A model generated the notes under the pieces. It was not told where the DNA came from. It worked only from the letters and a program-made list of their open reading frames with translations, and did not search any database. Both the position numbers and the translations under genes were made by a program. Of a stretch of 64,000 nucleotides of DNA, positions 1-64,000 are shown in pieces. The stretch comes from Syntrophales bacterium. Its GTDB lineage: Bacteria; Desulfobacterota; Syntrophia; Syntrophales; UBA6807. The DNA is taken from assembly GCA_040767195.1 (NCBI GenBank), contig JAXGPA010000003.1:259045-323044 (forward strand), read 5' to 3'. Each line of letters starts with the position of its first letter. Within the stretch, counting starts at the first letter, position 1.

Positions 1-182
1 AAGATCTCCTTGTCCGGGTCTTCCGATTCCAGATACAGCATCTGGGCGATGATCAGGTTGGCGATTTCGTCGTTGATGGTCGTTCCGAGGAAAACGATCC
101 GGTCTTTCAGGAGCCTGGAATAAATGTCGAAAGCCCGCTCGCCCCTTCCGTCCTGTTCGATCACCATGGGGATCAGGGTCAC
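1..182 (-). CDS. clpP: ATP-dependent Clp protease proteolytic subunit (5' part; runs off window)
   Basis: Manual translation from GTG at 182: (M)[59 protein letters not shown]; directly downstream of tig. Confidence 0.95.
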
Positions 183-184
183 CG

Positions 185-1510
185 TTATTCCTCCTCCTTG
201 CTTTCTTCCTTTTTCACGAGCCGTATGTTTGCCTTTTCCTCGATGTAATCGATGGTTTTCTGCTCGAACAGCTCGTCTTTCAGCCGGGCCAGGAGATTTT
301 CGTTCTTTTCAAAGGACTCCCTTACCGTGTCGTAGTCCCGGCCGTATCGCCCGGCCAGGTCGCGAAGCCGTGACTCCACGTCCGGAGCGGTGACCTGGAT
401 ACCCTCCTTTTCACCGATTTTACGGATAATGAGAGATGACTTGACCATCCGGACGGCCTGTTTTTCATACTCCTCATGCAAATTCGATACGATCTGGATC
501 GCCTGTTCCCGGGGGGCGCCGCTTCCCACCATCTTATCGACGGCGTCGGCCATGATGAAACGCTTTTCCCGCTCCACGTAGCTCGCGGGCACGGGAACAT
601 CGTTCTTCTCGATGAGCCGGTTCACGATCTCCCGCCTCATGTCCTCCCGGACCCTGTCCTGGTTCCGTTCGACGATCGTTTTCCTGACGTCTTCCCTGAG
701 TTCGTCAAGGGATTCGTATTTTTCAAAATTCTTAACGAAAGACCCGTCGAGCTCGGGGAGCTTCCGCTCCCGGATGTCCTTCAGTTCCACGTCGAAAACC
801 GCCGGCTTCCCGGCCAGGTCCGCCTTTCCGTAATCTTCGGGGAAGGTGACCTGGATCTGCCGGGATTCGCCTTTCTTCATCCCCAGGAGCTGGTCCTCGA
901 AACCGGGGATCAGGGACCCCGAGCCGACCTCGACCATGTGATGGTCCGCCGTCATGTCCTTCCTGGTTTCGCCGTCCACTTTTCCCTCGAAACGGAGAAT
1001 GGCATAGTCGTTTTTTTCGACGCCCCTGTCCCCGGTAATGCTCTCCAGGGTGCTGTGCATGAATTGAAGCTGTTTCATGCCCTTTTCGAGCTCTTCATCG
1101 GTGAGTTCCCAGTCTTCCTTTTCCACGTCGATCCCCTCGTAATCTTTCGGTTCCAGGGGCGCTTCCACCTCGACGGTGGCCGTAAACACGAAACTGCTTT
1201 CGGGGACGATCCCTTTCTGGTCGATGGACGGCTCGTTGACGGGCTCGATGTCTTTCTCCCGCAGGGCGTCGAAGAAAAACCGGTTCATGAGGCCGATGGC
1301 GGTTTCCTTTTCCGACTCTTCCCTGTAATACCTTTCAAGGACGGGCCTGGGAACCTTCCCTGCCCGGAAACCCTTCACCTTCGCCTCCCGGCCGATCTTC
1401 CGATAGACCCGGTCCATTTCTTTCTTCACTTCCGGCCAGGGAATTTCAAAGGACAGCTTCTTCTCCACCGGGCTCACATCTTCAATTTTCAGGACACTGT
1501 CAATCTCCAC
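185..1510 (-). CDS. tig: Trigger factor
   Basis: GFRAGKVP ribosome-binding motif, FKBP-like region ([11 protein letters not shown]), tig-clpP synteny. Confidence 0.95.
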
Positions 1511-1722
1511 AAACCTCTCTCCTTAACCAGTATTCGATGATCGGGGAGTTCCAACGATTCCCCGTCAGTTTCCGTCGAATTTGTCAAGAATGCTTTCCTG
1601 TGTACAGGGAAAATTCCGGGGCCCCGTTCCGGGATTCGATCACCGGTTGAAACCGGAATGAAACGACAAACGATGGGGAAGCCTCCCTGTGCGAGAGCCA
1701 TGATCTCCCGGGGCATCCGATA

Positions 1723-1808
1723 TGGTGCGAGAGAGGGGAGTCGAACCCCTATCCGCGAAGCGGGCTGGATCCTAAGTCCAGTGCGTCTTCCAGTTCCGCC
1801 ACTCTCGC
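1723..1808 (-). tRNA. tRNA-Leu (anticodon TAG)
   Basis: Reverse complement GCGAGAG..TGGCGGAACTGGAAGACGC..CTGGA-CTTAGGA-TCCAG..long variable arm..GGTTCGACTCC..CTCTCGC-ACCA; tRNA-Leu upstream of tig is a common arrangement. Confidence 0.93.
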
Positions 1809-1820
1809 CTTTCAACGGTT

Positions 1821-1849
1821 ATGATAGTAACTCCCCATATCATTGTCAA
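1821..1849 (-). promoter_or_regulatory. Sigma70-type promoter for tRNA-Leu
   Basis: TTGACA-17 nt-TATCAT on the minus strand, 12 nt upstream of the tRNA. Confidence 0.7.
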
Positions 1850-1936
1850 CACGTAAAGTCAAAACGGAACGGGCCTCGAGACCCCGTCGGCGAGGGGAAA
1901 GAAAGGTCACTCGTGGGAGGGGTCCGACGATGCGAT

Positions 1937-1965
1937 TTGACAGAAACAAGATAAAAAGATATTTT
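1937..1965 (+). promoter_or_regulatory. Sigma70-type promoter for the mnmA operon
   Basis: TTGACA-17 nt-TATTTT upstream of mnmA. Confidence 0.5.
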
Positions 1966-1990
1966 TAAAAATTCAGGAAATCATGGGACG

Positions 1991-3085
1991 ATGAACGGAA
2001 GCGGAAACATGGACGGAAAAAAGGGCGACGGCGTACTCGTGGGTCTCAGCGGCGGCGTGGACAGCGCCGTGGCGGCGTGGATCCTGAAGGAACGGGGATA
2101 CCCCGTGGAGGGGCTTTATCTCCACAACGGGTTTCCCCCCCGTTCCGAGTCGAACGTTGTGAAGGTGGCAGCCAAGCTGGCTATCCCCCTTCACCGACGG
2201 GACGTGTCCGGCCCCTTCGACAAGGAGATCGTCCGCTACTTCGCGGAAGAGTACCGTGCCGGCCGGACCCCCAACCCCTGCATCCGCTGCAACCGGGACA
2301 TCAAGATTCCCGCCCTCCGCAACGAAGCCGACCGGATGGGCGTCCCCTGGATCGCCACGGGCCATTACGCCCGGACGGAGCGCACGGAAGCGGGGGACAC
2401 CGCCCTGCTCAAGGGTAAAGACGAAAAAAAAGATCAGTCTTACTTTCTCTTCCAAGTGGCCGACGATGATCTTTCCCGCCTCCTTTTCCCCCTGGGCGGC
2501 CTGACGAAGGAAGAGGTCCGGGAAATGGCCCGGCGGCTCGATCTCCCTGTTTCGGAAAAAGAAAGCCAGGAAATCTGTTTCGTCCCCGATGACGATTACG
2601 TTTCCTTTCTGAACGCCTTTTTCGCCGGCGACCCTTTTCTCCCCGGGGCCATCCGCGATCGCCGGGGCCGCGTCCTGGGCCGTCACCGGGGCATACACAC
2701 GGTCACGGTGGGCCAGCGCCGCGGGCTCGGGATCGCCTCGGAAAAGCCCTATTACGTGCTGGCCATCGACCCGGAAGCCCGGGATGTCATCGTGGGCCGG
2801 GAGGAGGAGCTTTTTTCCCGGGGACTCGTCGCCCGGGCCGTGACTTTCCGTGAAATCAGCGGAAAGGGAGGACAGGTTTTCGAGGGAACCGTGAAAATCC
2901 GATACCGCCATCCCGGTGTTTCCGCCACGTTCCAGCTCGTGAACGACGGCGAGTCGCCGCCGGCGTTCCGTGTCCTTTTTCGGACGCCCCAGAAAGCCGT
3001 CGCCCCCGGTCAGGCCGCCGTCTTTTATGACGGGAACCGTGTCGTGGGAGGCGGATGGATCGAAGAGGGGTTCGGCGAGTCATGA
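1991..3085 (+). CDS. mnmA: tRNA 2-thiouridylase MnmA
   Basis: SGGVDS, TPNPCIRCN, ATGHYAR, KDQSYFL, ESQEICF, TVGQRRGL, PGQAAVFY motifs. Confidence 0.95.
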   Translation: MNGSGNMDGKKGDGVLVGLSGGVDSAVAAWILKERGYPVEGLYLHNGFPPRSESNVVKVAAKLAIPLHRRDVSGPFDKEIVRYFAEEYRAGRTPNPCIRCNRDIKIPALRNEADRMGVPWIATGHYARTERTEAGDTALLKGKDEKKDQSYFLFQVADDDLSRLLFPLGGLTKEEVREMARRLDLPVSEKESQEICFVPDDDYVSFLNAFFAGDPFLPGAIRDRRGRVLGRHRGIHTVTVGQRRGLGIASEKPYYVLAIDPEARDVIVGREEELFSRGLVARAVTFREISGKGGQVFEGTVKIRYRHPGVSATFQLVNDGESPPAFRVLFRTPQKAVAPGQAAVFYDGNRVVGGGWIEEGFGES

Positions 3086-4395
3086 GAATTTCCCTGGCGA
3101 CCCTGGGATGCAAGGTGAACCAGTACGACACGGCGGCCCTGGCGGAAATCCTCCGGCAGGACGGCCACACCGTCGTTTCCTACCCTTCCCCGGCGGAGGC
3201 TTACATCGTCAACACCTGCACCGTCACCGGAAAGACGGACGACCAGTCCCGCCAGCTCATCCGCCGGATACACCGAAGCGATCCCCGCGCCCCCATCGTC
3301 GTGACGGGATGTTACGCCCAGATGAACCCGGGGGATCTCGAAGCCCTGGAAGGGGTCTCCCTGGTCCTGGGAAACGGCGAGAAGCCCCGGATCGGGCGCT
3401 GGATTCGTGGACTCACGGAAAAGGCGGGCACCGTTCACGTGGAGGATGCGGAAAAGGAAAAGACCTGCTTCGCCCCGGCCGTTCCGGGCCTGCCCGGGAG
3501 AACCAGGGCTTTCCTGAAAATTCAGGACGGCTGCAACGCCTTCTGCCGGTACTGCATCGTGCCCCTGGCCCGGGGACGGTCCCGGAGCCTCCCTCCCGCG
3601 GAGGTCCTGGACCGGCTGGCCCTTTTCTCCCGGAACGACTGCCACGAAGTGGTGCTGACAGGTATCCATCTGGGCACTTACGGCGAGGACCGCACCCCCG
3701 GGACGACCCTCCTCGACCTTCTCCGGCTCATCGAGGATAAAGGATCCGTGAAACGTCTTCGCCTGAGTTCCATCGAGCCGATGGAGGTCACCGGGGAATT
3801 CATCGAGTTCTGGAAAAAATCGGCTGTCCTCTGCCGCCACGCCCACATCCCCCTGCAGAGCGGCAGCGACGCCGTTCTTCGAAAGATGGGCCGACCTTAT
3901 GACAGGGCTTTTTTCCGCTCCCTCGTGCTGTCTCTCGTGGAAGCCATGCCCGACATGGCCGTGGGAACGGACGTCATGGTGGGGTTTCCCGGCGAGGAAG
4001 AAGCGGATTTCCAGGCCACCCTGTCGCTTCTGCAGGACCTTCCCCTGGCCTATCTTCACGTGTTTCCCTACTCGAAAAGGCCCGGTACGGCAGCCTTTCC
4101 CATGGACGGCCACCTTCCCGGCCAGGTGAAAAAAAAGAGGGTCGCCGCTCTCAGGGAGCAGTCCGCCGAAATGCGGGCCGCCTTTGGAAGAAAATTCATT
4201 GGGAAAACCCTCTCCGTCCTGGTAGAAGGAAAGAAGGACCGCCGGACGGGCTGGGTGAGGGGTTTTTCCGAAAATTACATTCCCTGCCTGATCCCTGAGG
4301 GGGGACAGGCCCTGGCGAACCGCATCGTACCGATGGTTCCCCGGGAAGAGAATGGAGGTGTTCTCATTGGAAACATCGCCCCCGCTGTCGAGTGA
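3082..4395 (+). CDS. mtaB: tRNA methylthiotransferase, MtaB-like radical SAM
   Basis: TLGCKVNQYD, NTCTVT, VTGCYAQ, KIQDGCNAFCRYC, HVFPYSKRPGT; ATG at 3082 overlaps the mnmA stop. Confidence 0.88.
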   Translation: MRISLATLGCKVNQYDTAALAEILRQDGHTVVSYPSPAEAYIVNTCTVTGKTDDQSRQLIRRIHRSDPRAPIVVTGCYAQMNPGDLEALEGVSLVLGNGEKPRIGRWIRGLTEKAGTVHVEDAEKEKTCFAPAVPGLPGRTRAFLKIQDGCNAFCRYCIVPLARGRSRSLPPAEVLDRLALFSRNDCHEVVLTGIHLGTYGEDRTPGTTLLDLLRLIEDKGSVKRLRLSSIEPMEVTGEFIEFWKKSAVLCRHAHIPLQSGSDAVLRKMGRPYDRAFFRSLVLSLVEAMPDMAVGTDVMVGFPGEEEADFQATLSLLQDLPLAYLHVFPYSKRPGTAAFPMDGHLPGQVKKKRVAALREQSAEMRAAFGRKFIGKTLSVLVEGKKDRRTGWVRGFSENYIPCLIPEGGQALANRIVPMVPREENGGVLIGNIAPAVE

Positions 4396-5104
4396 GCGCC
4401 GGGAGAAACTCCGTCAACTGGAGGCGGACCTCGGTGTGTCCTTCGAAGACATGAGCCTTCTCAACACGGCCCTGACCCACCGGTCTTACGTCAACGAAAA
4501 CCAGGCGATGGCCGGCGGGGACAATGAACGCCTCGAATTCCTCGGGGATGCCGTCCTCGAGCTTTGCATCAGCGACCTTCTTCTTCAGATCCATCCCGAT
4601 CACACCGAGGGAGGGCTTTCCAAGCTTCGAGCCTCCATGGTGAACGAACAGCCCCTCGCCCTCCTGGCGGACACCTTCCGCCTCGGTGAATACATCCTTC
4701 TCGGAAAGGGCGAGGAGATATCGGGAGGCCGGACCAAGCCTTCCATCCTGGCGGATGCTTTCGAGGCCATCCTCGCGGCCCTTTACCTGGACAGGGGGTT
4801 CGAAACGGTCCACCGGTTTGTCGAGCGGATTTTTGTTCCTCTCATCGGGACGGACTCGGAAGACCCCTTTTACCGCGACTACAAGACAGCCCTCCAGGAG
4901 ATCTGCCAGAGCCGCTTCAAGACCATTCCCCGGTACACCCTTCTTCACGAGTACGGTCCGGATCATGAAAAAATTTTTCACGTGCGGCTGACGGCGGCCG
5001 CGTTCATCGCCGCTACCGGCACGGGCAGAAACAAGAAGGAAGCGGAGCAGGCGGCGGCCCGGAAGGCCTTGGAACAGATCGAAAGCATGGACGACGAGCC
5101 GTGA
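4352..5104 (+). CDS. rnc: Ribonuclease III
   Basis: NERLEFLGDAVL signature, ADAFEA, C-terminal dsRBD (DYKTALQE...KKEAEQAAA). Confidence 0.95.
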   Translation: MEVFSLETSPPLSSERREKLRQLEADLGVSFEDMSLLNTALTHRSYVNENQAMAGGDNERLEFLGDAVLELCISDLLLQIHPDHTEGGLSKLRASMVNEQPLALLADTFRLGEYILLGKGEEISGGRTKPSILADAFEAILAALYLDRGFETVHRFVERIFVPLIGTDSEDPFYRDYKTALQEICQSRFKTIPRYTLLHEYGPDHEKIFHVRLTAAAFIAATGTGRNKKEAEQAAARKALEQIESMDDEP

Positions 5105-6135
5105 TCATCCCTTTCTTTCTGCGAAACCGGGGATGCCCCCACCGGTGCGTTTTCTGCAGCGAAACGGTCACCGGCGGTGACGGCGCCGACGTTTTTCCGG
5201 AAGCCGTCTTCCGGGAAAACGTGGAGAAGCATCTTCGCTCCCGCGGCAAAAAAGGCCCTGTGGAAATAGCCTTTTACGGGGGCAACTTCCTCGAAATGGA
5301 TGAAACGGTCCAGGAACGCCTGTTGCGCACGGCCTGCTTCTGGATCGAGAAAAAGGCGGTGGACTCTCTTCGCCTTTCCACGAGACCGGATTCGATCACG
5401 GAAAAACGGCTCGCCTTCCTTAGGAAACACCACGTGGGCACCCTGGAGATCGGGGTCCAGTCCCTGGCGGACGGGGTTCTGGAAAAGGCCCGGCGGGGGC
5501 ACACCGCCGACGACGCCCGGCGGGCTGTCCGGATGTCCCTCGACGGGGGGTTCCGCACGGCCGTTCACCTCATGACGGGGCTTCCCGGGGAGAAAGCGTC
5601 CGATTTTATGGAAACGGTCCTGGAAACGGCGGCCCTTGGCCCCCACATGGTCCGGATCCACCCCACCCTGGTCTTCCGGAACACGGGGCTCGAGGCGGCA
5701 TGGAAGACCGGGGCGTACACGCCCCTGTCCCTGGAAGAAGCGGTGAACCGGTGCCGGGCGGCCCTCGAAATATTTGAAAAAGCCGGGGTCTCCGTGATAA
5801 GGGTGGGCCTCCAGCAGACGGAAGCCCTGATCGGGGAACTGGTGGCCGGCCCGTATCACCCCGCCCTTCGGGACCTCGTCGCGTCATCGTCCTTCCTGGA
5901 GAGGGCGAAGACGCTCCTGGAAACCCTCCCCCCGGAAAGGGAAAAGAGAAGGGTTGTATTCAGGGTGTCCCCCCGGGACGGGTCGTCCTTCCGGGGGCAC
6001 AGGGGTGAAAACGTGAGAAAGCTCCAAAACCTCTATCCCCGGACGGACATTGAAGTCAGGGAAGACGGTGACGCCCGGCGGGGAAGCCTTTCCCTGGCGC
6101 CGGCGGACGGGAAAGGACAGGCAGCCCCGGCATGA
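5101..6135 (+). CDS. Radical SAM protein (Elp3/YhcC-like)
   Basis: CPHRCVFC motif, AFYGGNF, LSTRPD, EIGVQS, GPYHPA; coupled between rnc and era. Confidence 0.8.
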   Translation: MIIPFFLRNRGCPHRCVFCSETVTGGDGADVFPEAVFRENVEKHLRSRGKKGPVEIAFYGGNFLEMDETVQERLLRTACFWIEKKAVDSLRLSTRPDSITEKRLAFLRKHHVGTLEIGVQSLADGVLEKARRGHTADDARRAVRMSLDGGFRTAVHLMTGLPGEKASDFMETVLETAALGPHMVRIHPTLVFRNTGLEAAWKTGAYTPLSLEEAVNRCRAALEIFEKAGVSVIRVGLQQTEALIGELVAGPYHPALRDLVASSSFLERAKTLLETLPPEREKRRVVFRVSPRDGSSFRGHRGENVRKLQNLYPRTDIEVREDGDARRGSLSLAPADGKGQAAPA

Positions 6136-7046
6136 CGGAAAATACCGAAAACGCCCACCGATCCGGTTTTGTCGCCATCATCGGGAAGCCCAACGTGGGA
6201 AAATCGACCCTCCTGAACCAGGTCGTCGGGGAAAAGATCGCCATCACGACCCGAAAGCCCCAGACAACCCGGGACAGGATCCTGGGTATCCGGACCGTCG
6301 ACGGGACCCAGTTCATCTTCATCGACACGCCGGGGATCCACCAGGCCCGGTCCACCCTGAACCGGTACATGGTAAAGGCCGCCGTCCGAACCCTCGACGA
6401 AGGGGATGTGGTCCTGTTCCTCGTCGAAGCCCCGGGGGGCATCGATGAAGACGACCGGACCATCCTGGGCCTGCTGAAGAACATCACGACACCCGTTTTT
6501 CTCGTCATCAACAAGATCGACCTGGCGCCCAGGGAGACGCTCCTGCCCCTCATCGACGGCATGAAAGACCTTTACCCCTTCAGGGAAATCTTCCCGGTGA
6601 GCGCCAAAACGGGTTTCAACACGGACAGGCTCCTGGACGTCCTCCGCCGTTATCTTCCCGAGGGCCCGCCCCTTTACCCCGAAGACATGATCACCGACCG
6701 GACGGAACGGTTCATCGCCGCGGAAATCGTCCGTGAAAAGATCACGCTCCTCCTCCGGCAGGAAATTCCCTACCAGGTTGCCGTTGCCATCGACGGGTTC
6801 CGGGAAGACCCGAAAAAGGATCTCATCGTCATTCAGGCGACTATCCACACGGCCCGGGATTCCCAGAAAGGGATCCTGATCGGCCGCGGGGGGCGGATGC
6901 TGAAGGAGATCGGAAAACAGGCCCGCCTGGAAATGGAAGATTTCTTCGGAAAGCGGGTGTTCCTGGAACTCTTTGTCCGGGTGACCCGGGACTGGCCCGA
7001 AGATGAACGGATGCTTCGCGAGCTGGGCTACGGGGAAACGACATAG
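6132..7046 (+). CDS. era: GTPase Era
   Basis: GKPNVGKSTLLN, KPQTTR, DTPG, NKID, KH domain SQKGILIG. Confidence 0.95.
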   Translation: MTENTENAHRSGFVAIIGKPNVGKSTLLNQVVGEKIAITTRKPQTTRDRILGIRTVDGTQFIFIDTPGIHQARSTLNRYMVKAAVRTLDEGDVVLFLVEAPGGIDEDDRTILGLLKNITTPVFLVINKIDLAPRETLLPLIDGMKDLYPFREIFPVSAKTGFNTDRLLDVLRRYLPEGPPLYPEDMITDRTERFIAAEIVREKITLLLRQEIPYQVAVAIDGFREDPKKDLIVIQATIHTARDSQKGILIGRGGRMLKEIGKQARLEMEDFFGKRVFLELFVRVTRDWPEDERMLRELGYGETT

Positions 7047-7055
7047 GAGAGGCCC

Positions 7056-8411
7056 TTGACCGACATGTCCGCGAAACCCGTCGTTGCCATCCTGGGAAGA
7101 CCCAACGTGGGGAAATCGACCCTCTTCAACCGCCTGGCGACGCGGAAAAAAGCCATCGTCCTCGACGAGCCGGGGGTGACCCGGGACCGGAATTACGCCG
7201 ACTGCCGGTGGAAGAACCGGGAATTCGTCGTCATCGACACGGGGGGGTTCGAACCTGTCTCCCGGGACGCCCTCCTCGTCCAGATGCGGGAGCAGGCGGC
7301 CCTGGCCATGGAGGAAGCGGACGTTATCATCTTCCTCATGGACGGCCGGGAGGGGCTCACGCCCTCGGACATGGAGATCGCCGGTCTCCTCCGCAAGGTT
7401 GAAAAGCCCGTCTTTTTCGCCGTCAACAAGATGGACACGGGAAAGCAGGACCCGCTCCTCTACGATTTCTACCGCCTCGGGGAGGACCGCTTTTACCCTC
7501 TCTCGGCGGAACACGGCCTGGGAATCGCCGCCCTTATGGACGACGTCACGGCGGCCCTCGCCGCCGCCGACGAAGGAGCTGAGGAAAGGTTGGAAGACCG
7601 GGAAGACCGGGTCCGGATCGCCGTCATCGGCAAGCCCAACGTGGGAAAATCCTCCCTGGTGAACAAGATCCTCGGCTTCGAAAGAACCATCGTGAGCGAC
7701 GCCCCGGGGACGACCCGTGACGCCATCGACACCCCTTTCGAGATTTCCGGGAAGAAATATCTTCTCATCGACACGGCGGGAATCCGCAGAAAAAGCCGGA
7801 TCAGCCGGAAGCTGGAAAAATACACCGTCATGGAGGCGATCCGCACCCTCGACCGGTGCGACATCGCCCTGCTCCTCATCGACGCCGCGGAAGGGATCAC
7901 CGAGCAGGACGCCAAGATCGCCGGCCTCGCCTTCGAGCGGGGCGTCGCCACGATCATCGTCCTCAACAAATGGGACCTCGTCGCAAAAGACGACCGGACC
8001 CTCGGTCAGTACGCCTTGAAGGTCAAAGACACCCTGAAGTTCATGGACTATGCCCCCATCCTGTCCGTTTCCGCCGTCACGGGACAGCGGGTCCTCCGGG
8101 TCTTCGAGGCCATCGACGCCGTCTACGGCCAGTACACGACCCGGATTTCGACAGGCGAGCTGAACCGGAAGATGGAGGAGATCACCGCCGCCCTCCCGCC
8201 GCCTCTTCTCCGGGGAAAGCGAAACCCCCTGTATTTCGGGACCCAGTTCGCCGTCAAGCCGCCCTCCTTCGTTTTCTTTGTCCGGGAGCCGTCGGCCATC
8301 CATTTTTCCTACCAGAGGTACCTCATGAACCGGATCCGCGAGGCCTTCCACCTCGACAAGGTGCCCCTGCGCCTCGTATTTCGAAAAAAAGGAAAGGATA
8401 ACAAAAAGTAG
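7056..8411 (+). CDS. der: Ribosome biogenesis GTPase Der (EngA)
   Basis: Two G domains (GRPNVGKS/DTGG and GKPNVGKS/DTAG), SAEHG, C-terminal HFSYQRYL. Confidence 0.95.
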   Translation: MTDMSAKPVVAILGRPNVGKSTLFNRLATRKKAIVLDEPGVTRDRNYADCRWKNREFVVIDTGGFEPVSRDALLVQMREQAALAMEEADVIIFLMDGREGLTPSDMEIAGLLRKVEKPVFFAVNKMDTGKQDPLLYDFYRLGEDRFYPLSAEHGLGIAALMDDVTAALAAADEGAEERLEDREDRVRIAVIGKPNVGKSSLVNKILGFERTIVSDAPGTTRDAIDTPFEISGKKYLLIDTAGIRRKSRISRKLEKYTVMEAIRTLDRCDIALLLIDAAEGITEQDAKIAGLAFERGVATIIVLNKWDLVAKDDRTLGQYALKVKDTLKFMDYAPILSVSAVTGQRVLRVFEAIDAVYGQYTTRISTGELNRKMEEITAALPPPLLRGKRNPLYFGTQFAVKPPSFVFFVREPSAIHFSYQRYLMNRIREAFHLDKVPLRLVFRKKGKDNKK

Positions 8412-8427
8412 CATACGGAATAATTCG

Positions 8428-8457
8428 TTGACATGCCCCCGTCCCTGTGATAAAAAT
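8428..8457 (+). promoter_or_regulatory. Putative promoter of the liv operon
   Basis: Perfect TTGACA followed by an AT-rich -10 region (TGATAAAAAT); AAGGAGG RBS before 8513. Confidence 0.45.
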
Positions 8458-8512
8458 CCCGATTATTTCGGGGTCTTAAAGGTCAAAGAAAAGGGGAAAA
8501 GAAGGAGGAATT

Positions 8513-9646
8513 ATGAAAAGATTCATCGTCGTGCTCATGGCCCTGTCCCTCGTTTTCGCCGTCTTTGGAACCGCCGTGGCGGCGGATAAGAAGGCGGAAC
8601 CCGTCCGGATCGGCATTTATCTTCCCATGACGGGCGCCGTCGCTGCTTACGGGCAGATGGAATACGCCGGCGTCCAGGTGGCGAACAAGATGAAACCCAC
8701 CGTCCTGGGAAGGCCCGTCGAGCTCTTCCTCGTGGACACGAAAAGCGACAAGATCGAGGCCGCCAACGCCGTCGACCGCCTGATCAAGAAGGAAAAAGTC
8801 CATGCCATCATCGGCGAGGCCATCAGCGGCAACACCATGGCGGGCGGTCCCATCGCCGACAAGTCCAAGGTTCCCATGGTGTCCCCGACGGCCACGAACC
8901 CGCTGGTGACCCAGAACCGGGAATACGTCTTCCGGGTATGCTTCATCGACCCCTTCCAGGGGGAGATGGCGGCGAAGTACGCCTTTGAAGTCCTGGGGGC
9001 GCGGAAGGCCGCCATGATGATCGACATCGCCCAGGACTACTGCGTCGGCCTGGGGAACTTCTTCGCCAAGAGCTTCATCAAGCAGGGGGGGAAGATCGTC
9101 GCCATGACCTACTTGCAGACGGGAGACCAGGACTTCACCGCCCAGCTGTCCACCATCATGGCCGCCAAGCCCGATGTTCTGTACCTGCCCAACTACTACG
9201 CGGAAGTCGCCCTGACCTGCAAACAGGCGGCGGAACTGGGCCTCAAGGTCCCGGTCTTCACCGCTGACGGCGCCCAGGCGCCCGAGCTCATCAGCATCGG
9301 GGGCAAAGACGTGGAAGGGGTCATCCTGACCGCCCATTTCGCCAAGGAAGCGGCGGCGACGGACCTTGCCAGAAATTACATTGAGAACTACACGAAGGAA
9401 ACGAAGAAAGAGGCCAGCGGGTTCGACGCCCTGGGCGCCGACGCCTATTTCGTCATCCTCGACGCCATGACCCGGGCCAAATCGACGGACGGACCCAAGA
9501 TCCGGGAAGCCCTGGCGAGCACGAAGAACTTCAACGGCGTGTCCGGTGTCATCAACATCGGCCCCGACGGGAACGCCGTCAAGAGCCTCGTCCTTCTCCA
9601 CGTGAAGGACGGCGATTTCAGGTACCTGGCCACGGTCAACCCGTAG
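8513..9646 (+). CDS. livK: Branched-chain amino acid ABC transporter substrate-binding protein
   Basis: Signal peptide, PTATNP, FRVCFIDPFQG, DQDFTAQL; first gene of a liv cluster. Confidence 0.85.
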   Translation: MKRFIVVLMALSLVFAVFGTAVAADKKAEPVRIGIYLPMTGAVAAYGQMEYAGVQVANKMKPTVLGRPVELFLVDTKSDKIEAANAVDRLIKKEKVHAIIGEAISGNTMAGGPIADKSKVPMVSPTATNPLVTQNREYVFRVCFIDPFQGEMAAKYAFEVLGARKAAMMIDIAQDYCVGLGNFFAKSFIKQGGKIVAMTYLQTGDQDFTAQLSTIMAAKPDVLYLPNYYAEVALTCKQAAELGLKVPVFTADGAQAPELISIGGKDVEGVILTAHFAKEAAATDLARNYIENYTKETKKEASGFDALGADAYFVILDAMTRAKSTDGPKIREALASTKNFNGVSGVINIGPDGNAVKSLVLLHVKDGDFRYLATVNP

Positions 9647-9673
9647 CGCCAGGCGGAATTTAAAAGCGATACG

Positions 9674-9702
9674 AGCAGGGGGGAGGCCGCTCCCCCCTGT
9701 TT
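9674..9702 (+). terminator. Stem-loop after livK (partial terminator or mRNA stabiliser)
   Basis: CAGGGGGGAG-GCCG-CTCCCCCCTG followed by TTT. Confidence 0.55.
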
Positions 9703-9723
9703 CCGTATGGAGAACACACACCC

Positions 9724-10611
9724 GTGGAATTCAGCCTGTTCGCCCAGCAGCTCATCAACGGCCTGTCCCTGGGAAGCCTTTACGGCCTCATCGCCATCGG
9801 GTACACCATGGTTTACGGGATCCTCCGGCTCATCAACTTCGCCCACGGCGACGTGATGATGATGGGGTGCTTTTTCGCTTTTTACGGCATCATGATTTTT
9901 TCCCTGCCCTGGTGGGCGTCCTTTCCCATCGCCATCGTCCTGACGGCCCTCCTGGGCATTCTTATCGACCGGGGGGCCTACAGGCCCGTCCGGAACGCCC
10001 CGCGGATCTCCGCCCTCATCACCGCCATCGGCGTGTCCTTTTTTCTTGAGAACCTGGGGCTCGTCATTTTCGGCGGCCGCCCCAAGGGATTCCCCCGGCC
10101 GGACATCTTCGCCGGAATTTACACCATTGGGGACGTCCGCTTCCTGGGCCTTTCCGTCTGGGTTCCCCTCATCACCCTGGCCCTGCTCCTTTTCATCCTC
10201 TTTCTCGTTTACCGGACCCGTGCGGGCCGGGCCATGCGCTGCATTTCCTACGACATGGAAACCACGCGGCTCATGGGGGTGGACGTGAACCGCATCGTGG
10301 CCATCACCTTTGCCGTCGGGTCCGCCGCCGCCGCCGCCGGCGGGATCATGTGGGCCATGAAATACCCCCAGATCAATCCCCTCATGGGCGTCATTCCAGG
10401 CCTCAAGGCCTTCGTCGCCGCCGTTCTCGGGGGCATCGGGAACGTCGTCGGCGCCATGCTGGGGGGGCTGATCCTGGGGCTGGCGGAGATCCTCCTCGTG
10501 GCCATCCGGCCCGATCTTTCGGGATACCGGGACGCCATCGCTTTCGGCATCCTCATCCTCATTCTCCTTTTCAGGCCCACGGGCCTCCTGGGAGAGAAAC
10601 TGCCCGAGTAA
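9724..10611 (+). CDS. livH: Branched-chain amino acid ABC permease
   Basis: GYTMVYGILRLINFAHG, GLKAFVAAVLGGIG, RPTGLLG. Confidence 0.9.
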   Translation: MEFSLFAQQLINGLSLGSLYGLIAIGYTMVYGILRLINFAHGDVMMMGCFFAFYGIMIFSLPWWASFPIAIVLTALLGILIDRGAYRPVRNAPRISALITAIGVSFFLENLGLVIFGGRPKGFPRPDIFAGIYTIGDVRFLGLSVWVPLITLALLLFILFLVYRTRAGRAMRCISYDMETTRLMGVDVNRIVAITFAVGSAAAAAGGIMWAMKYPQINPLMGVIPGLKAFVAAVLGGIGNVVGAMLGGLILGLAEILLVAIRPDLSGYRDAIAFGILILILLFRPTGLLGEKLPE

Positions 10612-10617
10612 GAGATC

Positions 10618-11685
10618 ATGGCCCTGGACGAAAACCGCCGCAGAAACCAGATTTTCTCCATCGTCGCCGTCGCCTGCCTTTTTCTGTTTCTGTGGTCCAT
10701 GCACCTCTTCGCCGACGATTACCAGATCCGGATCCTCAACAACATCGGCCTTTTCGTCATTCTCGCCGTCAGCTACAACCTCATCAACGGCGTCACGGGA
10801 CAGTTCTCCCTGGAGCCGAACGCTTTCATCGCCATCGGGGCCTACACCTCCGCCCTTCTCACCCTCACCCCGGCGGAAAAAGAAATGGCCTTCATCATCG
10901 AGCCCATCATCTGGCCGCTGAGCGTGATTTCCGTTCCCTTTGTCGTTTCCCTGGTCGCCGCGGGGATCGTCACGGCCTTTTTCGGGTTCCTCATGGGGTT
11001 TCCCGTCTTCCGTGTCCGGGGGGACTACCTGGCCATCGTCACCCTGGGGTTCGGCGAGGTCGTCCGGGTCATCGCCAACAACACCCAGACCATCACAAAC
11101 GGTCCCCTGGGCCTGAAGGGGCTCGCCAGCCACACCAACATCTGGTGGACCTGGGGACTGGCCGTCTTCACTGTTTTTTTCATTGCCCGCCTTGTCCGGA
11201 GCAGTTTCGGAATGGCCATGAAAGCGGTGAAATACGATGAAGCGGCGGCCGAAGCGGTGGGCATCAACGCCTTCCGCCACAAGATGCTCGCCTTCACCAC
11301 CAGTGCCTTCTTCGAAGGCATCGGGGGCGGCCTCCTGGCCCATCTCATCACGACCATTTCCCCCACCCTCTTCACCTTCTTTCTGACCTTCAACCTCCTC
11401 ATCATGATCGTCGCCGGGGGGCTGGGAAGCATCACCGGGTCGGTCATCGCCGCCGTGATCATCACCTGGGGCGGGGAAGCCCTCCGAATCGTCGAGGAAC
11501 CCATGGACCTCGGGTTCGTCGAGATCCCCGGCATACCGGGGATGCGGATGGTTCTGTTCTCCTTCATTCTCATCCTCGTCATGATCTTCGCCCGCCAGGG
11601 CCTCATGGGCACCCGGGAATTCTCCTGGAACGGCCTCCAGAACAGGCTCCTGGCCTGGAAGGGCCGGTACCTCAAGGCAGGCTGA
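10618..11685 (+). CDS. livM: Branched-chain amino acid ABC permease
   Basis: GVTGQFSL, RGDYLAIVTLGFGE, GGLGSITG. Confidence 0.9.
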   Translation: MALDENRRRNQIFSIVAVACLFLFLWSMHLFADDYQIRILNNIGLFVILAVSYNLINGVTGQFSLEPNAFIAIGAYTSALLTLTPAEKEMAFIIEPIIWPLSVISVPFVVSLVAAGIVTAFFGFLMGFPVFRVRGDYLAIVTLGFGEVVRVIANNTQTITNGPLGLKGLASHTNIWWTWGLAVFTVFFIARLVRSSFGMAMKAVKYDEAAAEAVGINAFRHKMLAFTTSAFFEGIGGGLLAHLITTISPTLFTFFLTFNLLIMIVAGGLGSITGSVIAAVIITWGGEALRIVEEPMDLGFVEIPGIPGMRMVLFSFILILVMIFARQGLMGTREFSWNGLQNRLLAWKGRYLKAG

Positions 11686-12446
11686 TGGACTTCTTCACGG
11701 TAAGAAACCTGACCATGCGATTCGGCGGCCTCGTGGCGGTGAACGACTTCGACATCACTTTGAAACCGGGGGAAATCGTCGGCCTCATCGGGCCCAACGG
11801 CGCCGGGAAAACGACGGTCTTCAACATGATCGCCGGGTACTACGTCCCCACGGCGGGAACGATCCACTTCCGGGGGAAACAGCTGAACGGACGAAAGGCC
11901 AACGAGATCACCAAGTCAGGAATCGCCCGAACCTTTCAGAACATCCGTCTTTTCACGGAACTCACGGTGGCGGAAAACGTCATGATCGCCTACCACTGCC
12001 GGATCCGGTCGTCCTTTTTCGGGGCGGCCTTCCGCCTGCCCCTCTACCGGCGGGAGGAAAAGGCCATGTACGAGGGGTCCTTGGGCTTTCTCGAGGAAGT
12101 GGGCCTTCAGGACCTGGCCCGGGAACAGGCGGGGTCCCTGCCCTACGGGAAACAGAGGCGGCTCGAAATCGCCCGGGCCCTGGCCACGGGTCCGGAGCTC
12201 CTCCTCCTGGACGAACCGGCGGCGGGGATGAACCCCAACGAAACCCAGGACCTCCTGAAACTCATCCTCGCGCTCCGGGAGAAATATAAGCTCACCGTTT
12301 TCCTCATCGAACACGACATGAAATTCGTCATGCAGCTTTGCGAGCGGATCAAGGTCCTGGACTACGGAACGACCATCGCCGAGGGCACCCCCGAGGAAAT
12401 TCAGCAGAACGAGCGGGTCATTGAGGCCTACCTGGGGGAGGGATAA
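11685..12446 (+). CDS. livG: Branched-chain amino acid ABC ATPase
   Basis: GPNGAGKTT, RTFQNIRLF, LPYGKQRRLEIARAL, LLLDEPAAG. Confidence 0.9.
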   Translation: MDFFTVRNLTMRFGGLVAVNDFDITLKPGEIVGLIGPNGAGKTTVFNMIAGYYVPTAGTIHFRGKQLNGRKANEITKSGIARTFQNIRLFTELTVAENVMIAYHCRIRSSFFGAAFRLPLYRREEKAMYEGSLGFLEEVGLQDLAREQAGSLPYGKQRRLEIARALATGPELLLLDEPAAGMNPNETQDLLKLILALREKYKLTVFLIEHDMKFVMQLCERIKVLDYGTTIAEGTPEEIQQNERVIEAYLGEG

Positions 12447-12447
12447 C

Positions 12448-13158
12448 GTGCTGGCCATCGAAGATTTGAACGTTTACTACGGCGGGATCCACGCCCTCAA
12501 GGGAATCACCGTGGACGTCCCGGAAAACCGGATCGTGACCCTCGTCGGGGCCAACGGGGCGGGAAAAAGCTCCCTTCTTCGGGCCATCAGCGGCCTCGTT
12601 CCGGCCAACTCCGGGTCCATCCGCTTCCTCGGAAAGGAACTGACGGGAAGGCCGCCTTATGAAATCGTGAGAAGCGGCATCGCCATCGCCCCCGAAGGAA
12701 GAAAGGTCTTCATCAACCTGAGCGTCCACGAAAACCTTCTCATGGGGGGTTACAACCGGACGGACAAGGAAGAAATGGAGAAAGACCTGGAACATGTCTT
12801 CGGAATCTTTCCCCGGCTCAGGGAGCGGATCGGCCAGAAAGCGGCCACTCTCTCCGGCGGCGAACAACAGATGCTAGCCGTCGGGCGGGCCCTCATGTCC
12901 CGGCCGAAACTCCTCATGCTCGACGAGCCCTCCCTCGGCCTGGCCCCCCTTCTCATCCGGGCGGTCTTTCGGGTCATCGAGCAGATTCACGGCGAGGGGA
13001 CAACGATTCTCCTCATCGAGCAGAACGCCCGGGCGGCCCTCCAGATCGCCGACTACGGGTACGTCATCGAGACGGGTTCCATCGTTCTCGAGGGCACCGG
13101 CCAGGACCTCCTGGACGACGAGCGGGTCAAAAAAGCCTATTTAGGGGAATCGATTTAG
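12448..13158 (+). CDS. livF: Branched-chain amino acid ABC ATPase
   Basis: GANGAGKS, PEGR, LSGGEQQML, LDEPSLGLAP; probable GTG start at 12448. Confidence 0.9.
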   Translation: MLAIEDLNVYYGGIHALKGITVDVPENRIVTLVGANGAGKSSLLRAISGLVPANSGSIRFLGKELTGRPPYEIVRSGIAIAPEGRKVFINLSVHENLLMGGYNRTDKEEMEKDLEHVFGIFPRLRERIGQKAATLSGGEQQMLAVGRALMSRPKLLMLDEPSLGLAPLLIRAVFRVIEQIHGEGTTILLIEQNARAALQIADYGYVIETGSIVLEGTGQDLLDDERVKKAYLGESI

Positions 13159-13264
13159 ACGGATCGGCCCCGAGAAGTGCGCCTGCGTAGTCGCAAAACG
13201 GGCCTCACTCATATCCCGTGCCATCGGACATAACAGCAGGAAAGCCAACTTCCCGGAAGCAGGT

Positions 13265-14122
13265 CTAACGGTCTTCAAAAACTCCCTGGTCCTTTATGGC
13301 CGTGTCGATCGCCAGGACCCGGTAGATGCAGACCGGTTCAGGGAATTCGAGACTCCCGCCGCCGGTCAGGTATCCCTCCAGGCCGATGCCCCAGGCGAGA
13401 TCGACAAAAGCGTAGCCCCGGGCGGGAAACCGGATGATCCCGTGGGTCGTCTCGTATCGAGCCGACGGCCGGCCCGCCTTTTCGTGCCGCTTCCGAAGAT
13501 CCTTGAGCCTGGTCTCGTATTTCCCCGGGTCGAGGAGCTTTTCCATCTCGAGTCCCATTTCATCGAGCTCCTTCGATTCGGGGTTGGCGGTGTAGGGAAC
13601 GACGGAAAGAAGGGACAGGGCATTCTTCAAGGATTCGGACGTCCGCCGGGTTCCTTCGAATTTCCTGTACTCGCAAAGCTCCCGGCCGCCTCCGGAAGCG
13701 ATGTTCTGAAGGGTCCAGGAAGCCCGCCGGTCCGTTTTCTGGATGGTCCGCTCCTTCAGGACCCAGATCTTCCCGCCGGATTCCGTTTTTTCCCATTCTT
13801 TTCCCTTGAACTGGTTGCACACAATCCTGTTTTCCGGGACGTACCGGTCCATCCGGAAGGACGGGGGGGACTTGCGGTACCAGATGTCGCAGATTTCGCC
13901 GTCGACCCGGCCGTCCCGGAGGTTCTCCACGCTTTCCAGGGCTTCCCGGTCGGCGGTCCAGTATCGGAGATGGACCTCACCAATGTCTTTGTAGCCGCCG
14001 TAAATCCAGGGGAAAGGACCATCGTCGGCCAAGGCTGGGCCGCCGTTTCCGGTTACCATAAGAACAATAACCGCAAAGACGATCCAAAAGCCAGGGGCCA
14101 GGAGCCTTGAAGTGTCTTTCAT
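13265..14122 (-). CDS. Hypothetical secreted protein
   Basis: N-terminal hydrophobic segment ending PALA; GAGGAG RBS upstream; no family recognised. Confidence 0.6.
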   Translation of the reverse strand: MKDTSRLLAPGFWIVFAVIVLMVTGNGGPALADDGPFPWIYGGYKDIGEVHLRYWTADREALESVENLRDGRVDGEICDIWYRKSPPSFRMDRYVPENRIVCNQFKGKEWEKTESGGKIWVLKERTIQKTDRRASWTLQNIASGGGRELCEYRKFEGTRRTSESLKNALSLLSVVPYTANPESKELDEMGLEMEKLLDPGKYETRLKDLRKRHEKAGRPSARYETTHGIIRFPARGYAFVDLAWGIGLEGYLTGGGSLEFPEPVCIYRVLAIDTAIKDQGVFEDR

Positions 14123-14163
14123 GGCATGTTTCTCCTCAATCATCGGGAAAATGAACGCCGGTA

Positions 14164-15975
14164 TCAATCGTCGGCAGGCCATTCCAAACAGTAAAATTCA
14201 TTTCTTAAGTTGACCTTGAACCAATATCTCAGGACCGTGTCTCCAAAGGCCACCGTTCCCACCTCCCCCGGACCGGAATCGGCAAGATCGATCAGAGGAA
14301 TTTCCACTTTTAATTTATCCTGCATGATGCCCCATTCATTCACACCATACATATTCGGCCAGGGAATAGTCTGTTCCCAGTTTTCATCGCTGCTCTTGCA
14401 GAAAATATCGAACGTGATGGTCAGGGGCTCAACAGGATGGATGTTGAGGGTGAGAATGTTTCCGTTCAGGCGGCCGGAAGCGGTCACCTTGAAGAGGCCT
14501 TGGTAAGGGCCGAGGTCGATGTTGCGAATGCTGCACTCGCTTCTTGTGGCCTCGATGACAGGTGCCGGTCCCTCATCCCACCATCCTACACCTGTAAAAC
14601 AATGGTCCCCAAGACTGCAATCAGGATTACTCTGGACAACGCCTTCTTCATCAATTGTAAACGGTACGTCCATGTACAGGCAGTCCTTGTAGTGAAACAT
14701 AAAATATTCATTTCCCGTTAATGCCCCGATCTCTTCAAACTCAATGTAGACGCCGGCAACCCACGCGTTTTGGGTCACCACGATCTTCGTCTGACCCTTG
14801 CTGTCGATGACGGTGGGATCCCCCGGGCAGCCGCATGTCGAGACGGTGGCGGTCACCGTGGCGGTTCCTGGATTTTTGGGGTGAAAGTAAACGAATGCTT
14901 TGCCCGAGTCATCGGTGGGGCAGGTTTCGGGAAACAGCTCTCCCGTGTTGCTGTTCTGGAGGGTGAAGGTCACGAGGAAACCGGCATAGGTCAGCGTGCC
15001 CCCATCTTTTTTCACAAATTCCACCGTCGCCTCGACCTTCGCTTTCGGGGCGCGGTCCGGCCCCTCCGGAGGGATTTCGATGGTGTCCGGGGTCGCCGTC
15101 ACGGTGACCCGGGCCAGAAGCCGCATCCAGCAGATCTCCACGGTGAAGAAATACTGGTAGGACCCGTCGGGCGGGCCGTACTTGTATTTGAGGGTTTCCC
15201 AGGCATGACAGCCGTCCGTCTTCCCCTTCGTCCGGTCGCTGCCGTAATGGAATTTTCCCTGCTCATAGTCCATGCGGTACTTCAGCCCCTGGATCTCCAT
15301 GACGCAGTCGTTCTTCCGCTTCACTTCGCCAAGGCTGTGGACCTTCGATTCGAATTCGTCGATCCACTCGGTGAACCGGCCTTCAAGGGCCGCTCTTGCC
15401 TCATCGGGGTCAATGGAGTCGGGATCGTCGAGGTTTCCCAGCCCCGGCGAGGGGAAGTTCCCCCAACCGCCGGTGGAAAAGGTGGTGAAGTGGGTCACCT
15501 CGGCGCTCCAGGAAAGCCCGTCGGGGTTCACCCGGGCGGTGAATTCCGTCTGCTCCCAGGCTCCCTCCGGGTCGTTCCACTGAAAGAGGGGCATCTCATC
15601 CCCCGGGGTGAGGGAGACGGTCGACGGGACGGTGATGGTCACCGGGAGGGCGAAGGTGAGACCGTCGGGGAGGAATTCCGCCGCCCCGTTTTCCCCGAAT
15701 AGGGTAGACCACATCTCGTCCGGCAAGGCGGTGCCGTCCCGGTAGGTAATGACGGTGATTTCCGTTTCTTTCGATAAAGCGCCCGGCGGGATGACGACGG
15801 AAGACCCGCCTTCGTCGGTTACGGTTCCCCCCTTTGACCCGATCTTTGAAGTCGTTTCCGGGACCGGGGTTTCACTGTCGGAGGAGGATCCCCCGTTACA
15901 CCCCGTAAAGTAAAAGATTGCGGAAAGGATCAAACAGGACCACAGGAAAGCAGACGTTTTTCCGGACCGTTTCAT
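14164..15975 (-). CDS. Putative lipoprotein with ZU5-like and Ig-like (Big_1-type) domains
   Basis: Lipobox FTGC plus Ser-rich linker; IGSKGGTV..VIPPGAL..PDGLTFALPVTITVP..VTHFTTF (ZU5-like); TDDSGKA..PGTATVTAT (Ig-like). Confidence 0.65.
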   Translation of the reverse strand: MKRSGKTSAFLWSCLILSAIFYFTGCNGGSSSDSETPVPETTSKIGSKGGTVTDEGGSSVVIPPGALSKETEITVITYRDGTALPDEMWSTLFGENGAAEFLPDGLTFALPVTITVPSTVSLTPGDEMPLFQWNDPEGAWEQTEFTARVNPDGLSWSAEVTHFTTFSTGGWGNFPSPGLGNLDDPDSIDPDEARAALEGRFTEWIDEFESKVHSLGEVKRKNDCVMEIQGLKYRMDYEQGKFHYGSDRTKGKTDGCHAWETLKYKYGPPDGSYQYFFTVEICWMRLLARVTVTATPDTIEIPPEGPDRAPKAKVEATVEFVKKDGGTLTYAGFLVTFTLQNSNTGELFPETCPTDDSGKAFVYFHPKNPGTATVTATVSTCGCPGDPTVIDSKGQTKIVVTQNAWVAGVYIEFEEIGALTGNEYFMFHYKDCLYMDVPFTIDEEGVVQSNPDCSLGDHCFTGVGWWDEGPAPVIEATRSECSIRNIDLGPYQGLFKVTASGRLNGNILTLNIHPVEPLTITFDIFCKSSDENWEQTIPWPNMYGVNEWGIMQDKLKVEIPLIDLADSGPGEVGTVAFGDTVLRYWFKVNLRNEFYCLEWPADD

Positions 15976-16394
15976 GGCATCCCCCTTCTTCTTCCCCAAA
16001 AAAAGATTGAAACCCTGAAAAAAGACCTGTTTTGTATTCTGCTTTATCCGTGAAGAGGAACCCTTCTCTGCTCGCGTCGGCCCAGGGGTCCCGGAAATGG
16101 AAAGGATGCGTGAAGATGGCGCCTGAAGATGAAAAGTTAACCCAGAAAAGCGTTCCCCAGAAAATAATATGCCGTGGGTTGCCGATATTGGCAAGTAAAA
16201 TTATGGGGATAATTTCATAAAATAATTAAGAGGTTGTTTTGCAGCGCGCCTAAAATCAGCGCTTACCGAGGGGGCTGATCACGAAAAGAACGAGAAAACG
16301 GGATGGTTGCTCAAGCTTTCCTTTAACCTTTGCAATATCTCTTGTCCGCAATGATCTTATTACAGTCTGCCGTGTTCCAGATTAATAATTCCCA

Positions 16395-17183
16395 TTAAGA
16401 GATGGTTTTTCCTCCGATCTTATGAGTTGAGTGATGTGGTGTCAATGTATCAGTAATTCCTTTCTCTCTATGACTCCGCGGCGCAAAGACTAGAAGATAT
16501 GATACTACGAATACGGCATAACTGAGTTCCCGGATTTCCTGTATCACATGACGCTGTGAATCGGGCTCATTAATTTCGCTAATACCCGAAAAGATAATAA
16601 CAGCCCATAGGATTATGAGAAAGAATAAGGAGGGACTCTCATATTTTATCCGGGATGTCATTTTCTGGATGGAGGAATGCATGTTGAGCAAGGGAAGAAG
16701 GAAAAAGAAAAAGAAAAATCCCATACGAAAGATGTTTTGAGCATCAAAGATTTGATAAAAACTGAATTCCCCGGTTTGCAAGAAATGAGTCCACGCACTT
16801 CCGCCAGAAAGAGCTTTTAGGTTATGAAAGTTAAATTCGTTCTGAAGGTTAATACGGGAACACCATGATGGGGTATCGAATCCAATAAGTCTCTGACCCC
16901 AGCTGATTTCCTCGCCAAATGACAGCAGGCAGACAAAAAAGAAAATTATTATTATAATTCTTGAATTATTTTTGGGCTTAACCGTTTTGAAAATGCAGAT
17001 CACACAGCCAATCAACCAAAGGAAGGCGCTAAGATACTCGATTAAACCATCTTCGTTCGTTAAAAATGACAGGTCGTAACTTTTTGCGAGAAAAATCAAC
17101 GCAACAAGAAGGAGTCCAATCATTGAAACAGTTATGTTTACAGCTCTTGCCCTAATGTCATGCATTTTTAAAAAAGACCTCAT
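16395..17183 (-). CDS. AT-rich multi-pass membrane protein of unknown function
   Basis: Several TM segments; EDGLIE, GEEISWGQR, NLQNEFNFHN motifs; much more AT-rich than its neighbours. Confidence 0.7.
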   Translation of the reverse strand: MRSFLKMHDIRARAVNITVSMIGLLLVALIFLAKSYDLSFLTNEDGLIEYLSAFLWLIGCVICIFKTVKPKNNSRIIIIIFFFVCLLSFGEEISWGQRLIGFDTPSWCSRINLQNEFNFHNLKALSGGSAWTHFLQTGEFSFYQIFDAQNIFRMGFFFFFFLLPLLNMHSSIQKMTSRIKYESPSLFFLIILWAVIIFSGISEINEPDSQRHVIQEIRELSYAVFVVSYLLVFAPRSHREKGITDTLTPHHSTHKIGGKTIS

Positions 17184-17284
17184 TCCGATTACTTGTAAAT
17201 AATTTGACTGTTAAACGTCTGTCTTCGGTTCCGGATCATGGCTTGAATGAGCGTGATGCCGGTTTACCCGATTCAAGCGGTCCC

Positions 17285-18391
17285 TTACGTCAGAATCGAC
17301 CGCTTCCCGTTGTACCGGTTCCCGTCGTAGTCTCTTTCGAGATCCACCAGCTTCAGCTTTCCGATCACCTCCTTCAGGGGGACGCTGGTGATCCGTCCCT
17401 GGTTCAGGCTCACCATCCGGCCGAAATCCTCGTTGACGATCATGTCCACGGCGGCGATGCCGAACCAGCGGCCCATGAGACGGTCATAAGCAGAAGGGTT
17501 CCCGCCCCTCTGCAGGTGGCTCAGGATGACATACCGGGATTCAATGCCCGTGGCCTCCTCGATGCAGTGGGCGACGTAACGGGCGATGCCGCCCAGGGTC
17601 TTGTGGCCGAACTCGTCCACCTTGTCGTCCTTGCAGACCTCCTCCATGCCCTGGATCCGGGCGCCCTCGGAAACGACGATGATGCTGTAACGGATTTCCC
17701 TGCCTCGTCTTTCCCGGAGAAGCTCCAGGACCCTCTCCATCTCGAAGGGGTGTTCCGGGATCAGGATGATGTAGGCGCCGCTGCACTCTCCGCCCCGAAG
17801 GGCCAGCCACCCGGCGTGCCTTCCCATGGTTTCGACGACGAAAATCCGGCTGTGGGAACCTGCCGTGGTCCGGAGCCTGTCGATCTCCTCCATGATCACG
17901 TTCACCGCCGAGTCGTACCCCAGGGAATAGGCCGTTCCCGCCAGGTCGTTGTCGATGGTCTTGGGAATCCCGATGGTCCTGACGCCCAGGTGATGAAGGC
18001 GGTAGGCGACGCCCAGGGTATCCTCGCCCCCGATGGCCACGACCACGTCGATTCCCAGGTCGCGGATGTTCCGGAGAAGTGTCTCCGACCGATCGTGCCG
18101 GGTGCTGAAGGGATTCGTCCGGGACGTTCCCAGGTTCGTCCCGCCGTACCGGTCCCAGGTCCGGACGATTTCCTCGTTCAGGAACTTAAGATGCATCCGC
18201 CGGCTTTCCCGGTTCGCGGGGTCCACGTCCAGAAGCCCCTTCCAGCCGTCCATGACACCCAGGACCTCGAAGGTCGTATCCCGCTTTTCCGCCAGTTTCG
18301 GGTCCAGGGCCGTCTTGGTTACCCACTTGACGGCGCTGTTCAGCCCGGGACAGTCTCCCCCGCCGGTGAGAACGGCGATTCTCAGCGTCAT
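17285..18391 (-). CDS. pfkA: 6-phosphofructokinase (PfkA family, possibly PPi-dependent)
   Basis: TGGGDCPGLN, GGTNLGTSR, GGEDT, PKTIDND, ETMGRHAGW, LSHLQRGG. Confidence 0.9.
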   Translation of the reverse strand: MTLRIAVLTGGGDCPGLNSAVKWVTKTALDPKLAEKRDTTFEVLGVMDGWKGLLDVDPANRESRRMHLKFLNEEIVRTWDRYGGTNLGTSRTNPFSTRHDRSETLLRNIRDLGIDVVVAIGGEDTLGVAYRLHHLGVRTIGIPKTIDNDLAGTAYSLGYDSAVNVIMEEIDRLRTTAGSHSRIFVVETMGRHAGWLALRGGECSGAYIILIPEHPFEMERVLELLRERRGREIRYSIIVVSEGARIQGMEEVCKDDKVDEFGHKTLGGIARYVAHCIEEATGIESRYVILSHLQRGGNPSAYDRLMGRWFGIAAVDMIVNEDFGRMVSLNQGRITSVPLKEVIGKLKLVDLERDYDGNRYNGKRSILT

Positions 18392-18401
18392 GGCTGCCTC
18401 C

Positions 18402-20075
18402 CTACTCGAGATATCTCAGGTTTTCCCTCTTCATGAAGGAGAAATCGATCTGGTCGGGCCGGTACGGCAGGGATTCCCGGATGGCATCGGGAATTCTTCC
18501 CCACCGGGCCTCGAACTGTTCCAGGTACTCCTGCCGTCCCTTGAGAAAGTTGGCCACCTGTTGCTTCAGCCTGTCCTTGTTCTCGAACATGGGATAGGCG
18601 TTCATGAAATCCATGTTGGCCCGATCCGTCTTGATGGGAAAATGGTATCCCAGGTGATCCGGTTCCGAACCGAACCGGAGCTGAACCCGAAGGAGGTCGT
18701 TGTAGGCCGCCAGGGACTGGCGGAGGGAGACCTTCATCTCCTTCTCCCCCATGTGCCCCGTGTTGGCCTGGTAACACTTGATCCGGTTCTTGCGGATGAT
18801 CTCGTAGAAGATCATGGCGTGCTCCAGGCGGTCCCCGGCCAGGAACGGGTCGAGGAAGAAAACCCGTTTGAACTTACCCGCCTGTTCGGGGTCCCCGCCG
18901 GTGCTCTCGATGGACTCCCCGTAAATGAACTGCATGGTCGCCTGCTCCGGGGTCAGCTTGGAGATGACATTGATGAGCGGGTTGCGGGTGAGGATGACGA
19001 TGTAGTCCACCTGGTCCGCCCGGAGCCCTTTGCTCGCCAGGCCCAGGTTGTCCCGCCGGACGACGGCCCTGCCGTTTCCCGTTTTGGCCGTGTTCTTGAA
19101 GTCGGGCATGTAGGGATACCGGGTGATGGCCACGTTTTCCAGGAAGGCGTCGGAAGACAGCGCCGCCCGGAGGATTTCCGGCTGGCTTTCATCGAGACCT
19201 TCCGTTTTGATGTAGATGCCTCCCTGCTCGAAGGCGTTGTAACTCCCGTCGTGGCCCAGGATCCCGCCGTCGTCGCCGATCATCTCGGAGCTCTCCCGGG
19301 GCAGCTTGGCCAGTTTCCGGCAGAGCGTCGTCGTTTTCCCCGTGGCTGTCAGACCCGAAACGCCGGTCACCCGCTCCAGGAGTTCCGGCCGTTCCGACTC
19401 GAGATCGTAGATCCACAGGTAATCCCGACGGGCACCGCAGTGAAGGAAGATTCCCTGCCCGTCGATGGCCTTGGCCCGCCAGTTTTCGAACTGGAAGATG
19501 CCCTTCTTGGCTTCCCCGAGATAAATGGTGTTCCGGCATATTTTCACCTGCTCCCCCCGGCGGTCCCCCATCCACAGGCGGACGGTGATGTCCTTGTCCG
19601 CAAGCTTCTTGAACTTGTTCGACTCGTAGGCCTCGTCGGTGAAGTACAGAATCGTGTAGGTCGGCTGTTCCACCACCCGGGGGGCGGGGTTGTCCTCGAA
19701 GAGAAGCTTGAGACCGTAGGCCACCTGGGCGTAATGCGCGGGCATGAGGAAACGGGCGGTGATCCCGTCCCGGCCGTCACCGATAATGGTGTCCAGGGAC
19801 ACCACCTTTTCCCGCCGGAGGTATTCCACGGCTTTCGCCGCCAGGGCTTCCTCCTCTTCCCCGAAAGGGTGGTCGACACTGTTTCTCGTGTGGGGCGCGG
19901 AACGGGACATGGGTTCCGAGTCCGCCGCCACGGAACCCAGGTTCGTCTGGATGACCCCCTCGTGGCGAAGAGCGATTTCCTTCAGCTCGTCCAGGGACTT
20001 CCCCTCGATGAGCCGGCCCTCCCGCTTGGCGTCGTGGTGGATTTTTTCAACCGCTTTCTTGAAGTAGTTCGTCAT
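18402..20075 (-). CDS. pckA: Phosphoenolpyruvate carboxykinase (ATP), divergent
   Basis: RSAPHT, YLGEAKKG, LHCG, kinase-1a-like SGLTATGKTT, MIGDDG, E-x-G-x-YIKT, LENV, NGRAVV. Confidence 0.75.
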   Translation of the reverse strand: MTNYFKKAVEKIHHDAKREGRLIEGKSLDELKEIALRHEGVIQTNLGSVAADSEPMSRSAPHTRNSVDHPFGEEEEALAAKAVEYLRREKVVSLDTIIGDGRDGITARFLMPAHYAQVAYGLKLLFEDNPAPRVVEQPTYTILYFTDEAYESNKFKKLADKDITVRLWMGDRRGEQVKICRNTIYLGEAKKGIFQFENWRAKAIDGQGIFLHCGARRDYLWIYDLESERPELLERVTGVSGLTATGKTTTLCRKLAKLPRESSEMIGDDGGILGHDGSYNAFEQGGIYIKTEGLDESQPEILRAALSSDAFLENVAITRYPYMPDFKNTAKTGNGRAVVRRDNLGLASKGLRADQVDYIVILTRNPLINVISKLTPEQATMQFIYGESIESTGGDPEQAGKFKRVFFLDPFLAGDRLEHAMIFYEIIRKNRIKCYQANTGHMGEKEMKVSLRQSLAAYNDLLRVQLRFGSEPDHLGYHFPIKTDRANMDFMNAYPMFENKDRLKQQVANFLKGRQEYLEQFEARWGRIPDAIRESLPYRPDQIDFSFMKRENLRYLE

Positions 20076-20161
20076 GAAACAGACACTCCTTTCAGAGATC
20101 GTGTAAAAAGGCCGTGGCGGTCCAAAGTGCCCGTGAGGGCTGGCCGTCGATTCCCCGAGGG

Positions 20162-21028
20162 TCAGTTCGCCCGTTTCGATTCCACGAGGGCTTCGAGTCT
20201 TTTTCTGTCTGAAACCCGCCGGTAAAGAGGCAGGTCGCTTTTCCCATAGGGGGGCAGTCCCTCCTCGAAGGTGGGAACCCCCTCCCGGACGTAGAAAATC
20301 CCCAGGGGATAGGGGTCTTTTTCAATGGCCCGGCGGAACGCCTCGACACGGTTTCCCCGGTCGTGCCCCTCCTCCAGGGGGTAGGTGTTCTTTTTGAACC
20401 ACTGGAAGGTGTTCAGCCGGTTGAAGGAGACGCAGGGCTGGAAGATGTCCACCAGGGCGTATCCCCGGTGGCTTATGGCGGCCTTGAGGATCTCCTTCAT
20501 CTGGTCCCGGTGACCCGTGAAGGCCCGTGCGACAAAGGTGGCGTTCTGGGCGATAGCCGTCGCCAAGGGGTTGAAAGGCTCGCCGGTGACGCCGTCCACC
20601 TGGACGGGCGTGGTGAACCCCGGGCGGCTCGTCGGCGAGGCCTGCCCCTTGGTCAGGCCGTAGACCATGTTGTTGTGGACGATATTCGTGATGTCGGGGT
20701 TGCGCCGTATGGCGTGAAGAAAATGATTTCCCCCCTCGCCGTACATGTCCCCGTCCCCGCTTTCGGCGATGACCACGAGTCCCGGGCTGGCTGCCTTGAT
20801 GGCCGTGGCCGGGGGAAGGGCCCGGCCGTGGAGACCGTTGAAGACGTTCGCCCGGACGTAGTGGGGCATCTTGGCCGCCTGCCCGATGCCGGAAACGAGA
20901 ACGAGCTTTTCCGGCGCGATCCCCAGTTCGCTCAGCGTCTCCTTGAGGGTTTCCCAGATGGCGAAGTTGCCGCAACCGGGGCACCAGGCCACATCGATTT
21001 CGCCCATGTCGAAACGGTTGTCGTCCAT
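20162..21028 (-). CDS. 2-oxoacid:ferredoxin oxidoreductase beta subunit
   Basis: WCPGCGN, SGIGQ, LHGRALP, SGDGD TPP motif, [22 protein letters not shown]. Confidence 0.92.
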
Positions 21029-21030
21029 CT

Positions 21031-22746
21031 TTATCCCTCCCCTTTGAAAATCTTCCCGATCCGCTCCACCAGTTCCTCCACGGTAAAGGGCAGGCCGTCA
21101 TATCTCAAGATTTTCCCCGTCACGGGGATTCCCGTCTCCTTCTCCGCCAGGGCGGCAAACTGGCCGGTGGCGTTACCCTCTATGGAAATGACCGTTTTGG
21201 CCTTTTTCAGATACACGGCGGCGTCCGGCGAAAGCGGGTAGACCTGTGGAAAATGAAGATACGAGAGTTTTTGTCTTCCGATCAATTCCAACGCTTCCTG
21301 GATTATTTTGTCGGTGGACCCCCAGCCGATGAGCAGGGTTTCACAGGATTCGTCGCCGTGGAGCACGGGGGGAAGGGCTTCCTCCCTCAAGCGCTTTTCC
21401 TTTGAAAGCCGTTTGTCCACCATGCGGGCCCGTAGCCCGAGGTTCTCGGTGATGTGCCCTTCCTCGTCGTGCTCGTCGCTTCCCGCCACGACAAGCCCCC
21501 GTCCGAAGCCTGGGATGCCCCGGGGAGAAACGCCGTCCTCCATAAAAGCGTACCGGCGGTAGGACGGTTCCGTTTCCACGACGGACCGGACCGCCTCCAG
21601 GCCGTCCAGGGGCAGTTCGGCCGTGTTGTAGTAAGAATCCATGAAATACTGGTCCGTGAGAACGAACACCGGTACCTGGTGCCGGTCCGCCGTGTTGAAG
21701 GCGCGGGCGGTGAGAGAGACGGCCTCCTCGAGGCTCCCGGGGGCGTAGACGCAGCGGGGGAACTCACCGTGCCCGGCATAGAGGACCAGGTTCAGGTCCT
21801 CCTGCCCCGTCCGCGTGGGCAGTCCCGTCGCAGGCCCGGGGCGCTGGGCCAGGTGTACCACCAGGGGGGATTCGAGCATTCCCGCGAGGCTCAGCCCCTC
21901 CTCCATGAGGGCAAAACCACCCCCGGAGGTGGAAACGAGGGCCCGGGCGCCGGCATACCAGGCGCCCAGTGCCATGTTGATGGCCGCGATTTCGTCTTCC
22001 GCCTGCTCCACGACGATCCCGAACTCGCGGGCGTGCTGGGCCAGGAAAACCATGACCGCCGTGGACGGTGACATGGGATAGGCGGACAGGAAATCGCACC
22101 CCCCCGCCAAGGCGCCGATGCCCACGGCATCCGCCCCGTTCAGGAGAATGTCGCCTGCCGCCCGTCGATCCTTTTTCACGGGGACGGTAACCTTCCCCGA
22201 CCGGGCCAGTTCCTTTCCGGCGTCAAAACCCTTTTCGGCGGCCACGCGGTTGTTCTCGATGACCGGTCCGCTCATGCCCCCGAAAAATTCGCCGATAAAG
22301 GCGTCCAGTTCCTCTCTCGTAATGTCGAACAACCCCGCCACCACGCCCGCGGCGGTGGTGTTCCCGTAAAGGGCGCCCCCCGCCGCCTCGGCCATGGCCA
22401 CGAGTGGCACGGGATGAAATACGCCCTTACCGGCTCGCGGTTTTATGACGTCCGGGTCCCCGATGACCATCGTCCCGGCGGAAATTCTTCCATCCAGGTG
22501 GGACAGGGCCTTGTCATCGAGGGGCAGGAGAAGGTCGATCCGATCCACTGGAGCGGCCACCGGCGCGGAGGAGACCCGGATCAGGGTGGAGTTGGTGCCG
22601 CCCCGGACCCGGGACATGTATTCCTTGGTTCCGAAGATGTGGTAACCCGATTTCTTGAGAATCCGGGTCAGGATCTGCTCCACCGTCTGGATCCCCTGCC
22701 CCGCCTCGCCGCAAAGGACAATGGAAAAATCTTTCTTTTCTGTCAC
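21031..22746 (-). CDS. 2-oxoacid:ferredoxin oxidoreductase alpha subunit (gamma-alpha fusion)
   Basis: [47 protein letters not shown] start overlaps the upstream Nudix stop. Confidence 0.92.
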
Positions 22747-23306
22747 GTCACGGGCTCCTTCCTTCGCGCCATCCTTGAGGAAATCCACCTGCCGGCGGCC
22801 TCTTTTTTCTTAAAGTAATCCTTCAGGGAATCACCGGTGCTGGTGAACGCGAGGGTGTCCCAGGGTATCTCGTCGGGGCGGAAGAGGCGAGCCTCCAGGG
22901 TTTCGTCGGCTGCCGTCAGGGCGCCCCCCGTGGCCTTGCCCTCGTAGACGACGATGACAACGGAAACGCCGGGGTAGGAGTACACGCCCACGAGATCCCC
23001 GATTGCCACTTCCAGCCCCGCCTCCTCCCGGGCCTCCCGGCGGGCCGCCCCGGCAACGGTCTCGCCGGCGTCGACAAACCCCCCGGGCAGGACCCACATC
23101 CCGAAGGACGGGGAAATCCCCCGGCGCAGGAGCACAACCCGGCCGTCCATGTCGACGATGACCGAGGCGGCCAGCTTGGGGTCGATGTAAAAAACGAACC
23201 GGCACCCGGGACAGACCAGCCTCTCCGGCTCCCCCGGCTTCAACCTCTTCACGGCGAGCTTCGCCCCGCAGCGGGGACAGAACCGGTAGTCGTCATTTCC
23301 ATGCAT
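22743..23306 (-). CDS. Nudix hydrolase with N-terminal zinc ribbon
   Basis: CPRCG...CPGC; Nudix box GGFVDAGETVAGAARREAREEAG. Confidence 0.88.
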   Translation of the reverse strand: MHGNDDYRFCPRCGAKLAVKRLKPGEPERLVCPGCRFVFYIDPKLAASVIVDMDGRVVLLRRGISPSFGMWVLPGGFVDAGETVAGAARREAREEAGLEVAIGDLVGVYSYPGVSVVIVVYEGKATGGALTAADETLEARLFRPDEIPWDTLAFTSTGDSLKDYFKKKEAAGRWISSRMARRKEPVT

Positions 23307-23847
23307 GGGAAAGGTGCTCCATGAAATAACGGTAAAAAGCCGCGATAACGAGGGAATGGGTGATCTTTCCCTCCCCGATGAGGCGGGGGACCATGTCGAC
23401 GGGAACGAGGGTCACCACGATGTCTTCACTGGCGTCCAGTTTTTGATTTCCCGCCGGGTAAGCCCCCTCGGCCAGGTACGTGAAACAGCGGTTGTTCTGG
23501 ATGGCCGGGTTGGGGTGAACGTAACCGAGAGAGCGCCAGTTTCGGGCGGCGTATCCCGTTTCCTCCAGCAGTTCCCGGCAGCCGGCCTCTCCCGGCCGGT
23601 CTCCCGCCTCGACAAGGCCGCCCGGAATTTCCAGCGTCACGTCCCGGAGGCCGTGACGGTACTGGCGGATCATGACGACCTCGCCTTCCGCCGTCACCGG
23701 TATGACGTTCACCCAGTCCGCCGATTCGAGAACGAAGAAATTGTGGGCCTCCCCCGTTCTCGGGGAAACGGCCCGGTCGGTTCGCAGGTGAAAGACACGG
23801 TAAGACGTGTCGTAGCGTGTGGAGAGAATTTTCCAGGCTTTCGGCAC
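23293..23847 (-). CDS. Nudix hydrolase (ADP-ribose pyrophosphatase-like)
   Basis: RQYRHG, LEIPGGLVEAGD..RELLEETGY, PNPA. Confidence 0.88.
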   Translation of the reverse strand: MPKAWKILSTRYDTSYRVFHLRTDRAVSPRTGEAHNFFVLESADWVNVIPVTAEGEVVMIRQYRHGLRDVTLEIPGGLVEAGDRPGEAGCRELLEETGYAARNWRSLGYVHPNPAIQNNRCFTYLAEGAYPAGNQKLDASEDIVVTLVPVDMVPRLIGEGKITHSLVIAAFYRYFMEHLSHAWK

Positions 23848-24104
23848 GAGATGCTTCCTTTCGCTTTAAAAAAGCGGCCTCCCGGGGGCCGTTCCGACAT
23901 GCCGGCTGCGGCGTTTTCTTTTTTCAGGGCCGGGACTTCGGCCCCGGGAACAACACTTTGGCTAATTATAGTGATTCCGTCGGGGAGGATCAAGAGAAAT
24001 AGGGGAACTTTCAGCGGGATATCTCTTGAAGAGGGCGAAACGCCTGTGATATAGCGAAAAAAGCGACCGGCCCGGGAAGGCCTTGGAAGGAGGGAAAACG
24101 TCAC

Positions 24105-25430
24105 ATGGAGCGCGTCGACACGGTCCTTTTGGGGGAATGGCTTCTCACCATGGACGGCCGGGACACCCGTTTCAAAAACGGCGGCATCGCCGTCCGGGGA
24201 GACCGGATCGTCGCCGTGGGACCGCGGGAGGTCATCGCCGAACGCTACGAGGGAAGGGAAACGGTGGACATGCCCCGGGGCCTCATCATGCCAGGCCTCG
24301 TCAACAGCCACACCCACGCCGCCATGACCTGCTTCCGGGGAATCGCCGACGACCTGCCCCTCATGGAATGGCTGAACGACTACATCTTCCCGGCGGAAGC
24401 GAAAAATGTGAACCCCGAGCTCGCCTACTGGGGAAGCCTCCTCGCCTGCGCCGAGATGATCCTGTCGGGAACGACCACCTTCTGCGACATGTATATCTTC
24501 GAGGCGGAAACGGCCCGGGCCGCCCGGGAAGCGGGGGCGCGGTGCCTCCTCGGCGAGGTTCTCTTCGATTTCCCGTCCCCTTCCGTGAAAACACCGAAAG
24601 AAGGCCTGGAATACACGGAACGGATGATCCGGGACTGGGCCGGGGACTCCCTGGTGAACATCGTCGTCGAACCCCACGCCCTGTACACGTGCTCTCCCGA
24701 CCTTCTCCGCGAAGCGGGAAAGCTGGCGGAAAAACACCAGGTGCCCATCGCCACGCACTTCTTGGAAACAGCGGGGGAAAAGGCGATGCTCGAGGAAAAG
24801 CTCGGCCGCAAGCCCGTTCACTACCTCCAGGAACTCGGTTACCTTCACGGCCGTTTTTTCGCGTTTCATGCCGTGGCCATGGACGAGGAGGACATCAACC
24901 TTTTCGCCCGTCACGGCTGCGGGGTGGTCCACAACCCGGAAAGCAACATGAAGCTCGCTTCCGGCGTGGCTCCCGTGTCGGCCATGCTCCGGGAAGGGGT
25001 CACCGTGGGCCTCGGCACCGACGGGTGCGCCAGCAACAACAACCTGGACATGCTCCAGGAGATGGACACGGCGGCCAAGCTGGAAAAGTGCGCCCGTCTC
25101 GACCCCACCATCCAGTCCGCCGAGACGGTGCTCCGGATGGCCACCATCGAGGGGGCGAAAGTTCTCGGTCTCGACGGCCTGACGGGTTCCCTCGAGGCAG
25201 GCAAGAAGGCCGACATCGTGGTCCTCGACATGGGCAAGCCCCACCTCACCCCCCTGTACAATCCCGTTTCCCACCTGGTCTACGCCGCTTCCGGCGCCGA
25301 CGTCGATTCCGTCTGGATCGACGGCCGAAGGGTCCTTAAAGAGAGAAAGCTCCTGACTGTGGATGTCGAAGCCGTCATGGACCGGGTCCGGCACATTTCG
25401 GAACGGATCGCCGGGAGCCTCGCCCCATGA
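24105..25430 (+). CDS. Amidohydrolase, MTA/SAH deaminase-like (paralogue 1)
   Basis: PGLVNSHTHAAM, RGIADDLPLMEWL, PHALYTC, HNPESNMKLASG, GTDGCASNN. Confidence 0.85.
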   Translation: MERVDTVLLGEWLLTMDGRDTRFKNGGIAVRGDRIVAVGPREVIAERYEGRETVDMPRGLIMPGLVNSHTHAAMTCFRGIADDLPLMEWLNDYIFPAEAKNVNPELAYWGSLLACAEMILSGTTTFCDMYIFEAETARAAREAGARCLLGEVLFDFPSPSVKTPKEGLEYTERMIRDWAGDSLVNIVVEPHALYTCSPDLLREAGKLAEKHQVPIATHFLETAGEKAMLEEKLGRKPVHYLQELGYLHGRFFAFHAVAMDEEDINLFARHGCGVVHNPESNMKLASGVAPVSAMLREGVTVGLGTDGCASNNNLDMLQEMDTAAKLEKCARLDPTIQSAETVLRMATIEGAKVLGLDGLTGSLEAGKKADIVVLDMGKPHLTPLYNPVSHLVYAASGADVDSVWIDGRRVLKERKLLTVDVEAVMDRVRHISERIAGSLAP

Positions 25431-26773
25431 AAGCGACCCCCTCCGCAGACAGGCTGGACCTGCTGATCCGGGGCGGGCTGTGCCTGACCCTGAACGCCCG
25501 GGGAGACCTGATCGAGAACGGTGAAATCGGCGTTTCCGGCGGGGAGATCCGTTTCGTCCGCCCGGCGGAGACCGGCGAAGGAACGGCGGCGGAAGAGGTT
25601 CTCTCGGCGGCGGGGTGCCTCGTCATGCCCGGTCTCGTCAACACCCACACCCACCTGCCCATGGTCTTCTTCCGGGGGCTTGCCGACGATCTCCCGCTCA
25701 TGGACTGGCTCCGCAATTACATCTTCCCCGCCGAAAACCGCCATGTGACCCGGGAACTGGTCCGAACCGGTTCGCTCCTGGCCATGGCGGAAATGATTCT
25801 CTCGGGAACGACCACCTTCTGCGACGGCTACTTCTACGAGAGCACCATCGCCGAGGCGGCCCTGGAAACGGGGATGCGAGGCATCCCCTGCCAGGGGTTC
25901 ATCGACTTCCCCACCATGGACAACCCCGACCCGACCAGAAACGTCATGATCGCCGAAAACTACGTCAAGAAGTGGCTGGGCCGGTCGCCCCTCGTCACGC
26001 CGGCCCTGTTCTGCCACGCCCCTTACACCTGCAGCCCGGAAACCCTCCGGAGCATCAAGGCGGTGGCCCGGGAGGCGGGCCTTCTCTTCCTGACCCACCT
26101 GTCGGAAACCCGGGAAGAAGTCGAAACCATCCAAAGGCAGTTCGGCCGGACCCCGGGCCGTCACCTGGAGGACCTGGAGGTCCTGGACGAAAAAACCCTG
26201 GCCGTCCACTGCAACTGGCTGGACGACGAGGAAATCCGGATTTTCGCGGACCGGGGGACGAAGGTCTCCCACAACCCGGAAAGTTCCCTCAAGCTGGCCG
26301 CCGGCATCGCCCCCGTCCCGAAGATGCTTCGGGAAGGGATCACCGTCGGGTTGGGAACGGACGGGTCGGCAAGCAACAACGATCTCGATCTTTTCGGGGA
26401 AATGGACACGGCGGCCAAGATCCACAAGGGCGTCTCACTGGACCCGACGGTCATGGACGCCGAGACGGTTTTGCGGATGGCCACCATCGAGGGGGCGAAA
26501 GCCCTCGGTCTCGACGGCCTCGTCGGCTCTCTCGAAACCGGGAAAAGGGCGGATCTTATCGTCATCGACCTTAACCGCCCCCACCACGTTCCCTGCTACA
26601 ATCCTTATTCCCAGGTGGTCTACGCCGCCCGGGGCGCCGATGTCCGGGACGCCGTCATCGACGGGAAGATCGTCATGAGAGACCGCCTTCTCCGGACCAT
26701 CGACCTGCCGCGCCTCCTCGAGGAAGCCGCGAAAACGGCCTCTTCCATCTCACCCCGGAAGGACTCCCGGTAA
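25427..26773 (+). CDS. Amidohydrolase, MTA/SAH deaminase-like (paralogue 2)
   Basis: PGLVNTHTHLPM, HAPYTC, THLSET, HNPESSLKLAAG, GTDGSASNN. Confidence 0.85.
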   Translation: MKATPSADRLDLLIRGGLCLTLNARGDLIENGEIGVSGGEIRFVRPAETGEGTAAEEVLSAAGCLVMPGLVNTHTHLPMVFFRGLADDLPLMDWLRNYIFPAENRHVTRELVRTGSLLAMAEMILSGTTTFCDGYFYESTIAEAALETGMRGIPCQGFIDFPTMDNPDPTRNVMIAENYVKKWLGRSPLVTPALFCHAPYTCSPETLRSIKAVAREAGLLFLTHLSETREEVETIQRQFGRTPGRHLEDLEVLDEKTLAVHCNWLDDEEIRIFADRGTKVSHNPESSLKLAAGIAPVPKMLREGITVGLGTDGSASNNDLDLFGEMDTAAKIHKGVSLDPTVMDAETVLRMATIEGAKALGLDGLVGSLETGKRADLIVIDLNRPHHVPCYNPYSQVVYAARGADVRDAVIDGKIVMRDRLLRTIDLPRLLEEAAKTASSISPRKDSR

Positions 26774-26869
26774 TCGCGCCGGGGCAGGACCCGGGCCTCC
26801 CTTGCGTTCGCCGGCAGCACGGGCATGGCCCGCCGCTTCAGGCGCCGTCCGCCATCTTCGAAGCCCGGT

Positions 26870-28495
26870 TCACGAGCCGGGAACCCGGATGCTCCGTATG
26901 CCGCCGGGGGCGACGGGGGCGAATTCGGGGACATTGGCGGCGTATCCCTCCTCGTTGAAGCGGGTCAGGACAACGGGGGGCGTGTCGTTTCCCTCTTCGT
27001 CCACGTGGGTGAGGAAGATTTCCGTGTAGGGCCCGTTCGCCTTGGAGCTGAACAAAAGCCACCGCCCGTTGGACGACCAGCTGTGCCACGAGTTGAAGTC
27101 CCCCCGGTTGCAGGTCATCCGCCGGGCCTCGCCTCCCGCCGCCGGGATGATCCACAGCGCGCTGTCGGGCTGGAGCATGATCCCCGTGGGGCTTTTTGTG
27201 AAGACGATCCACTTCCCGTCCGGGGAATACCGGGCGAAGTAATTGCTCATGCCGTTTTCCGACGCCCCTTCCAGGGGTTCGGCGACCCCGCCCTCACCGC
27301 CGTTGAAAGGAACCCGGTAAAGATCGAACCGCATGGGGTAAAGGGCGTTCAATTCGTGAATCGACCGCTTTTCCATCACCGTGGTCACATTCCGTAAATC
27401 CTGATGCACCTCGTTTCTCGTTTTCGCCCGGCAGAAGACGACATGCCGTTCGTCGGGGCTCCACGCGGGATTGGCCTGGACGAGGCCGTAATCGCTCGCC
27501 CCGGGGAGAAGGCGGATCGTTCGGAGCTCCCTGTCGTAAACGGCGATGACGCCATAGGTAGGAAAGAAGAGCTGGCAGTAGTCGAGATCGTCCATGACCG
27601 TGGCGAAGGAGATCTCGTTCACCGAGGCGGCGGCGTACCGGCCTGACGGGGACATGCGCCCGAAAAGCCCCCGGGTCGGGGGAAGAAGGCCTCCCCGGGG
27701 ATAATCGCTCCAGGAAAAGAAATCCTCTTTCCCGAGGACCATGTCGGGGCGGATTTCGGCGATGAACTGGGCGCCGTTGTCACCGCCCAGGTTGTATTCC
27801 ATGCTCATCCACCGCCCGTCGGCGGAAAAGGCGTGGCAGCTGGCGCAGACCCGCTGGCCCGTCATGACCGTTGCCGGCTTTTCGTAGGAGGCGATGTCGC
27901 CCAGGCGCCACCGGGTCTTTTCGAAGCTCCGGCTCGCCGCGGAAAAAGGAAGAGGGATCTGGCGGAAAAAAACGGTGTCTCCCACGGGGTCGACGGAGGT
28001 GCCGAAAGTGACGCCGCAGGCGGCGATGACGGTTCCCGGGTCCCCGTTCGAGAGGGCGCAAACGGTAAGCCATGCCGGGGCGTCCTTCGAATGGGCCTTG
28101 ATATTTTCCCAGGTCTTCCGGTCCGGCGTCCAGGACATGACATCCGTGAAAACATAGAGGGGCTTCCTTCCACCTCCGAATTGCACGGAAAGAAGCCAGC
28201 AGGAAGACCGCCCGTCGCCGTCCCGCCAGGTCACCGTCGGGGAGGCCATCTCGGCGGGGAAAAGGGACCCGTCGAAGGGATACGTCACCGAAAGAAGCCC
28301 CGACAGGGGCGTTCCTTCCTTCATGGCCGCCGTCACCCGGCACACGAGGGGTTCCAGCGCCCCGCCGCCCCGGCCCGGCCGGTCCGCCCCGCTGTCCCAG
28401 CAGGTCACGCCGGACAGGGAGCACTGGCACAGGACGAGCAGCGGGAAAAGGGCCAGGAAAGGAAAAAACCTGAAACGCGAATGCCTGTTCTTCAT
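26870..28495 (-). CDS. TolB/PD40-repeat beta-propeller envelope protein with one CxxCH motif
   Basis: Signal/lipoprotein-like N-terminus, CASCH, PD40-like repeats (PAWSPD, ARYSPDGKWIVF, SWSSNGRWLLFSSK). Confidence 0.7.
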   Translation of the reverse strand: MKNRHSRFRFFPFLALFPLLVLCQCSLSGVTCWDSGADRPGRGGGALEPLVCRVTAAMKEGTPLSGLLSVTYPFDGSLFPAEMASPTVTWRDGDGRSSCWLLSVQFGGGRKPLYVFTDVMSWTPDRKTWENIKAHSKDAPAWLTVCALSNGDPGTVIAACGVTFGTSVDPVGDTVFFRQIPLPFSAASRSFEKTRWRLGDIASYEKPATVMTGQRVCASCHAFSADGRWMSMEYNLGGDNGAQFIAEIRPDMVLGKEDFFSWSDYPRGGLLPPTRGLFGRMSPSGRYAAASVNEISFATVMDDLDYCQLFFPTYGVIAVYDRELRTIRLLPGASDYGLVQANPAWSPDERHVVFCRAKTRNEVHQDLRNVTTVMEKRSIHELNALYPMRFDLYRVPFNGGEGGVAEPLEGASENGMSNYFARYSPDGKWIVFTKSPTGIMLQPDSALWIIPAAGGEARRMTCNRGDFNSWHSWSSNGRWLLFSSKANGPYTEIFLTHVDEEGNDTPPVVLTRFNEEGYAANVPEFAPVAPGGIRSIRVPGS

Positions 28496-28562
28496 GGACG
28501 CTCTCCTGTCTTTTCTTTTACTTCCCGTCATCTTCGCCGCCGCCCCGCCGCTTCCCCCGGCT

Positions 28563-30092
28563 TCACCGGAAAGACACCGTGGCGGTTGAATCAAGCGGGC
28601 CGCCGAGGCGGAGAACGCAGTCGATGGAACGGGGAATCTCATCCTCGAAGTGGGTCACGTAAAGGAGCGTGGTCTCCCCCCGCCTTCCCGTTTCGTCGAT
28701 CAGGTCGAGGAGCGCCCGCCGATTGGGCCCGTCCAGGCCCTGGCAGGGCTCGTCCAGGATGAGGAGCTCCGGCGGCTTGACGAGGGCCCGCGCCAGGAGG
28801 ACCATCCGCCTTTCGCCGTAAGAAAGGTGAGCGAAAGGCCTGCCGGCGATATCCCCGATGCGGAAACGGTAAATCTGATCACGGACCTTTTTCTTCTCTT
28901 CCGGCGACAGGTTGCGGTACAAGCCGATGGAATCGAAGAGGCCCGACGCGACGACATGAAACGCCGTGTCCTCCCGGCGGTAACGCCCCTGGAGCTCCGA
29001 CGACACGACACCGATGCGGGCCCGGATGTCCGCCGCTGCTTCCCCTGTCCCCCGGCGGCGGCCGAAAAGGGTGATGTCGTTGCTGTAGGCCTGGAGGTTG
29101 TCCGCCGAAATCAGGCTCATGAGGGTGGATTTTCCCGAACCGTTGGGACCCAGGACAGCCCAGTTCTCGCCGGCCCTGACGGTCCAGTGGACATTTCGGA
29201 GAACCTGGACGGCCCCGTACCGGACGGACACGCCTTTCATCTCCACCAGGACAGGCCCGGTCTTGTCACGGAACGGCGCCTTTTCCGGGCTTGCCGCGGC
29301 AGGGGAAAATTCCCGCCGGCCCCCGCCGAAGAGCCTGTCGAGATTTCGAGGCGACAGGGCCGCCCGCCGCGTGCCCTGGAAGGTAACCCGGCCCTCCCGG
29401 ACACCGATGACGTGGGAAATGAACGGAAGGATTTCCTCCCGGCGGTGGGTCACCAGGATGACCTGCGTCCCTTCTTCCGCCAGGGCCTCCACGACCTGGC
29501 GGAGCTTTTCTTTCGAAGGGGCGTCCAGCCCGGCAAAAGGCTCATCGAGAACCAGGATCCGGGGGGATTTCAAAAGGGCCCGGGCGATGATGATTTTTCG
29601 GGTTTCCCCCGTCGAGAGACCGGTGAAACCCCGGTCGAGAAGGTTTTCGATGCCGAAAATCCGATCGATGCGGCGGAAGGCCTCCCGATCCATCTCGTCC
29701 TGAGACAACCCGCTTAGAATGGCTTCTCCAGCCCGGTATCCCTTCCCGGTCTTCCCGGCAAAAGCATCGGCGGCCTCCCGCCATTCCGCCTGCCCCATGA
29801 GAAAATCCTGAAGTTCGAAGGACACGTATCCGATCCCGTTCGGGCAGTTGCTTCCGTTACGACCGGTGATTTTACCCCGGACATGGGACACCCTTCCGGC
29901 GATGGCGCCCACCAGGGTCGATTTGCCGGCGCCGTTCGGCCCCAGGACGGCCCAGTGCTCTCCCGGATAAATCCGCCAGGAGGTTCCGTCCAGGAGAAAA
30001 CGGTCCCTGAGACGGAGGGTCACGTTTTCCAGCACGACAACCGGTTCGTTCCGGCCGTCCGCCGGTCTCTTCCCGGATGCAGATCGACTCAT
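28563..30092 (-). CDS. Dual-domain ABC ATPase (ModF-like)
   Basis: Two Walker A motifs (GPNGAGKST, GPNGSGKST), LSTGETRK, LSYGERR, LDEPCQGLD; no permease adjacent. Confidence 0.82.
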   Translation of the reverse strand: MSRSASGKRPADGRNEPVVVLENVTLRLRDRFLLDGTSWRIYPGEHWAVLGPNGAGKSTLVGAIAGRVSHVRGKITGRNGSNCPNGIGYVSFELQDFLMGQAEWREAADAFAGKTGKGYRAGEAILSGLSQDEMDREAFRRIDRIFGIENLLDRGFTGLSTGETRKIIIARALLKSPRILVLDEPFAGLDAPSKEKLRQVVEALAEEGTQVILVTHRREEILPFISHVIGVREGRVTFQGTRRAALSPRNLDRLFGGGRREFSPAAASPEKAPFRDKTGPVLVEMKGVSVRYGAVQVLRNVHWTVRAGENWAVLGPNGSGKSTLMSLISADNLQAYSNDITLFGRRRGTGEAAADIRARIGVVSSELQGRYRREDTAFHVVASGLFDSIGLYRNLSPEEKKKVRDQIYRFRIGDIAGRPFAHLSYGERRMVLLARALVKPPELLILDEPCQGLDGPNRRALLDLIDETGRRGETTLLYVTHFEDEIPRSIDCVLRLGGPLDSTATVSFR

Positions 30093-30187
30093 ATCCCGGT
30101 CACTCCCGCCGTTTCCCTTTGTTCCCTCGTAACGGGGTCCGCCCCCGGGAGGGAATCCACTCCCGATCCTGCCGTTGTCTTCGGTCG

Positions 30188-31171
30188 TCAAGGTTTGAAG
30201 GCCTCCACGAGGGCGTCCATCCGTTCCCCCTTCCGCAGGAGGCGGATTCCCGTGAATCCCGCCGCCTCCAGCCACGATTCGATTTCCCCGAAGGTGTAGG
30301 TCCCGCCTCCCTCGGTCCCGACGAGCATGTTGATGGCGAAAAGGGCACCGTCCTTCGGGCGGGTGCGATCCGGTTCCATGACGTGGTCCCGGATGATGAT
30401 CCGGCCGCCGCCCGCCAGGGCCCGGTAAACCTTCCCGAAGAGGCGGCGGTTTTCCTCGGGGCTGTTCTGGTGGATGATGGCGGAAAGAAGAGCCAGGTCG
30501 TGACCGCCGGGAAGTTCGTCCCGGCTGAAGTCGCCGGCGACGAGGGTCACCCGGTCGAGCAGTCCCGCCTCGGCGATCCGCTTTCGGGCCATCTCAACGA
30601 CCCCGGGCCGGTCGAAGAGCGTGGCTTTCATTTCCGGTACGGCCTGAAGGAAGGCGATGGTGTAGGTCCCCGACGCGCCGCCCACATCGAGAAGGGCTTT
30701 CGACAACCCCGGTGCGACATCTTTCGCGATTTCGGCGGCCATGGGTCCGGCGACGACATGCATGGCGCCGATGAAGGCTTCCGTTTCCTTCTTCCGGCGT
30801 TCCGGTTCTTCGGGAAGGCTTTTCCCTCCCGCGACGATGTCCGTGAGCCTGGACCACCGCCCCCACAGGTGGGCGGCGTGCAGGACCATGGGCCGGACCG
30901 AGCCGGGGTGTGAGGACGAGAGGAGCGGTAAAACAGCCGGAACGGTCCGGTAGGTTTCCCGCTCCTTGACCAGGAACCCCATGGCTGCCAGGGCGTCGAG
31001 AAGGAAGCCCAGGGCCCTTATATCGGCCCCCGTCCGCGCCGCCGCGTCCCCCGCCGACAGGGGGACATCCCCCAGGAGGGTGAAGAGATCCAGCTCGGCG
31101 GCCGTGAGGAGAACGCGGCTTTGCATGAAATCGCTTGCCAGCTTGAGAATGTCCGATGATGTTTCGCCCAT
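30188..31171 (-). CDS. SAM-dependent O-methyltransferase (dimerisation + Methyltransf_2)
   Basis: TAAELDLF, LLDVGGASG, AGDF, SAIIH, FAINMLVGT. Confidence 0.85.
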   Translation of the reverse strand: MGETSSDILKLASDFMQSRVLLTAAELDLFTLLGDVPLSAGDAAARTGADIRALGFLLDALAAMGFLVKERETYRTVPAVLPLLSSSHPGSVRPMVLHAAHLWGRWSRLTDIVAGGKSLPEEPERRKKETEAFIGAMHVVAGPMAAEIAKDVAPGLSKALLDVGGASGTYTIAFLQAVPEMKATLFDRPGVVEMARKRIAEAGLLDRVTLVAGDFSRDELPGGHDLALLSAIIHQNSPEENRRLFGKVYRALAGGGRIIIRDHVMEPDRTRPKDGALFAINMLVGTEGGGTYTFGEIESWLEAAGFTGIRLLRKGERMDALVEAFKP

Positions 31172-31355
31172 GGAATCTCCTTCCGGCGGAAAAAAGAACC
31201 TTGCTTTTTTTCTCACAGTTCCCCTTTCCGGTCAAGAACCGTGGGATCGCCGCGGCGCCGGTCCGAAGGACGCCGCGATGAAATTCAGGCAAGTTTTGAC
31301 AGGGGGAAACATCAAGGAAAAGAATGAATCCGGTGTTCCGTGAAGGCTGGGAGTC

Positions 31356-31399
31356 AACAAGGGAAAGGCGGGCGGCAGGCCGCCCGCCTTTCCCCTGTT
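31356..31399 (-). terminator. Stem-loop terminator downstream of the diheme gene
   Basis: GGGAAAGGCGGGCGG-CAGG-CCGCCCGCCTTTCCC perfect inverted repeat. Confidence 0.7.
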
Positions 31400-31434
31400 T
31401 CAATGGTGTGAACGGGACCCTGTGAGCCCCCGTG

Positions 31435-33261
31435 CTACCCGCGACGGTCTCCCTTTCGGGTGAGAGCCGCCATGCCGAGGAAGGCCATAATGAAAAGGAA
31501 AGCCGCCCCGGTCCCGGTGGAGAAAAACGAGCCTGCCGGCCCGGTCGTCCCCACGGTGTCGATGAAGCAGCCGCTGCTGCCGCCGCCGCCGGAAACTGCC
31601 GCCTGGGTTGGAACCGCTACCGCGCCGGGGTCTTTAATGATCCCGTTTTCAACCCCGTCGAGATCCGTCTTCGGGTCCCCGTCGGTCAGGCTGAGGGTGA
31701 TCCGGTTGTCGCCGTCGTTGCTTCCGAAAGGAATCTCGTTCCACCCCCCCGAGGCGCCGATTTTATAATATTCGGCGTTCACCGGCACGTTTCCGGGGAA
31801 AACGATGGTGACGGTCACGGTGGCGCCGCTGGCGACGCCGACCACGTCAAACCGGACCGTACCGAAAGGAAACGTTCCCTCCGGCTTGTTCACCTGGGAC
31901 ACTTCGGGGTCGTCCACCCCCAGAGCCCGGACATCGGAAAGCTGGCCTTCCGACGTGTGGATGAGGATCTTGTCCCCGCCGTTGGCCTGGCGGACCCGGG
32001 CCGTATCGGGATCCTTGTAATCGGGGATTCCATCACCGTCAAAGTCGGCCGTTTCGTCCGTCCCCTCCTCGCTGTCCAGGACGCCGTTGCCGTTCGAGTC
32101 GGTGCCGTCGATCGCCCCGTAGATGATGACCTTCTCCTGGTCCACGTAAGACCAGCCCGCTTCCAGAACGTTGATGTCCGTCGTTCCCTCGGGCAGGGGC
32201 TGAACCTTGATGATGGTCACCGTCTTCGTTGCCGCGCCGGCGTTGTGATCCCAGTCGTACTCATAGGGCCAGACAACGTCCTTGTTCTCCGCGCGGCTTG
32301 ACTGGTCGGGAGGCGACGGGGCTTTCTGGGGCGGCACGACCCGGAAGGGCCCCTCACCGTCGAGCTTGTTGTCCACGTTGAGAACGCCTGGATCCAGGGC
32401 CAGTCCTTCCCGCTTGAACGCGAGAATCATCTTCAGTCCCCCGGGGACGGCAATGGGGTCCAGGTGGTTCCGTCCCGCGCAGGAGGGCGCGGAATAATCG
32501 CACCAGCCGTCGGTCGGGTTCAGGGCCTGGTCCGCTTCGGGATCGTAATAGTACACCGATGACGGGTAGGGCCCGTTTACGGGATACATTTCGGGATCGG
32601 GGTCGTTCTCGATGGGGTGGTACTGGGACCACCCGTCGGGGGCATAGACCAGGATTCCCGTGGCAGAAGGCAACATGCCCGCATCCGCCAGGATGTCCTT
32701 CACCGGGGCCCCGGTGTACTGGGCATAGAAATCGCCGGACCGGGACGTGTTCATGAGGAGAAACTGGGTGTGCTGTCCCAGCGCCTGGACCTGGGCCTTT
32801 GTGTAAATCCTGTAGGGAGCTTCCGTCTTTCCCGGGTCATCGTTCGGGTCCCCGGGGAAACGATTGACAGCGATCTCCGCGAGGTTGTTGTACCCGTCAC
32901 CGTCCGAGTCGATCCCCTCGATCGCCCGCACCGCCGCTTCGTTCCGCCCCGCGTCGTGAAAGTCCTTCCCGTACTGGTTCATGGTGTCGAGAATGTTCCC
33001 GCTGGCGTCGTAGCCGTAAGTGTAGTGACACCACTGGCAGCTTCCCAGGCTGGTCATCTTTCCCTTGCTCTCGTAACTCCCCCCGCTGTGGCAGGTGGCG
33101 CAGTGATCCAGCTTGGTTCCCTTCTTGTCCGGATAGACGTTGAGGAATTTATCCGAGTCTCTTTCACCTTCGTGGTGATACGCCGCCAGACCCACCGCGG
33201 GCAGAAGCAAAAAACCGACAAGCCCGGCGATGACGGCCGCTATCCTGATTTTCCCTTCCAT
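31435..33261 (-). CDS. Secreted diheme c-type protein (GEGP-motif type) with Asp-rich repeats and a C-terminal sorting signal
   Basis: Signal peptide; CATCH and CQWCH; LDGEGPFRVVPPQ; DxDxDG motifs; C-terminal GGGGSSGCFI + TM helix + basic tail. Confidence 0.75.
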   Translation of the reverse strand: MEGKIRIAAVIAGLVGFLLLPAVGLAAYHHEGERDSDKFLNVYPDKKGTKLDHCATCHSGGSYESKGKMTSLGSCQWCHYTYGYDASGNILDTMNQYGKDFHDAGRNEAAVRAIEGIDSDGDGYNNLAEIAVNRFPGDPNDDPGKTEAPYRIYTKAQVQALGQHTQFLLMNTSRSGDFYAQYTGAPVKDILADAGMLPSATGILVYAPDGWSQYHPIENDPDPEMYPVNGPYPSSVYYYDPEADQALNPTDGWCDYSAPSCAGRNHLDPIAVPGGLKMILAFKREGLALDPGVLNVDNKLDGEGPFRVVPPQKAPSPPDQSSRAENKDVVWPYEYDWDHNAGAATKTVTIIKVQPLPEGTTDINVLEAGWSYVDQEKVIIYGAIDGTDSNGNGVLDSEEGTDETADFDGDGIPDYKDPDTARVRQANGGDKILIHTSEGQLSDVRALGVDDPEVSQVNKPEGTFPFGTVRFDVVGVASGATVTVTIVFPGNVPVNAEYYKIGASGGWNEIPFGSNDGDNRITLSLTDGDPKTDLDGVENGIIKDPGAVAVPTQAAVSGGGGSSGCFIDTVGTTGPAGSFFSTGTGAAFLFIMAFLGMAALTRKGDRRG

Positions 33262-33271
33262 GGATCACCTC

Positions 33272-34792
33272 CTAAAATCCTATTTGAAATCTTGCTGTTA
33301 TGACATCCTCCCTGTCGCTGTACAGGGCGGTTCCCGTCATGGAATCCCGCTGGATCAGGAGGGGCCGGTCGAACTCGGTCCGGGTGTAATCGATAATGAA
33401 CCGGCAGTTCGCGTTGAGAAACCAGTTGAGGGCGATGGAATAGGCCGTGGCCTCGCGAACCGAATCCCCGGCGTTGATCACCGTGTCGTAAACGGATTCG
33501 TCGGCTTCGAAGACATCATAGCGGACCGCCAGTCCGAGAGCGCCCCACCCCCCCTCGAAGACGCTCTTCCCGGGCGCGACGGGTCCGACGGTTGCGCCGT
33601 CAAGGCTTGGCCTTTCTCCCGTGATCATCCAGAGAAGGGCGATGTAGTAATCCTCCATTTCAAGATCGAACCGGCTGGAGCTCGTCACGATGTCCCCGTA
33701 TCGAATGCGGAAGTACTCTCCCGTGGCCAGGAACGGCCCGGCGGCCCAAGCCAGTTCGGCGCCCAGCCTGGAGCGGTCGCCGGCCTCGCGGATGATGTTG
33801 AACTTAGCCGAGGCAGCCACGTTGAAGAACGTCGTCATCCCCGCTGTTTTGACCTCGCACTGGACGTTGTTCCGGTCGATGGAGGCATGGCTGAACGAAC
33901 CGCCCACAAGCAGGTTTTCCGTAAGGGGAGACTGGATGAATCTCAAGGGGAAGAGGGCGACGCGGCCCGTTATTTCCGGCGAGTCCACATCCCCGCCGGT
34001 GGCGTCGTCGAGACCGTCACCGTTGAATATGCCGGCGGCATAGTTTACGGCGCCGTCCCAGAGGGACCCGTGGGCCATGACACCCACATCCCGCTGCGGT
34101 GTCAGGTAGTATCCCATGGACCGCTCCGCGAAAAAGAGGTTCTTGTCCCGGGAGCTTTGTTCGAGGCCGAAAGGCTCCTTGAACTGACCGGCGCGGACAT
34201 TGAGGGAGGGGGACATCCCGGCGCCGGCGTAGGCGTCCAGCAGGCGGCGGGTTCCGGCGCCCTGGAACTCGTATTCGAACTTGTAGTCGAAGTAACGGAG
34301 CACCTTGCCGCTCAAGATGAGGCGGACCCGGCGCAGGTCGAACCGGTCCTTGCCGGGGTCGGCGTCCTGATATTCAAAATACCGGTAATCGGCCTGGAGA
34401 AGGCCCCCGATGCAAAGCGAATAGAGATCCTTTGTCCGGGAGGAAAAACAGAAGCCGTTGCGATAAAAGGTTTCCAGGGGTTCCCGGGCGGGACCGCCCT
34501 CATCGGCGGTAACGGCGTCAACCGGGCGACCGGCCATTTCCTCTAGCCTTTTTTCCCTTTCCTCTACCGCCTGCTCTCTTTCCTCGATGGCCCGCCGCTC
34601 CTCCTCCAGGTGTTTCCGTTCCTCCGAGAGGGTCGCCCGGATGGCCGCCGCCTCGGAAGAGCTCAACGTTCCCTTGCTCTCGAACAGCTCGACGAGCTGT
34701 TCGAGAGCCCCCCCAACATTCTGCGCGGGACAGGCCGCAGGCGCCAGAAACAGGGTAAAGGCCGCGAAGATCGACAAAAGATAAAAATACAT
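33272..34792 (-). CDS. Outer-membrane porin, OprO/OprP-like
   Basis: Signal peptide, N-terminal coiled coil, FDLRRVRL, GQFKEPFGLE, RDVGVM, AGIFNGDG, terminal RFQIGF. Confidence 0.8.
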   Translation of the reverse strand: MYFYLLSIFAAFTLFLAPAACPAQNVGGALEQLVELFESKGTLSSSEAAAIRATLSEERKHLEEERRAIEEREQAVEEREKRLEEMAGRPVDAVTADEGGPAREPLETFYRNGFCFSSRTKDLYSLCIGGLLQADYRYFEYQDADPGKDRFDLRRVRLILSGKVLRYFDYKFEYEFQGAGTRRLLDAYAGAGMSPSLNVRAGQFKEPFGLEQSSRDKNLFFAERSMGYYLTPQRDVGVMAHGSLWDGAVNYAAGIFNGDGLDDATGGDVDSPEITGRVALFPLRFIQSPLTENLLVGGSFSHASIDRNNVQCEVKTAGMTTFFNVAASAKFNIIREAGDRSRLGAELAWAAGPFLATGEYFRIRYGDIVTSSSRFDLEMEDYYIALLWMITGERPSLDGATVGPVAPGKSVFEGGWGALGLAVRYDVFEADESVYDTVINAGDSVREATAYSIALNWFLNANCRFIIDYTRTEFDRPLLIQRDSMTGTALYSDREDVITARFQIGF

Positions 34793-34879
34793 GGACACCC
34801 CCCCGGGGAAGAAAAGAACCGCTGCCCTGAGTACCAGGAAATCATTTCAGGAAGCCTGGAACCGTGTCTCGGGATAGGC

Positions 34880-34920
34880 AAATAATTATCAAGACATAAT
34901 ATGTAAGTCAAGACATGTTT
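34880..34920. promoter_or_regulatory. Candidate operator/promoter upstream of the porin-diheme operon
   Basis: TCAAGACAT twice, the first copy overlapping the palindrome ACATA-A-TATGT; TTGACT on the minus strand. Confidence 0.35.
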
Positions 34921-35114
34921 CAGGGGGGTCCATTATTTTTAACATTATTAATTAAAACTAATTGATTATAGGAGACAGGCGGTGTGTCCGGTGACATTCC
35001 CAGGCGAGGGAGGCTGACGCCCCGCTTCGGCCATCCCGGTCCGGGCCGTTTTCATTTGTGGGCCATTTAACCAGGATGGCCGCGATCCGCGGAACGATCT
35101 GCGCTGAAATAGTT

Positions 35115-35990
35115 TTATGCTCTCAGATACCTATTAAACCAGTCCAGGCACCGGTTCCAGGCGTCCGCCGCCGCTTCGGCCCGGAAGCTGGGCCGGTAGT
35201 CGGCGAAAAAGGCGTGGGGCGCGTCAGGGTAGACAACGAACTCGGCGGTCACGCCCGCTTTCACCAGGACCGATTCGAGGGCCTTCACGTCCCCCGTCGG
35301 GATGCCCAGGTCCGCCCCGCCGTACAGGCCGAGAACGGGAACCCTGATCTTGTCGGCCACGTCGAGGGGCCCGAAGGTCCGCACCCCCGGCGTCAGGGCG
35401 GGACGGATCTGGCCGTACCAGGGAACGGCCGCCTTCAGGGCTGTAGTGTGTGCAGCGAAAAGGAGGGTGTAAAGACCGCCCCGGCAGAATCCCGTCACGC
35501 CGATCCGCTCGCCCTGGGCCGACGGGTGCCGGGCCGCGTAGGCCGTGACGGCGTCCAAGTCGCCCATGACCCGGCCGTCGGGAACGGCGTTGGCCACCTT
35601 CAGCGTGGCGGCGATGTCCGGAAGATGCAGGACGCCGCCCTCCCGGGCATAGGGTTCGAAGGTGACCGCCAGGAACCCCTCCCGGGCGAAACGGCGGGTC
35701 ACGTCCCGGATGTGCTCGTGCATCCCGAAAATCTCGGGGATGATGAGGACCACCGGGTATCTCCCCGCCGCCGTCGGCCGGGCCTCGTAGACAGGAACGG
35801 GAAACCCCCCGGAACCGACCGAGGTTTCCGCGATGACGAGGTCCTCCACGGGTGTCCGGATCACTTTTCCCGCCACCGGCGTGGCGGCGACGGCAAATCC
35901 CGCCAGCCCGACCCCGGCGGCGCCGATGGACGCCATGAATTCCCGGCGCGACAGTCCCCCATACGCGTTTGCCAGCCAATCCTCCACCAT
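35115..35990 (-). CDS. Dienelactone hydrolase family protein with Tat signal
   Basis: SRREFM twin-arginine motif, PEIFG, GFCRGG, HAFFADYRPS. Confidence 0.88.
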   Translation of the reverse strand: MVEDWLANAYGGLSRREFMASIGAAGVGLAGFAVAATPVAGKVIRTPVEDLVIAETSVGSGGFPVPVYEARPTAAGRYPVVLIIPEIFGMHEHIRDVTRRFAREGFLAVTFEPYAREGGVLHLPDIAATLKVANAVPDGRVMGDLDAVTAYAARHPSAQGERIGVTGFCRGGLYTLLFAAHTTALKAAVPWYGQIRPALTPGVRTFGPLDVADKIRVPVLGLYGGADLGIPTGDVKALESVLVKAGVTAEFVVYPDAPHAFFADYRPSFRAEAAADAWNRCLDWFNRYLRA

Positions 35991-36325
35991 GATGGACTCC
36001 TTTCCCCTTTCCAGGAACGTTGAGACGAACATTACGGGCCGTGCACCACCGGGCACTCGCGTTTTTCCAAAAGCGCCGGTGCGCGGCAGCCCTTTCTGTC
36101 GGCGCCGCCCCTTCGCCCGGGAAGCCGCGATGAACACGTCCGGAAAGACGAGAGGCCGGGCTGAAGACAGCGCGCCGCCAAATCCTGACAGCTATCATAT
36201 CCACGACCGGAAGAGGGATCAAGATACATTTGTAAATCCGCCAGGGGCCTGGACCGGATTTTTCTCAAGCCTTTCCTGGAGCCGCTCGTTCCGGCATCCC
36301 GGAAAAAGATTTCCCCTTCTTTCGA

Positions 36326-39300
36326 TCATATTTTTCGGCACCCGGGACCGGAAAGAACGCTTCGTCCGCCGGCACCCGGAATCACCCGGATCTGCGTTCC
36401 GATCCGCTCCCGCACGGCCGGGACATGGGAGATGACGCCGATGAGCTTCCCCTCCCGGCGAAGGCTCATGAGGGCTTCCAGGGCCGTTTCCAGGGAGTCG
36501 TCATCCAGGGTGCCGAACCCTTCGTCGAGAAAGAGGGAATCGACGGGCACGTTGCGGCTGGCCATGAAGGACAGGCCCAGCGCCAGGGCCAGGCTTGCCA
36601 GGAAACTTTCCCCGCCGGAAAGGTTCCTGGTGGAGCGGATCTCGCCGGCCTGATAGTTGTCGACCACGCTCAGTTCCAGCGGCTGGGCGGGGTCGCGGAT
36701 GAGCAGGTACCGGTCCGTCATCTTCATGAGCTCGCTATTGGCGTGGGCGATCATCATCTCGAACGTGAGACCCTGGGCGAAATTACGAAACTTCCTGCCG
36801 TCCGCCGAACCGATGAGGCTGTGCAGGTCGTCCCAGCGGGCGCATTCCCTCCGGGCGCCTTCGACCTTTTCAAGAAAGGCCTGTTTCTTCTCCCGGTTCG
36901 CCGCATTGTCGAGGAGGCTCTTCCGGATTCCCCCGATGTCCAAGCCAACTTGTCTCAACTCGGATTCGCAGCTCTCCAGCCGATCCCCAACGGCTTCCGC
37001 GGTCATGTCCGTCAACTGTTTTGCCCGCTCCGCCTCCAGGGCCGCTTGCCGGTCTTTCCGGGCGGTGTCGATTTCCGTTTTTTCCCGGACCAGGGACGCC
37101 TCCCGTTCTTCCAGGGTCTTCCGTTCATTCTCGTCAAGTCGGGACGAGAGGAAGCCGGCCTCATCGGCGAACCCCGCCGCCCCGATCTTTTCCATGAACG
37201 CCCCATCCGCTGCGGCGAGCTCCCCCGCCCGGTATTCCGTCTTTCCTTTCAGCGCGGCGATCATGCTTTCCAGGGTGGCCTTTTTCTTCTCGATCCCATC
37301 CAGGGCCTCCCGCGTCTTTTCAAGGTCCTCTCCCGCTTTCTCCACAGCGGTGGCCAGGCGCTTTTCCTCGTCATCGGGACGCTTCTCTCCGAAAAGGGCC
37401 TGCCGTTCCGCGAGAAGGGCCTCGTGAGCGCCGTGAAGAGCGTCCCGTTCTTTCCGCCGGGCGGCAACCTCTTCCTCCAGTCCCGCCAGGCGCGTCCGAA
37501 TTTTCTCCAGGTCGGCCTTCTCATCGGCGACCCTTTTTTCCTGCCGGGCCTTTTCCTCCCCCTTCGCACGCCAGGCGGCTTCCCGGGCAGCGAGTTCCCC
37601 CAGGACGGCGTCAAGATCCGTCGGCTTTGCGCCGTCGACGCCGAAGGGTTCCATGTCCTTCAGGACGGCCAGCCGGGCCTTTTCCACCCCGTCGGCCAGG
37701 GCGGCCTCCTCCCGGAGGCTTCGCGCCTCTTCCCGGGTCGCACTTTCCAGCCGGTGCCGGGCCTCCTGGAGAGCCCGCGCCGATTCCTCGACGTCTCTTC
37801 TCAATTTTTCCAGTTTTATCCGGGCTGCCCTTTCCTTCTTTCCCTTCTCTTCCGCCCGGGCGAGAATATTCGACGCCTCGGCGATTTCCGACCGGACGGC
37901 GGCCAGCGCCGCGTCCAACTTTTCCGCCCGGCCGTCCGGCGGGGTCTCCACCTCCAGCTTCGACAGGACGGCGGCAAGCCGCTCTCCCTCCCTTTCCAGC
38001 CCCTCTTTTTTCAATGCCCGCTCCCTGCGGCCGTGCCTCAGGTCCGCCGCCACGCCCTCCCGGCGGCTCCCCAGCCTCCCCAGGGTTTCCGACGCCTCTT
38101 TCAGGGCGTTTCTCGCCTTCTTCAGGGCCGTCTCCTCCTTGTCGAGGGCGGGAACCCGGCCTCTCCCATAGGGATGCTCCGTGGCCCCGCACAGGGGGCA
38201 GGGCCGGCCGTCCTCGAGCCGCTCCCGCTCCTCTTCGAGGTCGCGGACACGGCGGAGATGGGCGACCCGGTCTTCCAGGGCGGCGGCCTCCTTCTCCAGG
38301 CTCTCCTTGCGGCCGGACAACCGGGCCTGCTCCGCCGCCAGTTCCCGATCCTCACCTTCCAGGGTTTCCAGGGACGTTTCCAGGTCTTTCACGGCGGCCG
38401 CCGTTTTTTCGATCCCCTCCGCCGTCTCGCCGGCCTCCATGATGAGACGCTCCCGTTCCCGGAGACGCTCCTGTCCCCGAAACCACTCGTCCGGTTCCCG
38501 CCCCCGCAGGACGGCGGCCAGGTCCGAGGCGATGCTTTCCGTCTCCCGCCGCGTCTCCTCCCAAGCGCGGTCGTTTTTCTCGTGGTCCTTTTCCGCCCGG
38601 CTGCAGGCGCCCGAGGCGGCCGCCTTCGACGCCGCCTCGGCCCGTGAGGACTCGCGGGCCTTCTTAAGAGCGTCATCCCTGTCCCGAAGGTAAGCCACCC
38701 CCCGTCCGATGAGGGGGAGCCGGGACGACAGGGCGGCGTCGGCGCCGTGGGTTGCCAGGTATTCGGCGAGCCCCTCCAGGACGGCCAGGGAGTCTTTCAG
38801 CGCTTTCTCGCCCGTCCGGATGTGCTGCCCATAGGCCTTTTCCTGTTTTTCGAGATCCAGGACCGCCCGGCCCGTCTCGTCGAGCTGGCGTTTTCGCTCG
38901 CCCAGCCGGGCATCGAGATCACGGACCCGCCGGATGATCTCCCCCTGGGAAGCGAGGCGCGCCCTTTCTTCCCCCAGCCGTGCCAGGGCAGCCTGTCTCG
39001 CCGAAAGGGCCTCCTGCCGGGCTATCTCCGTTTCAGGGAAGGAAGAGGAAGCGGATTCCAGTTCCGCCATGTCTCTTGCCTGCTCGGCCCGCAGTGCCCG
39101 CACGGTGCCGTAGGTCCCCTCGCAGGCGAGGGCTTTGCGCGCTCTCGCCAGTTTTTCCCGGGCCGGGCCGAAGGCACGGTCCCGTTCCTCCAGGGCTTCG
39201 GCCCGGCTCACCAGGCCGCCGATCTCTTTTTCCAGGGCCGCCAGGGTGTCGAGCCAGGCTTGGGCCTTCCGCAGCGTGTCCCGGGCTTCCGCAAGCCCCC

Positions 39301-39997
39301 CCTCCCGGGACTGCAGCGTCGTGAGGGAAGCCTCGAGGGCTTTTTCCTCCTCTTCCTCAAGGATGGAAATCCCCCTGGTCTCCGCCTGGAGGAGCTTCAG
39401 GTTCTCCTGTTCCTCGCCGCGCCTGCGGTGAACGGCCATGGAGATGCGGCTGTAGATCTCGGTGCCCGTAATCTGTTCGAGAATGGGGGCCCTTTCGCCC
39501 GGCGACGCCTGGAGAAAAACGGCGAATCCCCCCTGGGCGAGAAGCATGGAACGGGTGAACCGGTCGAAATTCATTCCCGTCACCTTCTCGATGAAGGCGC
39601 CCACCTCGGCGATCCGGGATTCCAGAACCTTTCCCGTAACGGCGTCGGCTATTTCGTGCCGGGACTGCTGCAGCTCCCCGTCGGGCCGTCTCCGGGCCCG
39701 GTGCTGGCTCCAGTGACACCGGTAACGGCCCCGCCGGGTCTCGAAGGTGACTTCTGAAAAACAGTCGCCCGTCTGGCGTGACATGAGGTCGTTGGCGCTT
39801 TTGGTGACCCTGTCCAGGCGGGGCGTCCGGCCATAGAGGCCGAGGCACAGGGCGTCCAGAATAGTTGTTTTCCCGGAACCCGTGGGGCCCGTGATGGCGA
39901 AAACCCCGTGGGACTCGTAGTCGGGGTGGGTGAAGTCGATGTGCCACTCCCCGGTCAGGGAATTCAGGTTCCGGAACCGCACGGAGAGGATTCTCAT
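36326..39997 (-). CDS. sbcC: SbcC (Rad50-like ATPase)
   Basis: GPTGSGKTT, LAQGGF, CPLCG zinc hook, long coiled coils, LSGGESF, LFLDEGFGTLD. Confidence 0.93.
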   Translation of the reverse strand: MRILSVRFRNLNSLTGEWHIDFTHPDYESHGVFAITGPTGSGKTTILDALCLGLYGRTPRLDRVTKSANDLMSRQTGDCFSEVTFETRRGRYRCHWSQHRARRRPDGELQQSRHEIADAVTGKVLESRIAEVGAFIEKVTGMNFDRFTRSMLLAQGGFAVFLQASPGERAPILEQITGTEIYSRISMAVHRRRGEEQENLKLLQAETRGISILEEEEEKALEASLTTLQSREGGLAEARDTLRKAQAWLDTLAALEKEIGGLVSRAEALEERDRAFGPAREKLARARKALACEGTYGTVRALRAEQARDMAELESASSSFPETEIARQEALSARQAALARLGEERARLASQGEIIRRVRDLDARLGERKRQLDETGRAVLDLEKQEKAYGQHIRTGEKALKDSLAVLEGLAEYLATHGADAALSSRLPLIGRGVAYLRDRDDALKKARESSRAEAASKAAASGACSRAEKDHEKNDRAWEETRRETESIASDLAAVLRGREPDEWFRGQERLRERERLIMEAGETAEGIEKTAAAVKDLETSLETLEGEDRELAAEQARLSGRKESLEKEAAALEDRVAHLRRVRDLEEERERLEDGRPCPLCGATEHPYGRGRVPALDKEETALKKARNALKEASETLGRLGSRREGVAADLRHGRRERALKKEGLEREGERLAAVLSKLEVETPPDGRAEKLDAALAAVRSEIAEASNILARAEEKGKKERAARIKLEKLRRDVEESARALQEARHRLESATREEARSLREEAALADGVEKARLAVLKDMEPFGVDGAKPTDLDAVLGELAAREAAWRAKGEEKARQEKRVADEKADLEKIRTRLAGLEEEVAARRKERDALHGAHEALLAERQALFGEKRPDDEEKRLATAVEKAGEDLEKTREALDGIEKKKATLESMIAALKGKTEYRAGELAAADGAFMEKIGAAGFADEAGFLSSRLDENERKTLEEREASLVREKTEIDTARKDRQAALEAERAKQLTDMTAEAVGDRLESCESELRQVGLDIGGIRKSLLDNAANREKKQAFLEKVEGARRECARWDDLHSLIGSADGRKFRNFAQGLTFEMMIAHANSELMKMTDRYLLIRDPAQPLELSVVDNYQAGEIRSTRNLSGGESFLASLALALGLSFMASRNVPVDSLFLDEGFGTLDDDSLETALEALMSLRREGKLIGVISHVPAVRERIGTQIRVIPGAGGRSVLSGPGCRKI

Positions 39998-41238
39998 GGC
40001 CCGGACTCCTTCGCCCTTTCGGGATCTTCCTCGTTCAGGAACACGAGGATTTCCTCATAGGCCGCCCGGAGCGCGGCCCGGGCCTCCCCGGGAACGCCAT
40101 GGGCGTCGAGACAGCGCTGGAACACCTCCGTCACGCCCAGGTCGTCCAGGGTCTCCCGGGTGTCCATCCCGTCGAGGACCCGTTCCAGGACCCGGGTGTT
40201 TTTGACCCGGAGGATTTCGAGGCCGCTCCCCTCGACGGACTCTTTCAGCCGCGCCTGCAGGTCGCCGGCGATGTCCTCCCCCTCGTAGACGATCTCGAGC
40301 CAGGCGGTGCTCCCGCCGGCCTTGAGCCTCTCGATTTCCCGGGACAGGCAGGTCCAGTCTCCCTTCAGGCTTACGAGTTCCTGAAACCGCGGGACCTCGA
40401 CGGTCCTGACGGTCTTCCCATCTCCGGCAATCTCGAAGATGACCACGCTCTTACCCGACCCCCTTTCCCCGAACCCCAGGGGCAGGGGCGACCCCGAATA
40501 GCGGATGAACGGCGAGCCCCCCACGGGCTGGGGTATATGAAGGTGACCCAGGGCCAGGTAATCGATCCAGGGGGGGAAGACATCGGTGCCCACCTGGAGG
40601 AGGGTCCCGATGTAGAGTTCCCGGACGCCGTCGCCGTCCATGGTGAGACCGCCGGCGGTGAAGAGATGCCCCATGGCCACGATGGGGACGGGTGTTTTCA
40701 GGGTCGCGCGAAGACCCATGGCCGCCTCGTGGACCCCGTGGTAATGGGCCCGGATTCCCGCGACGATTTTCCGCTCCTTTTCGGCAACGCTCTCCCCGGC
40801 TTCGGCGGTGCGGATGTCCCGGTCCCTGAGGTAGGGAACGGCGCACACGATGAGCCGGGGGTCCCCCCGGGAATCGGTCAGGAGGAGGACTTCGTCGGCC
40901 GGGTCCGGCGCCGCCCCCCCCACAACATGGATGTTCAGGGATTTCAAGAGCTCCCGGGGAGCTTCCAGGAAAGACGGGGAATCGTGGTTCCCCGCCGTGA
41001 CGACCACGTGACGGGCGGGAGAGGCCGCGGCGCGGCACAGGAAGCGGTAATAGAGCTCCTGGGCGCGGTTGCTCGGGGCGGTGTTGTCGAAAACGTCCCC
41101 GGCCACGAGAAGAACGTCGATACCCTCGTCATCCAGGAGGTGTGCCAGCCAGTCGAAAAAGGATTCGAACTCGACGTATCTCTTCCGGCCGTGAAGGGCG
41201 CGGCCGATGTGCCAGTCCGACGTGTGAAGGATTTTCAT
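39994..41238 (-). CDS. sbcD: SbcD (Mre11-like nuclease)
   Basis: HTSDWHIG, AGDVFD, AGNHDS, YLALGHLH, RYSGSP. Confidence 0.94.
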   Translation of the reverse strand: MKILHTSDWHIGRALHGRKRYVEFESFFDWLAHLLDDEGIDVLLVAGDVFDNTAPSNRAQELYYRFLCRAAASPARHVVVTAGNHDSPSFLEAPRELLKSLNIHVVGGAAPDPADEVLLLTDSRGDPRLIVCAVPYLRDRDIRTAEAGESVAEKERKIVAGIRAHYHGVHEAAMGLRATLKTPVPIVAMGHLFTAGGLTMDGDGVRELYIGTLLQVGTDVFPPWIDYLALGHLHIPQPVGGSPFIRYSGSPLPLGFGERGSGKSVVIFEIAGDGKTVRTVEVPRFQELVSLKGDWTCLSREIERLKAGGSTAWLEIVYEGEDIAGDLQARLKESVEGSGLEILRVKNTRVLERVLDGMDTRETLDDLGVTEVFQRCLDAHGVPGEARAALRAAYEEILVFLNEEDPERAKESGP

Positions 41239-41418
41239 GGGGGAGAGGACCTGTTCGCGCTTTCCCGGATCGGCATTGTTCTTTTGTTCACTTCATCTCC
41301 CGCGCCGGGTGACCGGCACGGTCGTCGGCCCTCGATCCGAGGCGGGGTTCTTTTGGCGAATTCCGACGGCCCGTGCTTGCGGCCTTCCCGATCGAAGCCC
41401 GCAGCGGCAAGCCGTTTT

Positions 41419-42192
41419 TCACAGATCCGACAATTTTTCCTCGAGGCGCCTCATGGCATCGATCACCGGCGGCTCGTAAAGCAGGTAGCTCTGGACGGGG
41501 TACCGGGTTCCTTTTTCCTGGGTTTTTTCAAGGCCGTCCAGGAGGGATTCGGCCCTGTCCGCCGGGAAAGTGAAAAACATCTCCCATTCGTCCGTCCCGG
41601 CGAGCATCCGCTCGCCCCGCCCGGGATGGACCAGGGCGGGCTTTCCGGTAAAATGCGGTTTCACCGCGGACAGGCAAGACAGGCCGAAGCCCGTCGTTTT
41701 CGACGCGATGAGTTCCCCGCCGTGATACACGTAGCCGGCGGCCAGCCGGGCCATCTGGGCCGGGGTCCCGTAGACGACGATGACATCGGGGGAAACGGGA
41801 GCGAGGTCCAGGGGAAACAGGGTCACGGCGGCGATTTTTCCCGGCGGTATGAGGCCCATTTCCGCCACGGCCCTGCGGGCGCCTTCGGCGTCGCTGAAAT
41901 ACCCCATGTCCATGAGATACGCGGCAAGGTGCCCGGGGTCTTTCAGAGCCTTGAACCCCAGGGCGGCGAGACAGCCGGCGCAGTTGATGTCCGCCGCCGT
42001 CGCCCCGAGGACCCGGCCCCACCGCCTGGCCATGGTCGTCCACTGGCACAGGGAGATCCGGATCCCGTATTTGGCCGGCCTCACGGCCCCCTCGGGCAGC
42101 GTTTCGCCGGCCTTGAAGAACTTCAGGCCGAGCGGGTGAGACTGGGGGCGGATCATCCTGGACAACGCTTCCGAAATCTTCCTGCAGTCCAT
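41419..42192 (-). CDS. DUF169 family protein
   Basis: PLGLKF, SLCQ, INCAG, PDVIVVYGTPAQMARL pattern. Confidence 0.75.
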   Translation of the reverse strand: MDCRKISEALSRMIRPQSHPLGLKFFKAGETLPEGAVRPAKYGIRISLCQWTTMARRWGRVLGATAADINCAGCLAALGFKALKDPGHLAAYLMDMGYFSDAEGARRAVAEMGLIPPGKIAAVTLFPLDLAPVSPDVIVVYGTPAQMARLAAGYVYHGGELIASKTTGFGLSCLSAVKPHFTGKPALVHPGRGERMLAGTDEWEMFFTFPADRAESLLDGLEKTQEKGTRYPVQSYLLYEPPVIDAMRRLEEKLSDL

Positions 42193-42534
42193 CCCGACCT
42201 CCCGCGCGTGCCCTTTCGAATTTCAGCCGGCCCCTCCTTCAAGCCCTTCCCTCCGTGTTCAAGGGGGGGTTCGAGAAGAGTCGGAAAGGCCCGGACCCGA
42301 GGATGCCCGGACCCCGGGCCTCGGAAAAGCCCGGTCACCTTTTCCCGCTTTTCTCGCGGCTTCCGTCGGAAGTATAGAGAAAGGCCGACCGGCCTGTCAA
42401 CAGGACAATGATCCCCCCCAAGTGACGTGCATAAATTACGTTGACTCGGGCCCTCTTTTTTCTTAAACTCCCCCCTGTCACATCGGCAGAGGGGCTTTCA
42501 AAGGCAGTTTATAATAAAAAAGGAGGAAGGATCT

Positions 42535-44178
42535 ATGGCAGAAAAATCGTATCGACCCGGGGAAAGTTACCAGTATCCGCTTCTCATCAAGAAAATTCTG
42601 ATGACGCCGCTGGCCTATTCGCCGAACCAGGAAATCATCTACCGCGACAAGTTCCGGTACACTTACAGGGACTTCAACACCCGCATCCACAAGCTGGCGA
42701 ACGCCCTGGCGGGCCTCGGGGTCAAGGAAGGCGACACGGTCTGCGTCTTCGACTACGACAGCCACCGCTATCTCGAGTGCTTCTTCGCCGTCCCGATGAT
42801 GGGGGCGGTTCTCCACACGATGAACTGGCGGCTTTCGCCGGACCAGATTCTGTACACGATGAACCACGCCGAAGACGACATCGTCATCGTCAACTCCGAT
42901 TTCCTTCCCATCGTGGAAGAAATCTGGGACAAGCTGACGACGGTCAAAAAACTCGTGGTGATCTACGAAGACGGGAAGGTCGAGACGAAGCTCAAGGTGG
43001 ACGCTGTTTACGAGGACATGGTGAACGGGGCGGCGGACTTCTTCGAGTTTCGGGACCTCGACGAGAACACCCGGGCCACCACCTTCTACACGACGGGGAC
43101 CACCGGCCTTCCCAAGGGCGTTTTCTTCACCCACCGGCAGCTCGTCCTCCACGCCATGAGCGTGGCCATGATATTCTCGTCCTACGACTCTCCTGCCCGT
43201 TTCAGGTCCGGCGACGTCTACATGCCCATCACGCCCATGTTCCACGTTCACGCCTGGGGAATTCCCTACGTGGCCGTCCTTCTGGGGTGCAAGCAGGTCT
43301 ATCCCGGCAAGTACGAGCCGGAAATGCTGCTCAAGCTCATCCTCACGGAAAAGGTCACCTTCTCCCACTGCGTCCCGACCATCCTCCACATGCTCGTCTC
43401 GAGCCCCGTGGTGAAGAAGATCGATCTTAGCAACTGGAAAGTCGTCATCGGCGGTGCTTCTTTTTCGAAGGGGCTCGCCAAGGCGACCTGGGACCTGGGG
43501 ATCAAGGCCATCTCGGGCTACGGCATGTCGGAAACCTGCCCCGTCCTGACCATCGCCAACCTGAAGGAACACATGTTCGACTGGGACAACGACAAGATCA
43601 CCGATGAAATCATCAAGACGGGCCTCCCCATCCCCCTGGCGGACCTCCGAATCATGGGCCCCGACGGGAAATTCCTTCCCCACGACGGCGAGACGACGGG
43701 AGAGCTGGTGGCCCGGACCCCGTGGCTCACCGCGAGCTACTTCAAGGACGAGGAGCGCGCCAAGGACCTCTGGCGGGACGGCTGGCTCCACACGGGCGAC
43801 GTGGCCTACGTGGACACGGAAGGCTACTTCAAGATCACGGACCGGCTCAAGGACGTGATCAAGACGGGCGGCGAGTGGATTTCATCCCTCGAACTGGAAA
43901 ACCTGATCAGCCAGCACCCGGCCGTTTCGGAAGCGGCCGCCATCGGCGTCGCCGACGCCAAGTGGGGAGAGCGCCCGCTGATCGCGATCGTCTTGAAACC
44001 GGATTTCAAGGGCAAGGTCAGCGCCGACGAGATGAAGACCTTCATGATGAAATTCGTCGAGGAGGGAAGGCTCCCCAAGTACGGGCTTCCCGACCGGTTT
44101 GAATTCGTCGACGCCATCCCGAAAACCAGCGTCGGCAAGATCAACAAGATCGCGCTGAGAAGCCAGTTCGCCGGCTAG
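42535..44178 (+). CDS. Fatty acid/acyl-CoA ligase (AlkK/DmdB-like)
   Basis: YTTGTTGLPKG, PMFHVHAWG, GYGMSET, WLHTGD, DRLKDVIKTGGEWISS, PKTSVGK. Confidence 0.9.
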   Translation: MAEKSYRPGESYQYPLLIKKILMTPLAYSPNQEIIYRDKFRYTYRDFNTRIHKLANALAGLGVKEGDTVCVFDYDSHRYLECFFAVPMMGAVLHTMNWRLSPDQILYTMNHAEDDIVIVNSDFLPIVEEIWDKLTTVKKLVVIYEDGKVETKLKVDAVYEDMVNGAADFFEFRDLDENTRATTFYTTGTTGLPKGVFFTHRQLVLHAMSVAMIFSSYDSPARFRSGDVYMPITPMFHVHAWGIPYVAVLLGCKQVYPGKYEPEMLLKLILTEKVTFSHCVPTILHMLVSSPVVKKIDLSNWKVVIGGASFSKGLAKATWDLGIKAISGYGMSETCPVLTIANLKEHMFDWDNDKITDEIIKTGLPIPLADLRIMGPDGKFLPHDGETTGELVARTPWLTASYFKDEERAKDLWRDGWLHTGDVAYVDTEGYFKITDRLKDVIKTGGEWISSLELENLISQHPAVSEAAAIGVADAKWGERPLIAIVLKPDFKGKVSADEMKTFMMKFVEEGRLPKYGLPDRFEFVDAIPKTSVGKINKIALRSQFAG

Positions 44179-44202
44179 CCTCGCCAGGCAGCGGCATCAC
44201 AG

Positions 44203-44240
44203 GCGGCAAGCGGGCTCGAACCCGCTTGCCGCTTTTTTTT
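44203..44240 (+). terminator. Rho-independent terminator
   Basis: GCGGCAAGCGGG-CTCGAA-CCCGCTTGCCGC followed by T8. Confidence 0.85.
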
Positions 44241-44275
44241 ACCCGGTGAGCAAAGGAAAAACCGGACAGGCCGTC

Positions 44276-45142
44276 TCAATAATCCCGGACGACACGGAAC
44301 CCGCCGCCATTGAAACGGGCGTCGGGGGTGCCCCCGCTGCGAACCGCGGAACGGCAGCCGGACGCGCCGCTGCCCCAGCTGCCGCCGCGAAGGACGCGGA
44401 CCCTGCCGCGGCCGGGTCCCGCGGGGTCCGTCACAGCCGTGCCCGGATAGTCCCCGTACCAGTCGCGGCACCACTCGTACACGTTGCCATGCATGTCGTA
44501 AAGGCCCCACCGGTTGGGGTCCTTGAGCCCCACGGGGTGTGGCCCGCACCGGTCGCAGGACCGGGCCCGCCCGGACCACCGGGAACACCCGTAGCCACCC
44601 GCGTAGTCCACACAGCTGTTCCCGCCGTACCAGGCGACGGGTTCCAGGGCCGGGGCGTTCCGCCTTTCCAGGATTTCAAGAGGCCCGCTGTGAAGGGCTG
44701 TCTCCGTCCCCGCCCGGCAGGCGTACTCCCACTCCGCCTCCGTGGGAAGGCGGTACCGGTCCGTCTTCTCCATCCCGTTCAGTTTTTCGATGAAGGCGCG
44801 GCAGTCGTTCCACGACACTTTCTGGACAGGGCAGTCGTCGCCGCATTTCCTGAAATCCGACGGGCTGGGACCCATGACGGCCTTCCACTGACCGTTCGTC
44901 ACTTCCGTGGTCTGCATGTAAAAGGCCTTCGTCACCGTGACCCGGTGCCGTTTTTCGTCATCGCGCCTGCCCGGTTCCCCGGCGGGGCTCCCCATCATGA
45001 AGGACCCCGCGGGGACCATGACGAAAGCCATGCCGACGGAATTGACCAGGGACGGTTCGACAGCGCGGGACGGTCCCCCTGGAAAGAAAAGAAAAAACAG
45101 GAGGAATCCTGTCGGCGCCAGGAGAAGGATTCGTTTCACCAT
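44276..45142 (-). CDS. FGE-sulfatase (SUMF1) domain secreted protein
   Basis: FMMGS, EVTNGQW, YRLPTEAEWEYACRAG, PNRWGLYDMHGNVYEWC, RGGSW, GFRVV. Confidence 0.88.
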   Translation of the reverse strand: MVKRILLLAPTGFLLFFLFFPGGPSRAVEPSLVNSVGMAFVMVPAGSFMMGSPAGEPGRRDDEKRHRVTVTKAFYMQTTEVTNGQWKAVMGPSPSDFRKCGDDCPVQKVSWNDCRAFIEKLNGMEKTDRYRLPTEAEWEYACRAGTETALHSGPLEILERRNAPALEPVAWYGGNSCVDYAGGYGCSRWSGRARSCDRCGPHPVGLKDPNRWGLYDMHGNVYEWCRDWYGDYPGTAVTDPAGPGRGRVRVLRGGSWGSGASGCRSAVRSGGTPDARFNGGGFRVVRDY

Positions 45143-45271
45143 CGATCGCTCACGGAAAAGGGCACGGCCGCCCTGCCGGGTTTCGGTCGCGGCCCGGGAC
45201 GGGGAACGTTCTTCTCCTTCCCGAGGTCGGCCTTTTGATGTTTCGGAAACGGTCCATCGAACGGACCGGCC

Positions 45272-45964
45272 TCATTCCTTCAGCTTGATCTTGAGAACGC
45301 CCTCTTCCACCTTGACATTCGCCACCCCGTCGGAAAAGCCTTTCCAGAAACCCTGGTCGGTCCCGAATCTTTCGACGAGATCGATGTTCTTTATGCCCCC
45401 GAGCCAGGCATTGGGCACGGGAACACCCATGAAGGTGACGCCCTTGATAACGACGACGGGCCGCCCCTCCCGGTAGGTGAAGCCCACGCCCGACCTGAGA
45501 CGTAGCGTTTTGCCGCCGAACAGGGGGAAATCCTCGTCCACCGGAAGAATCAGTTTCGCGCTGATGAGGTCCTCCGACAGATCGATGGCCAGTTTCCTGG
45601 CAAGATCCGTGTTTTTCGCCAGAAGCGCGTTCAGTTCCCTTTCCGTGAAGGCGATCTCCCGTTTCAGGTCTTTTTCGCTGTATGGTTCCGGTTCGAGGGC
45701 GTCCTTCCCTTCCGGCCGGGTCGGTTCGGCCGTTTCGTCTCCGGGCACCGCCGCCTCCAGTTTTTCCAACTTGGCCGTGAGGACTTCCTCCTCCTGCCGG
45801 CTGAGCGTCACGGGCTTGAACTCGGACGGGAAAAAGTAAGCTTTGAAGGCCAGGATCGTCGCGCCCGCCGTGAGGATGACGGCGACAAGGACGATGCCGA
45901 AGACCTGCAGGCCGCTGAACCGCTTTCTTTCCGCCTTCGGGGCGGCGCCGTTGTCTTTTTCCAT
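45272..45964 (-). CDS. Hypothetical membrane-anchored protein
   Basis: Single N-terminal TM segment; ERELNALLA, GVPVPNAWLGGIKN; no function recognised. Confidence 0.65.
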   Translation of the reverse strand: MEKDNGAAPKAERKRFSGLQVFGIVLVAVILTAGATILAFKAYFFPSEFKPVTLSRQEEEVLTAKLEKLEAAVPGDETAEPTRPEGKDALEPEPYSEKDLKREIAFTERELNALLAKNTDLARKLAIDLSEDLISAKLILPVDEDFPLFGGKTLRLRSGVGFTYREGRPVVVIKGVTFMGVPVPNAWLGGIKNIDLVERFGTDQGFWKGFSDGVANVKVEEGVLKIKLKE

Positions 45965-46105
45965 GGGGTCGAGTCCTTCCTGTGTCGTTTCCCTTATATG
46001 ACATCAAGTAATTTGGGCCGCTTTCCCTGTCAAGACAAAAAAACAGGACTGCAGAGGATCCGCCGGTCGTCAGCGGGAAATCCCGCCGCGGTGCTTTGCA
46101 GCAGG

Positions 46106-47101
46106 TCAATATTTGACGGAAACGCTCATGGCCCCGAAATCGTCCCGTCCGTCCTGAGTTTTGAACTCCCGGGTGCGCAGGACGTGGGTGTAACTGAGGC
46201 GCACGGCGGGCCAGTCGAGGACGATGCCGAACTGCAGATCGCCGACCAGGGGCTCCTTGTCCACGCTGCGACTGTCCCGGAAGGTGTTGCCGTCGAGAAA
46301 AATGTTTCTGGCCACGGCCCGACCCTCGACACCGGCGAACAGGTACCACCTGAAAGAGGATGCGACGGAAAAATCCCCCGATCCGGGCATGCCGGGCTGG
46401 ATGCGCGGCGGCCCGAAATCATCGGGAAGATTTTTGCCGAAACGCATGGTCAGGCCGGCGTTCCCGTAAGTGAAGACATTGCCGACAGCCGCACCGACGT
46501 GGGGCGTGAAATCCAGGCGAAGCCCGGACCGGGCGGGCACGGCGCATACCCGCCAGCCCCGCTGCCAGGCCAGGACAAAACCCGGTTCGTTACCCAGCTG
46601 CGTGTCCCAGCCACGGGGCTCGTCCGAGCCGATGACCTCGTGGACGAATTTCTGACTCTCCTCGGCCAGCGAGGCCGGGCCCACGATGCCGACGCTCAGC
46701 GTGATCTGGTCGAGCTGCTTTCCCGATACCGCTGCCAATCCGATCGTCCCGTACAGCCACCCGGCATAGGGGCGTTCGTCCTCGGGGGGGTTCACCACGG
46801 TGATGTCCCCTGGCGTAAACATGCTCTGGCCGAGGGCGTAGCCGTGGCAAATCTCGCTCTCCTCGGGAAACCACGGCAAAAAACCGGCCAGTTTCACGGC
46901 CCATCCCGGTGCGGACACCTCCCGCCTGGGCACCCAGGAAAACCTGACACCGTTTGTATAGTGCCGGTCGATGTTATAAAACAGGTCGTTCTCCAGGACA
47001 AAGCTCACCGTCCCGGTTTTGGGCGCTTCCGCCGCCCGGGCCGGCAGCGCGCCGAAACAGGCGATCAAGAGCACTGAAACCATGGCGGTCCATCTTATCA
47101 C
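46106..47101 (-). CDS. Lipid A deacylase LpxR family outer-membrane protein
   Basis: ENDLF..DRHYTNG, GQSMFTP, RPYAGWLY, GWDTQL, RNIFLDGN, terminal aromatic residue. Confidence 0.82.
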   Translation of the reverse strand: MIRWTAMVSVLLIACFGALPARAAEAPKTGTVSFVLENDLFYNIDRHYTNGVRFSWVPRREVSAPGWAVKLAGFLPWFPEESEICHGYALGQSMFTPGDITVVNPPEDERPYAGWLYGTIGLAAVSGKQLDQITLSVGIVGPASLAEESQKFVHEVIGSDEPRGWDTQLGNEPGFVLAWQRGWRVCAVPARSGLRLDFTPHVGAAVGNVFTYGNAGLTMRFGKNLPDDFGPPRIQPGMPGSGDFSVASSFRWYLFAGVEGRAVARNIFLDGNTFRDSRSVDKEPLVGDLQFGIVLDWPAVRLSYTHVLRTREFKTQDGRDDFGAMSVSVKY

Positions 47102-47157
47102 GGGAACACCACCGCCTGTTCGAGGGGCTCTGAATCGAGTCGCCTTTCAACGGCCGG

Positions 47158-48801
47158 CTAAAACTTGAAATTACCGAAATTGGACGCCTTCACCGGCTGC
47201 AGGAGCGACACCTCGAAAGCCAGGGCCAAGGCGTCCCGGCAGTCTTTCAGGGGCAGCGTCCCGTCATTGAAAAGCCTCGATTCCATGTAGAAAGGGTGCG
47301 CCTCCCGGTTGTATTTGTCAATCATCATCTGCCGGAACCTGGCCGCCGCCTCCTCGTCCATCTCCTCGCCCCGCTTTTTCCGGTTGACCCGTTCCAGGCT
47401 CGTGAGGATAAAGCCCGCCGTGTCGCCGGACATGACGGACGTCCGCGCCCGCATGGTGGCGAAGATGAACAGGGGGTCGAAGGTCCGGCCGCACATGCCG
47501 AAATTGGCGGCGCCGTGGTCGGGGCCGATAACCCACTGGATCCGGGGGACCTCCGCGCAGGCGCAGGCCCTGACCATGCCGGAGCCGTACTTGCCGATTC
47601 CCGCGTACTCCTCGGCGGTGCCCACCATGTAGCCCGGGGAGTTCTGAATGTAGAGGATGGGGATCTTCATGGTGCAGCAGCGGACCACCCACTCGATGGC
47701 CTTCCGGGCCGAGTCGACGAAGATGACGCCGTTGTTGTTGCTGGCGATGACCCCCACGGGGATTCCCTTGAGGAAGATCTTGCCGCAGACGATGTTGTCG
47801 CCCCGGCCGGGGTTGTAGTTGCGCTTGTACTCGCTGAAATAGCTGTCGTCGGCGATGGCGGCGAGGACTTCCCGGACATTGATCCCCTTGGAGACCTCCT
47901 TCGGCAGGACCCGGTAAAGATGATCGGCGGGGACTTTCGGGTCGGCGGGCGGCCGCCGGTCCACGTGGAGGGTCTGCTTCGGGTCGAAAGACAGGAGTTC
48001 CCGCAGTTTATCGATGCCCTCGTCCTGGGACCTGACGAAATGGTCGGCCCCCCCGGAAATGTGGGTGTGAACCCGGGCGCCCCCGAGGTCTTCCATGGAG
48101 ACCGTTTCCCCGATGGCCGACTTCACCATGGGCGGCCCCCCGAGAAAGGAATAGGACATCCCCTCGATCATGATGGACTCGCAGGCCAGGTAGACGATGT
48201 AGGCGCCGCCGGCCGTGTTGCCGCCGGTGCTCAAGGTGTACTGCTTGAGGCCCCGGGCGGACATGCGGGTCATGTTGTAGAAGAAATGGCCGAACTGGTT
48301 CCGGCCCGGGAAGATCCGGTCCTGGAGAGGAAGGTACGCCCCCGCCGAATCGGCGATGTACACGAAGTTGAGGCCGCACTTTTCGGCGACCTCCTGGGCC
48401 CGGAGATGCTTCTTGCAGCTGATGGGATAATAGGCCCCGGCGGTCACCCGGCTGTCGTTGGCCAGTATCATGACCCAGTTGCCGTGAATCTTCCCGATCC
48501 CCGTCACGAGGCCCGCCGAGGGGACGTCCTCCACCCCCTCGTAACCGATGCCGAACCCCGCCCCCCGGCTCAGTTCGAAAAACGCCGTCCCCGGGTCGAT
48601 GAGCTGCCCGATGAGCTGCCTGGGAGGTTTCTTGCCCTGCTTGGCCAGGCGCTGATTCTGCGCGTCCCCCCCGGGATTGTACGCCTTCTCCCAGAGGTCG
48701 TAAATTTTCCGCTCCTCCTCCAGCCAGTGCAGCCGGTTCTCCTGCTGCTCCGCCTCTTTCTTCTGTGCCCTGGACACTTTTTTACCGCCTTGATCGGCCA
48801 T
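47158..48801 (-). CDS. Acyl-CoA carboxyltransferase (3-methylcrotonyl-CoA carboxylase beta-like)
   Basis: ANDSRVTAGAYYP, KKHLRAQE, DSAGAYLP, TAGGAY, FLGGPP, LGGARVH, HGAANFGMCGR. Confidence 0.82.
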   Translation of the reverse strand: MADQGGKKVSRAQKKEAEQQENRLHWLEEERKIYDLWEKAYNPGGDAQNQRLAKQGKKPPRQLIGQLIDPGTAFFELSRGAGFGIGYEGVEDVPSAGLVTGIGKIHGNWVMILANDSRVTAGAYYPISCKKHLRAQEVAEKCGLNFVYIADSAGAYLPLQDRIFPGRNQFGHFFYNMTRMSARGLKQYTLSTGGNTAGGAYIVYLACESIMIEGMSYSFLGGPPMVKSAIGETVSMEDLGGARVHTHISGGADHFVRSQDEGIDKLRELLSFDPKQTLHVDRRPPADPKVPADHLYRVLPKEVSKGINVREVLAAIADDSYFSEYKRNYNPGRGDNIVCGKIFLKGIPVGVIASNNNGVIFVDSARKAIEWVVRCCTMKIPILYIQNSPGYMVGTAEEYAGIGKYGSGMVRACACAEVPRIQWVIGPDHGAANFGMCGRTFDPLFIFATMRARTSVMSGDTAGFILTSLERVNRKKRGEEMDEEAAARFRQMMIDKYNREAHPFYMESRLFNDGTLPLKDCRDALALAFEVSLLQPVKASNFGNFKF

Positions 48802-48870
48802 GAATCGCTCTCCTTTCCATCTTCTTCCAAGCCGCGGGGGCGCAGCGTCGTCTTGATCCGCCCGCCGGGA

Positions 48871-49335
48871 TTACCGTGGTTTTTTACCGCAGAACAGTTT
48901 CATCACGAAGGAAATCACCGTTTCCCCTTTCTGGTTCACGATCTCGTTGCGGACGGTGAGAATTCCCTTTTCCTCACCCTTGTGGGTGATTCCGACGACC
49001 TCCACGACGCAGTGGATGGTGTCGCCGATCCGGGTGGGCGCCGTGAAGCGCACGTCCTCCATCCCGTAAAAGGCGATGAAGGATTTCGGCAGGTAGCTTG
49101 AATACGGTCCCAGCCGGAAAGGCAGGGACAACCCGATGCTGAGAGTCAGCATCCCGTGGGCGATGCGGCCCCGGAAAGGTGTCCCGGCCGCGTATTCGGC
49201 GTCCGTGTGAAGGGGGTGCCAATCGCCGGTGATGCCGGCAAAGGCGATGATGTCCGCCTCCGTGACGGTCCTGGCCGGTGAAACCATCTTTTCGCCCAGG
49301 ACGTAATCATCGAGATACAGGTATTCTTTCGACAT
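48871..49335 (-). CDS. MaoC-like acyl-CoA dehydratase
   Basis: RTVTEADI, GDWHPLHTD, RIAHG, FTAPTRIGDTI. Confidence 0.88.
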   Translation of the reverse strand: MSKEYLYLDDYVLGEKMVSPARTVTEADIIAFAGITGDWHPLHTDAEYAAGTPFRGRIAHGMLTLSIGLSLPFRLGPYSSYLPKSFIAFYGMEDVRFTAPTRIGDTIHCVVEVVGITHKGEEKGILTVRNEIVNQKGETVISFVMKLFCGKKPR

Positions 49336-49502
49336 GGGTTCCTCCTTTTTTCAGGGGCCTGCCTGTTCCTCTTCCGTCTCCAGCGGGCCCGCCGAAAGGG
49401 ATCGATGCTTCTCTCCCTTAACGTGGAAAAAGAAACCTGTCTGTCGGGTAACCTTGACAACTCACGAGGGGAAAACTGGAAAAGAGGAAAGGCGGCCCGC
49501 TT

Positions 49503-50150
49503 TCACTCGAGGGATGTGAGCCCCTGCTGGATGGCGAACTTGATGAGACCGGGAACATCCCCGATGTTCAGTTTTTTCATCAGGCGGCTCCGGTAGGTGT
49601 CCACGGTCTTGACGGAGAGATAGAGGGTCCCGGCGATCTCCGCGCTTGTCCGGCCCTCCACGACCAGTTGCAGGACCTCCCGTTCCCGGCGGCTGAGGGC
49701 GGCCAGGGGATCCCTGAAAGCCTCTTCCTGTTTCAGGCAGGCGCTGACGACCTCGTCGGAAACCTTGGCGCTCAGGTAGCGATGTCCCGCGTGAACGGCA
49801 TGAATGGCCTGGACGAGCTCGCGACCCGCCGACTCCTTGAACAGGTAACCCCGCGCCCCCGCCCGGAGGGCCCTCAGGATGGACTCGGACGAGGACTGCA
49901 TGGACAGGATGACGACCCGCGTTGCCGGGCATTCCTGGCAGATCCGGTCCGTGGCCTCGATCCCGTTCAGGTCCGCCATGAGGATGTCCATGACCACCAC
50001 GTCGGGCCGAAGTTTCTTGACGGCCCTGACGGCGTCCCGGCCGTTCCCGGCCTCCCCGACGACCTTGATGCCGCCGTGAGCCTCCAGCAGGTAACGCAGG
50101 CCGTCGCGGACGATCGTGTGATCGTCGGCCAGAAAGACGGATATGGTCAT
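49503..50150 (-). CDS. NarL/LuxR-family response regulator
   Basis: LADDH, VVMDI, LSRREREVL, LSVKTVDTYR HTH. Confidence 0.92.
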   Translation of the reverse strand: MTISVFLADDHTIVRDGLRYLLEAHGGIKVVGEAGNGRDAVRAVKKLRPDVVVMDILMADLNGIEATDRICQECPATRVVILSMQSSSESILRALRAGARGYLFKESAGRELVQAIHAVHAGHRYLSAKVSDEVVSACLKQEEAFRDPLAALSRREREVLQLVVEGRTSAEIAGTLYLSVKTVDTYRSRLMKKLNIGDVPGLIKFAIQQGLTSLE

Positions 50151-51337
50151 AACGGAACCTCGACGGTCACCCGTGTCCCCTGTCCGATCTCCGATTCGAC
50201 GAGGAAACGACCGCCGATCGTTTCGGCGCGCTCGGCCATGGTCACGAGCCCCCAGCCCCCCCGCTCTTCCATCCTTCGCACCCGGGACGGGTCGAACCCG
50301 ATGCCGTCGTCGGCAATGACGAGACGGAGCATGCCGCCGTCCGCGCCGATCCGGATCCTTGCCGAGCGGGCCCGGGCATGCTTGCCGATGTTGGCCAGGA
50401 CTTCCTGGACGATCCGATACAGGTTGTTTTCGATGTCCGGGGTCGGCCGGGGACGGATTTCCTCGCCCTCGACAACAACATTCACGCCGGTCCTCGAGGA
50501 AAAGCGCTCGCCGTACCAGCCGATGGACGCGACCAGTCCCAGGAGGTCCATGTCCGGCGGCCGTAAATCGCCCATGAGGCCGCGGGTGAACTCGGTGATC
50601 TCCTCGACGAGGACCATCGAGTCCTCAAGCCGCGTCCGCAGTACCTCCGCCTCCCCGGCGGGAATCCCGGATTTCACGATGCTCAAGTTGATTCCCACCA
50701 CCGTGAGGCTCTGCCCGACCCGGTCATGGAGTTCCCGGGCGATTCGCTTTCTTTCCGACTCCTCCGCCTCGGTCAGTCTCGCGGAAAGGACCCGGAGCTG
50801 CCGGCTCTGCTCCTTCAGGGTCTCCTCCGCCCGTCTCCTCTCGGTGATGTCGCGGCCGATGCCGAATCGGCCCGCGGCCCGGCCCGCGTCGTCGTACCGG
50901 GTCGTCACCAGGAATTCAACGGGAACCCGCTCGCCGTTTTTGTGGAAAAGGTCCGCCTCGTAGGGCGGGGTGTTTTCCCCCTTGATGCCCTTCCTGAACC
51001 GGAGAATCGTGGCCTCGACATGTTCCGGGGCGACAAGGAAGGTGAAGGGCCGGCCGACGAGGTCCCTGGCCGAATATCCCGTAACGCGCTCGAACTGCGG
51101 GTTGACGTACGTGTAGACGCCTTTGTCATTGACGATGAAAATGAGGTCCCCTGTGGATTCCACGAGGTCACGGTATTTCTGTTCGCTTTCCCGGCGGGCC
51201 GCTTCCGCCTTCCGGCGCTTTCCGTCCACCTGCTCGAGGCGGGCGACCCTGCGGCGAAGCGAGACGAGCTCATCCAGGAGCCTCTGCCTGCTCTTCTCCC
51301 CGTCGTTTTCCGTTTTTCCGTTGACCCGTTGTTTCAT
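50147..51337 (-). CDS. Cytoplasmic PAS sensor histidine kinase (HisKA_3)
   Basis: PAS domain, ERKRIARELHD, QEVLANIGKHA, DDGIGF, GLVTMAERA; start position uncertain. Confidence 0.88.
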   Translation of the reverse strand: MKQRVNGKTENDGEKSRQRLLDELVSLRRRVARLEQVDGKRRKAEAARRESEQKYRDLVESTGDLIFIVNDKGVYTYVNPQFERVTGYSARDLVGRPFTFLVAPEHVEATILRFRKGIKGENTPPYEADLFHKNGERVPVEFLVTTRYDDAGRAAGRFGIGRDITERRRAEETLKEQSRQLRVLSARLTEAEESERKRIARELHDRVGQSLTVVGINLSIVKSGIPAGEAEVLRTRLEDSMVLVEEITEFTRGLMGDLRPPDMDLLGLVASIGWYGERFSSRTGVNVVVEGEEIRPRPTPDIENNLYRIVQEVLANIGKHARARSARIRIGADGGMLRLVIADDGIGFDPSRVRRMEERGGWGLVTMAERAETIGGRFLVESEIGQGTRVTVEVPL

Positions 51338-51841
51338 TTCCCGTGGACAATCATGCCGAAGCTTTTTACAGCCGGGGCGCCTCGCCGCCACCCGGGCCCG
51401 AGAGTCAAAGGCCCCGGTCGCCCCCGTCGGCCTCCCCAGCCTCCATCACCCATATCACAACCGGCGAGGAAAGGAACATTCCTTATTCCCGTCTAAGAGC
51501 TTTTTACTCGGTTCATTCAACTTTTCAGCGTCTTCCGGAACACGGCCGTCATGTGACCGGCGGAGACGGCTTCCCCGAGGGCGCGGAGCCCCGGGACGCC
51601 TGGCAAGATGGTATGAGGGCAATATAACGTTCCGGCATCCCCTCGTCACGGTTTTCTTTCGCCAAGATTCTCTTGACGCGGAAATTTCCCTTTCATAGAA
51701 TTCCGTTGCGGCAAAGCAAGGATGTCCCGATTCCGGCCGCGGACAAAGACAGGGCACACCCGGTTCAAGGAAGGTTTTCCCATTAAGCCCGGGAAGAACT
51801 TGTTTTTCTGAAAATAAAACAGGAAAGGTCTATCGGAAACC

Positions 51842-52942
51842 ATGCCCAACGGACACGGAGCCATTCCAAGATTCGGTTCGCCCTTGCTGATTCTCCTGGT
51901 GACTTTCCTGCTCCTCTGGTGGGCGAGGTCGCAGGCCGCCCTGTTACCACAGGTCCTGGCCGTGGTCGCCGCCGGGATTTTCGGGTGGCGCCTGGCTTTT
52001 CACATGACCATGTGGAACGTGTCGGAATACGACGGCAGGTATTCTTCCGAGGAGCAGGTCGCAAATTCAAAGCGCCGTTACAGGGTGGCCCTCTTTACGC
52101 TCATCCCTCTTTTTGTTCTTCTGACGCTCATTCTCATCACCGCCCGCCCCGCCCATTCGGAAACCGTCACCTTGGAGGAGTTGCGAAACGCCGGTCTCCA
52201 GGGCCTTCCTGCAGAAGGCAGCTCAAAAAGCCGCCTGCCCGATCCCTCGGGAACAGGAATACACGATCCCCGCCTTACCGGAAAAGACATTCGATCCCTC
52301 GATTCAGGCGAGGACTATGCGGTCAGGATGCTCTATGCCATCGGCGACGACGACGTGGAAGAAGCCCAATCGCTTCTTGTCCAGGGCGGCGACCCCAATG
52401 TCAAAGTGCCAGGGTCGGACATGAATATTCTCATGACAGCCCAAAGTGCCGCCATGGTGAAACTTCTGCTCGATCACGGCGCAGACCCGAACCTCCCCGA
52501 CAAAGACGGTGCGACATCCCTGCACTACCTCCTGACGGCAACGTCGGCACCGGAAATCGTCCCGATCCTTTTAAGCTCGGGGGCGAACGTCAACAAGGCG
52601 GCCGAGGGGCGCGGCGGCCGGACGCCCCTCCATGAAGCCGTCCAGTGGTATTTCGAAGGGAGGGACCACGCCGTCGGCGACCGGCTCATCCGGCTTCTCG
52701 TGTCCTCCGGGGCCGACATCAACGCCCCCGGCTACCATGGAAAGACCGTGCTTCACCAGGCCGTGGAGAACGACAAGCCGGACCTGTTGAGACTCGCCCT
52801 TGAACTGGGTGCCGATCCCAGCGTCAGGGACGCCGACGGCGCCACGGCCCTGGACATGGCCAGGAGCCTGAAGCGGGATGCCCTTGTCGAGATGCTGAGT
52901 TCTCCTGTCACGGTCTCATGGAGAGGAAATAGGTGTGGGTAG
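51842..52942 (+). CDS. Membrane-anchored ankyrin-repeat protein
   Basis: Three N-terminal hydrophobic segments; repeats LLLDHGADPN, GATSLH, GRTPLHEAV, GKTVLHQAV, GATALD. Confidence 0.8.
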   Translation: MPNGHGAIPRFGSPLLILLVTFLLLWWARSQAALLPQVLAVVAAGIFGWRLAFHMTMWNVSEYDGRYSSEEQVANSKRRYRVALFTLIPLFVLLTLILITARPAHSETVTLEELRNAGLQGLPAEGSSKSRLPDPSGTGIHDPRLTGKDIRSLDSGEDYAVRMLYAIGDDDVEEAQSLLVQGGDPNVKVPGSDMNILMTAQSAAMVKLLLDHGADPNLPDKDGATSLHYLLTATSAPEIVPILLSSGANVNKAAEGRGGRTPLHEAVQWYFEGRDHAVGDRLIRLLVSSGADINAPGYHGKTVLHQAVENDKPDLLRLALELGADPSVRDADGATALDMARSLKRDALVEMLSSPVTVSWRGNRCG

Positions 52943-53429
52943 GACAGAGCACGTGGGGACGCCGGGACGTGCTGCGGGTGGTGGTGCAGCGGCTGCGGTT
53001 CAGCTGTCGAAGCTTGTGGGAGTCGAAAAAACGGACCTGCCGGGCCGTGATTTCGTGGACAATGGACCAGTGGTCCCACAGGGGACCGCTCAGGCACATG
53101 AGAATGGCTCGCTGACCGTCTGTTTCGAGAAAACGGGTCATCTCCGCCCAGAACTCGTCCAGGGGTGTGTTGGGCCTGTTTTTGAACGGCATGCTTCGGC
53201 AGGGGATCAGATCCCCCACCACCTTTCCAAAAATTCCACCAATGGTAATCAACCCGATCCCCTCGGACAGAACCCGGCTGAGGTCGTGGCTTCGTTCGAG
53301 ATGCTCCAGGATGCGTCGAAACAGGGCTTTCGCCTCGGCATCGCTGATGGATGAGACAATCCGGGCGGCGTTTACGATGCTGTAAATCGCGCACAGGCCG
53401 TCCAGGCTTCCCTGCACGTAGGGTCTCAT
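52908..53429 (-). CDS. Putative papain-like (C39-like) peptidase
   Basis: QGSLDGLCAIYSIVNA (Q...C), DHWSIV (H), FFDS (D); ATG overlaps the upstream stop (ATGA). Confidence 0.5.
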   Translation of the reverse strand: MRPYVQGSLDGLCAIYSIVNAARIVSSISDAEAKALFRRILEHLERSHDLSRVLSEGIGLITIGGIFGKVVGDLIPCRSMPFKNRPNTPLDEFWAEMTRFLETDGQRAILMCLSGPLWDHWSIVHEITARQVRFFDSHKLRQLNRSRCTTTRSTSRRPHVLCPTHTYFLSMRP

Positions 53430-54448
53430 GGCTTCATTCCCCCTGTCGCGCGTTTTGCCACGTGCCGGGCCGCGGCCAGGCGGACGACACGGCTCGCGAA
53501 GGCGCCGTAAGTCATTCCGACCGCTTCCGCGGCATAGGTGAGGCTCGTGTCGGGGCTGATGTCCGGATTGGGATTGACGTCCAGGACGTGGAAAACATTG
53601 TCGCGAAGCCGGAGATCGATGCGAGCGTAGTCGCGGCAGCCCACGAGACGATACGCCGACAGGCACGTCCGCCTCAGAACCGCCAGCTCCCTTTTTGACA
53701 GGTCGGCCGGGACCCGCAGCTGGATCCCCTCGTAGTGACGCGACCCCGGGGTGAACTTGGAATCGAAGGTGCAAAGCCGGTCGCGCACATCGGGAAAGGC
53801 GGAAAAGTCCATTTCAGCGGGAGGAAGCATGTGGACCCGGCCGTTTCCCCACAGGGTGACATGAAATTCCCTGCCGTCGATGAAGTCCTCCACCAGGGCC
53901 GGCTGGGAAAACGTTTCCCGGACATAGGCCACACGGTCCTGCAGGGCCTGTGCGTCGAGAACAACGGCACCGCTGTCGAGCCCCGTGCTGCAGTGCTCGA
54001 AGGCGGGCTTGACGATGGCGGGAAAGCGATGCCAGTCCTCCAGGGATTCCGTTTCCACCACCCGTCCGGCAGGCGTGGCAATGCCGTGAGACGAAAGCAT
54101 GGCCTTGACGGCGCCCTTGTCCCAGGTGAGGGCCAGCACGTTCGGGGGGGACCCGGTGTAGGCGTATCCAAGGCGTTTCAGATGGCCGGCCACCTGAACG
54201 TCGCTGCGGGGGATGCCGGGAATTTCCTCACACCAGTTGAAAACCACGTGGCAGGCCGGGTCGTAAGGGGCCAGCACGGCGCCCAGGTCCGTCCCCGTGA
54301 CGGGCGCCTCGAAAACAGCGTGTCCTTCGGCGGCGAGAGCCGTGACGAACTGACGGACGTCCTCGAGGACCGCGGCGGTGGCCGACGGCGGCCACGACGG
54401 GTCGACATTGTGAAGAACGACGACGGCCGGCTTGACGGACGGCGACAT
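53426..54448 (-). CDS. D-Ala-D-Ala-ligase-like ATP-grasp protein
   Basis: VVFNWCE, YTGS, DKG, PAIVKP, VEDFIDGREF, RDYARIDLR, DVNPNPD; AGGAGG RBS. Confidence 0.8.
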   Translation of the reverse strand: MSPSVKPAVVVLHNVDPSWPPSATAAVLEDVRQFVTALAAEGHAVFEAPVTGTDLGAVLAPYDPACHVVFNWCEEIPGIPRSDVQVAGHLKRLGYAYTGSPPNVLALTWDKGAVKAMLSSHGIATPAGRVVETESLEDWHRFPAIVKPAFEHCSTGLDSGAVVLDAQALQDRVAYVRETFSQPALVEDFIDGREFHVTLWGNGRVHMLPPAEMDFSAFPDVRDRLCTFDSKFTPGSRHYEGIQLRVPADLSKRELAVLRRTCLSAYRLVGCRDYARIDLRLRDNVFHVLDVNPNPDISPDTSLTYAAEAVGMTYGAFASRVVRLAAARHVAKRATGGMKP

Positions 54449-54548
54449 GGGGGCCCTCCTTTTTTTCACATTTACAATCCGAACACTGGAAGATAAAGTC
54501 AACAAAAAAAGGCTCCCTAAGGAAAAAAACGTTTAGGGGAAGATCTAA

Positions 54549-55220
54549 GTGAACATTTCAGAAGCCATAAAAAAGAGGAAAAGCATTCGGGATTTCAAGC
54601 CCGATCCCGTTTCCGAGACCGTTCTTCGGGAAATCCTTGAAACCGCGTGCCGGGCGCCATCGGCGATGAACACGCAGCCGTGGAAGTTCGTCGTTGTCAC
54701 GGGGAAAACCCTGGAGTGTGTCAAAAGAGAAAATATCGAAAAACTGAGAGCGGGTGACAGGTTTAATTCAGAATACTGGACCATCGGGTGGTCCAGGGAC
54801 AGCGTGTATCGACAGCGCCAGGTGGCGCTTGCCAGGCAGATCTTCCAGCTCATGGACATCGAGAGGGAAGACACGAAGAAGCGCTCCGAATGGATGGAAC
54901 GGGGTTTTCGATATTTCGACGCGCCATCGGTAATCCTTATCCTGACAGATAAGGCGCTGAAAGAAAGCACCCCCTTTCTTGACTTAGGGGCCGTTATGCA
55001 GAATATCTGCCTCGCGGCGATGGATTACGGTCTGGGGACCTGTATCGGCGACCAGGGCGTCATGTATCCCGAGGTGTTGAGAAAACACTGCGTTATTCCG
55101 GAATCGGACATGATCGTCATTTCCATATCGATTGGTCACCCGAATCACGGGTTCCCGGCAAACAGGCTGGAAAGCCCCCGCGAACCCCTGGATACATTAA
55201 CGAAATGGTGCACTGATTGA
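54549..55220 (+). CDS. Nitroreductase family protein
   Basis: RKSIRDF, APSAMNTQPW, FDAP, DLG..QNICLAA..GLGTC. Confidence 0.9.
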   Translation: MNISEAIKKRKSIRDFKPDPVSETVLREILETACRAPSAMNTQPWKFVVVTGKTLECVKRENIEKLRAGDRFNSEYWTIGWSRDSVYRQRQVALARQIFQLMDIEREDTKKRSEWMERGFRYFDAPSVILILTDKALKESTPFLDLGAVMQNICLAAMDYGLGTCIGDQGVMYPEVLRKHCVIPESDMIVISISIGHPNHGFPANRLESPREPLDTLTKWCTD

Positions 55221-55390
55221 GACCGTGATTTGACCTTTTTTTTCAACTCGGCACCCATTTCCGGTCTCTCCTGAAGGTCCCTGTCCTACTACAATATGGC
55301 TCCTCCTTTTTCACCAGCGCGGCCCCGAAAGGGGAAGGATGCTTTCCAAAACACCCGTAACCGAAAACTCGATTTCGGATTTTAAGCTGT

Positions 55391-55770
55391 TCAGTCCCTG
55401 ACCGCGCCGTTTCCGTCGTCTCTTCGCGGCTTCCTCGCGTAACTTTTCTGGTTCCTCCGGCGGCAAAACGACCCCGTGGAAATCCAGGCCTTAATGATGA
55501 AGCGGATCGTATCGTAACGGCTCGCCTGGAAAATTATCATGAGGAATCCCTTTTCCCTTTCCTCGCGAATCTCGTGATCGGAAACATCGTCCGGCGTTTA
55601 AGAGAACGACGGGGTTCAGCGTCGATGGCCGCCCCTGCCTCGGCGTCCCTATCCCCGTAAACCAGGCGTTGCCCTGCGCCCAGGGTGTCGGCCCGATCGC
55701 CCGGGACGGCCCTGACGGCGCTTCCGGACAGCCCGAAATCGGTTCAAGGGGAAGGACACCGACCTTACAG
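55391..55770 (-). pseudogene. Degraded 3' remnant of a WYL/WCX-domain regulator
   Basis: Segments in shifting frames: GNAWFTG / AIDAEPRRSLKRRTMFP / DHEIREEREKGFLMIIFQASRYDTIRFIIKAW / VVLPPEEPEKLREE resemble the C-terminal half of WYL proteins; no start, several frameshifts. Confidence 0.45.
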
Positions 55771-55773
55771 CAG

Positions 55774-55869
55774 GATTTCAGGGGTCAAAAAGGGCTGTTT
55801 AAGGCCAAAAAAGAGCGAAAAAAAGACTCTTTATTCTCATATATCATATACTTGTCTTGGTCCGACCCC
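55774..55869 (+). repeat. Left-type end L1 (ends in CTTGGTCCGACCCC)
   Basis: 96 bp, about 80% identical by hand alignment to 59038-59133. Confidence 0.88.
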
Positions 55870-55896
55870 AATGCCCGGAACCGACGATCATTCCTA

Positions 55897-55924
55897 TTGA
55901 CTTCATCCTGTTTTCGCCTATTAT
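55897..55924 (+). promoter_or_regulatory. Putative promoter of the S8 peptidase gene
   Basis: TTGACT-16 nt-TATTAT just inside the L1 core. Confidence 0.4.
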
Positions 55925-56113
55925 TTCTGTTTAAGGATCGGTTTTTTCGACAGCCCGATGAGGGGGCCACCTCGATTCTTTCCCGTCAGGGAAACCGGGT
56001 GGCGGTAAGTGTAAACTGTAGTTGTTCTAAAAGGTTATACAAAAACGGTTTTTTGTGGGGCGGTTGTTCGTTGGATGAAACGTTCCCTGTGGTAATCCGG
56101 GAGGAAAAGAACG

Positions 56114-58312
56114 ATGGGTGCGACAAAGAGAATTGTGGTCATTGCTTCAGTGGGCCTTTTGCTTTTTGGGTTCGCAAGCATGGGCCTTGGACAGGTGTTT
56201 TTTGTCAAAGACACGGTAAAAATAACCGAAGGGCCGAAATGGGCGCCCGGTGAAATCCTGGTGAAGTTCCTCCCCGGCACGAGCGGCGCCGTCATCGACG
56301 CCGTGAACGGGCGGCACGGGACGGCGGTGATCTCCACCAGCCGATTCGCCGGTTTTAAGAGACTGCGGATTCCACCGGGAAAAACCGTCCCCGAGATGGT
56401 GGAGATCTACAAGCGGAACCCCAACGTGGAATACGCCGAGCCGAACTTCATCGCTACCACGATGGTGGAATTCAACGATCCAGGTTATTACTTACAGTGG
56501 CACTTGGACAACCCCGGTACTGGGGGCATCCACATGGAATCCGCCTGGGATATCGCCGGCGGCGGTGACGAGAGCGTAATCGTCGCCGTCATCGACACGG
56601 GGGTGGCTTATGAGTATTACCGGGAGTTCGTGGACAACCCCGGGCGGGGCCAGGATTACTGGATAACGTACCAGGAGGCCCCCGATCTGGCCGAAACGCA
56701 TTTCGTGGCCGGTTATGATTTTGTCAACGACGATACCCACCCCAACGACGACGAGGGGCACGGCACCCACGTGACGGGCACGATCGCCCAGAGCACGGAT
56801 AATGGTATCGGCGTCGCCGGAATAGCCTTTAACACCGCCATCATGCCGATCAAGGTGCTCGACAGAAACGGTTCCGGCACTTACGGGAACATCGCCGACG
56901 GCATATACTTCGCCGCCAACCATGGAGCCCGCGTCATCAACATGAGCCTCGGGGGGTCCAGCGGATCGATCACCCTGGAGGCCGCCCTTGCCTATGCCTA
57001 TAACAAGGATGTGACCATCGTGTGCGCGTCGGGAAACGACGGGTCGGCCGAAACCGTCAGCTACCCGGCGGCCTATGACGCCTACTGCATCGCCGTGGGC
57101 GCCACCCGGTACGATGAGGCGGTTGCCTACTATTCTAACGGGGGCCCTTCCCTCGACCTGACAGCACCGGGGGGCGACATTAACGTCGACCAGAACGGGG
57201 ACGGGTTTGGCGACGGCGTCCTCCAGCAGACCTTCGGCGCCAACCCGACGGACTTCGGCTATTATTTCTATCAGGGTACCTCCATGGCGACCCCCCACGT
57301 GAGCGGGGTGGCGGCTCTCCTGATAGCCCAGGGCGTGGCAACGCCCGATGCCGTCAGGGAAGCACTGCAAGCCACTGCGGAAGATCACGGAGCTACTGGC
57401 TTGGACCCGCAGTACGGCTGGGGTATCATCAATGCCTATAAGGCCCTGACTTACTATGCCGCGCCGAATGAACGGCCGGTGGCGGATGCGGGCGGGCCTT
57501 ATTCAGGAACAGAGGATCAGGACGTCACATTTAATGGATCAGGTTCATACGATCCGGACGATGACCCGCTGACCTACCGGTGGGACTTCGGCGACGGTTC
57601 GACCGGTTCGGGGGAAAAATCGACCCATGCCTACAGTACCGGCGGAACCTACACGGTGACCCTCATCGTAAACGACGGCAAGGCGGATTCCGACCCTGAC
57701 ACGACGACCGCCACCATAGCCCACGTAAACGATGCACCGGTAGCGGACGCGGGGCCCGATCAATCTGCCGTGGTGGGCGAGACGGTCACCTTTGATGGGA
57801 CCTCCTCCTTTGACGAAGATGGTACTATCACCTCCTATGACTGGGACTTCGGCGATGAAACAACCGGGTCAGGTGTAACGGCCACCCACACTTATTCAAC
57901 GGCAGGCATCTACATTGTCACGTTGACTGTAACGGATGAAGGCGACTTAACGGGAAGCGACACGGCAAAAGTCACCGTCACCGAGGCCCAGGCCCTCACC
58001 ATGCACGTGGCCAACATCGACATGTCCCTGAAGAAAGCGGGGCCGAACGTGGAGGCCATCGCCACGGTGACCGTCGTGGATGGTGATGGGGCTCCTGTCG
58101 GGGGCGCCACGGTCTCCGGCCGATGGAGCGGGCTGACAAATGACAGCGATTCCGGGATAACGGGTGATAACGGAACCGTCTCGCTTCATTCCAACAAGGT
58201 GAAAAACGCCAGCGGAACCTTCACCTTCACCGTGGACAACATCACGAAGGACGGCTGGACGTATGATCCCGATGCCAATGAAGAAACATCCGGCTCGATA
58301 ACGGTACGTTAA
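56114..58312 (+). CDS. Secreted S8 (subtilisin-like) serine peptidase with two PKD domains
   Basis: Signal peptide, propeptide (VEYAEPN), triad VIDTG / HGTHVTG / GTSMATPHV, two PKD repeats (WDFGDG/WDFGDE), C-terminal Ig-like domain. Confidence 0.93.
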   Translation: MGATKRIVVIASVGLLLFGFASMGLGQVFFVKDTVKITEGPKWAPGEILVKFLPGTSGAVIDAVNGRHGTAVISTSRFAGFKRLRIPPGKTVPEMVEIYKRNPNVEYAEPNFIATTMVEFNDPGYYLQWHLDNPGTGGIHMESAWDIAGGGDESVIVAVIDTGVAYEYYREFVDNPGRGQDYWITYQEAPDLAETHFVAGYDFVNDDTHPNDDEGHGTHVTGTIAQSTDNGIGVAGIAFNTAIMPIKVLDRNGSGTYGNIADGIYFAANHGARVINMSLGGSSGSITLEAALAYAYNKDVTIVCASGNDGSAETVSYPAAYDAYCIAVGATRYDEAVAYYSNGGPSLDLTAPGGDINVDQNGDGFGDGVLQQTFGANPTDFGYYFYQGTSMATPHVSGVAALLIAQGVATPDAVREALQATAEDHGATGLDPQYGWGIINAYKALTYYAAPNERPVADAGGPYSGTEDQDVTFNGSGSYDPDDDPLTYRWDFGDGSTGSGEKSTHAYSTGGTYTVTLIVNDGKADSDPDTTTATIAHVNDAPVADAGPDQSAVVGETVTFDGTSSFDEDGTITSYDWDFGDETTGSGVTATHTYSTAGIYIVTLTVTDEGDLTGSDTAKVTVTEAQALTMHVANIDMSLKKAGPNVEAIATVTVVDGDGAPVGGATVSGRWSGLTNDSDSGITGDNGTVSLHSNKVKNASGTFTFTVDNITKDGWTYDPDANEETSGSITVR

Positions 58313-58345
58313 CAGGCGGAAAAACAAAACCGGGTTACTCACAAG

Positions 58346-58385
58346 AAAACCCTCCCGGCTTTCATAAACGCCGGGAGGGTTTTTT
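58346..58385 (+). terminator. Rho-independent terminator (possibly bidirectional)
   Basis: AAAACCCTCCCGGC...GCCGGGAGGGTTTTTT. Confidence 0.85.
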
Positions 58386-58407
58386 ACGCTTCAGATAACA
58401 CGGATTC

Positions 58408-58461
58408 GGGGTCGGACCAAGATAAGACCCTTATATAATTGGAGATATCGTTAAATTAAAG
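58408..58461 (+). repeat. Right-type end R1 (starts GGGGTCGGACCAAG)
   Basis: 14-bp core is the reverse complement of the L-end core; following ~40 bp align ungapped with 63945-63998. Confidence 0.85.
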
Positions 58462-58753
58462 CTGTTTTCAGGCCTTAGAAGCATCATTTCGGGGTTAAAA
58501 TGGACGCTGTAACGCTTGGAGGGCTTTTGAAGAACATGAAGGTCCCTTTCCTACAGGGGCCGGGTATTGTTTCGGTCCGGCCCCATACCGACCCCTATTT
58601 TTTATCCATACGAGACAAGCGCTTTTTACATGTCTGACAGCCGGAATCGTCGTTAGCAAACAATCATCCCTCACAACGGCATACCGATACCCTTGATATC
58701 CCGGTGTCACGTTGAGAGGAGGAACAAAATCCGGAACACGCAGGCACCCCGAT

Positions 58754-59030
58754 TCATTTTATGCCGGCCATCCTCAAGGCCCTCTCCCTCAGATAATTCA
58801 GGTTGTTGTTCTGGCAGATCATCAGTCTCTGGCATCCGCCGGGCCGGCGCCGTGGGATGACTCGGTAAGAACGTTCGATCCCTACCCGACGCGATATTCG
58901 ATGAGACGAATAATGCGGACCCTGTTTTCCGTCGATATGCCGTCCCCGCCTTTGAAGTATTTGTCCACGTAGACCGTGATTTCCGAATTTTCCAAGTCCT
59001 GCCTGCTGGGAGCGGTACAAACCACACCGC
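58754..59030 (-). pseudogene. 3' remnant of a 4-hydroxybutyryl-CoA dehydratase / HpaB-family gene
   Basis: APSRQDLENSEITVYVDKYFKGGDGISTENRVRIIRLIEYRVG*GSNVLTESSHGAGPADA (frameshift) QRLMICQNNNLNYLRERALRMAGIK*; one nonsense codon, one frameshift, 5' part absent. Confidence 0.75.
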
Positions 59031-59037
59031 ACAACAT

Positions 59038-59133
59038 GATTTTATAGGTTAAAAAAGGCTGTTTAAGGTCAAAAAAGATGCGAAAAAAGGATTTATCTTC
59101 TGCTATATTAAATACTTGACTTGGTCCGACCCC
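59038..59133 (+). repeat. Left-type end L2 (ends in CTTGGTCCGACCCC)
   Basis: 96-bp direct repeat of 55774-55869. Confidence 0.88.
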
Positions 59134-59294
59134 GACCTCACTTATAGCGGTCATCACCCGTCACTTTTCGATTACGGTTTTTTGGCAAAACAAATCGTCG
59201 GGGATTGCCGGAAACGCGATTCTGTGAGATGATGATTTTTGAAACTTAAGAGGTATTTCCCGGAGGTTAGCGAGCGGAGGCAAGGAAGAGAAAG

Positions 59295-60578
59295 GTGACT
59301 GACATGAAGGAAGAATCGGGACTCAAGATTGCCGTCATCGGTGCGGGCGTCGCCGGCATTGTGAGCGCCTGGCTGCTTCAGCGGAAACACCAGGTATCTC
59401 TCTATGAAAAAAATGACTACGTGGGAGGCCATACCCGCACCATCGTCATAGATGACGGCCCTGACGCGGGAACGCCCGTTGACACCGGCTTCATCGTTCT
59501 CAATGACCGGACCTATCCCATGTTCAACGCGTTTCTGTCCCGCCTCGGGGTTACCGTCGTCCCGACGGACATGTGTTTCAGCTATTACGATCGTCAAACG
59601 GGCTATTGTTACGCGAGCAGTGATCTGAACACCCTTTTCGCCCAGCGTTCCAATCTTTTGAAACTCTCGCACTGGCGGCTTCTTTACGACATTCTCCGCT
59701 TCAACAGAAAAACCCGCGAGTGCCTGCACGGTGGAACACTGAACGGTCTCACCCTGAGTGACTATCTCAAAAGGGAAGCCTTCGGCGACAACCTGGTCAG
59801 CAGCTATCTGATTCCCATGGCGGCGGCGATCTGGTCGACACCGGACCTCAAAATGATGGAATTCCCCGCCGAGAGTTTCTTTCACTTCTTTGAGAACCAC
59901 GGCCTTCTGACCGTGACCGACCAGCCCCGGTGGCACTATGTGAAAGGCGGAAGCCACACGTACGTCAAGGCATTCCTCGGTGAATTCAACGGACCGGTAA
60001 TGTTGAAAACGCCGGTGAAGCGGATAACCCGAAGCGGTGGTCACATCACGGTGACGGCGGCCGATGACAGGGAAGCGGTTTATGATTGCGCCGTCATCGC
60101 CACCCATGCCGACCAGGTACTCCGATTCCTGTCGGATCCGTCGCCCGAGGAAACCCGTCTCCTGTCCCCGTGGCGATACATGAAAAATCGCGTGATCCTG
60201 CACACCGATATTTCCTTCCTGCCGCCGAACCGCCGGGCCTGCGCTTCCTGGAACTACATCCGGGAACCGGGCATCGCGTCGGCATCTCCCATCACCGTTA
60301 CCTATCACATGAACCGGCTTCAAAAACTCAAGACGAAAAGGGATTACTGCGTAACGCTCAACCCGGTGCAACCGGTCGACCCGTCGTCGGTGATCCGTGA
60401 AATGGAATATGATCACCCCATGTACACCTTCGATGCCATGGCGACACAGAAAGAACTCTCACCGTTGAATGGTACAAAGAACACCTATTATTGCGGCAGT
60501 TATTTCGGCTACGGGTTTCATGAAGACGCCGTCCGGTCCGCCGTCGCCGTAGCACGAAAGTTCGGAATCGATCTATGA
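59295..60578 (+). CDS. FAD-dependent oxidoreductase (COG2907 / UfaD-like)
   Basis: GAGVAG, GGHTRT, VDTGFIV, PMAAAIWS, FFENHGLL, ATHADQ, ASWNY, YDHP, GYGFHEDA. Confidence 0.88.
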   Translation: MTDMKEESGLKIAVIGAGVAGIVSAWLLQRKHQVSLYEKNDYVGGHTRTIVIDDGPDAGTPVDTGFIVLNDRTYPMFNAFLSRLGVTVVPTDMCFSYYDRQTGYCYASSDLNTLFAQRSNLLKLSHWRLLYDILRFNRKTRECLHGGTLNGLTLSDYLKREAFGDNLVSSYLIPMAAAIWSTPDLKMMEFPAESFFHFFENHGLLTVTDQPRWHYVKGGSHTYVKAFLGEFNGPVMLKTPVKRITRSGGHITVTAADDREAVYDCAVIATHADQVLRFLSDPSPEETRLLSPWRYMKNRVILHTDISFLPPNRRACASWNYIREPGIASASPITVTYHMNRLQKLKTKRDYCVTLNPVQPVDPSSVIREMEYDHPMYTFDAMATQKELSPLNGTKNTYYCGSYFGYGFHEDAVRSAVAVARKFGIDL

Positions 60579-62542
60579 ATTCGAGGATCTTTATCGGACA
60601 GGTAAAACACGAGAGGCTGAAACCGGTCCGGCACCAGCTGGCGTATCCGCTCTATGTTTACTGTTTTGACCTGGACGAGCTGACCGAACTGGACCGGACG
60701 CTGCCGCTCTTCGGTTACAACCGCCCGCGACCGGCATCCCTGTATGACCGGGACTATCTCGACGACAGCGATGGGACCGTCAGGGAAAAACTGACTCGTT
60801 TTCTCGAGGCTGAAGGATATGCCGATGCGGTGACAACCGTCATGCTCGTAACATCCGCCCGATACTTCAACTATATATTCAACCCGGTGAGTTTCTACTA
60901 CTGCTTCTCCCGGCGGGGTGATCTGGTCTGCGTCGTTGCCGAGGTGAACAATACCTTCGGCGAGCGGCACGTCTACATACCCCGGCGGACAGATAAGGAA
61001 GGGAACGGTTTCCCCGCCCGTTTTTCGGCGCCGAAGCACTTTCACGTGTCGCCCTTTAACGACATGACCGGAAGCTACGAGTTCGTTTTCTCCGATATCA
61101 GAAAAGAACTGTTCATTCGCATCAACCTCTACCGAGACGACGAGCTCGCGTTCTACGCGGAACTCTGGGGAACGCCCGTTCCCCTGACGGCGTCCCGGCA
61201 CGCGAAAGTGCTTCTTTCGCACCCGTTGATTCCCCACCTGACAATACCAAGGATTTACTGGGAAGCGGCCAAGCTCTTTTTCGTCCGGAAACTTTCGTAC
61301 CACGAAAAACCGGTTCCTCTCAGCATGATGACGATTCGGCGGAACCCCCCTACCCTTTTTCAGAAGCGGTGCATGAACTTCATTGTCACCCTTTTAAACC
61401 GGATAAGGCACGGCGCGATCCGGATGACCCTGCCGGACGGCACGGCACGGACGTTCGGTCCGGAATCGACGAAAGACCCGGGCGTTATGGACATCCATGA
61501 TTACGGTTTCTTCTCCCGCGTCATCCTGGGAGGAGACATCGGTCTGGGCGAGGCCTATGTGGACGGGCTGTGGGACAGCCCGGATCCGGTAACGGTGATC
61601 TCCGCTTTCATCGAAAACCGAAACAGCGTATCCGACGGCGGCTTTATCACCACGGTATACACCCGTCTCCGAGACCGGATCCTTCATCTTGCCCGGGCGA
61701 ACACGCCCGCCGGCGCGCGGAGAAACATCCGGAGGCATTACGATCTCAGCAACGACTTCTTCGAGACCTTTCTCGACAGGTCAATGACATATTCCTGCGG
61801 GATTTTTAATTCCCCTGGCGACACCCTGGAAGACGCTCAAAAGAACAAGCATCACGCCGTCATCGAAAAGGCCCGGATAACGGCCGACGACCATGTCCTC
61901 GAGATCGGCTGCGGCTGGGGCGGTTTCGCTATTGAGGCCGTGAAAGAGACGGGCTGCAGGCTCACCGGCATTACCGTTTCCCAGGCCCAGTACGATTATG
62001 CCAGAAACCGGGTTTTCAAAGAGGGGCTGGACGATCGCATCACCCTTCATCTCAGGGATTATCGAGAGATGGGCGGCAAGTTCGACAAGATCGTGTCGAT
62101 CGAAATGCTCGAGGCGGTAGGGCACAAGCAGCTTGGAACGTTTTTTCACAAGCTGGACGACCTGTTACGGGAAAACGGGCGGATCGTTCTCCAGGCAATC
62201 TCCATCCCCGATCAGCGATATGACGGCTACCGGAAGGATGCGGACTGGATTCGCAAGCACATTTTCCCCGGCGGACACCTTCCGTCGCTCGGCGCGTTGA
62301 TCAAGGCCATGAAGAACCATTCTTCCCTCACCGTTGACGACGTGGAGAACATCGGCCTCCACTACGCCCGGACGCTCCGGGAGTGGCGCCGCCGGTTCGA
62401 AGAAAATATCGACGCTGTCAGCGCCATGGGGTTTGACCGGTCCTTCCGCCGGAAATGGCTGTACTACCTGGCAAGCTGTGAAGCGACCTTCGCCACGCGG
62501 TACCTGGGAGACCTGCAGCTCGTTCTCACCAGGCCTGGATAG
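60575..62542 (+). CDS. DUF1365 (UfaO-like) fused to a Cfa/UfaM-like SAM-dependent fatty-acid methyltransferase
   Basis: N-half: HERLKPVRH, FNPVSFYYC, AEVNNTFGERH, FHVSPF, IYWEAAKL; C-half: GLGEAY, HYDLSNDFF, MTYSC, LEIGCGWG, SIEMLEAVG, IFPGG; one continuous frame. Confidence 0.88.
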   Translation: MNSRIFIGQVKHERLKPVRHQLAYPLYVYCFDLDELTELDRTLPLFGYNRPRPASLYDRDYLDDSDGTVREKLTRFLEAEGYADAVTTVMLVTSARYFNYIFNPVSFYYCFSRRGDLVCVVAEVNNTFGERHVYIPRRTDKEGNGFPARFSAPKHFHVSPFNDMTGSYEFVFSDIRKELFIRINLYRDDELAFYAELWGTPVPLTASRHAKVLLSHPLIPHLTIPRIYWEAAKLFFVRKLSYHEKPVPLSMMTIRRNPPTLFQKRCMNFIVTLLNRIRHGAIRMTLPDGTARTFGPESTKDPGVMDIHDYGFFSRVILGGDIGLGEAYVDGLWDSPDPVTVISAFIENRNSVSDGGFITTVYTRLRDRILHLARANTPAGARRNIRRHYDLSNDFFETFLDRSMTYSCGIFNSPGDTLEDAQKNKHHAVIEKARITADDHVLEIGCGWGGFAIEAVKETGCRLTGITVSQAQYDYARNRVFKEGLDDRITLHLRDYREMGGKFDKIVSIEMLEAVGHKQLGTFFHKLDDLLRENGRIVLQAISIPDQRYDGYRKDADWIRKHIFPGGHLPSLGALIKAMKNHSSLTVDDVENIGLHYARTLREWRRRFEENIDAVSAMGFDRSFRRKWLYYLASCEATFATRYLGDLQLVLTRPG

Positions 62543-62696
62543 GGGACAGGGCATGACGCAAGCGAAACAACCCGCGCCATTCTCATGGGCAGCGGCCACG
62601 ATCAACGTCGTGCCCGACGGGATGTGAGCCGGGTTTCGACCTCCCTTCTTCAGGCTTGTCGATGACACGGGTTTTTTAAAAAAGAGGCAAAGATAA

Positions 62697-63305
62697 ATGG
62701 AAATGAAAGGGAAACGCAACATGGGACCGAACAAGAGACGAACGTTTCTCGGCGTCATTGTTCTCGTTATCCTGATGGGGTGCGGGGGAAAAGGATTCAA
62801 GGAGGGAACTGAAATGACATACAACAGGATGCTCGCCGATACGGATCCGAAGACAATGGAAACGGTCCAGCCCGGCTCCGAAAAGGAACGGGAGGCGATC
62901 GATCGATTTAAATCATTCTATCAAGTCTTTTCGGCGGAAATCATCAAAGACAGAATCAGGACTGTCTATGCCGGGCCAGCCTATTTTCGTGACGGGTACC
63001 GGGAGGTCACGGGACTTGATAACATCGAGGCGTATTTCCTCAAGAGCGCCGAAACGGTCCACGAGTGTACCTTCGACATTCAGGATGTCGCCGTCCACGA
63101 GGGCAATTACTACTTCCGGTGGGTCATGAACCTGACGACAAAACGCTGGAAGGACGAACCGATAACGGCGGTGGGCATGTCCCATGTCCGGTTCGACCAG
63201 GAGGGAAAGGTTATTTTTCACCAGGATTACTGGGATACGAGTCTCGTGTACGAGAAGATTCCCATCGTGGGTTCGGTCATTCGATGGGTCAGGGAGCAGT
63301 TTTGA
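62697..63305 (+). CDS. SnoaL/NTF2-like lipoprotein
   Basis: Lipobox-like LMGC; Y....YFRD, GLDNIEAYF, GMSHVRF, HQDYWD, YEKIPIVG. Confidence 0.78.
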   Translation: MEMKGKRNMGPNKRRTFLGVIVLVILMGCGGKGFKEGTEMTYNRMLADTDPKTMETVQPGSEKEREAIDRFKSFYQVFSAEIIKDRIRTVYAGPAYFRDGYREVTGLDNIEAYFLKSAETVHECTFDIQDVAVHEGNYYFRWVMNLTTKRWKDEPITAVGMSHVRFDQEGKVIFHQDYWDTSLVYEKIPIVGSVIRWVREQF

Positions 63306-63437
63306 TCGTTCCCTCCTGTGGGAAAGCACCATTCTCATTCTGACCGCCGGCGGTCCCCTCGACGGGCGCAACGCCCCGTCCCGTTCTCATTGTTTTCGGT
63401 GCTTCAATTGCAGGTTACCGAATAAGGAGGTGTCTTC

Positions 63438-63941
63438 ATGCGTTTCTGTTTTGTTTTACTGTCCATCGCTGGAACCTCGGCCCTTGTCTTCGGCATGGTC
63501 GCCCCCGATTTCACAGCGAATTCATATGACGGCCGGCAGATAACCCTGTCGGCACTGCGGCAGCAGGGCCCCGTCATGCTTGTCTTTCTCCGTGGATTCG
63601 GCTGACCTTACGCCCGACAGCATCTGGGACAGATGAAAGAGGATTTCGAGGAATTCAGATCGAGAAACACCACGATCGTCGTCGTCGCGCCGCACAGCCC
63701 GGAAAAAGTGGACGCCTACTGGAAGAAGGAAAGCCTGCCCATGATCGGCATCCCCGACGAGGACGGAAAGCTGGCCGAGCTCTATGGCCAGGAGTGGAAA
63801 ATACTGAAGCTTGGCCGGATGCCCGCGCTCTTCGTGATCGACCGTAACGGTTCCCTCGCATTCGCCCACTACGGGACCAGCATGTCGGACATACCCGAAA
63901 ACACCGACGTCTTAAAGGTCCTCGACGGCCTCATGGCATAG
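63438..63941 (+). CDS. Peroxiredoxin-like (AhpC/TSA) selenoprotein with in-frame UGA at 63603-63605
   Basis: AAGGAGG RBS, ATG 63438; APDFTA..ITLS..GPVMLVFLRGFG-UGA-PYARQH continues in frame into the 63633-63941 ORF (MPALFVID); hairpin CATCTG-GGA-CAGATG 15 nt after the UGA. Confidence 0.82.
63621..63635 (+). promoter_or_regulatory. Candidate bacterial SECIS stem-loop
   Basis: CATCTG/CAGATG stem with G-containing apical loop just downstream of the in-frame UGA. Confidence 0.6.
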
Positions 63942-63944
63942 CAC

Positions 63945-64000
63945 GGGGTCGGACCAAGTTAATGTGTTGATACAATTGCAAATATCTCTAAAAAAGAGGC
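63945..64000 (+). repeat. Right-type end R2 (starts GGGGTCGGACCAAG; runs off window)
   Basis: Core begins 3 nt after the selenoprotein stop; aligns with R1. Confidence 0.85.

Follow-up and report, generated by a model that had tools for sequence, protein, structure and literature searches.

The four exact 14-bp repeats in the window (the whole stretch of 64,000 nucleotides analysed) are very probably dispersed ends of the TIRtron type, and an intact Y1/HUH transposase gene flanked by two such ends was found 127 kb away on the same contig, beyond the window. The best explanation of the locus, which we regard as fairly probable, is that this transposase (TIRYT) acts in trans at the core edges, mostly in one-ended events, adding or deleting neighbouring blocks of DNA. 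Enzyme-driven gain or loss at the core edges in general is about equally probable; the exact chemistry set out below is tentative.

The end family and its transposase

The preliminary description of this DNA reported four exact cores in alternating orientation, which were confirmed (Table 1), and proposed to look for the core elsewhere in the genome. The core, GGGGTCGG, has 26 copies in this genome (G000; 23 exact and three with one mismatch), including those of an intact transposase-bearing copy, and a reversed control pattern has none. Each end is ~105 bp long: the core is followed by an AT-rich stretch of about 45 bases and by a symmetric box, CTTA-N9-TTTT-N7-AAAA-N8/9-TAAG, whose CTTA begins near base 67. 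When arms were found independently of the core, 23 of 24 full arms had a core with at most one mismatch, and the box is also conserved in 16 non-coding 5' ends. The two arm classes first described survive as subfamilies A (L) and B (R), with five and four members in the genome, defined by the high-identity clusters of an arm identity matrix in which low-identity pairs aligned poorly; both nevertheless belong to a single ~105-bp end family with a common second conserved box. The identity of L1 and L2, given earlier as about 80%, is ~81% over 104 columns. Near-identical ends in the genome have 0–1 outer bases in common (5/5 pairs), and the element edge is the outer G of the core. No target duplication was found (0–2 nt in 19/19 two-ended units), as the first reading had noted, and a classical MITE of a DDE transposase was rejected on this ground.

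In its autonomous form, the element has the order core-arm, Y1/HUH transposase gene, arm-core and a length of 928–950 bp, as in the intact copy at G000:C7:187251-188198. The GGGG side of the core faces outward in this copy and in all six complete transposase-bearing units, and therefore the cargo genes of the window lie outside the ends. The preliminary remark that no transposase was seen thus holds for the window, but the cognate gene lies beyond it; the suggestion that the repeats are sites of an HUH/Y1 transposase acting in trans is supported by the intact Y1 gene between the same ends, and gene content does differ at their edges. The protein, of 265 residues, matches PF01797 above the cut-off, and H62 and H64 (HUH), Y123 and the signature Y-I-D-L-N-M are found in 7/7 homologues. 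Its best fold match is the E. coli TnpA-REP structure 4ER8, whereas a sequence search of the PDB returned matches at E 0.5 only; scores for NF047646 (67.4 bits, cut-off 80) and NF033573 (21.7 bits, cut-off 55) fall short. A conserved C-terminal extension of ~120 amino acids has no Pfam match at 1e-5. A search of 72,556 plasmids with the element gave no match.

The intact element adjoins a tRNA-Leu and a XerD-type gene, which would suit a reading in which a tyrosine recombinase (Xer/pdif- or integron-like) acts on the cores and the Y1 gene is a passenger. However, in unrelated genomes this Y1 family is again flanked by these ends at a fixed distance, the R arm overlaps the 3' coding end of the transposase gene, and cores co-occur with that gene: it is present in four of 31 genomes, all four among the seven with exact cores. 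No attC-like hairpin was seen at the ends. This reading is largely refuted, and we consider it extremely improbable.

Layout of the locus

Two near-identical metagenome contigs carry L1, the S8 gene, R1 and L2 at 95–97% identity, so the layout is no assembly artefact. R2 begins 3 nt past the last stop codon (63939-63941), as first noted. No Rfam match was found in positions 54000-64000.

Table 1. Features of the locus in window coordinates
Feature	Position	Strand	Remarks
DNA on the arm side of L1	55252-55764		most diverged part of the locus (11.9% different in metagenome contigs L155/L156); missing in one no-end allele, partly retained in another
L1	55765-55869	-	~105-bp end of TIRtron type (HMM match), subfamily A; core 55856-55869; 0/99 differences in L155/L156
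S8 subtilase, secreted-type, two PKD domains	56114-58312	+	PF00082, PF22148, PF18911; passenger of unit 55870-58595
Terminator-like hairpin 3' of S8	58346-58385	+	read directly from the sequence
R1	58408-58584	+	subfamily-B MITE-like unit of 177 bp; first core (58408-58421) intact, far core (58571-58584) decayed
Partial extra core	58585-58595	-	just beyond the MITE far end; right boundary of the S8 unit
Spacer	58598-59030	-	orphan DNA with hpaB / 4-hydroxybutyryl-CoA-dehydratase-type 3' gene fragment
L2	59031-59133	-	subfamily-A end of TIRtron type, in direct repeat with L1; core 59120-59133
L2 outer flank	59134-59160		by eye resembles a decayed junction repeat, with a duplicated hexamer and two fragments of the core; 0 in the exact junction-repeat test
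FAD-dependent oxidoreductase	59295-60578	+	PF01593; lipid block gene 1
DUF1365 fused to cyclopropane-fatty-acid-synthase-type methyltransferase	60575-62542	+	PF07103, PF02353
SnoaL-like protein	62697-63305	+	PF12680
AhpC/TSA-like redox protein	63438-63941	+	167 aa if in-frame TGA (codon 56) is selenocysteine
R2	63945-64000	+	start of second subfamily-B MITE-like unit; core 63945-63958; cut by end of contig

R1, earlier taken for a simple end, starts a 177-bp unit whose decayed second core, with three mismatches, had been overlooked. Over its 177 bp it is 80% identical to the two-core unit G000:C10:80222-80398, and its arm retains relic C-terminal transposase codons (tblastn of the transposase, E 0.005). 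The R2 contigs in X13 and X17 run on into R1-like sequence, which terminates in a decayed far core in X1 and X17. R1 and R2 are thus both MITE-like derivatives (~177 bp) of the TIRtron. The alternative offered in the preliminary description, that R1 to L2 is one element with terminal inverted repeats, had the polarity right, GGGG being outward as in the six complete units; however, the segment is a MITE, a captured gene fragment and a separate end rather than one clean element. The hpaB-type fragment (58885-59031; PF03241, E 7e-12) is cut at the L2 arm, and no second copy of it or of the spacer DNA was found elsewhere in the genome. Resident DNA restarts at ~59161, beyond the L2 flank. In the last gene of the lipid block, the in-frame TGA probably encodes selenocysteine; the product has a SelL-related match under the cut-off.

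Natural alleles and the core edges

Alleles that differ from the window were found in contigs from four of 24 runs; each joint is represented by one contig, with a short side of 30–69 letters and 90% likeness, and the 30-letter joint may have a paralogous end on its left. These alleles differ at the outer (CCCC) edge of L1, a recurrent breakpoint at which three of them, from three studies, depart from the window sequence at 55869-55871. In X1, position 55869 is joined to 58598 with six letters between, so that the S8 plus MITE unit is missing from the L1 core edge to the MITE far core; in a second allele (55871 to 59177), L1 is joined to the lipid block; and in X17, where bins without cover were not taken as absence, the L1 edge is followed by DNA not found in G000 or in the fetched loci. 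Two further alleles, from two runs, lack L1, R1 and L2 and have the lipid block joined to a nitroreductase gene, and therefore the lipid block does not need L2. Their joints are 55242 to 59162 (X1; eight letters between, resembling 55244-55251) and 55404 to 59200, and their left breakpoints (~55251 and 55404) are not at cores; right breakpoints at 59177-59200 lie at least 43 bases beyond L2. Gain is indistinguishable from loss in this allele series.

These alleles bear on the earlier claim that asymmetric L/R pairs define cassettes with GGGG towards the cargo, which would move whole or exchange their cargo where L meets R, with a circle as one possible route. Several observations accord with it. 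A subfamily A end, one or more genes and a subfamily B MITE follow each other at three places with unrelated cargo. The X13 contig spans S8 (~94% identity) together with the L1 and R1 arms on either side. At the LysM-uvrD site on C10, the genome has an end, a gene for an 815-aa product and a MITE, the whole unit is missing from three relatives (G002-G004), and G001 has another gene without ends; the 815-aa product has no Pfam or NCBIfam match, and the Atlas lead for it (PI-PLC-like, 0.76) is too weak to be useful. A 13.8-kb block with GGGG-in brackets (C7:132320-146092) also forms one contiguous stretch in G001, where exact cores are lacking, and synteny stops 13 bases short of one edge and 19 short of the other. 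On the other hand, S8 is lost together with the R MITE while L1 stays, the lipid block occurs without the flanking ends, and L and R are one end family. GGGG-in is the rarest of the 52 adjacent core pairs (six, vs 22 GGGG-out and 24 direct), and at least one A end (C1:88742) is without a partner. The empty back-to-back L|R junction, whose search had been suggested, was found in none of 339 genomes, a test of low power as few of these carry cores; a metagenome scan with the A-end pattern gave three contigs, all filled alleles. A cassette of this kind is decidedly improbable.

A passive reading, unlikely but less so, is that MITEs and solo ends insert independently at intergenic hot spots, the enzyme moving its own ends and no passengers, and that the alleles are products of the host, which would recombine or slip between cores and arms in direct repeat. 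Indeed, L1 and L2 are direct repeats of the required kind, the L1 core is a direct repeat of the MITE far core, one solo end lies between conserved neighbours with gene content unchanged, and none of the passengers turned up with ends at a second locus. Comparison with G001 at 13 end-bearing loci beyond the window gave a break or change of gene content at eleven, none at one and an uninformative result at one, and for one of the comparisons the matches were crowded by another repeat; since synteny was equally broken in two core-free 20-kb controls, these breaks are not used as proof. Against independent insertion stand the six extra letters in the X1 joint, which is not a clean crossover, the unmatched DNA at the L1 edge in X17, the pairing of one A with one B end in all three GGGG-in pairs shorter than 7 kb in the genome, and the far better preservation of cores than of arms. 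Homologues of S8 occur in three of 400 other genomes, with no such ends within ~1.5 kb, which speaks against both L/R cassettes and enzyme action at the core edges; S8 DNA was not found in 300 genomes of the class (two candidates scored per genome).

Under the preferred explanation, action of TIRYT at core edges, the transposase would work in trans and bind the arm as double-stranded DNA. It would nick at or near the outer edge of the core through a 5'-phosphotyrosine, and the edge would be joined to other DNA. Events would be mostly one-ended, or would involve two cores in direct orientation; the S8 gene with its MITE, and the gene fragment with L2, would have been inserted next to a core already present or removed from it, with no duplication of the target. 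The "cassettes" would then be the segments remaining between such edges. Besides the alleles at the L1 edge, the C10 site speaks for this explanation, as do gene units, toxin-antitoxin modules among them, that lie between direct-repeat ends in other genomes.

Repeats at the end edges may be a trace of this activity. Among the matches listed, 30 of 103 ends show a repeat (at least 7 nt) of the outer flank plus a truncated core. Of 3090 random flanks 1.8% do so, and of shuffles 1.4%; the proportion is 10% for cores without a scored arm, again among the matches listed, and 21/206 in an outward-shifted control. Cores with less than 40 bases of flank were left out of the count. The genome-contig scan comprised at least 129 stretches, and 90 of the 193 distinct cores among the matches listed had no scored arm. 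In the exact test, L1 scores 0, R1 3 and L2 0. The repeats could conceivably be scars of abortive nick-extend-rejoin cycles. As their left edge has no consensus dinucleotide, no nick site is claimed; a pyrimidine bias at -1 was discarded, being present in 87/103 ends but also in 71/90 cores without a scored arm (among the matches listed). A search of openly accessible main texts returned no description of the junction repeats, of this core or of passenger capture by TIRtrons.

The pattern hints at an undescribed gene-swapping route. In a broader version, more doubtful than the chemistry itself, TIRtron ends might be a distributed HUH-driven gene-acquisition system, in which a Y1 enzyme in trans adds units of passenger plus end and swaps passengers between strains, the outer core edge serving as a reusable entry point, in the manner of an integron with neither integrase nor fixed locus, and the flank plus truncated-core repeats recording each firing of an end. 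As a defined test system, the locus offers an enzyme that is intact, an end mapped to 105 bp, a two-core unit of minimal size (~170 bp), a hot edge that is exact to the base and has several natural alleles, and a countable junction scar. If the enzyme moves passengers, this would be a way for anaerobic bacteria to acquire genes apart from integrons, pdif modules and DDE transposons, served by a Y1 enzyme reading non-hairpin ends; if it does not, the result is a well-described MITE family.

Relation to known systems

The repeat class TIR/TIRtron is already named, although hardly studied. In the accessible part of Di Nocera et al. (2013; PMC3733652), TIRtrons have a RAYT-like Y1 gene that is flanked by long inverted repeats in place of GTAG REPs, with a GGGG-led core, and the repeats also occur singly, as dimers and in groups. 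Here, we found HUH and the catalytic tyrosine, long terminal inverted repeats in six complete units, and dispersed TIRs, with 177–309-bp dimers and clusters in the same genome. The core differs by one base from GGGGWSAS, which one of the 26 copies fits; that consensus is stated for only some TIRs and is typical rather than defining (PMC3733652). The same part of that paper does not describe a phased box in an end of 105 bp, passengers gained or lost at edges, or junction repeats.

The long RAYT-like protein with its C-terminal extension and no REP hairpins nearby resembles TnpA-Y1 subclass 2.1, which the accessible text of Quentin et al. (2018; 10.1101/279083) equates with TIRYT and reports in ~15% of strains; this subclass corresponds to RAYT group 1 (Bertels et al. 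2017; 10.1101/119735, as far as accessible). However, the motif here is Y---NM rather than the class 2 Y---NP. In subclass 2.1 the extension is HTH-like according to the text of Quentin et al. (Bac_DnaA_C, HTH_23, HTH_28; 10.1101/279083); in the conserved extension here, no HTH Pfam domain was found at 1e-5. In Laurenceau et al. (10.1101/2020.03.09.984088), C-terminal TnpA-REP fragments face prochlorosin genes as R1 faces S8, and diversification by the enzyme was proposed with causality left unresolved; no inverted repeats were found there, whereas ends and breakpoints are defined here.

A REPtron (RAYT with REPs) was rejected, as there are no GTAG-footed hairpin repeats: the end consensus lacks a GTAG foot, and folding of seven ends gave no unusual hairpin in six (z -0.2 to +0.9) and z -3.3 in one. 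IS200/IS605 elements, whose known ends are distinct left and right subterminal hairpins, were likewise set aside, the ends here being inverted, of a single family and without a shared hairpin, and the NF033573 score being well under its cut-off. IS91/ISCR elements capture DNA by one-ended rolling-circle transposition with a Y2-type HUH enzyme and distinct ori and ter ends. Like this locus, they combine an HUH enzyme and a lack of target duplication with one exact end, a variable boundary on the other side and carried neighbours, but the enzyme here is of the Y1 type and the ends are symmetric inverted copies of one repeat family. Integron cassettes carry at their ends attC sites that fold as a bottom-strand hairpin. 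Integron and pdif arrays are similar in having gene units between short sites, one of which is possibly a reusable entry point; in contrast, the locus has an HUH transposase, its units include gene fragments and own promoters, and attC hairpins are absent.

A dispersed family of ends and its transposase

The four 14-bp GGGG-led cores reported in alternating orientation by the preliminary description are all present (see Table). The 13 contigs (2.39 Mb) of the Syntrophales bacterium genome (G000), in which the window is C7:259045-323044, contain 23 exact and three one-mismatch core copies; nearly every copy continues into an arm of ~90 bp, the arms being related to one another. The proposed division into left and right arm classes was retained in part: L1/L2 (subfamily A) and R1/R2 (subfamily B) are two distinct subfamilies, but both fall within one end family. 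Target-site duplications, of which the preliminary description saw none at the locus, are absent in 19/19 units.

Among the matches listed in the genome-contig scan, 102 ends have an AT-rich stretch of ~45 bases between the core and a symmetric box (CTTA-N9-TTTT-N7-AAAA-N8/9-TAAG) whose tracts are spaced about 11 bases; the box is likewise kept in 16 non-coding 5' ends. Of 24 full arms identified with an arm-only profile, 23 carried a core that deviates at no more than one position. Six of seven folded ends were no more structured than shuffles, suggesting that the enzyme recognises a double-stranded end and not a REP hairpin. The last transposase codons overlap with the 3' arm and are retained in R1. 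In metagenome contigs, R2 continues as a unit of the R1 kind, and the 168-177 bp units would be about the size of two cores with one common box. Near-identical ends in G000 have 0-1 outer bases in common (5/5 pairs), and the element edge was therefore placed at the outer G; such pairs in other genomes have 1-12, and one has at least 40.

A Y1_Tnp search of G000 returned three matches, including an intact gene whose element adjoins a tRNA-Leu and a XerD-type gene. Residues H62, H64 and Y123 are invariant in 7/7 homologues, and the best structural match of the predicted protein is E. coli TnpA-REP (4ER8). Five further complete units (928-950 bp) of identical layout occur in other genomes. Exact cores were found in 7 of 31 related genomes, among which are all four with the transposase; named records with the same end, among the matches listed, are mostly Desulfobacterota/Deltaproteobacteria MAGs. 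The cognate enzyme of the ends is encoded in trans. The transposase and ends fit the TIRtron/TIRYT class, which Quentin et al. (2018, 10.1101/279083) equate with TnpA-Y1 subclass 2.1, and the four repeats are very probably TIRtron-type ends. However, the core is one base off the GGGGWSAS given by Di Nocera et al. (2013, PMC3733652), and the Y motif ends in NM, not in NP as in subclass 2.1. Several TIRYT-like families exist within G000. A literature search that took in text passages of the two TIRYT papers turned up neither this end, nor a turnover of passengers at the edges of TIRtrons, nor the scar described below.

Table. Coordinates of repeat-associated features (window positions unless a contig or fetched locus is named)
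Feature	Position	Description
Cores of L1, R1, L2, R2	55856-55869 (-), 58408-58421 (+), 59120-59133 (-), 63945-63958 (+)	
R1 unit	58408-58584	80% identity to a C10 unit of 177 bp that has two cores; far core decayed
AhpC/TSA-like gene	63438-63941	one in-frame TGA at presumed redox site (GFGUP); product a probable selenoprotein
Transposase gene	C7:187280-188074	intact, 265 aa; between + core and - core, 948 bp overall
Cupin ORF	L011:5810-6298	reaches right core of intact element; possible GTG start right at CCCC edge
RAYT-like Y1 genes	C9:54365-55375 (L002); C1:462197-462508 (L001)	one intact (336 aa, DnaA-like tail); one broken, preceded by a different GGGG-led motif
GGGG-in block	C7:132320-146092	13.8 kb; contiguous in relative G001 without exact cores; synteny stops 13 and 19 bases from block edges
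Nested cluster	C7:146093-152256 (L010)	two ~300-bp MITE copies, one of which has a decayed end, and a related third end, with unrelated genes in between; core supplies stop codon of one ORF
815-aa passenger	L015:5723-8167 (C10)	lipoprotein-like, internal repeats
Separate repeat	L004:7145-7320 (C1)	~120-170 bp; present in G001 about 40 times or more

Gene content differs between natural alleles at a core edge

Contigs from 4 of 24 listed metagenome runs (four studies) were compared with window positions 52001-64000, each allele joint being represented by one contig at 90% likeness. The full form was seen in runs X1 and X6, and also in X13, there with the subtilase gene S8 at ~94%. Two alleles (joints 55242->59162 in X1 and 55404->59200 in X13) pass from the nitroreductase gene to the lipid-block leader without L1, S8, R1 or L2. 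Three other alleles break at the outer edge of L1: the X13 joint 55871->59177 places the lipid leader directly behind L1; the X1 joint 55869->58598, with six other letters between, lacks S8 and the whole R1 MITE, running from the L1 core edge to within three bases of a partial core (58585-58595); and an X17 contig matches 55369-55869, followed by DNA not found in G000 or the fetched loci. Direct-orientation cores bound the variable units. Passive recombination between repeats is an unlikely source of this variation. We rather favour joining at the core edge driven by the enzyme, mostly one-ended, whereby the transposase would link a core edge to other DNA. Such joining would resemble one-ended capture by IS91/ISCR and, loosely, the working of integrons, but the ends belong to neither system.

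Two near-identical metagenome contigs (L155/L156) also contain L1, S8, R1 and L2. Their identity to the window sequence is 95-97%; S8 differs by 8.8%, while none of the three cores has changed. Divergence across 54549-60754 is mosaic (nitroreductase 4.5%, left passenger 11.9%, S8 8.8%; ends, spacer and oxidase 0-1.4%), which suggests recombination inside the locus.

Passengers and core orientation

Among 52 adjacent core pairs less than 7 kb apart, 24 are direct, 22 GGGG-out and six GGGG-in. The main model of the preliminary description, an L-cargo-R chassis with GGGG facing the cargo, is retained as a minority reading because all three GGGG-in pairs of G000 combine A with B; its polarity is the opposite of that in the intact transposase element, where GGGG points outward, and we consider it improbable. 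The C10 LysM-uvrD site of G000 is occupied by an A end, the 815-aa gene and a B MITE; in G002-G004 the site is empty, and in G001 it holds another gene, which lacks ends. The 815-aa product had no match in Pfam or NCBIfam and a weak Atlas lead to PI-PLC-like proteins. Lipid-gene homologues in three relatives (51-59% identity) have a different gene order and no ends, and no ends were found within ~1.5 kb of S8 homologues (3 of 400 other genomes). Synteny with G001 is often broken at ends, and often in controls as well. Direct pairs in other genomes enclose toxin-antitoxin modules and metabolic genes. Arrays of same-orientation ends at 0.8-2.5 kb spacing occur in other genomes (L091, L063, L057, L067, L096); toxin-antitoxin pairs or a C-terminal fragment of a transposase lie within some of them.

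A putative junction scar outside the core

Immediately outside GGGG, a stretch made up of the final 3-12 bases of the flank and the initial 0-16 bases of the end recurs upstream. Among the matches listed, such scars of at least 7 bases accompany 30/103 ends versus 1.8% of 3090 random flanks, and of at least 10 bases, 18/103 versus 0.3%; these counts include related genomes, which are not independent samples. Controls gave 1/102 inside the arm and 21/206 with the edge shifted outward, the latter not independent of the scars; cores without a scored arm had a scar in 10%. Core fragments lie within 30 bases of 27/103 listed ends (shuffle mean 8, maximum 17). Among the 30 scarred ends, which yielded no nick consensus, 16 have the last flank bases at least three times. 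According to Corneloup et al. (PMC8266576), an HUH nick leaves a 3'-OH able to prime synthesis or attack the phosphotyrosine; the simplest reading is therefore that scars would be traces of abortive nick-extend-rejoin cycles. None of L1, R1 and L2 passes the exact scar test; by eye, the L2 flank resembles a decayed scar, and the X1 allele with the 55242->59162 joint rejoins at its end.
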